This document shows, piece after piece, positions 1 through 12,214 of a stretch of DNA of 12,214 nt. Origin of the DNA: a virus. The notes beneath the pieces were generated by a model. It searched no databases. It saw only the letters and a list, made by a program, of their open reading frames with translations, and had not been told where the DNA came from. Where the stretch lies: the UHGV virus genome UHGV-1821312. One strand, written 5' to 3'. The translations under genes and the position numbers were made by a program. How positions within the stretch are numbered: the stretch's first letter is position 1; the number at the start of each line of letters is the position of its first letter.

Positions 1-46
1 AGATCTGCGCATGTCTCGTGGGCTCGGAGATGTGTATAAGAGACAG
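1..46. other. Non-genomic library adapter at the 5' end (Nextera/Tn5-type read-2 adapter plus 19-nt mosaic end)
   Basis: Positions 13..27 are GTCTCGTGGGCTCGG and 28..46 are AGATGTGTATAAGAGACAG, the Tn5 mosaic-end sequence. The exact reverse complement is at 12175..12208. Phage sequence starts at 47. Confidence 0.9.
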
Positions 47-361
47 GTCCTGCACAAAACGGGTAAATGCCTGCTGGCTGAGAAGGCGATGTGGAATATA
101 GGTACTGCTGATAATGTCACGCTTAACACTGATCGGGGAGCTGTGGTGCACGGCGGCGCGGAAGGTACGCGCCAGTCCGTCAAAGCTGACGGGCGGCTCA
201 TACCAGCGATCCATCTGCACGCATTCCACATAGTCCAGCAGCTCGCGGCGGTCCAGTACAGGAATGGGATCACCAAAGCTGAAAGCCTCAGCCGTTGGGC
301 TGTTGCCTGGTTTTGTGTTGTGATCAACTGTTACCTGCTTGGTGTTTTTACGTTTGCTCAT
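47..361 (-). CDS. Q: Portal (capsid portal vertex) protein, N-terminal 105 codons only; the rest is lost at the adapter junction
   Basis: My translation of the minus strand from ATG (revcomp of 359..361) gives MSKRKNTKQVTVDHNTKPGNSPTAEAFSFGDPIPVLDRRELLDYVECVQMDRWYEPPVSFDGLARTFRAAVHHSSPISVKRDIISSTYIPHRLLSQQAFTRFVQD with no stop. This resembles the P2 gpQ portal N-terminus as I recall it and sits where Q belongs. GAGGAG lies 8 nt upstream of the ATG. Not in the supplied ORF track because it has no stop in the window. Confidence 0.7.
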
Positions 362-1065
362 TCTGCCAGCTCCTCGTTTGCGAGAGGCCATTCGCACATA
401 AACAGCATTTTCCAGTCCTCTGCTGATAATTCTTTTTTCATATCGTTCAGCCAGTTATCAGTAAACAACATTGCTCCTGATGCTGCTGCGTCATCAGCGG
501 TAAACACCATGCTGGTTACACTGTTGTTTTTGCTTAACTTTTTAAATTCCTGCCATGCCTCCGGGTTAGGGCTGGGAGTGGTGTAGTAGGTGGCGTGGTG
601 GCGTGCGTGCATAGAAATCCCTTTAGCCAGGGCAATCATATTTCTCGGTGATTCAGACCAGGCATACTCTGACACGTAGACATTTCCACTGAGTGCGGTG
701 GCGTGGCACTTGAGGTCGAAAAAATAAATGACCGCACCATTCGGAAGCTCCAGATGACTTTTGCCTGATTTTATTTTTCCAGTGTGCGTATAAGCTGCGG
801 CCTGGCTTAAGAATGCTGACACATAGGCTTTGATTGCCTGCGCAGATGCTGTGCTGCAGCAGAGGAAAATCTGGTTACGCCCGGTATGCAGTGCATCGTT
901 CAGGGCTTCATAGGAAAAAAAGAAATCCGCGCCTGCCTGGCGCATTTTTGTGAGTACACGGTTTCTACTCTTTGGGCCAGTGTTCCACTCATACTGGTAA
1001 GCAAAGAAAGAGCTATCCACCGGAAGTCCCGCGATAGTCATGAGGTTAGTTGGGATTGGGGGCAT
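358..1065 (-). CDS. Stand-alone terminase-ATPase-domain paralog (235 aa from ATG at 1065), function unknown
   Basis: ORF-track protein 358..1068 aligns by eye to residues ~143-378 of the adjacent terminase (FAYQYEW / FNYQRHW; TGRNQIFL identical; LPNGA; GNVYVSEYAW / GNLYLDEYFW; TTPS / STPS; MLFMCEW / LLMCEF), roughly 40% identity. It lacks the terminase N-terminal ~140 aa and the C-terminal ~210 aa. GGAG lies 8 nt upstream of the ATG. I prefer the ATG at 1063..1065 to the track's TTG at 1066..1068. Confidence 0.8.
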   Translation of the reverse strand: MPPIPTNLMTIAGLPVDSSFFAYQYEWNTGPKSRNRVLTKMRQAGADFFFSYEALNDALHTGRNQIFLCCSTASAQAIKAYVSAFLSQAAAYTHTGKIKSGKSHLELPNGAVIYFFDLKCHATALSGNVYVSEYAWSESPRNMIALAKGISMHARHHATYYTTPSPNPEAWQEFKKLSKNNSVTSMVFTADDAAASGAMLFTDNWLNDMKKELSAEDWKMLFMCEWPLANEELAE

Positions 1066-2831
1066 CAAAAAATCTCCACAATATTGCTTGTATTGGCGGA
1101 CTCGCCCTGCAGCGGTTCATTAAACAGTGCGTGCATCGTTGCCCAGGCCAGATCGGCGTGGCTGGCTTCTTCGCTGCGGCTGGCTTCATAGGTCGGGCGG
1201 TTGCCGCTGGCGGTGGTGGCGCGACGGATTGCCATAAATGACTGCGCAATGTCGGTGTGCCCGGCGTCAAACTCCAGACGGCGGTGGCTGATAATGTCGT
1301 AGGCCTTGAGTACCAGGGCGTTTTTAACATTGGGGTTGTAGACAAACTCCCGGACGGCAGGAAAGAACGCTTTCACGTTCTCATAAACCCCGTGACCGAC
1401 GCCGGTCGAGTCGATGCCGATATAGGTCACGTTGTACTGTTCGGTCAATTTTTTGATGGCGTCCGCCTGGGCGCGGAAGTCCATCCCGCGCCACTGGTGA
1501 CGCTCAAGAATGCGGAACTTACCGCCCGGCACGGCTGGCGGTGCCACCACCACGCATCCGGCGCTGTCGCCGTTCTGCGTACCTTTTGCCGGGTCATAAC
1601 CGATCCACACTTCGCGCCAGCCAAACGGGCGAAGGGCCAGTGCATGAAAGTCGGTCCAGACTTCCCAGCTGTCCACCATGCACGCCTGCAGCTCGCTGAG
1701 CGGGAACACGGACGCGAGATCGTCCACAAACTCGCACATCAGCAGGTTCTGGTATTCGCCCGGGCTGTACTCCATGCGCAACTGATCGAGGTCGAAAAGG
1801 TTACATCCGCCGCGCACTGCATCTTCCACGGTGACTATCTGGCGGTATTGCCCGTCTGCACACAGCAGGCCGGGGGCCAGATTGTTGTGTGACAGGTCAA
1901 TGTCCACCTTGTCGGCTTTGTTGCGGCCACGGTTGAACAGCGCACCGGACCAGAACGGATAAGCACTGTGGGTAAGGCTGGATGGCGTGGAAAAATAGGT
2001 TTGTCGCCATTTTTTGTGAATAGCCATACCGGAAGCCACTTTGCGCAGCTCCTGGAATTTCGGTATCCAGAAATATTCATCCAGATACAGGTTGCCGTGG
2101 TAACTCTGGGCCGTGCGGGCATTGGTGCCGAGGAAATACAGTGTGGCCCCGTTGGGAAGCACCATCGGATCGCCTTTCAGCTCCACCTCCACTTCTTTGG
2201 CGAAGTCGATGATGTACTGTTTAAAGACGTGGGCCTGTGCCTTACTGGCGGAAAGGAAAATCTGGTTACGTCCGGTCAGAAGGGCGTCAATCAGGGCTTC
2301 ACGGGCAAAGTAAAAGGTCGCGCCGATCTGGCGTGACTTCAGCAGGTTGCGGATGCGGTTGGTTTTTCCGGCTTCCCACCAGTGGCGCTGGTAGTTGAAC
2401 ATAGAGGAATGGAAGATTTCTTCCAGTTTCTCAATCTGTTCATCGGTGAAAACATTCTTTTCCGGCTGACGGCGCGGGCCTTTGTTGCGGTTGGCGACGT
2501 TAGGGTTTAAGTCGGCTTCGTTGCCGCCATTGTTAAACTTGCCGATCCGCGCGTGGCGCTCCGACTGGCGCGCCAGCAGGTCAATCTCTTTGAAATCTTT
2601 CCCTTCTTTGTGCTCCTTCATAATGAGCTGGCAGTAGCGTGCGGCGGTGGTGAGCTGCATCTGATCCAGCGGCCCATAGTCACCCCACTTGTCGCGTTTT
2701 TTCCAGCTGTGAACGGTTGCAACTTTCTCGCCCAGCATTTCAGCAATGCGGGCTACGCGGTATCCCTGAAAGTACAGCAGCATGGCCTGCCGACGGGGAT
2801 CGAGATCTGCGGGTGTCAGTGTGGTGTTCAT
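1065..2831 (-). CDS. P: Terminase ATPase (large) subunit, P2 gpP family, 588 aa
   Basis: Size and sequence are typical of P2-type terminase ATPase subunits. N-terminal region RRQAMLLYFQGYRVARIAEMLGEKVATVHSWKKRDKW, then a lambda-gpA-like deviant P-loop KSRQIGAT, a Walker-B-like LYLDE and a C-terminal domain. Divergent from the O-N-M-L operon as in P2. Confidence 0.92.
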   Translation of the reverse strand: MNTTLTPADLDPRRQAMLLYFQGYRVARIAEMLGEKVATVHSWKKRDKWGDYGPLDQMQLTTAARYCQLIMKEHKEGKDFKEIDLLARQSERHARIGKFNNGGNEADLNPNVANRNKGPRRQPEKNVFTDEQIEKLEEIFHSSMFNYQRHWWEAGKTNRIRNLLKSRQIGATFYFAREALIDALLTGRNQIFLSASKAQAHVFKQYIIDFAKEVEVELKGDPMVLPNGATLYFLGTNARTAQSYHGNLYLDEYFWIPKFQELRKVASGMAIHKKWRQTYFSTPSSLTHSAYPFWSGALFNRGRNKADKVDIDLSHNNLAPGLLCADGQYRQIVTVEDAVRGGCNLFDLDQLRMEYSPGEYQNLLMCEFVDDLASVFPLSELQACMVDSWEVWTDFHALALRPFGWREVWIGYDPAKGTQNGDSAGCVVVAPPAVPGGKFRILERHQWRGMDFRAQADAIKKLTEQYNVTYIGIDSTGVGHGVYENVKAFFPAVREFVYNPNVKNALVLKAYDIISHRRLEFDAGHTDIAQSFMAIRRATTASGNRPTYEASRSEEASHADLAWATMHALFNEPLQGESANTSNIVEIF

Positions 2832-2877
2832 GGCACAAACCTACAGCCTTGAATGAAGGCTTTCCCCGCCTGCGGTT

Positions 2878-2895
2878 TGTGTGGTTGTCGGTACA
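2878..2895. promoter_or_regulatory. TGT-N12-ACA element in the divergent P/O late-promoter region (candidate Ogr/Delta-type activator site)
   Basis: TGT at 2878..2880 and ACA at 2893..2895 are separated by 12 nt, inside the 142-bp P-O intergenic region. The centre lies ~88 bp upstream of the O ATG and ~55 bp from the P ATG. P2-family late promoters are known to carry this half-site dyad centred near -55. Confidence 0.4.
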
Positions 2896-2973
2896 AATAC
2901 CGCGCATTGTTTCACTACCCCCATCACCGCAACCATAAGGCTCCAGTAAGTTTTTTTTAACGGAGCACGGCTC

Positions 2974-3807
2974 ATGACAGTGAAAGCAAAGCGTTTTCGC
3001 ATCGGGGTGGAAGGTGCCACCACCGACGGACGCGAAATCCAGCGTGAATGGCTGGAACAGATGGCAGCCAGCTACAACCCGGCGGTGTATACCGCGCTGA
3101 TTAACCTTGAGCACATCAAGTCTTATCTGCCGGACAGCACCTTTAACCGCTACGGCAAGGTGACGGCGCTGTTTGCTGAGGAAATCACGGAAGGTCCGCT
3201 GGCAGGCAAGATGGCGCTGTATGCCGACGTTGAGCCAACGGAGTCCCTGGTGGAACTGGTGAAAAAAGGCCAGAAATTATTCACCTCTATGGAAGTCAGC
3301 CCGAAGTTCGCTGATACGGGCAAAGCCTACCTGGTCGGCCTGGCTGCCACTGATGACCCTGCCAGTCTGGGCACTGAAATGCTGACATTCAGCGCCAGTG
3401 CAGCCCATAACCCGCTGGCAAACCGCAAGCAGAATCCTGCCAATCTCTTTACCGCTGCAGAGGAAACGGTGATCGAACTGGAGGAAGTCCAGGACGACAA
3501 ACCGTCCCTGTTTTCCCGCGTCACGGCGCTGTTCACCAAAAAAGAGCAGTCCGATGACGCCCGGTTCTCTGATGTGCATAAGGCCGTGGAACTGGTCGCC
3601 ACTGAGCAGCAAAACCTGAGCGCGCGAACCGAAAAATCTCTGTCTGAGCAGGAAGAACGCCTGTCTGAACTGGAGTCTGCTCTGCAGAAGCAGCAAACCG
3701 CCTTTAATGAACTGGTGAATAAGCTGAGTCATGAAGACAGCCGCCAGGACTACCGCCAGCGTGCAACAGGCGGTAACGCCCCCGCTGACACTCTGACCAA
3801 TTGCTGA
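2974..3807 (+). CDS. O: Capsid scaffolding protein, P2 gpO family, 277 aa
   Basis: Motifs FRIGVEG, INLEH, YLVGLAATDDPASLGTE and the C-terminal TNC match gpO as I recall it. GGAG lies 8 nt upstream of the ATG. Confidence 0.9.
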   Translation: MTVKAKRFRIGVEGATTDGREIQREWLEQMAASYNPAVYTALINLEHIKSYLPDSTFNRYGKVTALFAEEITEGPLAGKMALYADVEPTESLVELVKKGQKLFTSMEVSPKFADTGKAYLVGLAATDDPASLGTEMLTFSASAAHNPLANRKQNPANLFTAAEETVIELEEVQDDKPSLFSRVTALFTKKEQSDDARFSDVHKAVELVATEQQNLSARTEKSLSEQEERLSELESALQKQQTAFNELVNKLSHEDSRQDYRQRATGGNAPADTLTNC

Positions 3808-3823
3808 TGGAGCACAAAACCCG

Positions 3824-4882
3824 ATGAAGAAGAATACCCGCTTTGCTTTTAACGCTTACCTGCAGCAGCTGGCGCGTCTGAACGGTGTGGCAGTTGAAGA
3901 ACTGTCCAGCAAGTTCACTGTAGAGCCGTCTGTACAGCAGACGCTGGAAGACCAGATCCAGCAGTCCGCCGCTTTCCTGACGCTGATTAACGTCACGCCA
4001 GTGACTGAGCAGTCTGGTCAGTTGCTGGGGCTGGGTGTTGGCAGCACCATTGCCGGAACCACTGACACCACCGCGAAAGAGCGTGAGCCTGTCGATCCGA
4101 CGCTGATGGTTGATGCGGAATATAAATGCGAGCAGACCAACTTTGACACGGTGCTGACCTACGCGAAGCTGGACCTGTGGGCGAAGTTTCAGGATTTCCA
4201 AGTGCGCATCCGTGACGCCATCGTGAAACGTCAGGCACTGGACCGCATCATGATCGGCTTTAACGGCGTGAAGCGTGCGAAAACCTCCAACCGTAGTGAA
4301 AACCCGCTGCTGCAGGATGTTAACAAAGGCTGGCTGCAGAAAATCCGTGAGGATGCACCGGATCACGTCATGGGCAGCACCACCACGGGCGGTGAAACCA
4401 CTCCGGGCGCGGTGAAAGTCGGGAAAGGTGGCGAATATGCCAACCTGGACGCCGTAGTGATGGATGCCGTCAATGAGCTTATCGATGTGGTCTACCAGGA
4501 CGATGACGATCTGGTGGTGATTTGCGGTCGTGAACTGCTGTCTGACAAGTATTTCCCGCTGGTCAACAAAGAGCAGGAAAACAGTGAAAAACTGGCTGCC
4601 GATATGATCATCAGTCAGAAACGCATGGGTGGCCTGCAGGCCGTGCGTGCGCCGTTCTTCCCGCCGAATGCGCTGCTGATCACCCGTCTGGATAACCTGT
4701 CCATCTACTGGCAGGAAGACACCCGCCGCCGTTCAGTTATCGACAACCCGAAACGTGACCGGATTGAAAATTTTGAATCCGTTAACGAAGCCTATGTGGT
4801 TGAGGACTACCGCTGCGCCGCACTGGTGGAAAACATCCAGATTGGCGATTTCAGCGCCGCTGCAGCCGAAACCGGAGCGTAA
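3824..4882 (+). CDS. N: Major capsid protein, P2 gpN family, 352 aa
   Basis: TRFAFNAYL, FTVEPSVQQTL, LDLWAKFQDFQVRIRDAIVKRQ, GFNGVKRA, VVICGRELLSDKYFPLVNKEQENSEKLAADMIISQKR all match gpN closely. Position after O. Confidence 0.92.
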   Translation: MKKNTRFAFNAYLQQLARLNGVAVEELSSKFTVEPSVQQTLEDQIQQSAAFLTLINVTPVTEQSGQLLGLGVGSTIAGTTDTTAKEREPVDPTLMVDAEYKCEQTNFDTVLTYAKLDLWAKFQDFQVRIRDAIVKRQALDRIMIGFNGVKRAKTSNRSENPLLQDVNKGWLQKIREDAPDHVMGSTTTGGETTPGAVKVGKGGEYANLDAVVMDAVNELIDVVYQDDDDLVVICGRELLSDKYFPLVNKEQENSEKLAADMIISQKRMGGLQAVRAPFFPPNALLITRLDNLSIYWQEDTRRRSVIDNPKRDRIENFESVNEAYVVEDYRCAALVENIQIGDFSAAAAETGA

Positions 4883-4885
4883 CCC

Positions 4886-5536
4886 ATGAGCCTGAGTCCC
4901 GCACGGCAGCATCGCCTGCGCGTTCAGGCTGAACAGGCCGCCCGCGAGGGCGGCAGCGTTCGCCACGCGTCGGGCTATGACCTGATGCTGCTGCAACTGG
5001 CGGAAGACCGCCGCCGTCTCAAGAGCGTTCAGTCCACGGTGAAAAAAGCGGAAATCAAGGTGGAGCTGCTGCCGAAATATGCCGCCTGGGCGGAGGGCGT
5101 CCTGGCTGCCGGAGGCGCTCAACAGGATGACGTGCTGATGTACGTGATGCTGTGGCGCATTGATGCCGGAGATTATGCCGGGGCGCTGGAGATCGGGCGT
5201 CATGCCCTGCGTCATGGCTGGGTGATGCCGCTGGGTAACCGCAACGTGCAGACCGTGCTGGCAGAGGAAATGGCAGACGCGGCGCAGAGCGCAATGCTTG
5301 CCGCCACCGGCTTTGATGCCGATCTGTTGCTGCAGACGCTGGAGCTGACAGACGGTCTGGATATGCCGGACCAGTCACGGGCGCGTCTGCATAAAGCGAT
5401 TGGCGCTGTCCTGAGTGAAAGCAACCCGGCTTCCGCCCTTAATCATCTCAACCATGCGTTACAGCTCGATCCCCGCTGTGGCGTGAAAAAAGACAAACAG
5501 CAGCTGGAGCGCAGACTGCGCAATGACAGCCGCTGA
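4886..5536 (+). CDS. M: Terminase endonuclease (small) subunit, P2 gpM family, 216 aa
   Basis: Position directly after N, with GGAG 8 nt upstream. Size and sequence character fit gpM. Confidence 0.85.
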   Translation: MSLSPARQHRLRVQAEQAAREGGSVRHASGYDLMLLQLAEDRRRLKSVQSTVKKAEIKVELLPKYAAWAEGVLAAGGAQQDDVLMYVMLWRIDAGDYAGALEIGRHALRHGWVMPLGNRNVQTVLAEEMADAAQSAMLAATGFDADLLLQTLELTDGLDMPDQSRARLHKAIGAVLSESNPASALNHLNHALQLDPRCGVKKDKQQLERRLRNDSR

Positions 5537-5631
5537 CAGAACGTGCCCCCGCGCACGGGCGGCACGGGGTGGCGAAAGGCACTGCCACATCAAAACCCCG
5601 TCCACCGCCCTCTATTTCAGGAGAAAGCAGC

Positions 5632-6096
5632 ATGAAGTTTGTTGCGCCAGAACAGGCACCGGAACAGGCGGAAATCATCAGGAATACGCCGTTCTGGCCT
5701 GATGTGGACCTGTCGGAGTTTCGCAGCGTGATGCGCACTGACGGCACGGTGACGCAGCCGCGTTTAAAGCAGGTTGCGCTGTCGGCAATTTCGGAGGTCA
5801 ACGCAGAGCTGTATGAGTTTCGCAGACGCCAGCAGATGCTGGGGTATGCCTCGCTGGCAGAGGTTCCGGCGGAACAGCTGGACGGCAAAAGTGAGCGCAT
5901 TCAGCACTATTTCAACGCGGTTTACTGCTGGGCACGCGCCATGCTCAACGAACGTTACCAGGACTATGACGCCACGGCGTCCGGTGTGAAGCGGGGCGAG
6001 GAACTGGCGGAAGCAAGCGGTGATTTGTGGCGTGACGCCCGCTGGGCCATCAGCCGGGTGCAGGATGCGCCGCACTGCACAGTGGAGCTTATCTGA
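5632..6096 (+). CDS. L: Head completion/stabilization protein, P2 gpL family, 154 aa
   Basis: Position between M and X. ATG at 5632 is preceded by AGGAG at the right spacing; the track's upstream start at 5569 is a GTG with no good RBS. Stop overlaps the X start (TGATG). Confidence 0.8.
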   Translation: MKFVAPEQAPEQAEIIRNTPFWPDVDLSEFRSVMRTDGTVTQPRLKQVALSAISEVNAELYEFRRRQQMLGYASLAEVPAEQLDGKSERIQHYFNAVYCWARAMLNERYQDYDATASGVKRGEELAEASGDLWRDARWAISRVQDAPHCTVELI

Positions 6097-6299
6097 TGAA
6101 AGTGCGTGCGCATCAGTATGACACGGTGGACGCGCTTTGCTGGCGTCATTACGGGCGCACGCAGGGTGTCACGGAGCAGGTACTGAAGGCAAATCCGGGG
6201 CTTGCCGAATACGGCCCCTTTTTACCTCACGGGCTGCAGGTGGAGCTGCCGGACATTCCGACCACCACCACTGTGCAGACCGTCCAGCTATGGGACTGA
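6096..6299 (+). CDS. X: Tail protein X, P2 gpX family, 67 aa
   Basis: 67-aa protein at the canonical position after L; size matches P2 gpX. Start overlaps the L stop. Confidence 0.85.
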   Translation: MKVRAHQYDTVDALCWRHYGRTQGVTEQVLKANPGLAEYGPFLPHGLQVELPDIPTTTTVQTVQLWD

Positions 6300-6302
6300 A
6301 TT

Positions 6303-6518
6303 ATGACGCTTGAGCGAATCAGCGCCTTTATCACGTATTGCATCGCCGTCGTGCTGGCCTGGCTGGGCGATTTGTCCATCAAGGATGCCTCAACGCTGGG
6401 CGGCCTGATGATTGGTGTGCTGATGCTGGCTATCAACTGGTACTACAAACACAAAGCCTACCAGCTTCTGCGCGACGGGCAGATCTCGCGGGAGGACTAT
6501 GAATCCATCAATCGTTAA
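6303..6518 (+). CDS. Holin, 71 aa, two predicted transmembrane segments (class II / pinholin-like)
   Basis: Two hydrophobic stretches, ISAFITYCIAVVLAWLG and LGGLMIGVLMLAINWYY, followed by a charged C-terminus. Lies immediately upstream of the lysozyme and overlaps it by 20 nt. Shorter than the P2 Y holin as I remember it. Confidence 0.7.
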   Translation: MTLERISAFITYCIAVVLAWLGDLSIKDASTLGGLMIGVLMLAINWYYKHKAYQLLRDGQISREDYESINR

Positions 6519-7011
6519 ACGCTGCCTTGTCGGGACCGTGCTGGCTATTGCTGCCACGCTGCCGGGTTTTCAGCAGCTTCACACCTCCGTGGAGGGGCTG
6601 AAACTGATTGCCGATTACGAAGGCTGTCGTCTGCAGCCGTATCAGTGCAGCGCGGGTGTCTGGACCGACGGCATTGGTAATACATCGGGCGTCATTCCCG
6701 GCAAAACCATTACGGAACGACAGGCAGCGGAAGGGCTGATCTCCAACGTGCTGCGTGTGGAGCGGGCGCTGGAAAGGTGTGTGAAGCAACAGCCGCCGCA
6801 GAAGGTGTATGACGCGGTGGTGTCGTTTGCCTTCAACGTGGGAACGGGCAATGCCTGCAGTTCCACACTGGTGAAATTGCTCAATCAGCGGCGCTGGGCG
6901 GATGCGTGCCGACAGTTGCCGCGCTGGGTGTATGTAAAAGGTGTGTTTAATCAGGGGCTGGATAACCGCCGAGCGCGGGAGATGGCCTGGTGCTTACAGG
7001 GAGCAAACTGA
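6499..7011 (+). CDS. Endolysin, phage lysozyme (T4-lysozyme / GH24-like) with an N-terminal hydrophobic SAR-like segment, 170 aa
   Basis: VEGLKLIADYEGCRLQPY...WTDGIGNT resembles the E...D...T catalytic region of T4-type lysozymes. The N-terminus VKRCLVGTVLAIAATLPGF is a weakly hydrophobic Gly/Ala-rich stretch typical of signal-arrest-release domains. Confidence 0.8.
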   Translation: MNPSIVKRCLVGTVLAIAATLPGFQQLHTSVEGLKLIADYEGCRLQPYQCSAGVWTDGIGNTSGVIPGKTITERQAAEGLISNVLRVERALERCVKQQPPQKVYDAVVSFAFNVGTGNACSSTLVKLLNQRRWADACRQLPRWVYVKGVFNQGLDNRRAREMAWCLQGAN

Positions 7012-7012
7012 A

Positions 7013-7390
7013 ATGAAAAAGAAATTAATCAGCGGGCTGTTTCTGATGTTATGGATGGGGCTGTTGATCGCAACAATGATGTATCCGCAGGGGATTTTTC
7101 CGGTACTGGCAGCATCCGGCGTTTGGGTAGCCTGTCTGCTGACATGGGCAGTAATTCCGGTAGCACTGGCTGCGTTAATTAAGAACGGCCCGCTCTGGCA
7201 GGAGTTGAGGGCATCTTTGCTGAAGAGCATTACCCGAAAAGAAAACGTATTTATCAGCTGGGTGATGCGATTGCTGATTATCGTAAGTCTCGCCTGGACG
7301 GGGTGGGCCATTACCCTGGTCTTTTATCTGCTGACCGTTATTGCCTTCTGGATCACACGTAACCAGATGGCGCAACAGGTAGCCGCATGA
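7013..7390 (+). CDS. lysA: LysA-like polytopic membrane protein (lysis accessory), 125 aa from ATG at 7013
   Basis: Several hydrophobic helices (LISGLFLMLWMGLLIATMMY, VWVACLLTWAVIPVALAALI, LLIIVSLAWTGWAITLVFYLLTVIAFWI). Sits between endolysin and spanins as P2 lysA does. Its stop overlaps the lysB start (ATGA). Confidence 0.6.
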   Translation: MKKKLISGLFLMLWMGLLIATMMYPQGIFPVLAASGVWVACLLTWAVIPVALAALIKNGPLWQELRASLLKSITRKENVFISWVMRLLIIVSLAWTGWAITLVFYLLTVIAFWITRNQMAQQVAA

Positions 7391-7815
7391 ACCGGTTGCT
7401 GCTGGTTGTGCTGGCGTTATTACTGGCGACGCTGGGCTGGCAGAGGTGGCGGCTGGCTGATGCCAGCCAGACCATCAGCACGCAGGCAGACGAACTGCAG
7501 AGCAAAAGCCAGGCGCTGGCAAAGAGCAACAGCCAGCTTATCAGCCTGTCCATTCTGACTGAAACCAATAACCGAGAGCAGGCGCGGCTCTATGCCGAAG
7601 CAGAACAGACCATTGCACTGCTGAGACAACGACAACGCCGGATTGAGGAACTGAAACGTGAGAACGAGGATTTACGCCGCTGGGCTGATACTCCTTTGCC
7701 TGCTGACATTATCCGGCTGCGGAAACGTCCGGCATTTACCGGAGGTGCAGCTTACCGTCAGTGGTTGTCCGCGGGTAACGCCGTGTCGACTGGATCAGGC
7801 AGCGCCGCGCACTAA
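7387..7815 (+). CDS. lysB: i-spanin (LysB / Rz-like), 142 aa
   Basis: N-terminal membrane anchor LLLVVLALLLATLGW followed by a coiled-coil-like, charge-rich periplasmic domain. Contains the nested lysC reading frame. Confidence 0.75.
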   Translation: MNRLLLVVLALLLATLGWQRWRLADASQTISTQADELQSKSQALAKSNSQLISLSILTETNNREQARLYAEAEQTIALLRQRQRRIEELKRENEDLRRWADTPLPADIIRLRKRPAFTGGAAYRQWLSAGNAVSTGSGSAAH

Positions 7816-7948
7816 CGGTGATCTGAACGCGTTGCTGGATGAAACGGAGGCCGCCTGGGCGGTCTGTGCAGACAAAGTGGACATGATTATTGCATGTCAG
7901 GAGCGAAACAGTGAACAAACCACAATCCCTGCGCCACGCCCTCAATAA
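7658..7948 (+). CDS. lysC: o-spanin outer-membrane lipoprotein (LysC / Rz1-like), 96 aa, begins inside lysB in another frame
   Basis: GTG start at 7658 with GAGGA 8 nt upstream. Signal peptide plus lipobox MRTRIYAAGLILLCLLTLSG-C. Starts within lysB and runs past its end into the start of R, as described for P2 lysC. Confidence 0.7.
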   Translation: MRTRIYAAGLILLCLLTLSGCGNVRHLPEVQLTVSGCPRVTPCRLDQAAPRTNGDLNALLDETEAAWAVCADKVDMIIACQERNSEQTTIPAPRPQ

Positions 7949-8342
7949 AGCAGTGCCTTATGTCCGTAATAACCCGGACAAACTGCATCTGTTTGTGGAT
8001 AACGGTTCGCTGGTTGCCACGGGGGCCAACTCCATGTCATGGGAGTACCGCTACACCCTGAACGTGGTGATTGAGGATTTCAGCGGCGACCAGAATCTGC
8101 TGATGGCCCCGGTTTTGCTGTGGCTGCGGGATAACCAGCCCGATGCCATCAATAACCCGGCGTTACGGGAAAAGCTATTCACCTTTGAGGTGGATATTCT
8201 GCGCAACGATGTCTGTGATATCAGCCTTAACCTGCAACTGACGGAGCGTGTGCTGGTCAGCACTGACGGCAGTGTGTCGAACGTTGAAGCGGTAGCGGAA
8301 CCCGATGAACCTGAAGAAATGTGGACGGTGAAACGTGGCTGA
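7911..8342 (+). CDS. R: Tail completion protein, P2 gpR family
   Basis: Position and sequence fit gpR. I prefer GTG at 7911 (AGGAG 7 nt upstream) to the track's TTG start at 7890. Stop overlaps the S start. Confidence 0.8.
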   Translation: MNKPQSLRHALNKAVPYVRNNPDKLHLFVDNGSLVATGANSMSWEYRYTLNVVIEDFSGDQNLLMAPVLLWLRDNQPDAINNPALREKLFTFEVDILRNDVCDISLNLQLTERVLVSTDGSVSNVEAVAEPDEPEEMWTVKRG

Positions 8343-8781
8343 ATTGCAGAAGGTGGACGACTGGCTGAGTGCCTTGCTGGCGAATCTGGAGCCAGCTGCA
8401 AGAAGCCGCATGATGCGTCAGCTGGCGCAGGAACTGCGCCGGACACAGCAGCAGAATATCAGGATGCAGCGCAACCCTGACGGCAGCAGCTATGAACCGC
8501 GACGGGTAACAGCACGCAGTAAAAAAGGCCGCATCAAACGTCAGATGTTTGCGAAGCTGTGCACCACAAAATACCTGAAAACTGCCGCCAGCGCCGACTC
8601 TGCCAGCGTGCAGTTTGAAGGCAAGGTGCAGCGCATTGCCCGCGTTCATCACTACGGCCTGCGTGATCGCGTCAGTCGCAAAGGACCGGAGGTCCGTTAC
8701 GCAGAGCGCCGCCTGCTGGGTGTAAATGATGATGTTGAGGCAATGACCCGCGACATGATTCTGCAATGGCTGGCGGGGTGA
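8335..8781 (+). CDS. S: Tail completion / virion morphogenesis protein, P2 gpS family, 148 aa
   Basis: GTG start overlapping the end of R. Position and sequence character fit gpS. Confidence 0.8.
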   Translation: MAELQKVDDWLSALLANLEPAARSRMMRQLAQELRRTQQQNIRMQRNPDGSSYEPRRVTARSKKGRIKRQMFAKLCTTKYLKTAASADSASVQFEGKVQRIARVHHYGLRDRVSRKGPEVRYAERRLLGVNDDVEAMTRDMILQWLAG

Positions 8782-8784
8782 TCT

Positions 8785-8804
8785 TTGTATCAGCACTGAT
8801 ACAA
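8785..8804. promoter_or_regulatory. 20-bp near-perfect palindrome TTGTATCAG-CA-CTGATACAA containing TGT-N12-ACA (candidate late-promoter activator site for the V operon)
   Basis: Two 9-bp perfect inverted arms around a 2-bp centre, located in the 68-bp S-V intergenic region. Centre is ~55 bp upstream of the V ATG. Matches the dyad described for P2 late promoters. Confidence 0.5.
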
Positions 8805-8849
8805 GTTGCAGCACTGCCGCCTTTCTTCCCGTGATGGCAACCTTTCCCT

Positions 8850-9428
8850 ATGAACGCACAATTAACCGAAATCATGCGCCTTATCACCAACCTGATCCGC
8901 ACTGGTGTAGTCACCGAAGTGGACCGGGAAAACTGGCTTTGCCGGGTGAAAACGGGCGACCTTGAAACCAACTGGATTAACTGGCTGACGCTGCGCGCGG
9001 GTAATGCCCGCACATGGTGGAAACCATCGGAAGGTGAGCAGGTGGTGCTGCTGAGTCTGGGCGGCAATCTGGAGACTGCCTTTGCGCTGCCCGCTGTCTA
9101 TTCGAATCAGTTCGCACCACCGTCGACGTCGGCGGACGCCTGCGTGACAGAACATCCTGACGGTGGCTGGTTTGAATACGAACCCGCCACCGGGCGCTGG
9201 TATGTCAGGGGCATCAAATCCATGGTCATTGAGGCTGCCAACAACATCACCCTGAAAACCAGTGAGTTTGTGCTGGAGGCTGACCGCACGCGTATTAACA
9301 GCGAAGTGGTGATCAATGGTGGCGTTACCCAGGGCGGCGGAGCGATGAGTTCTAACGGGATCGTGGTTGATGCGCATCAGCATACTGGCGTTCTGAAAGG
9401 CGGTGACACAACCGGAGGCCCGGTATGA
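8850..9428 (+). CDS. V: Baseplate assembly / tail spike protein, P2 gpV family, 192 aa
   Basis: NLIRTGVVTEVD, CRVKTGDLETNWINWLTLRAGNARTWWKPSEGEQVVLLSLGGNLETAFALPAVYS and the C-terminal HQHTG...GGDTTGGP align well with gpV as I recall it. Confidence 0.88.
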   Translation: MNAQLTEIMRLITNLIRTGVVTEVDRENWLCRVKTGDLETNWINWLTLRAGNARTWWKPSEGEQVVLLSLGGNLETAFALPAVYSNQFAPPSTSADACVTEHPDGGWFEYEPATGRWYVRGIKSMVIEAANNITLKTSEFVLEADRTRINSEVVINGGVTQGGGAMSSNGIVVDAHQHTGVLKGGDTTGGPV

Positions 9429-9784
9429 CGCTTTATAGCGGGATGAACAATACCAGCGGCAAAGCCATTACTGATATTGACCATCTGCGCCAGTCGGTGC
9501 GGGACATTCTGCTGACGCCGCAGGGTAGCCGCATTGCTCGCCGTGAATATGGTTCCCTGCTGTCGGCACTGATAGACCAGCCACAAAATCCGGCGTTACG
9601 CCTGCAGGTCATGTCGGCAGTGTATGTGGCGCTGAGTCGCTGGGAGCCACGGCTGACGCTGGATTCCATCACCATCAACAGCCATTTTGACGGTTCAATG
9701 GTGGTGGAGCTGAGCGGGCGGCGTAATAACGGTGTGCCTGTTTCCCTTTCCGTATCAACAGGAGCAGAGAATGGCAGTGATTGA
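9425..9784 (+). CDS. W: Baseplate wedge protein, P2 gpW (gp25-like) family, 119 aa
   Basis: Start overlaps the V stop (ATGA). Size and position are canonical for gpW. Confidence 0.85.
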   Translation: MTLYSGMNNTSGKAITDIDHLRQSVRDILLTPQGSRIARREYGSLLSALIDQPQNPALRLQVMSAVYVALSRWEPRLTLDSITINSHFDGSMVVELSGRRNNGVPVSLSVSTGAENGSD

Positions 9785-10679
9785 CCTTTCGCAGTTACCT
9801 GCGCCGCAGATTGTGGATGTGCCGGACTTTGAGACGCTGCTTGCCGAACGAAAGGCAGAATTTGTGGCGCTTCATCCGAAAGATGAGCAGGAAGCAGTGA
9901 TCCGCACGCTGGAACTGGAATCTGAACCCGTCACCAAATTGCTGCAGGAGAACGCTTACCGTGAGTTGCTTCTGCGCCAGCGCATTAACGAAGCCGCGCA
10001 GGCTGTGATGGTGGCTTACGCGATGGGCGGCGATCTTGACCAGATCGCTGCCAACTACAACGTGAAACGCCTGACGGTGACGCCTGCTGATAATGACGCT
10101 GTGCCGCCCGTTGCAGCAGTGATGGAAAGCGATGAAGCGTTACGCCTGCGTGTGCCTGCAGCTTTTGAAGGGCTTTCAGTTGCGGGGCCAACTGCAGCTT
10201 ATGAATTTCATGCCCGAAGCGCCGACGGTCGGGTGGCGGATGCCAGTGCAACCAGCCCGGCACCTGCAGAGGTGGTGCTGACTGTCCTTAGCCGCGAAGG
10301 CGATGGAACTGCAGAAAAAGACCTGCTGGACGTGGTGGAAAAAGCTCTGAACAGTGAGAACGTCCGCCCGGTGGCTGACCGTCTTACGGTTCGCAGCGCA
10401 GAAATCATCCCGTATCGCGTGGAAGCCACCATTTTTCTCTATCCGGGACCGGAAGCAGAGCCGGTAATGGCAGCGGCAAAAGCCAGCCTGCAGAAGTACA
10501 TCGCCAGTCAGACGCGTCTTGGTCGGGATATTCGCCGTAGCGCCATCTTTGCCGCCCTGCATGTTGAGGGTGTGCAGCGTGTGGAGCTGGCTTCTCCTCT
10601 GGCGGATGTGGTCCTGAACAAAACGCAGGCGGCATCATGTACGCAGTGGAGCGTAACCAACGGAGGAACGGATGAATAG
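9771..10679 (+). CDS. J: Baseplate protein, P2 gpJ family, 302 aa
   Basis: ATG at 9771 with AGGAG upstream gives 302 aa, the length I recall for P2 gpJ. The track's start at 9732 lies inside W and is unlikely. Confidence 0.88.
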   Translation: MAVIDLSQLPAPQIVDVPDFETLLAERKAEFVALHPKDEQEAVIRTLELESEPVTKLLQENAYRELLLRQRINEAAQAVMVAYAMGGDLDQIAANYNVKRLTVTPADNDAVPPVAAVMESDEALRLRVPAAFEGLSVAGPTAAYEFHARSADGRVADASATSPAPAEVVLTVLSREGDGTAEKDLLDVVEKALNSENVRPVADRLTVRSAEIIPYRVEATIFLYPGPEAEPVMAAAKASLQKYIASQTRLGRDIRRSAIFAALHVEGVQRVELASPLADVVLNKTQAASCTQWSVTNGGTDE

Positions 10680-11277
10680 TCTGCTGCCACCGGGTTCAAC
10701 ACCACTGGAGCGCCGACTGGCGCAAACCTGCAGCGGGATTTCTGATCTGCAGGTGCCGCTGCGTGACTTGTGGAATCCGGCAACCTGTCCGGTCAGTTTC
10801 CTGCCTTATCTCGCCTGGGCGTTCTCTGTGGATCGCTGGGACGAGGGCTGGACAGAAAGCGTCAAACGCCAGGTAGTGAAGGATGCTTTTTATATTCATC
10901 AGCATAAAGGAACCACCAGTGCCGTGCGGCGGGTGGTGGAACCGTTCGGATTCCTGATCCGCATTATTGAGTGGTGGCAGACCGGAGAGGCTCCGGGCAC
11001 GTTTCGCCTGGATATCGGCGTGCAGGACCAGGGCATCACTGAAGATACCTATCTGGAACTTGAGCGACTGATAAGCGATGCCAAACCATGTAGCCGCCAC
11101 ATGATCGGCATGTCCATCAATCTGCAGACCAGCGGCCCGCATTGGGTGGGAGCCGCCAGCTATCTTGGCGAAGAAATCACGATCTATCCGTATATCAACG
11201 AAACAATTATTTCTGGCGGCACCGCGCATGAAGGCGGGGCGGTCCATGTTATTGACACAATGAGAGTGAATCCATGA
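10672..11277 (+). CDS. I: Baseplate / tail protein, P2 gpI family, 201 aa
   Basis: GGAGG 5 nt upstream of the ATG. Overlaps the J stop and the H start. Canonical position. Confidence 0.85.
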   Translation: MNSLLPPGSTPLERRLAQTCSGISDLQVPLRDLWNPATCPVSFLPYLAWAFSVDRWDEGWTESVKRQVVKDAFYIHQHKGTTSAVRRVVEPFGFLIRIIEWWQTGEAPGTFRLDIGVQDQGITEDTYLELERLISDAKPCSRHMIGMSINLQTSGPHWVGAASYLGEEITIYPYINETIISGGTAHEGGAVHVIDTMRVNP

Positions 11278-12174
11278 GCACAAAATTTTATACCCTGCTG
11301 ACGGATATTGGCGCGGCGAAACTTGCCAGCGCCGCCGCGCTCGGTGTGCCGCTAAAAATTACCCATATGGCGGTGGGCGATGGTGGCGGAACATTGCCGA
11401 CGCCGGACGCAAAGCAGAGTGCACTGGTAAATGAGAAACGTCGGGCTGCGCTGAATATGCTCTATATCGACCCACAGAACAGCAGCCAGATTATTGCTGA
11501 ACAGGTGATCCCTGAAAACGAGGGCGGTTGGTGGATACGTGAAGTGGGCCTGTTTGATGAGTCCGGGGCATTGATTGCCGTGGGAAACTGCCCGGAAAGC
11601 TATAAGCCGCAACTGGCTGAAGGTAGCGGGCGCACTCAGACCGTGCGCATGGTGCTGATTACCAGCAGCACGGACAATATCACCCTGAAAATCGACCCTG
11701 CTGTAGTGCTGGCAACCCGCAAGTATGTGGATGACAAGGCACTGGAGCTGAAGGTGTACGCGGATGATCAGATGGCAAAACATCTTGCCGCACCGGACCC
11801 GCATTCACAGTATGCACCCAAAGAAAGTCCGACGTTTACCGGGACACCCAAAGCGCCAACGCCAGCGGCGGGGAATAATACCACGCAGCTTGCGACCACC
11901 GCGTTTGTTCAGGCGGCACTCACGGCCCTTATTAATGATGCGCCAGCCACGCTGGACACGCTGAAAGAAATAGCCGCAGCCATTAACAATGATCCGAATT
12001 TCAGTACCACCATTAACAATGCGCTGGCACAAAAAGCGCCGCTGTCGAGTCCGGCACTCACCGGAACGCCAACAGCACCTACTGCGGCACAGTCGGTCAA
12101 CAATACACAGATTGCCACTACAGCTTTTGTGAAATCGGCGATTGCAGCAATGGTGGGGTCTGCACCTGCGGCAC
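11274..12174 (+). CDS. H: Tail fiber protein, P2 gpH family, N-terminal ~300 codons; 3' end cut off by the adapter
   Basis: My translation from ATG at 11274 (overlapping the I stop) gives MSTKFYTLLTDIGAAKLASAAALGVPLKITHMAVGDGGG...ESYKPQLAEGSGRTQTVRMVLI..., the conserved N-terminal domain of P2-type tail fibers. The frame runs without a stop into the adapter at 12175. Confidence 0.85.
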
Positions 12175-12214
12175 CTGTCTCTTATACACATCTCCGAGCC
12201 CACGAGACATGCGC
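12175..12214. other. Non-genomic library adapter at the 3' end (reverse complement of the 5' adapter)
   Basis: CTGTCTCTTATACACATCT at 12175..12193, then CCGAGCCCACGAGAC. Confidence 0.9.

Follow-up and report, generated by a model that had tools for sequence, protein, structure and literature searches.

The window analyzed here, i.e., the whole stretch of 12,214 nucleotides of the UHGV virus genome UHGV-1821312, carries an additional gene, designated P', between the terminase gene P and the portal gene Q. Bases 1–46 of the window represent adapter and not phage sequence. The genes and signals of the locus are as follows:

1065..2831, minus strand: gpP, terminase large subunit, 588 aa, parent of the paralog (Terminase_5, Terminase_6N and Terminase_6C)
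358..1065, minus strand: P', 235-aa stand-alone paralog of the gpP ATPase domain (ORF, translation, homology to gpP)
47..361, minus strand: 5' part of the portal gene Q, its ATG at 361–359 overlapping the P' stop codon (translation; portal annotation in matching records)
1074..1077, minus strand: GGAG ribosome-binding site of P', within the 3' end of P (sequence; junction alignment with Cartapus and P2)
370..375, minus strand: GAGGAG ribosome-binding site of Q, provided by the 3' end of P' (sequence; junction alignment)

On the minus strand, P' extends from an ATG at positions 1065–1063 to a TGA at 360–358, resulting in a protein of 235 aa. The mechanically compiled ORF list specifies 236 aa from a TTG at 1068; homologs and annotators begin at the ATG. 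At the P/P' junction, the gpP stop codon overlaps the P' start codon (TGATG), and at the P'/Q junction the P' stop codon overlaps the portal start codon (ATGA). The good ribosome-binding site that an earlier note on this sequence had attributed to the gene corresponds to GGAG located 9 nt upstream of the ATG. Alignment of the junctions with those of Cartapus and P2 revealed that this GGAG in the 3' end of P is the site used by Q in phages devoid of P'. No sigma-70-like site was found upstream of P', the sole match within positions 1–3100 being located inside P and at chance level. An own promoter of P' active in lysogeny was rejected as a candidate, since such a site is missing upstream of the gene.

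In a BLASTP comparison, P' matched residues 142–368 of the window's 588-aa gpP with 32% identity (E 3e-32), and identity amounted to 35% across trimmed alignment columns. The homology to the ATPase core of gpP claimed in the earlier note was confirmed by this match and by the fold described below, and the identity of about 40% estimated by eye has to be lowered to 32–35%. Pfam analysis assigned Terminase_5, Terminase_6N and Terminase_6C to gpP and solely Terminase_6N (PF03237; 61.8 bits at a cut-off of 22; residues 42–226) to P'. Terminase_6C, representing the C-terminal RNaseH-like nuclease domain, had no Pfam match in P', whose end aligns with gpP residue ~368–372. Likewise, the gpP-specific N-terminal Terminase_5/HTH region is absent, P' beginning at the equivalent of gpP residue ~126, so that the lack of both terminal regions noticed at first reading of the sequence holds true. 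A profile search of the PDB with P' returned nothing meaningful, and only fold comparison linked P' to solved structures: the AF2 model of P' (pLDDT 81.6) had TerL ATPase domains as best structural matches, and it matched the terminase ATPase domains of T4 gp17, P74-26, D6E, HK97 and Sf6. At the nucleotide level, many E. coli prophage terminases are 97–98% identical to the gpP gene of the window, whose product features canonical motifs (KSRQIGAT and LYLDE).

As deduced from the sequence, P' very probably represents a functional, separately translated paralog of the gpP ATPase domain only, which is translationally coupled on the late P–Q transcript. Near-identical DNA of P and P', named in the earlier note as an indication of a duplicate or artefact, was not found; a recent duplication or an assembly artefact was rejected on the basis of only 32% protein identity to P, DNA that is not near-identical and the occurrence of P' in many independent records. 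Moreover, a split terminase was rejected as a candidate because a complete gpP including the nuclease domain adjoins P' in every locus.

A total of 88 related loci from genomes and viral contigs were considered. The order gpP–P'–portal with intact ORFs of 225–242 aa was observed in 86/88 loci, the other two being cut by contig ends. The extra ORF between terminase and portal described previously was recovered at its exact coordinates and as a recurrent arrangement. The P' ORF is intact (225–242 aa) in 87/88 loci, the single short copy being cut by a contig end, and the portal gene is located directly downstream of P' in 87/88 loci. Values of dN/dS were about 0.19–0.6 for P' versus 0.01–0.07 for gpP; at a dS of ~0.7, those of P' were 0.19–0.23. 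The dN of P' is ~20x that of gpP at similar dS, and its dN/dS never exceeds 1. Homology, fold, strict synteny (86/88), purifying selection and absence from close relatives together uphold the previous view that P' is an extra, intact and diverged stand-alone paralog and neither a fragment nor a pseudogene. A few truncated or frameshifted copies were observed (500465-1, P0016, P0035 and P0038).

The gene is rare. Among 5426 complete E. coli genomes, P' was present in 21 and this gpP in 1228, and ~98% of the E. coli prophages with this gpP lack P'. E. coli genomes hold up to three gpP copies, and gpP is 97–100% identical among many E. coli prophages. Comparison of P–Q junctions showed that P' is missing in close relatives, e.g., Cartapus, Fels-2 and SEN8, the gpP of Cartapus being 99% identical to that of the window. 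Carriers comprise the sequenced phages 500465-1, MLG42, YenM_201.16, YenM_56.17 and Midge, and isolated viable phages are among them. The GC content of P' is 46–49% versus 53–62% in the flanks. Furthermore, the P' and gpP trees disagree, as exemplified by Midge and Buttiauxella, which share 92% identity in gpP and only 33% in P'. By these sequence comparisons, P' is evidently a rare accessory gene recombining independently of P and Q. In three loci, members of a related, strongly supported clade are located after the replication gene A in the early operon. A single origin of the between-P-and-Q clade and the after-gene-A clade received only 35% bootstrap support, and a single origin including other short ATPase-only proteins is likewise poorly supported (28–35% bootstrap).

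The statement in the earlier note that no such gene of the P2 family had been described stands with respect to the literature, in which a search found no paper describing P', and papers on Yersinia phages carrying P' do not discuss it. It does not stand with respect to databases, since P' is known to NCBI under the name 'terminase large subunit domain-containing protein'. Comparison of P' with the PADLOC-DB defense models matched no family at E up to 1, and neither PADLOC nor NCBIfam contains a known defense-gene model for P'; P' as a known defense gene was rejected on these grounds.

Inspection of the nucleotide-binding site revealed the following elements in P':

994..999, minus strand: Q-motif YQ (adenine-binding), residues 23–24, retained; Q24 is invariant in P' and corresponds to the conserved gpP Q148
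925..948, minus strand: Walker A-like P-loop KMRQAGAD, residues 40–47; Lys, Arg and Gly kept, Mg-binding Thr replaced by Asp47
667..681, minus strand: Walker B-like VYVSE, residues 129–133; Walker B Asp replaced by Ser132, catalytic Glu133 kept
571..582, minus strand: C-motif TTPS, residues 162–165, retained; T162 near-invariant, S165 invariant (gpP: STPS)

An alignment of 28 P' sequences, which are 35–92% identical to the window's P', contains 34 invariant columns concentrated at active-site positions. Among the invariant residues are K40, R42 and G45, forming a K-x-R-Q-x-G pattern equal to KSRQIG of gpP, and the catalytic E133. These active-site positions are invariant even among proteins of 35–40% identity originating from Escherichia to Yersinia, Serratia and Buttiauxella. 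Hence, the nucleotide pocket comprising adenine Q-motif, P-loop Lys/Arg/Gly, catalytic Glu and C-motif is evidently kept in P'.

In P-loop NTPases, the Walker A Ser/Thr and the Walker B Asp constitute a strictly conserved, hydrogen-bonded and Mg-coordinating pair (PMC9599734). P' deviates from this canonical arrangement, featuring Asp47 and Ser132 at the corresponding positions. For the 88 loci, motif counts carry some circularity, since the motifs themselves were part of the scan patterns; the uncircular evidence for the swap is provided by a motif table of short proteins and 71 full-length terminases. The Walker A Asp is present in 75 short proteins, and 75/75 of these are devoid of the Walker B Asp (Ser in 65, Pro in 4, Gly in 3, Ala in 2 and Leu in 1), whereas Thr/Ser and Asp occupy the Walker A/B positions in 71/71 full-length gpP-type terminases. 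The Mg2+-handling pair is evidently inverted in P' (Walker A Thr to Asp, Walker B Asp to Ser), a finding that is new here. No number of origins is claimed for the Thr/Asp swap because bootstrap support of the deep phylogeny amounts to 28–35%.

Comparison of 55 full-length terminases with 24 diverse P' sequences showed that the gpP residues Q148, K165, R167, G170, E252 and S284 are kept in P', and that the gpP-invariant residues T172, S194, A195, S196, Q199, T236, N237, Q242, D251, H288, W294, D326 and R330 are lost or variable. Four gpP-invariant motifs are accordingly missing from P', namely SAS..Q, TN..TAQ, H..W and the DG.WRQ insertion. Given the changed Mg pair, the missing Terminase_5 and nuclease domains and the four lost motifs, P' can evidently serve neither as a second terminase nor as a redundant subunit of the motor.

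Regarding its role, the explanation placed first, although only tentatively, is that P' structurally mimics the ATPase domain of the terminase in a nucleotide-bound state. P' would be made together with the terminase, or before it in the after-gene-A clade, and, with bound nucleotide, would interact with a factor whose usual partner is the ATPase domain of gpP. The leading candidate for this factor would be a host protein sensing or inhibiting the terminase, e.g., of the Avs2/Avs3 or Upx class, and P' would represent an accessory gene of phage–host conflict and not a core packaging component. Terminase ATPase domains on their own were reported to activate EcAvs2, which makes contacts to the terminase ATP as well as to the Mg hydration shell (PMC13601566); an isolated ATPase domain with ATP-Mg bound thus suffices for recognition by Avs2. 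Moreover, T4 vs.8, a stand-alone terminase-ATPase paralog, activates EcAvs2 and was suggested to be a possible anti-defense protein (PMC13601566). Rarity of P', the existence of relatives with 99% identical gpP lacking it, its fast dN, low GC content and tree discordance, and the after-gene-A clade were counted in favor of a conflict role. A more specific version, in which P' blunts or diverts terminase-sensing host immune proteins (Avs2/Avs3, Upx) as a pseudo-substrate style counter-defense derived from the phage's most conserved protein, is considered unlikely as it stands. Here, the inverted Walker A/B pair would alter exactly the ATP–Mg surface read by the sensors, and P' would bind without licensing sensor oligomerization or would itself escape detection.

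Some observations speak against a conflict mimic. A mimic binding an Avs-type sensor is expected to act as a trigger, in the manner of vs.8, rather than as a blocker; if P' triggers an Avs-type sensor, its rarity could reflect a cost. In the window's clade, the tight coupling of P' to P and Q is just as consistent with a role in packaging. The missing match to any PADLOC model and the bootstrap value of only 35% for a single origin of the two clades likewise count against the mimic. Furthermore, the fast evolution could represent relaxed constraint after loss of motor function and not an arms race, dN/dS never being above 1.

A packaging role would imply that P' is an accessory or regulatory subunit, i.e., a degenerate, non-translocating protein of ATPase fold residing on the gpP ring, the portal or the small subunit gpM and tuning assembly, ATPase firing or cos cleavage, which is possible but rather unlikely. 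Degenerate subunits are well known from hetero-oligomeric ATPases, the overlapping stop and start codons shared with P and Q imply co-translation at similar levels, the P–Q synteny is strict (86/88 loci), and nucleotide pocket and catalytic Glu are kept. However, P' is dispensable, as phages with 99% identical gpP and ~98% of E. coli gpP prophages do without it; its alleles are shuffled relative to those of gpP and Q, the related clade is found at a distance from P and Q, following gene A in the early operon, and P' evolves ~20x faster than its supposed partner.

The early-operon clade and the loss of several gpP-invariant motifs weaken both the motor-regulator and the dominant-negative ideas put forward in the earlier note. 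The latter, in which P' is an interference weapon, namely a dominant-negative terminase mimic poisoning the packaging motors of rival P2-like phages, of prophages residing in the same host or of hijacking satellites such as P4, appears improbable. Ring ATPases in general are sensitive to inactive subunits, E. coli genomes contain up to three gpP copies, and patchy distribution, fast sequence evolution and accessory-gene-like composition would fit such a weapon. However, many E. coli prophages have gpP proteins that are 97–100% identical, so that P' would be unable to discriminate between its own terminase and that of a rival, and because P4-type satellites use the helper's own terminase, poisoning would harm the helper too. 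Moreover, the presumed target shows no matching rapid evolution (dN/dS 0.01–0.07), and the gpP-invariant motifs lost in P' may include ring or DNA contacts.

That P' is the non-functional remnant of a tandem duplication comprising part of P and is drifting to loss, or in a variant an assembly or annotation artefact, was already disfavored and is very improbable: the origin by duplication of part of P, the few truncated or frameshifted copies and a constraint weaker than that on gpP agree with it, but intact 225–242-aa ORFs in 87/88 loci with the sole short copy cut by a contig end, dN/dS of ~0.2 at dS ~0.7, active-site positions invariant among proteins only 35–40% identical, isolated viable carrier phages and only 32% protein identity to P do not. 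Equally improbable is production of P' mainly as a gpP–P' fusion, i.e., a terminase with a second ATPase-like domain, by -1 slippage of ribosomes where a T6 run meets the stop codon of P (GAG ATT TTT TGA, followed by TTG ATG in the -1 frame): six T residues directly precede the stop codon and the -1 frame is open from TTG 1068 into P', but the heptamer does not have the register needed for tandem slippage, Cartapus, a phage devoid of P', shows the same T run, P2 does not have this run, P' is equipped with a GGAG site and an ATG of its own that are kept in homologs, and other P' loci overlap P differently, by 1 nt or 4 nt, which makes a programmed frameshift fusion unlikely.

P' is a real, selectively maintained gene whose role may lie in phage–host conflict. 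Among the proteins of tailed phages, terminases show the highest conservation, and they are also a main target of bacterial pattern-recognition immunity. The P' family, like T4 vs.8, poses the question of how a phage benefits from carrying the terminase ATPase fold a second time in a non-packaging form, and this question is tractable, as the family is clean and covers a broad phylogenetic range, and both isolated carrier phages and nearly isogenic relatives lacking P' exist. Furthermore, P' poses the likewise tractable question whether a Walker NTPase can operate when its Mg-coordinating Ser/Thr and its Walker B Asp are interchanged. This exchange is family-wide and perfectly coupled and would be of interest to enzymologists whatever the biological role of P'.

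Compared with gpP-type terminases, P' shares the TerL ATPase fold, the deviant P-loop K-x-R-Q-x-G, Q-motif, catalytic Glu and C-motif, but lacks the Terminase_5 and nuclease domains, has a swapped Walker pair, has lost SAS..Q, TN..TAQ, H..W and DG.WRQ, is dispensable and evolves ~20x faster. The closest described analog is T4 vs.8, a protein of 219 aa which, like P', is an ATPase-domain-only homolog of its own phage's terminase (PMC13601566). Both are ~220–235 aa in size and limited to certain phage taxa. However, vs.8 has no detectable sequence relationship to P' (hhalign of the P' profile versus vs.8, probability 0.1%), which points to an independent origin from a different terminase lineage. 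In addition, vs.8 has retained GKS and IIDE in canonical form, in contrast to the inverted pair of P', and is encoded in an early or middle cluster distant from gene 17, the location of P' being directly between terminase and portal. Ksap2 is also a small phage protein, resembles the terminase ATPase domain weakly in structure and activates KpAvs2, a terminase sensor (PMC11564622). In contrast to P', which is a clear sequence homolog of gpP, Ksap2 shows no sequence homology to terminases.

Clamp-loader delta/delta-prime and F1 alpha are examples of pseudo-ATPase paralogs, which have altered catalytic residues but keep the fold and, in many cases, the binding of nucleotide. P' is likewise a paralog of a catalytic ATPase with the fold kept and catalytic residues altered; however, these examples are indispensable components of a defined complex, whereas P' is optional.

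The window is late-region DNA of a P2-like phage (Peduoviridae) or prophage, in which a protein termed P' is encoded between the terminase and portal genes.

Features of the window
2831..1065, minus strand: gpP, terminase large subunit, 588 aa (ORF, translation, Pfam)
1065..358, minus strand: P', 235 aa (ORF, translation)
361 downwards, minus strand: portal gene Q, start only (translation)
Plus strand: O, N, M and L, then genes for lysis, tail and baseplate, and finally the beginning of the tail-fibre gene

The earlier note regarded P' as a stand-alone paralogue of the terminase ATPase domain, which was confirmed by BLASTP (E 3e-32 over gpP residues 142-368, 32% identity), by Pfam assignment (Terminase_6N only, 61.8 bits, vs. 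Terminase_5, Terminase_6N and Terminase_6C in gpP) and by structure prediction. The AlphaFold2 model, built from 28 homologues (mean pLDDT 81.6, pTM 0.82), found terminase ATPase domains only as best PDB matches, namely those of T4 gp17, P74-26, D6E, HK97, Sf6 and the Avs3-bound PhiV-1 terminase. The identity to gpP, previously estimated by eye at about 40%, was measured nearer 32-35%. Three defining features of a terminase large subunit were tested and all were lacking in P', which therefore is not a terminase large subunit.

According to PMC9599734, the Walker A Ser/Thr and the Walker B Asp of P-loop NTPases form a conserved, hydrogen-bonded, Mg-coordinating pair. In P', these positions are occupied by Asp47 and Ser132: Walker A reads KMRQAGAD vs. 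KSRQIGAT in gpP, and Walker B reads VYVSE vs. LYLDE. Within a motif table of about 200 aligned sequences, all 71 full-length gpP-type terminases (at least 500 aa) combined a terminal Thr or Ser in Walker A with the Walker B Asp. An Asp at the Walker A position was found in 75 short proteins, none of which possessed the Walker B Asp (Ser in 65, Pro in four, Gly in three, Ala in two and Leu in one). Judged from these alignments, the Walker A/B change in P' is coupled and unusual. The canonical pair was recorded for 27 short proteins, including P' of phage Midge and of Pectobacterium. Stand-alone copies between P and Q with canonical motifs (GAT and DE) and part of the DG.WRQ insertion were observed in Midge (comparison locus L004, 3444-4190), in the Pectobacterium homologue cluster P0067 and in locus L030 (483-1238); such canonical-motif copies appear to reflect the same duplication at a less-derived stage.

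Comparison of 55 full-length terminases with 24 diverse P' sequences revealed that P' retains the adenine Q-motif residue Q24 (Q148 in gpP), R36, the P-loop residues K40, R42 and G45, E53, the catalytic E133, W136 and the C-motif residues T159 and S165. The gpP-invariant residues S194, A195, S196, Q199, T236, N237, Q242, H288 and W294, as well as the D326/R330 insertion of gpP, are absent from P'. Based on this pattern, P' probably still binds nucleotide, its hydrolysis chemistry would be altered or abolished, and it appears to have shed the motor role of the gpP-invariant motifs, which, by analogy to other ASCE translocases, may consist in DNA or inter-subunit contacts.

In the window, the gpP stop overlaps the P' start (TGATG) and the P' stop overlaps the Q start (ATGA). 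A GGAG motif precedes P' at 9-nt spacing, and the GAGGAG site for Q is supplied by P' itself, as deduced from the window sequence and the junction alignment. Since in Cartapus and P2, both without P', the same P 3' end and the same GGAG lead directly into the Q start codon, P' is an exact insertion between two genes that are coupled in translation. At window 928-944, a terminator-like hairpin (GC-rich stem and T run) was predicted on both strands within P', where it overlaps the sequence coding for Walker A; chance could easily account for it, because seven such hits were observed in window 1-3100 vs. 3.8 expected by chance. Moreover, the Nextera adapter GTCTCGTGGGCTCGGAGATGTGTATAAGAGACAG is present at window 13-46 (forward) and about 12176-12209 (reverse-complemented), and base 47 is where public matches to the window begin. 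Both contig ends thus consist of untrimmed adapter, and the final ~15 codons of the 'portal' translation do not come from the phage.

A database search yielded 57 clusters with E values of 1e-10 or lower. Almost all are stand-alone proteins (220-241 aa), and the genera represented are Escherichia, Salmonella, Citrobacter, Klebsiella, Leclercia, Phytobacter, Pantoea, Yersinia and Buttiauxella. Further homologues from Serratia, Hafnia, Limnobaculum, Pectobacterium, Providencia and Xenorhabdus were obtained by a profile search covering 1.84 billion representatives and subsequent cluster look-ups. Among 88 loci from species-representative genomes and IMG/VR viral contigs, 86 showed the gpP nuclease domain directly upstream and the portal directly downstream of P', the other two being cut at contig ends; all 87 uncut ORFs were intact, with lengths of 225-242 aa. 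The same order was seen in every locus inspected by hand. P' is an optional, mobile module: it is carried by 21 of 5426 complete E. coli genomes (this gpP by 1228), and 485 phage records match the P' protein via their own gpP, extra places numbering only 21. Isolated phages with P' are MLG42, YenM_201.16, YenM_56.17, Midge and 500465-1, and viable relatives lacking it include Cartapus (gpP ATPase region 99% identical), Fels-2, SEN8 and RE2010. In the 500465-1 record (locus L001, 3001-3531 and 3720-4758), the annotation gives split or shortened CDSs for both the P' homologue and the portal, and tblastn recovered P' in two pieces; these are probably frameshift errors of the record and not biology. 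Just beyond Q, related E. coli prophages (L016 1-1923; L017 594-1936; L018 1-1219) and 500465-1 (L001 5797-6225) encode variable defence-type genes, including an AAA ATPase, TIR-domain proteins and DarT with a macro domain, in keeping with this region being a variable accessory-gene slot of P2-like phages.

Pairwise dN/dS values
P' at dS of about 0.7: 0.19-0.23
P' among close alleles: 0.3-0.6
gpP: 0.01-0.07
Q: 0.04-0.10
O: 0.03-0.13

These values show purifying selection on P'. Nevertheless, its amino-acid sequence evolves about twenty times faster than that of gpP when dS is comparable (window vs. E. coli A38: dN 0.033 for P', 0.0015 for gpP), and its GC content is 46-49% vs. 53-62% in the flanks. 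The nine P' proteins were monophyletic (100% bootstrap) in a tree with 14 partner and outgroup gpPs. The history of P' disagrees with the trees of gpP and Q, which points to independent recombination: Midge and Buttiauxella share 92% identity in gpP and only 33% in P', the window and TUM2820 differ by dS 0.21 in gpP and 0.71 in P', and A38 and MINF_1D by dS 0.05 in P' and 1.0 in Q. The loop that leads into the Walker B strand (P' residues 116-123, window 697-720; here FDLKCHAT) is hypervariable even between close E. coli alleles, whereas the equivalent gpP loop (GTNARTAQS) is almost invariant.

A related clade (100% bootstrap; signature TGRNK / DVYxSEW / YSSRS) from Providencia, Xenorhabdus and metagenomes mostly features the same Asp/non-Asp Walker pair. 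In P2-like prophages, its genes lie in the early operon and directly follow replication gene A (L029 7001-7750; L033 6001-6699; L034 6001-6738); P and Q of these prophages are adjacent with nothing in between. Common origin with the window's clade received 35% bootstrap. If this clade shares the function of P', co-translation with P and Q is not needed and action would be possible from the early lytic cycle. On a more distant contig, an ATPase-only ORF with canonical motifs directly follows the gpP nuclease domain, making partial duplication of P a recurring theme.

Alignments and domain content characterize P' as an accessory, selectively maintained pseudo-terminase with a retained nucleotide pocket, unable to cut DNA and devoid of the gpP N-terminal domain and the motor-invariant motifs. 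The observation of P' is solid and its active-site swap unusual; its functional role is a proposal only. P' seems to evolve like a conflict gene and not like a core assembly factor: nearly identical phages differ in whether they carry it, its protein diverges quickly, its GC is low, it recombines independently, and it is relocated to the early operon in the related clade. Isolated terminase ATPase domains strongly activate EcAvs2, which contacts terminase-bound ATP and its Mg hydration shell (PMC13601566). In view of this behaviour and literature, including that on T4 vs.8, P' is tentatively ranked first as a terminase-ATPase mimic that would engage a terminase-directed host factor, an Avs-type sensor being a concrete candidate partner. 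The main weakness is that an Avs sensor would be expected to become activated on binding; P' may impose a cost that is tolerated for another benefit. PADLOC defence models did not match P'.

A possible, albeit doubtful, second reading of this ATPase-domain paralogue is a packaging-machine subunit, either regulatory or degenerate. Interference with competing phages or satellites is unlikely. A decaying relic is highly improbable for an ORF intact in all uncut copies and under purifying selection. Gene P closes with a six-T run (window 1063-1077, minus strand, GGAGATTTTTTGATG) whose -1 frame continues as TTG ATG into P'; slippage could conceivably yield a gpP-P' fusion, but the run also occurs in P'-less Cartapus and is absent in P2, and such a fusion is equally improbable.

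Regarding the mimic reading, T4 vs.8 is a stand-alone terminase-ATPase paralogue that likewise activates EcAvs2, and the authors of that study suggested that such proteins may be anti-defence factors (PMC13601566); vs.8 shows no sequence-level relationship to P'. Public databases already list P' under generic names, and no description of it was found in the literature searched, including papers on P'-carrying phages. Stand-alone terminase-ATPase paralogues are already known and P' is one more kind among them, set apart by its fixed terminase-portal position, the coupled inversion of the Walker pair and the loss of motor-specific motifs.

Follow-up and report, generated by a model that had tools for sequence, protein, structure and literature searches.

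An AT-rich, stand-alone relative of the gpP ATPase domain between the terminase and portal genes of a P2-like phage, probably an old duplicate exchanged as a cassette

We suggest that the 235-codon gene located between the terminase gene P and the portal gene Q in the phage genome UHGV-1821312 is a dispensable late duplicate of the gpP ATPase domain, which is exchanged as a cassette, shares its AT-richness with its entire family and may act on a partner of the gpP ATPase. Taken as a whole, we consider this account likely. An earlier note on the same DNA had interpreted the low GC content of the gene as the signature of a horizontally acquired moron, and a moron from an AT-richer, unrelated source now appears very improbable to us.

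The window analysed here (the complete 12,214-nt stretch) corresponds to the late region of a P2-like phage (Peduoviridae), and Nextera adapter read-through at both of its ends indicates that it represents a whole short-read contig. The minus strand carries the 5' fragment of Q (361..47), the 235-codon ORF (1065..358) and P (2831..1065), and the plus strand is occupied by O, N, M, L, X, the lysis genes and the tail genes. The resident gpP (1065..2831, minus strand; 588 aa) is a full terminase large subunit with the Pfam domains Terminase_5, Terminase_6N and Terminase_6C, and its gene shows 95–99% nucleotide identity to P of about 1,200 E. coli genomes. The Q fragment (47..361, minus strand; ATG at 361..359) is ended by adapter sequence; it translates as MSKRKNTKQ...AEAFSFGDPIPVLDRRELLDY, and homologous loci are annotated as portal. 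Between the two, the ORF and its translation define the CDS of a stand-alone terminase ATPase-domain paralog (358..1065, minus strand; 235 aa), starting with ATG at 1065..1063 and ending with TGA at 360..358.

The paralog aligns with residues 142–368 of gpP at 32% identity (BLASTP, E 3e-32), has Terminase_6N (PF03237) as its only Pfam domain (E 9.5e-17; 61.8 bits against a cut-off of 22) and matches PHROG 3746, 'terminase large subunit' (E 1.4e-86). An AlphaFold2 model built on 46 family members has a pLDDT of 81.9 and a pTM of 0.84, and its best Foldseek matches are the ATPase domains of T4 gp17 and P74-26 TerL (TM 0.6–0.7). Together, the Pfam, PHROG and model matches identify the paralog as a complete stand-alone terminase ATPase domain. 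Pfam detects no Terminase_6C nuclease domain, the protein ending 8–10 residues past the MCEW motif which closes the ATPase domain, and no N-terminal Terminase_5 domain, the alignment beginning only at gpP residue 142; a ~22-residue insertion of gpP is deleted as well. With low confidence, we infer that the paralog cannot cut DNA and is devoid of the domain (Terminase_5) that would contact the small terminase or DNA. A profile search of PDB sequences with the paralog gave no match, PADLOC assigned it to none of its families and NCBIfam returned nothing. A single-sequence AlphaFold prediction of the paralog had a pLDDT of 37.7.

Like P2 gpP, the paralog combines the ATPase fold of T4 gp17 and P74-26 TerL with a Q motif, the P-loop Lys, Arg and Gly, the catalytic Glu and the C motif. 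Unlike gpP, it is without Terminase_5, the nuclease and the ~22-residue insertion, and the two residues typical of the Mg site, Thr/Ser in Walker A and Asp in Walker B, are absent, with D47 and S132 in their places. The deviant P-loop reads K40-M-R-Q-A-G-A-D47 (925..948, minus strand), with Asp instead of the Mg-binding Thr of gpP KSRQIGAT. At the Walker B position, S132-E133 (667..672, minus strand), Ser replaces the Asp of gpP LDE and the catalytic Glu is kept, and the C (coupling) motif T162-T-P-S165 (571..582, minus strand) is conserved with gpP STPS. The same changes run through the 52 core members of the short family: Walker A ends in Asp in 52/52, as opposed to Thr or Ser in 55/55 full-length proteins, and the Walker B Asp position is Ser in 50/52, as opposed to Asp in 55/55. 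The Walker B Glu is retained in all 52, the 55 full-length proteins having Asp-Glu throughout. With its P-loop K-x-R-Q-x-G-A-D, its Walker B S-E and the deleted insertion, the window protein carries the core-family signature. Other short proteins with 'GAD' all lack the Walker B Asp as well and have Ser, Pro, Gly or Ala there; in short paralogs with a canonical Walker A it is mostly retained. This pattern suggests that the acid of the Mg site may have been relocated from Walker B to Walker A, leaving a nucleotide/Mg site that is maintained but re-wired. Twenty-nine residues are invariant in the family; K40, R42, G45, A46 and D47 are so in the 46 members, and Q24, K40, R42, G45, E133 and T162-T-P-S are invariant or nearly so. 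Since all these elements of the nucleotide pocket (Q motif, P-loop Lys/Arg/Gly, catalytic Glu, C motif) are kept, the paralog probably still binds nucleotide, a statement that we make with low confidence.

The gene overlaps both of its neighbours. At the P/paralog junction (1063..1077, minus strand), GGAG (1077..1074) and an 8-nt spacer are followed by TGATG, in which base 1065 is common to the stop codon of P and the ATG of the paralog. At the paralog/Q junction (358..375, minus strand), GAGGAG (375..370) and an 8-nt spacer are followed by ATGA, where the Q ATG (361..359) overlaps the paralog TGA (360..358). This 4-bp overlap also occurs in the homologous loci L003, L005, L010–L013 and L026. 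An identical GGAGATTTTTTGATG precedes Q in Cartapus, a phage without the paralog, and the paralog may use the ribosome-binding site that serves Q in such phages. A consensus-based scan found no promoter-like site upstream of the paralog and no flanking terminator, the sole terminator-like hairpin near it lying inside the CDS. As judged from this anatomy, the late transcript that runs from P into Q would also yield the paralog protein, by translational coupling. The T6 run just upstream of the P stop codon might have allowed P and the paralog to be fused by a -1 frameshift. We set this idea aside, since phages without the paralog have the same run ahead of Q, and L014 and L026 lack it.

A moron is a transcription unit of its own that has entered between two genes which are direct neighbours in related phages. 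The paralog resembles morons in being present or absent between genes adjacent in close relatives and in its deviant composition. Unlike them, it is coupled to both neighbours, has neither promoter nor terminator of its own in the consensus scan and comes from the family of the neighbouring gene, so that the term moron, applied to it in the earlier note, does not fit.

The close relatives Cartapus, 813R9, SEN8 and Fels-2 lack exactly the paralog segment, as a foreign insertion would predict. Compared with Cartapus, the window is 97% identical up to the exact end of P, and similarity resumes at about Q codon 27 at 85% identity. In E. coli prophages without the paralog, the match to the Q fragment stops at window position 292 (97–99% identity), and the whole query 48–357, including 293–357 (the first ~65 nt of Q), is matched only by paralog-bearing genomes. 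One recombination breakpoint coincides with the stop codon of P and another falls close to codon 23 of Q; in the prophage comparison, the hypervariable first ~23 codons of Q (293..361, minus strand) travel with the paralog and mark the boundary on the Q side. The rest of Q (48..292) is 99.2% identical to that of the paralog-less E. coli KCJ3K291 prophage and 92.2% to that of the paralog-bearing A38 prophage, the paralog itself being 96.0% identical to the A38 copy. A38 (with the paralog) and KCJ3K291 (without it) share an identical gpP, WP_001098431.1. The paralog and P also disagree, in both directions, in how far they have diverged at synonymous sites; for the pair L013–L009, dS is 0.14 in the paralog and 0.34–0.53 in P. 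These comparisons show that the paralog and the first ~23 codons of Q are gained or lost as one cassette, through homologous recombination in the conserved flanks. As a result of this exchange, the paralog in this phage has a history different from that of P and of the Q body. The link between the Q N-terminus and the paralog would be explained most simply by the boundary of the indel. Maturation removes about 26 residues from the N-terminus of P2 gpQ, a loss that would account for the variability of the first codons of Q.

Neighbour-joining trees were built without an outgroup from corrected p-distances between 145 profile-aligned ATPase domains (52 core short, 55 full-length gpP-type, 8 intermediate-length and 30 other short proteins). 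The core short family, with the window protein inside it, splits from all full-length or intermediate proteins in 199/200 bootstraps. A strict split of 66 short proteins from the rest was recovered in only 18/200, and monophyly is claimed solely for the core family, because less diverged short paralogs move between clades. Being unrooted, these trees do not fix the attachment point within gpP diversity, nor a single as opposed to a multiple origin of the short paralogs.

The position of the paralog directly downstream of P, together with the fact that the resident gpP is nominally its best full-length BLASTP match (110 vs 107 bits), could be taken to indicate a recent local tandem duplication of P in this phage. 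The window paralog was, however, sister to the resident gpP in 0/200 bootstraps, and its identity to gpPs is flat at 32–35%, no better to the resident than to the gpPs of Burkholderia or Shewanella phages. Orthologues at 39–93% identity to it are present in other genera, and we give the idea of a recent duplication practically no credence. The earlier note was thus correct in rejecting a recent copy of the resident P. It had also proposed a phylogeny to find the nearest relative of the paralog; the resident gpP is not its sister, and all relatives turned out to be ATPase domains of the P2-family gpP type. Every detectable relative is a P2-family terminase, being either a gpP ATPase domain or a short paralog at the same junction, and the ultimate source therefore lies in that family and not in an unrelated donor. 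Of the proposed separate acquisition, the history unlike that of the flanks and the exchange among P2-like phages stand, whereas a foreign, non-P2 source is not supported.

Two of the short paralogs remain close to the terminase of their own phage. In L026, the paralog is 68.8% identical to its own gpP, compared with 57% to other gpPs, and is its sister in 171/200 bootstraps; in L014, the corresponding values are 63.3% and 53%, with a support of 81/200. A local process, either the copying of part of P into the P/Q junction or conversion by P, therefore does occur, probably more than once, although the closeness of L026 and L014 to their own gpPs could reflect gene conversion instead of recent duplication. 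We propose that genes of this kind would originate when part of P is duplicated in tandem into the P/Q junction, and that the window copy would be an old, strongly diverged lineage of P duplicates, always retained at the same position.

The GC content of the paralog is 48.2% over 361..1020 and 48.6–48.7% over 358..1065, the lowest of any CDS in the window, and its lowest 60-nt line stands at 35%. The portal fragment (48..357) has 54.8% and P 56.7% overall. Earlier hand counts of about 48% for the paralog and about 55% for the portal fragment were accurate, whereas the 62–68% given for most of the sampled terminase lines was an overestimate, with just 17% of the 60-nt lines of P reaching 62%. 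That the paralog is AT-richer than its neighbours was borne out by both sliding-window GC and codon usage. None of 10,445 windows of 705 bp placed off the paralog falls below 53.0% GC (mean 56.8, sd 2.0). GC3 is 53.2% in the paralog, compared with 66.2% in the other genes pooled (chi-square p = 7e-5) and 69.6% in the homologous ATPase part of P (p = 4e-4), and the codon-usage score against the other genes is -0.001, compared with 0.19–0.43 for the 15 others, making the paralog the outlier of 16. A real dip restricted to a single gene is what an insertion from an AT-rich donor would leave, and such a restriction had been stated before; it holds for the paralog CDS, but the dip also takes in the first ~65 nt of Q.

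What speaks against reading this composition as the signature of horizontal acquisition is its recurrence throughout the family. All 18 loci compared, which are distinct but phylogenetically non-independent, have a lower GC content in the paralog than in P (by 6.3 points on average, and by 16 points for GC3; Wilcoxon p = 7.6e-6), and across these loci the paralog is poorer than Q too. The values for paralog and P are 44% and 51% in a Yersinia phage, 48% and 59% in a Pantoea phage, and 49% and 57% in a Klebsiella phage, so the dip does not follow the host. It is present even in the paralogs nearest to their own gpP (44.1% vs 50.3% in L026 and 40.4% vs 47.6% in L014), from which it follows that AT-richness arises after local duplication. 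At aligned identical residues, AT-ending codons are more frequent in the paralog than in P in 11/11 loci, significantly so in six. For the window paralog the counts are 20 vs 17, which is not significant, and its dip is carried mostly by diverged codons. Being family-wide, the dip is a property of the evolutionary regime of the family, not the mark of a recent foreign entry, and low GC is a trait of every family member and not a signature of a foreign donor. Its likely cause would be relaxed constraint. As a matter of method, a single-gene GC dip does not on its own point to a foreign donor, seeing that here it recurs across a family derived from the neighbouring gene.

A search of 5.8 billion proteins returned 56 relatives of the paralog and one unrelated tail-fibre match. 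Full-length relatives have 225–241 aa, the others being fragments, and identity goes down to about 34–36%. The hosts are Escherichia, Salmonella, Citrobacter, Klebsiella, Leclercia, Phytobacter, Pantoea, Yersinia and Buttiauxella, to which a scan of species-representative genomes added Serratia and Atlantibacter. In all eight enterobacterial contexts fetched by protein look-up, the paralog lies between P and Q with the same start/stop overlaps, and L014 (264 aa) and L026 (283 aa), which are short but more distant homologues, are likewise located between P and Q. L015 (224 aa) is on a 2-kb contig, flanked by two unannotated genes, and P0177 (L025) is at a contig end, after tail genes.

Few genomes carry the paralog: it is present in 21 of 5,426 complete E. 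coli genomes, while 1,228 have this type of P, mostly at 95–99% identity. Seven of 237 phage records with a P2-type terminase, representing about four or five distinct phages, gave a second match, MLG42, 500465-1, vB_YenM_201.16 and vB_YenM_56.17 among them. The short paralogs are part of PHROG 3746 and are named 'terminase large subunit domain-containing protein' by PGAP. Our literature search found no publication describing a P2-family terminase paralog or an experimental study of its function, and nothing pertinent on truncated terminases or on phage MLG42; the family is catalogued in databases but uncharacterised.

Such rarity and dispensability would also be expected of a decaying remnant of a duplication or of a two-phage recombination, carried passively in the operon. 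In ten pairs of exact CDSs, dN/dS of the paralog is 0.16–0.48 (median about 0.22), compared with 0.02–0.11 for the gpP ATPase domain, and in nine of the ten its dN is 2–14 times that of the gpP ATPase domain. This faster evolution, the non-canonical Walker residues and the value of 0.48 in the closest pair would all agree with decay. On the other hand, dN/dS is well below 1 in 10/10 pairs, the frame is intact and the length constant in relatives down to 36% identity, and the 29 invariant residues include the nucleotide pocket. An Asp in Walker A, moreover, always goes together with the absence of the Walker B Asp, indicating a maintained site, and the model fold is confident. Passive decay therefore seems to us a very unlikely explanation. 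By these estimates, the paralog is under purifying but relaxed selection, with a constraint about five times less than that on P.

For a duplicate maintained in this manner, the most likely role, suggested with low confidence, would be to occupy a partner of the gpP ATPase domain, whether the packaging ring, the portal or a host terminase sensor. Two more specific readings agree best with the data, one a part in the packaging motor and the other mimicry directed at host sensors. It is possible, though we would not favour it, that the paralog serves as a subunit or regulator of the packaging motor, which joins or caps the gpP ring or the portal and tunes the packaging of its own phage or poisons the terminase of a competing phage or satellite. 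The complete ATPase fold, the retained C motif and catalytic Glu, and the encoding of the paralog between the terminase and the portal, coupled to both in every locus, are consistent with this. Against it, identical gpP works with and without the paralog and so shows no co-adaptation, and most P2-like phages do without the gene.

Terminase ATPase domains are also targets of immune sensors. Evans et al. [quoted passage not shown] By analogy, the paralog might be a counter-defence decoy, made together with gpP, which binds Avs1-3/Upx sensors without activating them. The altered residues of the paralog are at the very Mg site that Avs2 contacts (PMC13601566), and its fast evolution, patchy distribution and probable co-expression with gpP, as judged from the gene anatomy, fit an arms race. 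Conversely, vs.8 and Ksap1/2 activate Avs2 and do not block it (PMC13601566), and neither PADLOC nor any other anti-defence annotation covers the paralog, leaving the decoy a rather unlikely interpretation. We are similarly doubtful about a broader version, in which the paralog would be a terminase-ATPase mimic with a re-wired Mg site, repeatedly evolved from gpP, co-translated with it and intercepting either an immune sensor or the packaging ring of a rival or satellite. If true, this would make the paralog the first counter-defence or competition factor to derive from a terminase.

The resemblance to T4 vs.8, Ksap1 and Ksap2 consists in being a lineage-restricted phage protein with only a domain like the ATPase of the phage's own terminase (PMC13601566). 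The paralog differs from vs.8, to which we liken it by description and not by sequence comparison, in belonging to a different terminase lineage and in the location of its gene between terminase and portal. Conserved Walker A and B motifs are reported for vs.8 (PMC13601566), in contrast to the relocated acid of the paralog family. A further comparison is with the described defence hotspots of P2, gpA-gpQ and integrase-att (PMC9122126, PMC13586616). Like their cargo, the paralog is a variable accessory gene of P2-like prophages, and it adjoins the gpA-gpQ hotspot. Unlike it, the gene is part of the conserved structural operon Q-L and not of the hotspot, matches nothing in PADLOC and would be co-transcribed late.

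The paralogs thus form an uncharacterised class of ATPase-only offshoots of the terminase, fixed between terminase and portal, fast evolving and with a relocated acid. They also differ from P2 gpP in being dispensable and in evolving, mostly, 2–14 times faster. Their interest lies mainly in the relocated Walker acid, the probable recurrent origin and the parallel with T4 vs.8. Given that terminase ATPase domains are major targets of immune sensors, and that T4 has the orphan vs.8, the family offers tractable candidates for packaging regulators or counter-defence proteins. Natural isogenic contrasts already exist, because the same gpP occurs with and without the paralog.

The short terminase paralog carries an altered pair of Mg-site residues, D47 at the Walker A position (window 925..927) and S132 at the Walker B position (670..672). 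In the family alignment, replacement of the Walker A Thr by Asp is always accompanied by loss of the Walker B Asp, both in the core short paralogs of the same clade (52/52) and in all remaining short proteins having 'GAD', and neither change occurs in any of the full-length terminases aligned. Judged from sequence, the paired substitutions look like a relocation of the Mg-binding acid.

At the P/Q junction of two more distant P2-like phages lie further short paralogs that consist of the ATPase domain only, in L026 at 4001..4852 and in L014 at 5001..5795; their Walker motifs are canonical. Their nearest relative is in each case the resident large subunit, gpP (69% and 63% identity, respectively), and despite this closeness they are AT-richer than P. 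These features suggest that P has been duplicated there repeatedly, or that gene conversion has acted.

One edge of the cassette exchanged between phages is the variable N-terminal stretch of the portal protein Q (window 293..361). Across the Q N-termini of loci L001-L024, the initial ~23-30 residues, ahead of AEAFSFGDP, are hypervariable and basic, and this stretch is unlike between paralog-bearing and paralog-less phages.

At the other end of the paralog, a T6 run (GAGATTTTTTGATG, window 1065..1080) lies directly 5' of the P stop codon, and the gene downstream of this stop is in the -1 frame relative to P. A P-site slip at the run would yield a P-paralog fusion protein. Cartapus, a phage lacking the paralog, has the run ahead of Q as well, and L014 and L026 have no such run; the run is probably just part of the coupling signal. 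Within the paralog CDS, a hairpin with a T run behind it (928..944, minus strand) resembles a terminator and coincides exactly with the P-loop codons (MRQAGADFFF). As the scan found 7 such sites vs 3.8 expected, this site is probably a chance hit.

Illumina Nextera adapter read-through is present at both window ends (1..46 and 12175..12214), reading CTGTCTCTTATACACATCTCCGAGCCCACGAGAC and then ATGCGC... The window is an entire short-read contig with untrimmed adapters, and the truncation of the Q fragment and of the last plus-strand gene is an adapter artefact, not biology.

In phage 500465-1 (NC_049342, 2276..4033), portal and paralog are both annotated as split or shortened CDSs, probably through indel errors in the deposited record; both genes are intact in the near-identical E. 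coli 503440 prophage. The gpA of this prophage is broken up by IS100. The known gpA-gpQ hotspot adjoining the portal gene carries cargo that varies from relative to relative: a TIR-domain protein in phage 500465-1 and the 503440 prophage, GAPS4-like genes in L012, SocA/Panacea in L011, an HNH endonuclease in L024 and a DUF4145 protein in L007.

Follow-up and report, generated by a model that had tools for sequence, protein, structure and literature searches.

In the late region of a P2-like prophage an additional gene, here called X, stands between the genes for the large terminase and the portal, and its start and stop codons overlap those of its neighbours to the base. The question raised by this locus is whether such exact junctions mark X as a translationally coupled, working part of the late operon, made in fixed ratio with terminase and portal as the original prediction had it, or whether X is a passive insertion, and what a second, partial terminase would be doing there. 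The window, by which we mean the whole stretch of 12,214 nt analysed from UHGV virus genome UHGV-1821312, carries the three genes on its minus strand in the order gpP, X, gpQ. The large terminase gpP (1065..2831, 588 aa) matches the Pfam families Terminase_5 at its N-terminus (E = 3e-27), Terminase_6N, the ATPase (3e-64), and Terminase_6C, the nuclease (1.7e-49), and is 99.5% identical to gpP of phage Cartapus. X (358..1065) encodes 235 aa and is a free-standing paralogue of the ATPase domain of the terminase, matching Terminase_6N only; the open reading frame table lists it as 358..1068, opening at an in-frame TTG, and the ATG at 1065 was taken as its start as the same start is kept in all related loci. 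What remains of the portal gene is the N-terminal 105 codons (47..361, minus strand), truncated by the contig end, recognised by PHROG portal families (E = 2.9e-53) and 91% identical to the portal of the closest complete prophage, L006. Positions 1..46 are non-phage Nextera adapter read-through: the adapter sequence CTGTCTCTTATACACATCT lies at 28..46 on the minus strand and recurs at 12175..12193 on the plus strand.

This arrangement is that of the P2 late operon P-Q, with the same genes, order and strand and the same TGT-N12-ACA dyad upstream of P, except that an additional gene of 705 nt fits precisely between the stop codon of P and the start codon of Q. Annotation pipelines label X merely as terminase or 'terminase large subunit domain-containing protein'. 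Literature searches turned up no relevant account of P2-like phages with a second or truncated terminase gene and no paper describing X, and the vB_YenM_201.16 paper does not comment on the two 'terminase large subunit' genes of that phage.

Read from the minus strand, both junctions are correct to the base as originally described. At 1067..1063 the gpP stop (TGA, 1067..1065) and the X start (ATG, 1065..1063) share one base as TGATG, and the final gpP codons, GTG GAG ATT TTT TGA, contain the X Shine-Dalgarno sequence GGAG (1074..1077, minus strand), contributed by the conserved penultimate Glu codon of gpP and followed by an 8-nt spacer (1073..1066). At 361..358 the gpQ start (ATG, 361..359) overlaps the X stop (TGA, 360..358) by 4 nt as ATGA, with the gpQ Shine-Dalgarno sequence GAGGAG (370..375, minus strand) within the last X codons, again at 8 nt (spacer 369..362). 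In the window a small hairpin lies over GAGGAG; it is not kept in other loci.

The first of these junctions is base-for-base identical, TGATG and GGAG included, to the P/Q junction of Cartapus, which has no X. It was therefore not made for X, since it is found in an X-less phage with a 99.5% identical gpP; it is the ancestral P-Q junction, taken over by X, and X supplies Q with a new ATGA and GAGGAG junction. The same comparison bears on whether ribosomes slipping by −1 on the T's that precede the gpP stop codon (A TTT TTT GA, 1073..1065) could yield a gpP-X fusion protein. A stretch of six T's leading into a stop codon is a slippery sequence, and the −1 frame, TTG ATG CCC and onwards, is the X frame; however, the T6 run occurs in 3 of 19 loci and is missing in the other 16 (which read ATT TTC TGA, TTC AAC TAA and so on), yet it is present in Cartapus, where a slip would join P to Q. 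We rejected the fusion, which is extremely improbable.

Nor are short overlaps peculiar to X. The RefSeq annotation of L006 has 27 other pairs of adjacent genes on one strand; seven of them share 1 or 4 nt, and 11 have an overlap of any length. The exactness of the junctions is weaker evidence than the original prediction made it, the first junction being already present in X-less Cartapus and such overlaps the norm in this genome. Taken as single events, the P/X and X/Q overlaps are no more than expected by chance, but their conservation exceeds chance. X is flanked by gpP and portal in 19 loci, from Escherichia, Salmonella, Citrobacter, Klebsiella, Pantoea, Yersinia, Serratia, Buttiauxella and other hosts, and overlapping stop and start codons are found on both of its sides in all 19, with X down to ~36% identity. 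In 19/19 the X start is preceded by GGAG at a distance of 8-11 nt; the X/Q junction takes the form ATGA in 14 loci, TAATG in three, GTGA in one and an 8-nt overlap in one, and purine-rich Shine-Dalgarno-like sequences precede Q at the equivalent position in the other P-X-Q loci. Junctions conserved to this extent support the integration of X into the operon.

The gene itself is under purifying selection. Over longer distances its dN/dS is 0.13-0.22, against 0.01-0.06 for gpP, and its rate of evolution is 4-10 times that of gpP. If X were the slowly decaying, functionless leftover of a partly duplicated gpP, this would explain why the Walker B Asp is gone (see below), why dN/dS of the closest pair reaches 0.48 and why X is split over three frames in phage record 500465-1. 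The portal gene of that record is split as well, though, which points to sequencing errors, and decay fits poorly with a length of 225-254 aa kept down to ~36% identity, with 29 invariant alignment columns, catalytic ones included, with the low dN/dS at longer distances and with relatives forming at least 30 clusters at 50% identity. We consider such a remnant very improbable. Recent duplication of the resident gpP was likewise rejected: in the trees, which are neighbour-joining with midpoint rooting and so only rough, all gpP ATPase domains group together and X falls outside on long branches. The X tree is also incongruent with that of gpP; one locus, L011, has a gpP 86% identical to that of the window and an X only 39% identical.

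The original claim of operon integration thus stands in part. X belongs to the P-Q late operon and is no decaying passive insert, as the junctions kept in 19/19 loci, purifying selection and constant length indicate; but overlaps as such are ordinary in L006, and X is still acquired, with a foreign GC3 (0.53 vs 0.70) and a GC content of 48.7%, lower than that of its neighbours, and dispensable. It is at once an acquired insertion and an integrated part of the operon. X is missing from phages with 99.5% identical gpP such as Cartapus and was found in 20 of the 1232 E. coli genomes with a P2-like match (~1.6%); because of this rarity and of the X-less phages with near-identical gpP, it is not needed for packaging. 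Where it occurs, a full-length gpP is always present too, and it is best described as a conserved accessory gene, consisting of the ATPase domain only, in a subset of P2-like phages. One subfamily of relatives lies elsewhere, in the early operon after gene A and beside a KAP NTPase gene.

How X would be expressed was considered at the levels of transcription and translation. The P2 P-Q operon is transcribed from the Ogr-dependent promoter P_P. In the window, a pattern search located a TGT-N12-ACA dyad in the P/O intergenic region (2878..2895), which we take to be of the P2 Ogr late activator type and presume to be a putative control element of divergent late promoters driving P-X-Q. A second intergenic dyad lies at 8786..8803 and there is no further intergenic one; none precedes X or Q, the only nearby one being that upstream of P. 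A scan for sigma-70-like sites found none close to the P/X or X/Q junction. The sole weak site (2020..1992), within gpP and ~930 nt upstream of X, was rejected as an internal promoter. Because no promoter of its own was detected for X, its expression in a lysogen is unlikely. The terminator scan returned a 5-bp GC hairpin followed by a T-run inside X (944..928, dG −9.8). Its stem is encoded by the R-Q-A-G-A codons of the X Walker A motif, of which it is a by-product, and it occurs only in the window and L006 alleles; it was discarded as an internal terminator, although it may act as a weak attenuator in the window allele. P, X and Q would then come from one late mRNA.

On such a message, ribosomes ending P could re-initiate on X and those ending X on Q, so that portal synthesis would stay linked to upstream translation, as in X-less phages. 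UGAUG and AUGA overlaps are classical coupled junctions, as in E. coli trpB-trpA and trpE-trpD, and the likeness extends to the types of overlap and to a Shine-Dalgarno sequence in the upstream frame at 8 nt; the P-X-Q junctions, which would be coupled in the same way, differ in having no occluding mRNA structure. The duplex energies with the 16S 3′ end are −6.4 kcal/mol for X and −8.1 kcal/mol for Q, other late genes ranging from −3.9 to −10.3. Structure occluding the Shine-Dalgarno sequence, as a mark of obligatory coupling, was rejected: folding of either junction gave nothing significantly more stable than shuffled sequence (z = +1.19 and −0.72). With ordinary Shine-Dalgarno sequences and no structure hiding them, de novo initiation is as possible as re-initiation, and the sequence does not imply that X and Q depend on upstream translation; each start is probably usable de novo too. 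Nor does the family in general require a stoichiometric link to P and Q, given that the sister subfamily sits in an early operon.

The same observations lend themselves to a simpler account, in which the overlaps reflect genome compaction only, X and Q initiate independently from their own Shine-Dalgarno sequences and initiation strength sets the P:X:Q ratio. Both starts have normal-strength sites at optimal spacing, neither site is sequestered by significant structure (the z values above) and a quarter of the other neighbouring pairs in L006 overlap by 1 or 4 nt. However, the overlap is kept in 19/19 loci despite divergent surroundings, as if the form of the junction were itself under selection, and amber mutations in P2 gene P are reportedly polar on Q. 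Compaction alone is accordingly a possible but doubtful explanation. We hold it probable that the three genes are read from one late mRNA, with re-initiation possible at both junctions and de novo initiation available as well.

The product of X is clearly related to the terminase. Residues 18-226 align to gpP 142-368 (32% identity, E = 3e-32); the Terminase_6N match (PF03237, residues 42-226) scores 61.8 bits against a cut-off of 22 (E = 9.5e-17), and X also matches PHROG 3746 (E = 1.4e-86). Pfam gave no Terminase_6C nuclease match, X ending where the gpP ATPase domain ends; the Terminase_5 or HTH N-terminal domain is absent as well, X beginning at the equivalent of gpP residue ~125. X cannot be a terminase on its own, because both the Terminase_5 domain and the nuclease are missing. 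The AF2 model (pLDDT 79.9, pTM 0.82) found TerL ATPase domains in all of its top 29 PDB matches (Foldseek E about 1e-7, TM 0.6-0.69), the best being those of P74-26, T4, D6E, HK97 and Sf6, so we infer from the model that the fold of X is that of an entire TerL ATPase domain. Sequence searches of solved structures, with the X profile and with gpP, gave no real match; NCBIfam has no family for X, and the PADLOC defence models, a library with few anti-defence proteins, gave none at E <= 0.1.

Where X departs from gpP is the metal site. Its P-loop (K40-M-R-Q-A-G-A-D47, codons at 925..948, minus strand), modelled as a loop between strand 35-40 and helix 46-61, is a deviant Walker A with Lys at its start and ends in Asp47 where gpP has Thr. 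In the Walker B strand (V129-Y-V-S132-E133, codons at 667..681, minus strand; strand 128-132 in the model) Asp is replaced by Ser132 and the catalytic Glu133 is kept. The canonical pairing of a Walker A Ser/Thr with a Walker B Asp is thus absent from X, and the site appears rearranged, Walker A Thr having become Asp and Walker B Asp a small residue. Among 108 stand-alone relatives the Walker A Asp is found in 80, never together with a Walker B Asp, whereas 50 of 53 full-length gpP have Walker A Thr and Walker B Asp. Lys40, Arg42, the Q-motif Gln24, Glu133 and the TPS C-motif are among the invariant positions of the X family alignment, and on these residues X probably still binds nucleotide. 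The region corresponding to gpP 296-330 is shortened, and several gpP-invariant arginines, R263 and R330 for example, are replaced. One family member between P and Q, P0064, no longer has the catalytic Glu or the Lys of the P-loop. Compared with the solved full-length TerLs (P74-26, T4 gp17, D6E, HK97, Sf6), X shares the ATPase fold, the Q motif, the P-loop Lys and Arg, the catalytic Glu and the C-motif; it differs in having neither nuclease nor Terminase_5 domain and in the replaced Walker B Asp.

What such a protein does can be approached from either side of the locus. Tentatively, we favour X as an accessory modulator of the packaging machinery, which would act by binding the gpP ring, the portal or both, and would be dispensable. 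Against this count the dispensability of X, its fast evolution, its tree unlike that of gpP and its lower GC, as well as the presence between P and Q of P0064 without the P-loop Lys and catalytic Glu. These very traits, the patchy accessory distribution, rapid evolution, foreign composition, incongruent phylogeny and a catalytically stripped variant still between P and Q, suit its main rival, in which X is a terminase ATPase mimic in phage-host or phage-phage conflict. It could be an anti-defence protein that occupies or blunts TerL-ATPase sensors (Avs1-3, Upx), or an inhibitor of packaging by competitors or satellites; the P4 satellite depends on the P2 terminase. A location beside P would deliver the mimic together with the real target, and the changes in X fall in active-site features reportedly read by Avs sensors.

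Two known systems are closest to this conflict reading. T4 vs.8 and Ksap1/Ksap2 are TerL-ATPase-like phage proteins of undefined function that can trigger Avs2, vs.8 engaging EcAvs2, and stand-alone TerL-like proteins have been suggested by the same authors to be possible anti-defence factors (PMC13601566). Like X, these have a stand-alone TerL-ATPase-like fold, are additional to the real terminase and are lineage-restricted, and vs.8 retains its Walker motifs. The likeness is nevertheless of kind only: X has rearranged metal-site residues, is a separate lineage derived from P2-type gpP with its lambda-like deviant P-loop, and lies between terminase and portal or after gene A. In tblastn only P2-type phages appeared among the top matches listed and in the genus counts. 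The second system is the P2 A-Q hotspot, home to old, tin and many defence systems (PMC9122126), whose accessory genes resemble X in patchy distribution, atypical GC and exchange among related phages. X is on the other side of Q, within the essential late operon, but its sister subfamily, with the KAP NTPase gene beside it, is at the A-proximal edge of this hotspot, and a place there in the early operon is easier to reconcile with a part in conflict than with one in the motor. On the other hand, no PADLOC defence model was matched, even if that library is poor in anti-defence proteins; vs.8 activates Avs2 and does not block it, so a mimic could harm the phage; and the strict conservation of nucleotide-binding residues in most members is not obviously required of a decoy. 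A mimic is in our judgement an unlikely, if serious, alternative. Taken as a whole, an operon-integrated accessory gene, expressed from the late message as above and acting as a partner of the packaging machinery, is the best explanation of the locus, and we give it a probability of roughly 55%.

The coupling itself is textbook operon architecture and matters only as evidence that X does work within the late operon. The more useful lead is the product, a conserved, nuclease-less terminase ATPase domain that is dispensable and carries an unusual metal-site swap. Free-standing TerL-like proteins, T4 vs.8 among them, have only recently come to notice as a puzzle for immunity that senses terminases, and for this puzzle the P2 family is a tractable case, with inducible E. 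coli lysogens and natural X-plus and X-minus phages that have near-identical terminases. We may further speculate, as a long shot, that P2-like phages possess a large undescribed family (at least 30 clusters) of stand-alone terminase-ATPase mimics, encoded either between terminase and portal or in the early operon by the defence hotspot. Their rearranged nucleotide site, with Walker A Asp and no Walker B Asp, would let them bind ATP and engage the partners of terminase without packaging, as decoys or inhibitors of Avs1-3, of Upx, or of competing phages and satellites that make use of the P2 terminase. If that were true, the overlapping junctions would serve to deliver the mimic in step with gpP.

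On the minus strand of this P2-like (Peduoviridae) prophage late region, the large terminase gene gpP (2831..1065; 588 aa, with Terminase_5, Terminase_6N and Terminase_6C domains) is followed by an extra ORF, hereafter X (1065..358), and by the start portion of the portal gene gpQ (from 361, truncated at position 47); gpO, gpN, gpM and the lysis and tail genes occupy the plus strand. Nextera transposase adapter is present at both window ends, at 1..46 and 12175..12214 (CTGTCTCTTATACACATCT then CCGAGCCCACGAGAC; adapter match 28..46 and 12175..12193), which means that the window is a whole contig put together from untrimmed reads, with phage DNA proper at 47..12174. From L106 onward, the last 15 residues of the "portal" translation (...LSLIHISEPTRHAQI) derive from adapter.

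The original prediction held that X is translationally coupled to terminase and portal, expressed in fixed ratio with them and integrated into the operon. All of its coordinates proved correct when read directly from the window sequence. At the P/X junction, TGATG (1067..1063, minus strand) has the A at 1065 common to the gpP stop TGA and the X start ATG, with GGAG (1077..1074) within the final gpP codons, 8 nt 5′ of the X start; in the ORF list X opens with a TTG at 1068, and the ATG at 1065 is the start common to all relatives. At the X/Q junction, the X stop overlaps the gpQ start as ATGA (361..358, minus strand), with GAGGAG (375..370) 8 nt 5′ of the gpQ start. X is also a true gpP paralogue (32% identity, E = 3e-32), aligned to gpP residues 142-368, that is, the ATPase domain only. 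Single exact junctions are ordinary: of the 27 other pairs of adjacent same-strand genes annotated by RefSeq in the closest complete prophage, that of E. coli A38, 7 share 1 or 4 nt and 11 overlap to some extent. Taken alone, the overlaps of X are not beyond chance, and it is the comparative picture that carries the weight.

We collected 19 P-X-Q loci from phage records, E. coli chromosomes, other Enterobacterales genomes and metagenomes, with X identity to the window's X going down to ~36%. Stop and start codons overlap at both junctions in every one of them. The P stop/X start takes the form T(G/A)ATG in 17 loci and ATGA in two; the X stop/Q start is ATGA in 14, TAATG in three, GTGA in one and an 8-nt overlap in one. 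GGAG stands 8-11 nt 5′ of the X start in all 19, formed by the conserved penultimate Glu codon of gpP. Phage Cartapus, which lacks X and whose gpP is 99.5% identical to the window's, joins P and Q by the same sequence as the window's P/X junction, GTGGAGATTTTTTGATG, so X occupies the ancestral P-Q junction. It brings a second junction for Q, GAGGAG-N8-ATGA, and the P-to-Q chain goes from one overlap to two.

Only two intergenic dyads of the P2 late-promoter motif TGT-N12-ACA occur in the window, between P and O (2878..2895) and before gene V (8786..8803); none is found upstream of X or Q. A sigma-70 scan of the window returned one weak site, inside gpP and distant from the junctions, and none near X or Q. 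A terminator-like element lies inside X on the coding strand (944..928, minus strand), with a 5-bp GC stem (GCGCC-AGGCA-GGCGC, dG -9.8 kcal/mol) ahead of GGA and a T-run. It arises from the Walker A codons R-Q-A-G-A-D-F-F-F and is confined to E. coli-type alleles (the window and the A38 prophage), stem or T-run being disrupted in the other loci; we treat it as a probable coding by-product and keep it as a caveat on the single transcript. One late mRNA would run from the P/O promoter region through Q, and ribosomes finishing the upstream gene would be handed on, at least partly, to X and then to Q. We give this reading, a single late mRNA with X and Q translated at least partly by handed-on ribosomes, a probability of about 0.75.

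Shine-Dalgarno duplex energies are -6.4 kcal/mol for X and -8.1 kcal/mol for Q, values inside the -3.9 to -10.3 spread of the other late genes, and at neither window junction is the fold more stable than that of shuffled sequence (z = +1.19 and -0.72). Ordinary energies and no excess folding make both re-initiation by ribosomes that have just terminated and independent initiation compatible with the sequence, and the predicted fixed P:X:Q ratio does not follow from it. The Cartapus P/Q junction (L005 570-670) folds at -29.3 kcal/mol (z = -2.9 against shuffled sequence) with its GGAG paired, a folding that the window's corresponding junctions do not have. A T6 run at 1065..1073 (minus strand; A TTT TTT GA) runs into the gpP stop, and a -1 slip on it would lead into the X frame or, in Cartapus, into the Q frame. 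Programmed frameshifting was rejected because the run is present in only 3 of the 19 loci and also in Cartapus, which has no X.

X is under purifying selection, with dN/dS of 0.13-0.22 (0.48 for the closest pair, with few changes), 4-10 times more relaxed than gpP (0.01-0.06). It has a GC content of 48.7% and a GC3 of 0.53, against 55-57% and 0.62-0.70 in its neighbours gpP, gpQ, gpO and gpN, and 358..1065 stands out as a compositional island from its flanks. In neighbour-joining, midpoint-rooted trees, which are rough only, the gpP ATPase domains all group together, with X outside on long branches. The X and gpP trees are incongruent; at one locus (L011) the gpP shares 86% identity with that of the window, and the X only 39%. 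Among E. coli genomes that gave a P2-like match, only 20 of 1232 carry X. Selection, composition, phylogeny and frequency together indicate an old gene, dispensable and maintained, that moves among P2-like phages. Among phage records, 500465-1, MLG42, vB_YenM_201.16, vB_YenM_56.17 and Midge carry it, labelled "terminase large subunit" or "hypothetical protein"; the gene is already in databases under generic names, and our literature searches found no description of it. In Escherichia phage 500465-1 (L001, NC_049342.1), X (2003-2533) is broken across three frames, with the portal gene (776-1814) annotated as two CDSs, breaks that are probably indel errors in the deposited sequence and not real pseudogenes.

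The X protein matches Terminase_6N as its only Pfam domain (61.8 bits, cut-off 22) and PHROG 3746. It lacks the N-terminal Terminase_5 domain, the nuclease domain and most of the segment matching gpP 296-330; by itself it would neither recognise nor cut DNA. A sequence search of solved structures detected nothing for X or for gpP. The AlphaFold2 model of X (pLDDT 79.9, pTM 0.82, residues 1-17 disordered) resembles the ATPase domains of the P74-26, T4, D6E, HK97 and Sf6 terminases (Foldseek E ~1e-7, TM 0.6-0.69). An alignment of 28 family members has 29 invariant positions, including Gln24 (YQ motif), Lys40, Arg42 and Gly45 (P-loop), Glu133 (catalytic, after Walker B) and Ser165 (TPS motif), all shared with gpP. 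Two positions differ systematically: the last P-loop residue is Asp in X (KMRQAGAD; D47, codon 925..927, minus strand) and Thr in gpP (KSRQIGAT), and the Walker B position is Ser in X (VYVSE; S132, codon 670..672, minus strand) and Asp in gpP (LYLDE). Among 108 stand-alone relatives, 80 have the P-loop Asp, none of these 80 has the Walker B Asp (Ser 69, Pro 4, Ala 2, Gly 2, Leu 1, Thr 1), and 50 of 53 full-length gpP have Thr plus Asp; these figures, from motif-regex extraction that dropped 21 sequences and included a few probable mis-hits, are counts and not independent events, because the sequences share phylogenetic history. Phage Midge has an X that retains the ancestral Thr and Asp. The metal site would be re-arranged, not abandoned, and a P-loop Asp in proteins without the Walker B Asp suggests a relocated carboxylate there. 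Beyond gene structure, the junctions and their conservation, domain content, selection and distribution, all of which are shown, we tentatively propose for X the role of a nucleotide-binding, dispensable modulator associated with the packaging machinery.

Searched with a profile, 1.84 billion representative proteins yielded 334 matches at E <= 1e-10, among them at least 30 clusters (50% identity) of 220-285-aa proteins with the ATPase domain alone. Some of these stand-alone relatives, P0080 and P0096 among them, have canonical Walker motifs, and P0080 is also flanked by the gpP C-terminus and the portal gene, overlapping each by 1 nt. P0064 (L024 3685-4395), a single metagenomic sequence, no longer has the P-loop Lys (ASRQIGCD) or the catalytic Glu (VPN), but it is full length and remains between P and Q, overlapping its neighbours by 1 and 4 nt. 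A sister subfamily (P0122, P0136, P0144; genes at L020 6001-6750, L021 6001-6738, L022 6001-6696 and L023 756-1451) sits in the early operon directly after replication gene A, in phages where P and Q are joined directly with no X between. A fourth member, P0118 (L019 507-1202), is on a 1.8-kb contig where only small ORFs and a gene for a transcriptional regulator surround it, with no gpP, portal or gene A in view. Given the location after gene A, production of an X-type protein need not always be tied to that of P and Q. That location is at the edge of the A-Q region, a P2 defence hotspot (PMC9122126), and two of the sister-subfamily genes, those in L022 and L023, have a KAP NTPase gene next to them.

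As the main rival, only slightly less probable than the modulator proposal, X could be a mimic of the terminase ATPase domain in a conflict, either with terminase-sensing immune proteins (Avs1-3, Upx) or with competitors or satellites. Patchy distribution, fast evolution and early-operon, hotspot-adjacent relatives fit such a mimic better than a motor role, and T4 vs.8, a stand-alone TerL-ATPase-like protein that engages EcAvs2, and recently reported, is relevant too, the authors suggesting that such proteins may be anti-defence factors (PMC13601566); none of the PADLOC models matches X. A stand-alone terminase-ATPase paralogue has already been noted in T4-like phages; the family in P2-like phages is independent and larger, has an unusual active-site change and occupies two genomic positions. 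The translational-coupling architecture is ordinary and half inherited.

Follow-up and report, generated by a model that had tools for sequence, protein, structure and literature searches.

A Stand-Alone Terminase ATPase-Domain Paralog with a Walker A/Walker B Residue Exchange in the gpP–Q Operon of P2-Like Phages

Results

The gene located between the large terminase gene (gpP) and the portal gene (Q) on the window, that is, the whole stretch of 12,214 nucleotides of UHGV virus genome UHGV-1821312 that was analysed, encodes, as a stand-alone copy, only the ATPase domain of a P2-type large terminase. Where a terminase ATPase domain is expected to have Ser or Thr in Walker A, this paralog has Asp47, and where Asp is expected in Walker B, it has Ser132. 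Judged from the sequences of its relatives, the Asp/Ser change is a family-wide feature and not a matter of chance, both substitutions recurring jointly in a family whose members have diverged to about 35% identity. Because an entire uncharacterised family shares the swap, it looks like selected rewiring rather than decay, and a nucleotide-binding but catalytically impaired regulator would be a plausible reading of the protein. The preliminary description had suggested a regulatory or inhibitory role, which the protein may have.

Gene Layout and Coordinates

The features of the locus are listed in Table 1. The preliminary description of this DNA had placed KMRQAGAD at residues 40–47 (D47 at 925–927) and GNVYVSEYAW at residues 127–136 (S132 at 670–672), and these positions were exact when counted from the ATG at 1065. 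Matches of the gene Q region in E. coli were annotated as 'phage portal protein', and when the complete Q protein of L011 (E. coli A38) served as tblastn query, a portal gene was located immediately downstream of the mini-terminase gene in the eight GTDB genomes. The locus in the E. coli A38 lysogen is AOY91_RS15570 of NZ_CP028738. The gpP DNA was 95–99% identical to gpP in 1196 E. coli records. The GC content was 48.7% for the paralog versus 56.7% for gpP. Adapter sequence was present on both ends of the contig.

Table 1. Coordinates of the mini-terminase, its motifs and the neighbouring genes in the window.
Feature	Position	Strand	Remarks
Mini-terminase CDS	358..1065	(-)	235 aa + stop; stand-alone paralog of the gpP ATPase domain; ORF, BLASTP, Pfam
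Deviant Walker A/P-loop KMRQAGAD (K40–D47)	925..948	(-)	Aligned with gpP KSRQIGAT and T4 161-SRQLGKT-167
Asp47 codon GAT	925–927	(-)	Replaces the Mg2+-coordinating Thr/Ser of Walker A
Walker B strand and catalytic Glu, GNVYVSEYAW (127–136)	658..687	(-)	Alignments to gpP and T4 gp17; model strand 128–132
Ser132 codon TCA	670–672	(-)	Replaces the Walker B Asp
Glu133 codon	667–669	(-)	Catalytic Glu, retained
Coupling (C) motif TTPS (162–165)	571..582	(-)	Aligned to T4 gp17 TTTP 285–288 and gpP STPS 281–284
Adenine-binding YQ motif (Y23–Q24)	994..999	(-)	Aligned to gpP Y147–Q148 and T4 gp17 Y142–Q143
gpP/paralog junction	1063..1077	(-)	GGAG Shine-Dalgarno 1074–1077; gpP stop TGA 1065–1067 overlaps paralog ATG 1063–1065
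Paralog/portal junction ATGA	358..361	(-)	Paralog stop TGA 358–360 overlaps portal ATG 359–361
gpP, full-length large terminase, 588 aa	1065..2831	(-)	Pfam Terminase_5, Terminase_6N, Terminase_6C
gpP canonical KSRQIGAT (165–172)	codons 2316–2339	(-)	Walker A
gpP LYLD251–E252	2076–2081	(-)	Walker B Asp + Glu; GNLYLDEYFW = 246–255
Portal gene Q, N-terminal 105 codons	47..361	(-)	Truncated at insert end; translation

Homology and Predicted Fold

BLASTP aligned the paralog with gpP at 32% identity over 237 columns (E = 3e-32), beginning at gpP residue 141 and with the motifs in register. Comparison of the paralog family with the gpP profile in hhalign gave a probability of 100% (E = 2.9e-43) and an identical motif register, which confirmed the paralogy to the adjacent terminase that had been proposed earlier. 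When the T4 gp17 sequence (from NC_000866) was aligned by hhalign, as a profile against a single sequence with an E-value of about 0.003–0.005 and a low nominal probability, the YQ motif was paired with Y142–Q143, [KM]RQxGA[TD] with 161-SRQLGKT-167, LYLDE and VYVSE with 251-MIYIDE-256, and STPS and TTPS with TTTP 285–288.

The AlphaFold model of the paralog (pLDDT 81.6, pTM 0.82) displayed a strand at residues 35–40 and a helix at 46–61, in the strand/P-loop/helix order, a strand at 128–132 terminating at S132–E133, and the TTPS motif following a strand at 158–162. The best Foldseek matches of the paralog were terminase ATPase domains, namely those of T4 gp17, P74-26, PhiV-1, D6E, HK97 and Sf6; against the PDB, 2o0j was matched at E = 1.2e-7, 8dgc_E with a TM-score of 0.72 and 5oe8_B with a TM-score of 0.71. 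All of the best viral fold matches were terminases. The motif assignment, which had originally been made by eye, was correct, as the profile alignments to gpP and T4 gp17, the model and the fold were all in agreement with it.

Terminase_6N (PF03237) was the sole Pfam match of the paralog, scoring 61.8 bits (cut-off 22) over residues 43–227, and PHROG 3746 'terminase large subunit' matched with E = 1.4e-86. Neither Terminase_6C, which covers residues 410–571 of gpP, nor the N-terminal Terminase_5 region of gpP-type proteins was found by Pfam in the paralog, which ends at the ATPase lid. The database label "terminase large subunit" is misleading because the nuclease domain is absent and the active site is altered. 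No NCBIfam family matched the paralog, and neither gpP nor the family profile retrieved anything relevant from the PDB by sequence. A recent tandem duplication was ruled out, the paralog being 32% identical to gpP and no nearer to any other full-length gpP.

The Nucleotide Pocket and Its Conservation

Compared with gpP and T4 gp17, the paralog kept the P-loop Lys (K40) and Arg (R42), the catalytic Glu, YQ and TTPS. The retention of the Lys, the Glu and TTPS had also been put forward in the preliminary description and holds, K40 and E133 being invariant and TTPS (162–165) aligning with the T4 TTTP. The pocket is otherwise intact, the lid and the C-motif being present alongside YQ, the catalytic Glu and the P-loop Lys and Arg. 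In P-loop NTPases, the Ser/Thr of Walker A and the Asp of Walker B form a strictly conserved hydrogen-bonded pair, and swapping out either residue reportedly abolishes activity (PMC9599734). In T4 gp17, packaging was lost with any Walker B change, even a conservative one, and the DE-to-ED mutant showed tighter ATP binding and no hydrolysis (PMC3012670). The change in the paralog is a reciprocal exchange inside one such hydrogen-bonded, Mg2+-holding pair, from Thr...Asp to Asp...Ser. In the candidate trans-acting arginine finger motifs of gpP (NARTAQ and TGRNQ), the Arg was not invariant among gpP homologues.

Among 46 aligned members, which were 34–92% identical to the window protein, residues Q24, K40, R42, G45, A46, D47 and E133 were invariant, and S132, T162, T163 and P164 were conserved to at least 90%, so that no part of the protein is under tighter constraint than the nucleotide pocket. 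Cluster representatives with Asp in Walker A carried a residue other than Asp in Walker B in 68 cases and Asp in a single one (69 representatives), while those with Thr or Ser in Walker A carried Asp in Walker B in 102 cases and another residue in 8. The Lys, Arg and Glu were kept in all 60 of the Asp/Ser proteins, and all 58 full-length gpP-like terminases had the Thr/Ser plus Asp combination. Pro, Gly, Ala or Leu was found at the Walker B position of some relatives, and Ser/Ser and Ser/Pro combinations also occurred. Codons of both the TCN and the AGY class were used for Ser132 across lineages, and the dN/dS of the paralog was 0.19–0.48. This near-perfect covariation under selection is as compatible with a rewired site as with a dead one.

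Distribution of the Paralog

Every locus of the window protein's clade had the order gpP–paralog–Q with overlapping stops and starts, and the host genera were Escherichia, Citrobacter, Pantoea, Yersinia, Serratia and Buttiauxella. A stop/start overlap (TGATG, TAATG or ATGA) together with an upstream GGAG-like sequence was present in 10 of the 10 loci examined, and the same gpP–paralog–Q arrangement was found in complete chromosomes. A programmed −1 frameshift on the T6 stretch that precedes the stop of gpP, giving a gpP–paralog fusion, was also considered and rejected as a general mechanism, since the stretch was not conserved in other lineages, unlike the overlap architecture, which was. A pseudogene in phage record 500465-1 was likewise rejected; the splits there are three 1-nt homopolymer deletions, which are probably read errors, and the portal gene of that record is split too.

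The paralog was carried by 21 of 5426 E. coli genomes and the gpP of the window by 1228 of them. Phages of the Cartapus, 813R9 and Fels-2 type have gpP and Q about 95% identical to those of the window and work without the paralog. Because such near-identical gpP and Q work without it, and only 21 of the 1228 E. coli genomes that have this gpP also have it, the paralog is an accessory gene that is dispensable for packaging. In one genome pair, the two paralogs were 42% identical and the two gpP proteins 85%, the paralog evolving several-fold faster. Related Asp-type proteins were found at another locus, after replication gene A in the early operon, in the gpA–gpQ interval, which is a known P2 defence hotspot (PMC9122126).

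Discussion

We tentatively favour, at somewhat less than an even chance, an ATPase-domain copy that binds nucleotide, turns it over slowly or not at all, and acts as an accessory modulator of packaging. The paralog is translated by termination–reinitiation coupling between gpP and the portal gene. It would still bind nucleotide, with altered handling of Mg2+ and slow or no turnover, and might serve as a nucleotide-dependent switch or as a dummy subunit. Through surfaces of the ATPase domain it could contact gpP, and possibly the portal, and so modulate packaging, the choice of partner and the sign of the effect both being presumed here; its function in packaging would be non-essential and accessory. 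That the protein binds nucleotide and hydrolyses it poorly is a reasonable default because losing either residue of the Mg2+ site reportedly abolishes activity. However, an enzyme that still hydrolyses ATP would also be expected to keep the catalytic Glu and the 'toggle' Arg strictly, as is the case here, and to show a swap that is reciprocal. Against a role as packaging partner, the fast evolution of the paralog is odd beside the highly conserved gpP and gpQ, and the related Asp-type proteins that follow gene A lie outside the packaging operon.

In an active ATPase, which we consider unlikely, the Walker A Asp would sit on Mg2+ and the Walker B Ser would be its hydrogen-bond partner, forming an inverted Mg2+/proton-relay dyad, and hydrolysis would proceed via the retained catalytic Glu, Lys and Arg. 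The reciprocal swap with its near-perfect covariation, the invariance of all remaining catalytic residues and the specific selection of Ser at Walker B, seen from its two codon classes, are in favour of such an enzyme, and the canonical-motif proteins P0067 and P0073 in the same slot suggest that the ancestral function used an active site. Either replacement, however, reportedly abolishes activity in P-loop NTPases (PMC9599734) and in T4 gp17 (PMC3012670), the Pro, Gly, Ala, Leu, Ser/Ser and Ser/Pro variants of some relatives are unexpected for a precise catalytic dyad, and the Lys or the Glu is wholly lost in other short clades. A role in conflict, which we also regard as doubtful, would make the paralog a mimic of the terminase ATPase that titrates or blinds the host immune sensors Avs1–3 or Upx, or that hinders rival P2-like phages or P4-type satellites. 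Avs3 reads terminase active-site residues and the bound ATP. Avs2 attaches to the ATPase domain by way of a bridging ATP in contact with the Mg2+ hydration shell, and the ATPase domain alone suffices as a trigger of EcAvs2 and Upx (PMC13601566). Both substituted residues are among those shaping that Mg2+ site, and the Avs3-bound terminase chain 8dgc_E was among the best fold matches. The accessory and patchy distribution, the low GC content, the fast evolution and the sister clade within the gpA–gpQ defence hotspot (PMC9122126) point the same way, although the support is circumstantial throughout. The window protein, P0095, P0102 and P0067 had no matches in PADLOC-DB at E <= 0.01, and literature searches returned no such anti-Avs decoy. 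A free ATPase domain could equally act as one more trigger, in the way that T4 vs.8 does for EcAvs2 (PMC13601566), and the tight translational coupling in the P–Q late operon points to a stoichiometric packaging role.

It is extremely improbable that the gene is what decay has left of a partial duplication of gpP, or that it is an artefact of assembly or annotation. The paralog is shorter than gpP and two 'essential' residues are gone, the contig has its adapter ends, and the gene is split in record 500465-1. On the other side, length and frame were conserved across genera at 35–92% identity, dN/dS was well below 1, the active-site residues were invariant, and the arrangement was identical in complete chromosomes. 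Decay or artefact is refuted by this conservation, the dN/dS and the chromosomal arrangement.

Among the operons of P2-like phages, the most conserved one contains this uncharacterised and widespread accessory gene. The Ser/Thr–Asp pair, exchanged throughout a large family under purifying selection, is a natural experiment on the mechanism of P-loop NTPases. In literature searches, no second or truncated terminase was described for P2-like phages, nor was this family. P4-type satellites depend on a P2-like terminase. Because these satellites need the terminase, and because Avs1–3 and Upx read the ATP/Mg2+ site, a free and rewired ATPase domain is a candidate packaging regulator or conflict factor. 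Quite unlikely, in our judgement, is a new class of accessory factors, whose inverted dyad would be adapted to an arms race over the terminase active site, for example by binding Avs2, Avs3 or Upx non-productively or by poisoning the use of the terminase by a rival or a satellite, or, alternatively, a natural P-loop ATPase that works with a reversed pair.

Comparison with Known Systems

Non-catalytic paralogs of catalytic subunits occur in P-loop machines, as in the alpha subunit of F1-ATPase and delta/delta' of the clamp loader. The mini-terminase may resemble them in concept, as an altered-site paralog that binds nucleotide or partners and regulates active subunits, but in those proteins the catalytic Glu or the whole P-loop is lost and the Mg2+ ligands are kept or dropped differently. 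To our knowledge, no non-catalytic P-loop paralog has a reciprocal exchange between Walker A and Walker B.

T4 vs.8 is an uncharacterised stand-alone ATPase-like protein that is homologous to the T4 terminase's ATPase domain (PMC13601566). As described, it resembles the mini-terminase in being encoded by a phage, in standing free and in being a paralog of a terminase ATPase domain beside a complete terminase, but it belongs to another phage family and is not located between the terminase and portal genes. The mini-terminases P0067 and P0073 share the size, the ATPase-only architecture and the gpP–Q slot, but they retain KSRQIGAT and the Walker B Asp–Glu. Loss of the Lys or the Glu marks other short clades, whereas the conserved Asp/Ser swap marks the clade of the window protein.

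With the P2 gpP type of ATPase domain, the paralog shares the Terminase_6N family, the predicted fold, the P-loop Arg, the catalytic Glu, YQ and the C-motif, as well as the lambda/P2-style deviant P-loop K-x-R-Q-x-G-A-x, in which the Lys comes first (motif table in PMC6379665). It differs from gpP in being without Terminase_5 and Terminase_6C, in the Thr-to-Asp and Asp-to-Ser changes, and in being accessory and fast-evolving. About 28 residues of the lid/subdomain insertion of gpP are missing from the paralog, and the paralog is mildly acidic, with a pI of 6.4, whereas the ATPase core of gpP has a pI of 8.7.

Motif Assignment and Fold of the gpP Paralog

The window covers late genes of a P2-like (Peduoviridae) phage or prophage, among which a stand-alone copy of the gpP ATPase domain (the paralog) lies beside the gene of the P2-type large terminase gpP. 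A non-biological Nextera adapter, composed of CTGTCTCTTATACACATCT and then CCGAGCCCACGAGAC, was found at both contig ends (1-46 and 12175-12214), so that the true insert is approximately 47-12174. Terminal small ORFs, such as 11..586 beginning MSRGLGDVYKRQ, are in part translated adapter.

Features of the window and terminase motifs
Feature	Position	Strand	Remark
gpP large terminase, 588 aa	1065..2831	-	Pfam Terminase_5 + Terminase_6N + Terminase_6C
Paralog ORF, 235 aa	358..1065	-	between gpP and Q
Portal gene Q, first 105 codons	47..361	-	
Scaffold gene O, capsid gene N, small terminase gene M, gene L, gene X		+	
Holin and lysozyme genes, tail genes		+	
Paralog Walker A, KMRQAGAD	residues 40-47	-	D47 = GAT at 925-927
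Paralog Walker B region, GNVYVSEYAW	residues 127-136	-	S132 = TCA at 670-672
Paralog TTPS	residues 162-165	-	
gpP KSRQIGAT	residues 165-172	-	
gpP GNLYLDEYFW	residues 246-255	-	

Translation of the paralog and gpP recovered the motif coordinates and residues of the preliminary description. The paralog ATG at 1065 is overlapped by the gpP stop as TGATG. The two proteins showed 32% identity over 237 columns in BLASTP (E = 3e-32), and the paralog-family profile matched the gpP profile in hhalign (E = 2.9e-43, probability 100%), with the motifs in register in both comparisons.

The motifs had been assigned by eye. T4 gp17, translated from NC_000866, carries YQ, SRQLGKT and MIYIDE at residues 142-143, 161-167 and 251-256, respectively. 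When the gpP and paralog-family profiles were each aligned to gp17 with hhalign, four motifs were paired: YQ with YQ, [KM]RQxGA[TD] with SRQLGKT, LYLDE/VYVSE with MIYIDE, and STPS/TTPS with TTTP. These single-template alignments were weak (E ~0.003-0.005, low probability) and were backed by a Pfam Terminase_6N match of the paralog far over threshold, a published motif table (lambda KSA-R79-VGYS and VAGYD-E179; T4 LS-R162-QLGKT and MIYID-E256; PMC6379665) and an AlphaFold model of the paralog (pLDDT 81.6, pTM 0.82). The assignment is right. In the model, strand 35-40 leads through the P-loop to helix 46-61, strand 128-132 ends at S132-E133, and strand 158-162 precedes TTPS. The top Foldseek matches of the model were terminase ATPase domains (T4 gp17 2o0j/2o0h, P74-26, PhiV-1 terminase bound to Avs3, D6E, HK97 and Sf6), and the top matches among viral predicted structures were all terminases.

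Homology and predicted fold place the paralog in the terminase ATPase-domain superfamily. It does not qualify as a large terminase: both the nuclease domain and the N-terminal region are absent, and it departs from two defining active-site features. Databases already hold the family (PHROG 3746; NCBI "terminase large subunit domain-containing protein"), and in the literature searched no paper was found on the family, its position or its motif swap. The nearest described analogue, T4 vs.8, is likewise a free terminase-ATPase-like protein (PMC13601566) but has canonical Walker motifs.

Conservation of the Exchanged Residues

A search of clustered public proteins identified 56 same-size relatives (complete ones 225-241 aa; 36-92% identity to the query) from Escherichia, Salmonella, Citrobacter, Klebsiella, Leclercia, Phytobacter, Pantoea, Yersinia and Buttiauxella. 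Invariant columns in an alignment of 46 relatives include Q24, K40, R42, G45, A46, D47 and E133, while S132, T162, T163 and P164 were conserved in at least 90%. One 190-aa E. coli 'tail fiber protein' (P0057; Pfam PF07484) aligned with 24% of the paralog's length at 68% identity; this record may be chimeric or mis-assembled.

When 1.84 billion cluster representatives were searched with a profile, 483 relatives were found at E <= 0.001. The 150 listed of these 483 matches were pooled with the proteins of the first search (202 in all), and motifs were counted in the pooled proteins with both motif columns aligned. Among these, Walker A Thr/Ser with Walker B Asp-Glu was present in 58/58 proteins of at least 480 aa, Walker A Asp with Walker B Ser in 59 short proteins, and Walker A Asp with Walker B Pro, Ala, Gly or Leu in eight further short proteins; Lys, Arg and Glu were kept in 60/60 Asp/Ser proteins. 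Walker B was other than Asp in 68 proteins with Walker A Asp and was Asp in one; the corresponding numbers for Walker A Thr/Ser were 8 and 102 (Fisher p ~5e-39, shared ancestry uncorrected). Since most Asp-type proteins fell into one clade of a neighbour-joining tree and ancestry was uncorrected, this figure speaks more for the pair having been kept than for its having arisen repeatedly. The swapped pair is a family trait and not a quirk of a single contig.

Ser132 is encoded by TCN in Escherichia, Citrobacter, Pantoea and a second clade, and by AGY in Yersinia, Buttiauxella, Serratia and Atlantibacter. The route between TCN and AGY passes via a non-Ser residue, so Ser itself is under selection. 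At this position Yersinia phage vB_YenM_201.16 carries Gly (GGT). A single nucleotide change separates GGT from Asp (GAT) and likewise from Ser (AGT), and this codon is plausibly a relic of the mutational route taken.

Genomic Placement and Evolution

The order gpP, paralog, Q was found in all clade members examined, comprising phages vB_YpM_MLG42, vB_YenM_201.16 and 500465-1, Buttiauxella, Pantoea, one metagenome contig, E. coli A38 and TUM2820, and eight GTDB species genomes. At both ends of the paralog, stop and start codons overlap (TGATG, TAATG or ATGA) downstream of a GGAG-like Shine-Dalgarno sequence. In Cartapus, 813R9, SEN8 and Fels-2, P is joined directly to Q, with P and Q DNA approximately 95% identical, and among 5426 complete E. 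coli genomes this gpP was present in 1228 and the paralog in only 21. The cassette is therefore dispensable. The record of 500465-1 (L001 3501-4260) lists the paralog as a 176-aa 'terminase large subunit' cut short by three single-base deletions in homopolymer runs, which are probably sequencing errors because the portal gene of the same record is split too.

Just past Q, E. coli TUM2820 (L012 1-1191) encodes DarT and a macro-domain protein, 500465-1 (L001 6297-6725) a TIR-domain protein, and Buttiauxella-type elements (L004 8715-9185; L015 7652-8122) SocA_Panacea proteins. This differing cargo illustrates a variable hotspot adjoining the packaging operon.

The P-Q slot is also filled by short ATPase-only paralogs with canonical motifs, namely Walker A KSRQIGAT and Walker B Asp-Glu (P0067 and P0073; L015 5001-5750 and L014 76-849); these possibly represent an ancestral form or arose by separate duplication. 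A sister group of Asp-type proteins (P0095 and P0102; motifs K[AP]RQ[IV]GAD and GDVY[LV][SP]EW) is encoded on the early strand immediately downstream of replication gene A (L013 5001-5750 and L026 5001-5738), and P abuts Q in these phages. Their position falls inside the gpA-gpQ interval, a P2 defence hotspot (PMC9122126).

Compared with seven relatives, dN/dS was 0.19-0.48 for the paralog where dS was unsaturated and 0.009-0.19 for gpP in the same genome pairs. The paralog protein diverged far more quickly than gpP, for example with identities of 42% vs 85% in Pantoea and 77% vs 99% in E. coli TUM2820. GC content was 48.7% for the paralog (361-1065) vs 56.7% for gpP (1068-2831), and third-position GC was 0.53 vs 0.70. 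On these grounds, the paralog is a functional gene of foreign composition, with constraint much looser beyond the nucleotide pocket. The pI is 6.4 (mildly acidic) for the paralog and 8.7 (basic) for the gpP ATPase core.

Meaning of the Substitutions

According to Kozlova et al. (PMC9599734), the two strictly conserved residues of P-loop NTPases are the Walker A Ser/Thr that coordinates Mg2+ and the Walker B Asp, hydrogen-bonded to each other, and activity is abolished when either is replaced. In T4 gp17, Asp/Glu exchanges in Walker B suffice to abolish packaging, and a DE-to-ED mutant bound ATP more tightly without hydrolysis (PMC3012670). By analogy with these reports, the earlier proposal that the paralog binds but hardly hydrolyses ATP would be the default expectation. 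The changes are a co-varying, reciprocal exchange inside the hydrogen-bonded pair (Thr...Asp to Asp...Ser), and the remaining residues that serve catalysis and the Arg-toggle/lid closure described for terminase (PMC6379665) are all invariant in the family. From sequence, this pattern points to a pocket in use, whether or not ATP is turned over.

We tentatively favor, at slightly below an even chance, a module that would bind nucleotide, hydrolyze it slowly or never, be produced in coordination with gpP and the portal protein, and modulate packaging via ATPase-domain contacts. It appears unlikely that the paralog is an active enzyme operating with an inverted dyad. Some observations argue for a binding or switch role over a precisely tuned catalytic dyad: some members accept Pro, Gly, Ala or Leu at position 132, the sister group includes Ser/Ser and Ser/Pro combinations, and Lys or Glu has been lost in other short clades. 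A conflict factor would be consistent with the accessory distribution and fast evolution of the paralog, with relatives located in a defence hotspot, and with the host immune sensors Avs2, Avs3 and Upx, which recognize the ATPase domain of terminase together with its ATP/Mg2+ site; the ATPase domain alone suffices to trigger EcAvs2 and Upx (PMC13601566). We consider this role improbable as well. Decay or artefact is effectively excluded.

A six-T run abuts the gpP stop (ATTTTTTGATG, 1065-1073), where a -1 slip would enter the paralog frame and produce a gpP-paralog fusion; the run is missing from the equivalent junction in other lineages.
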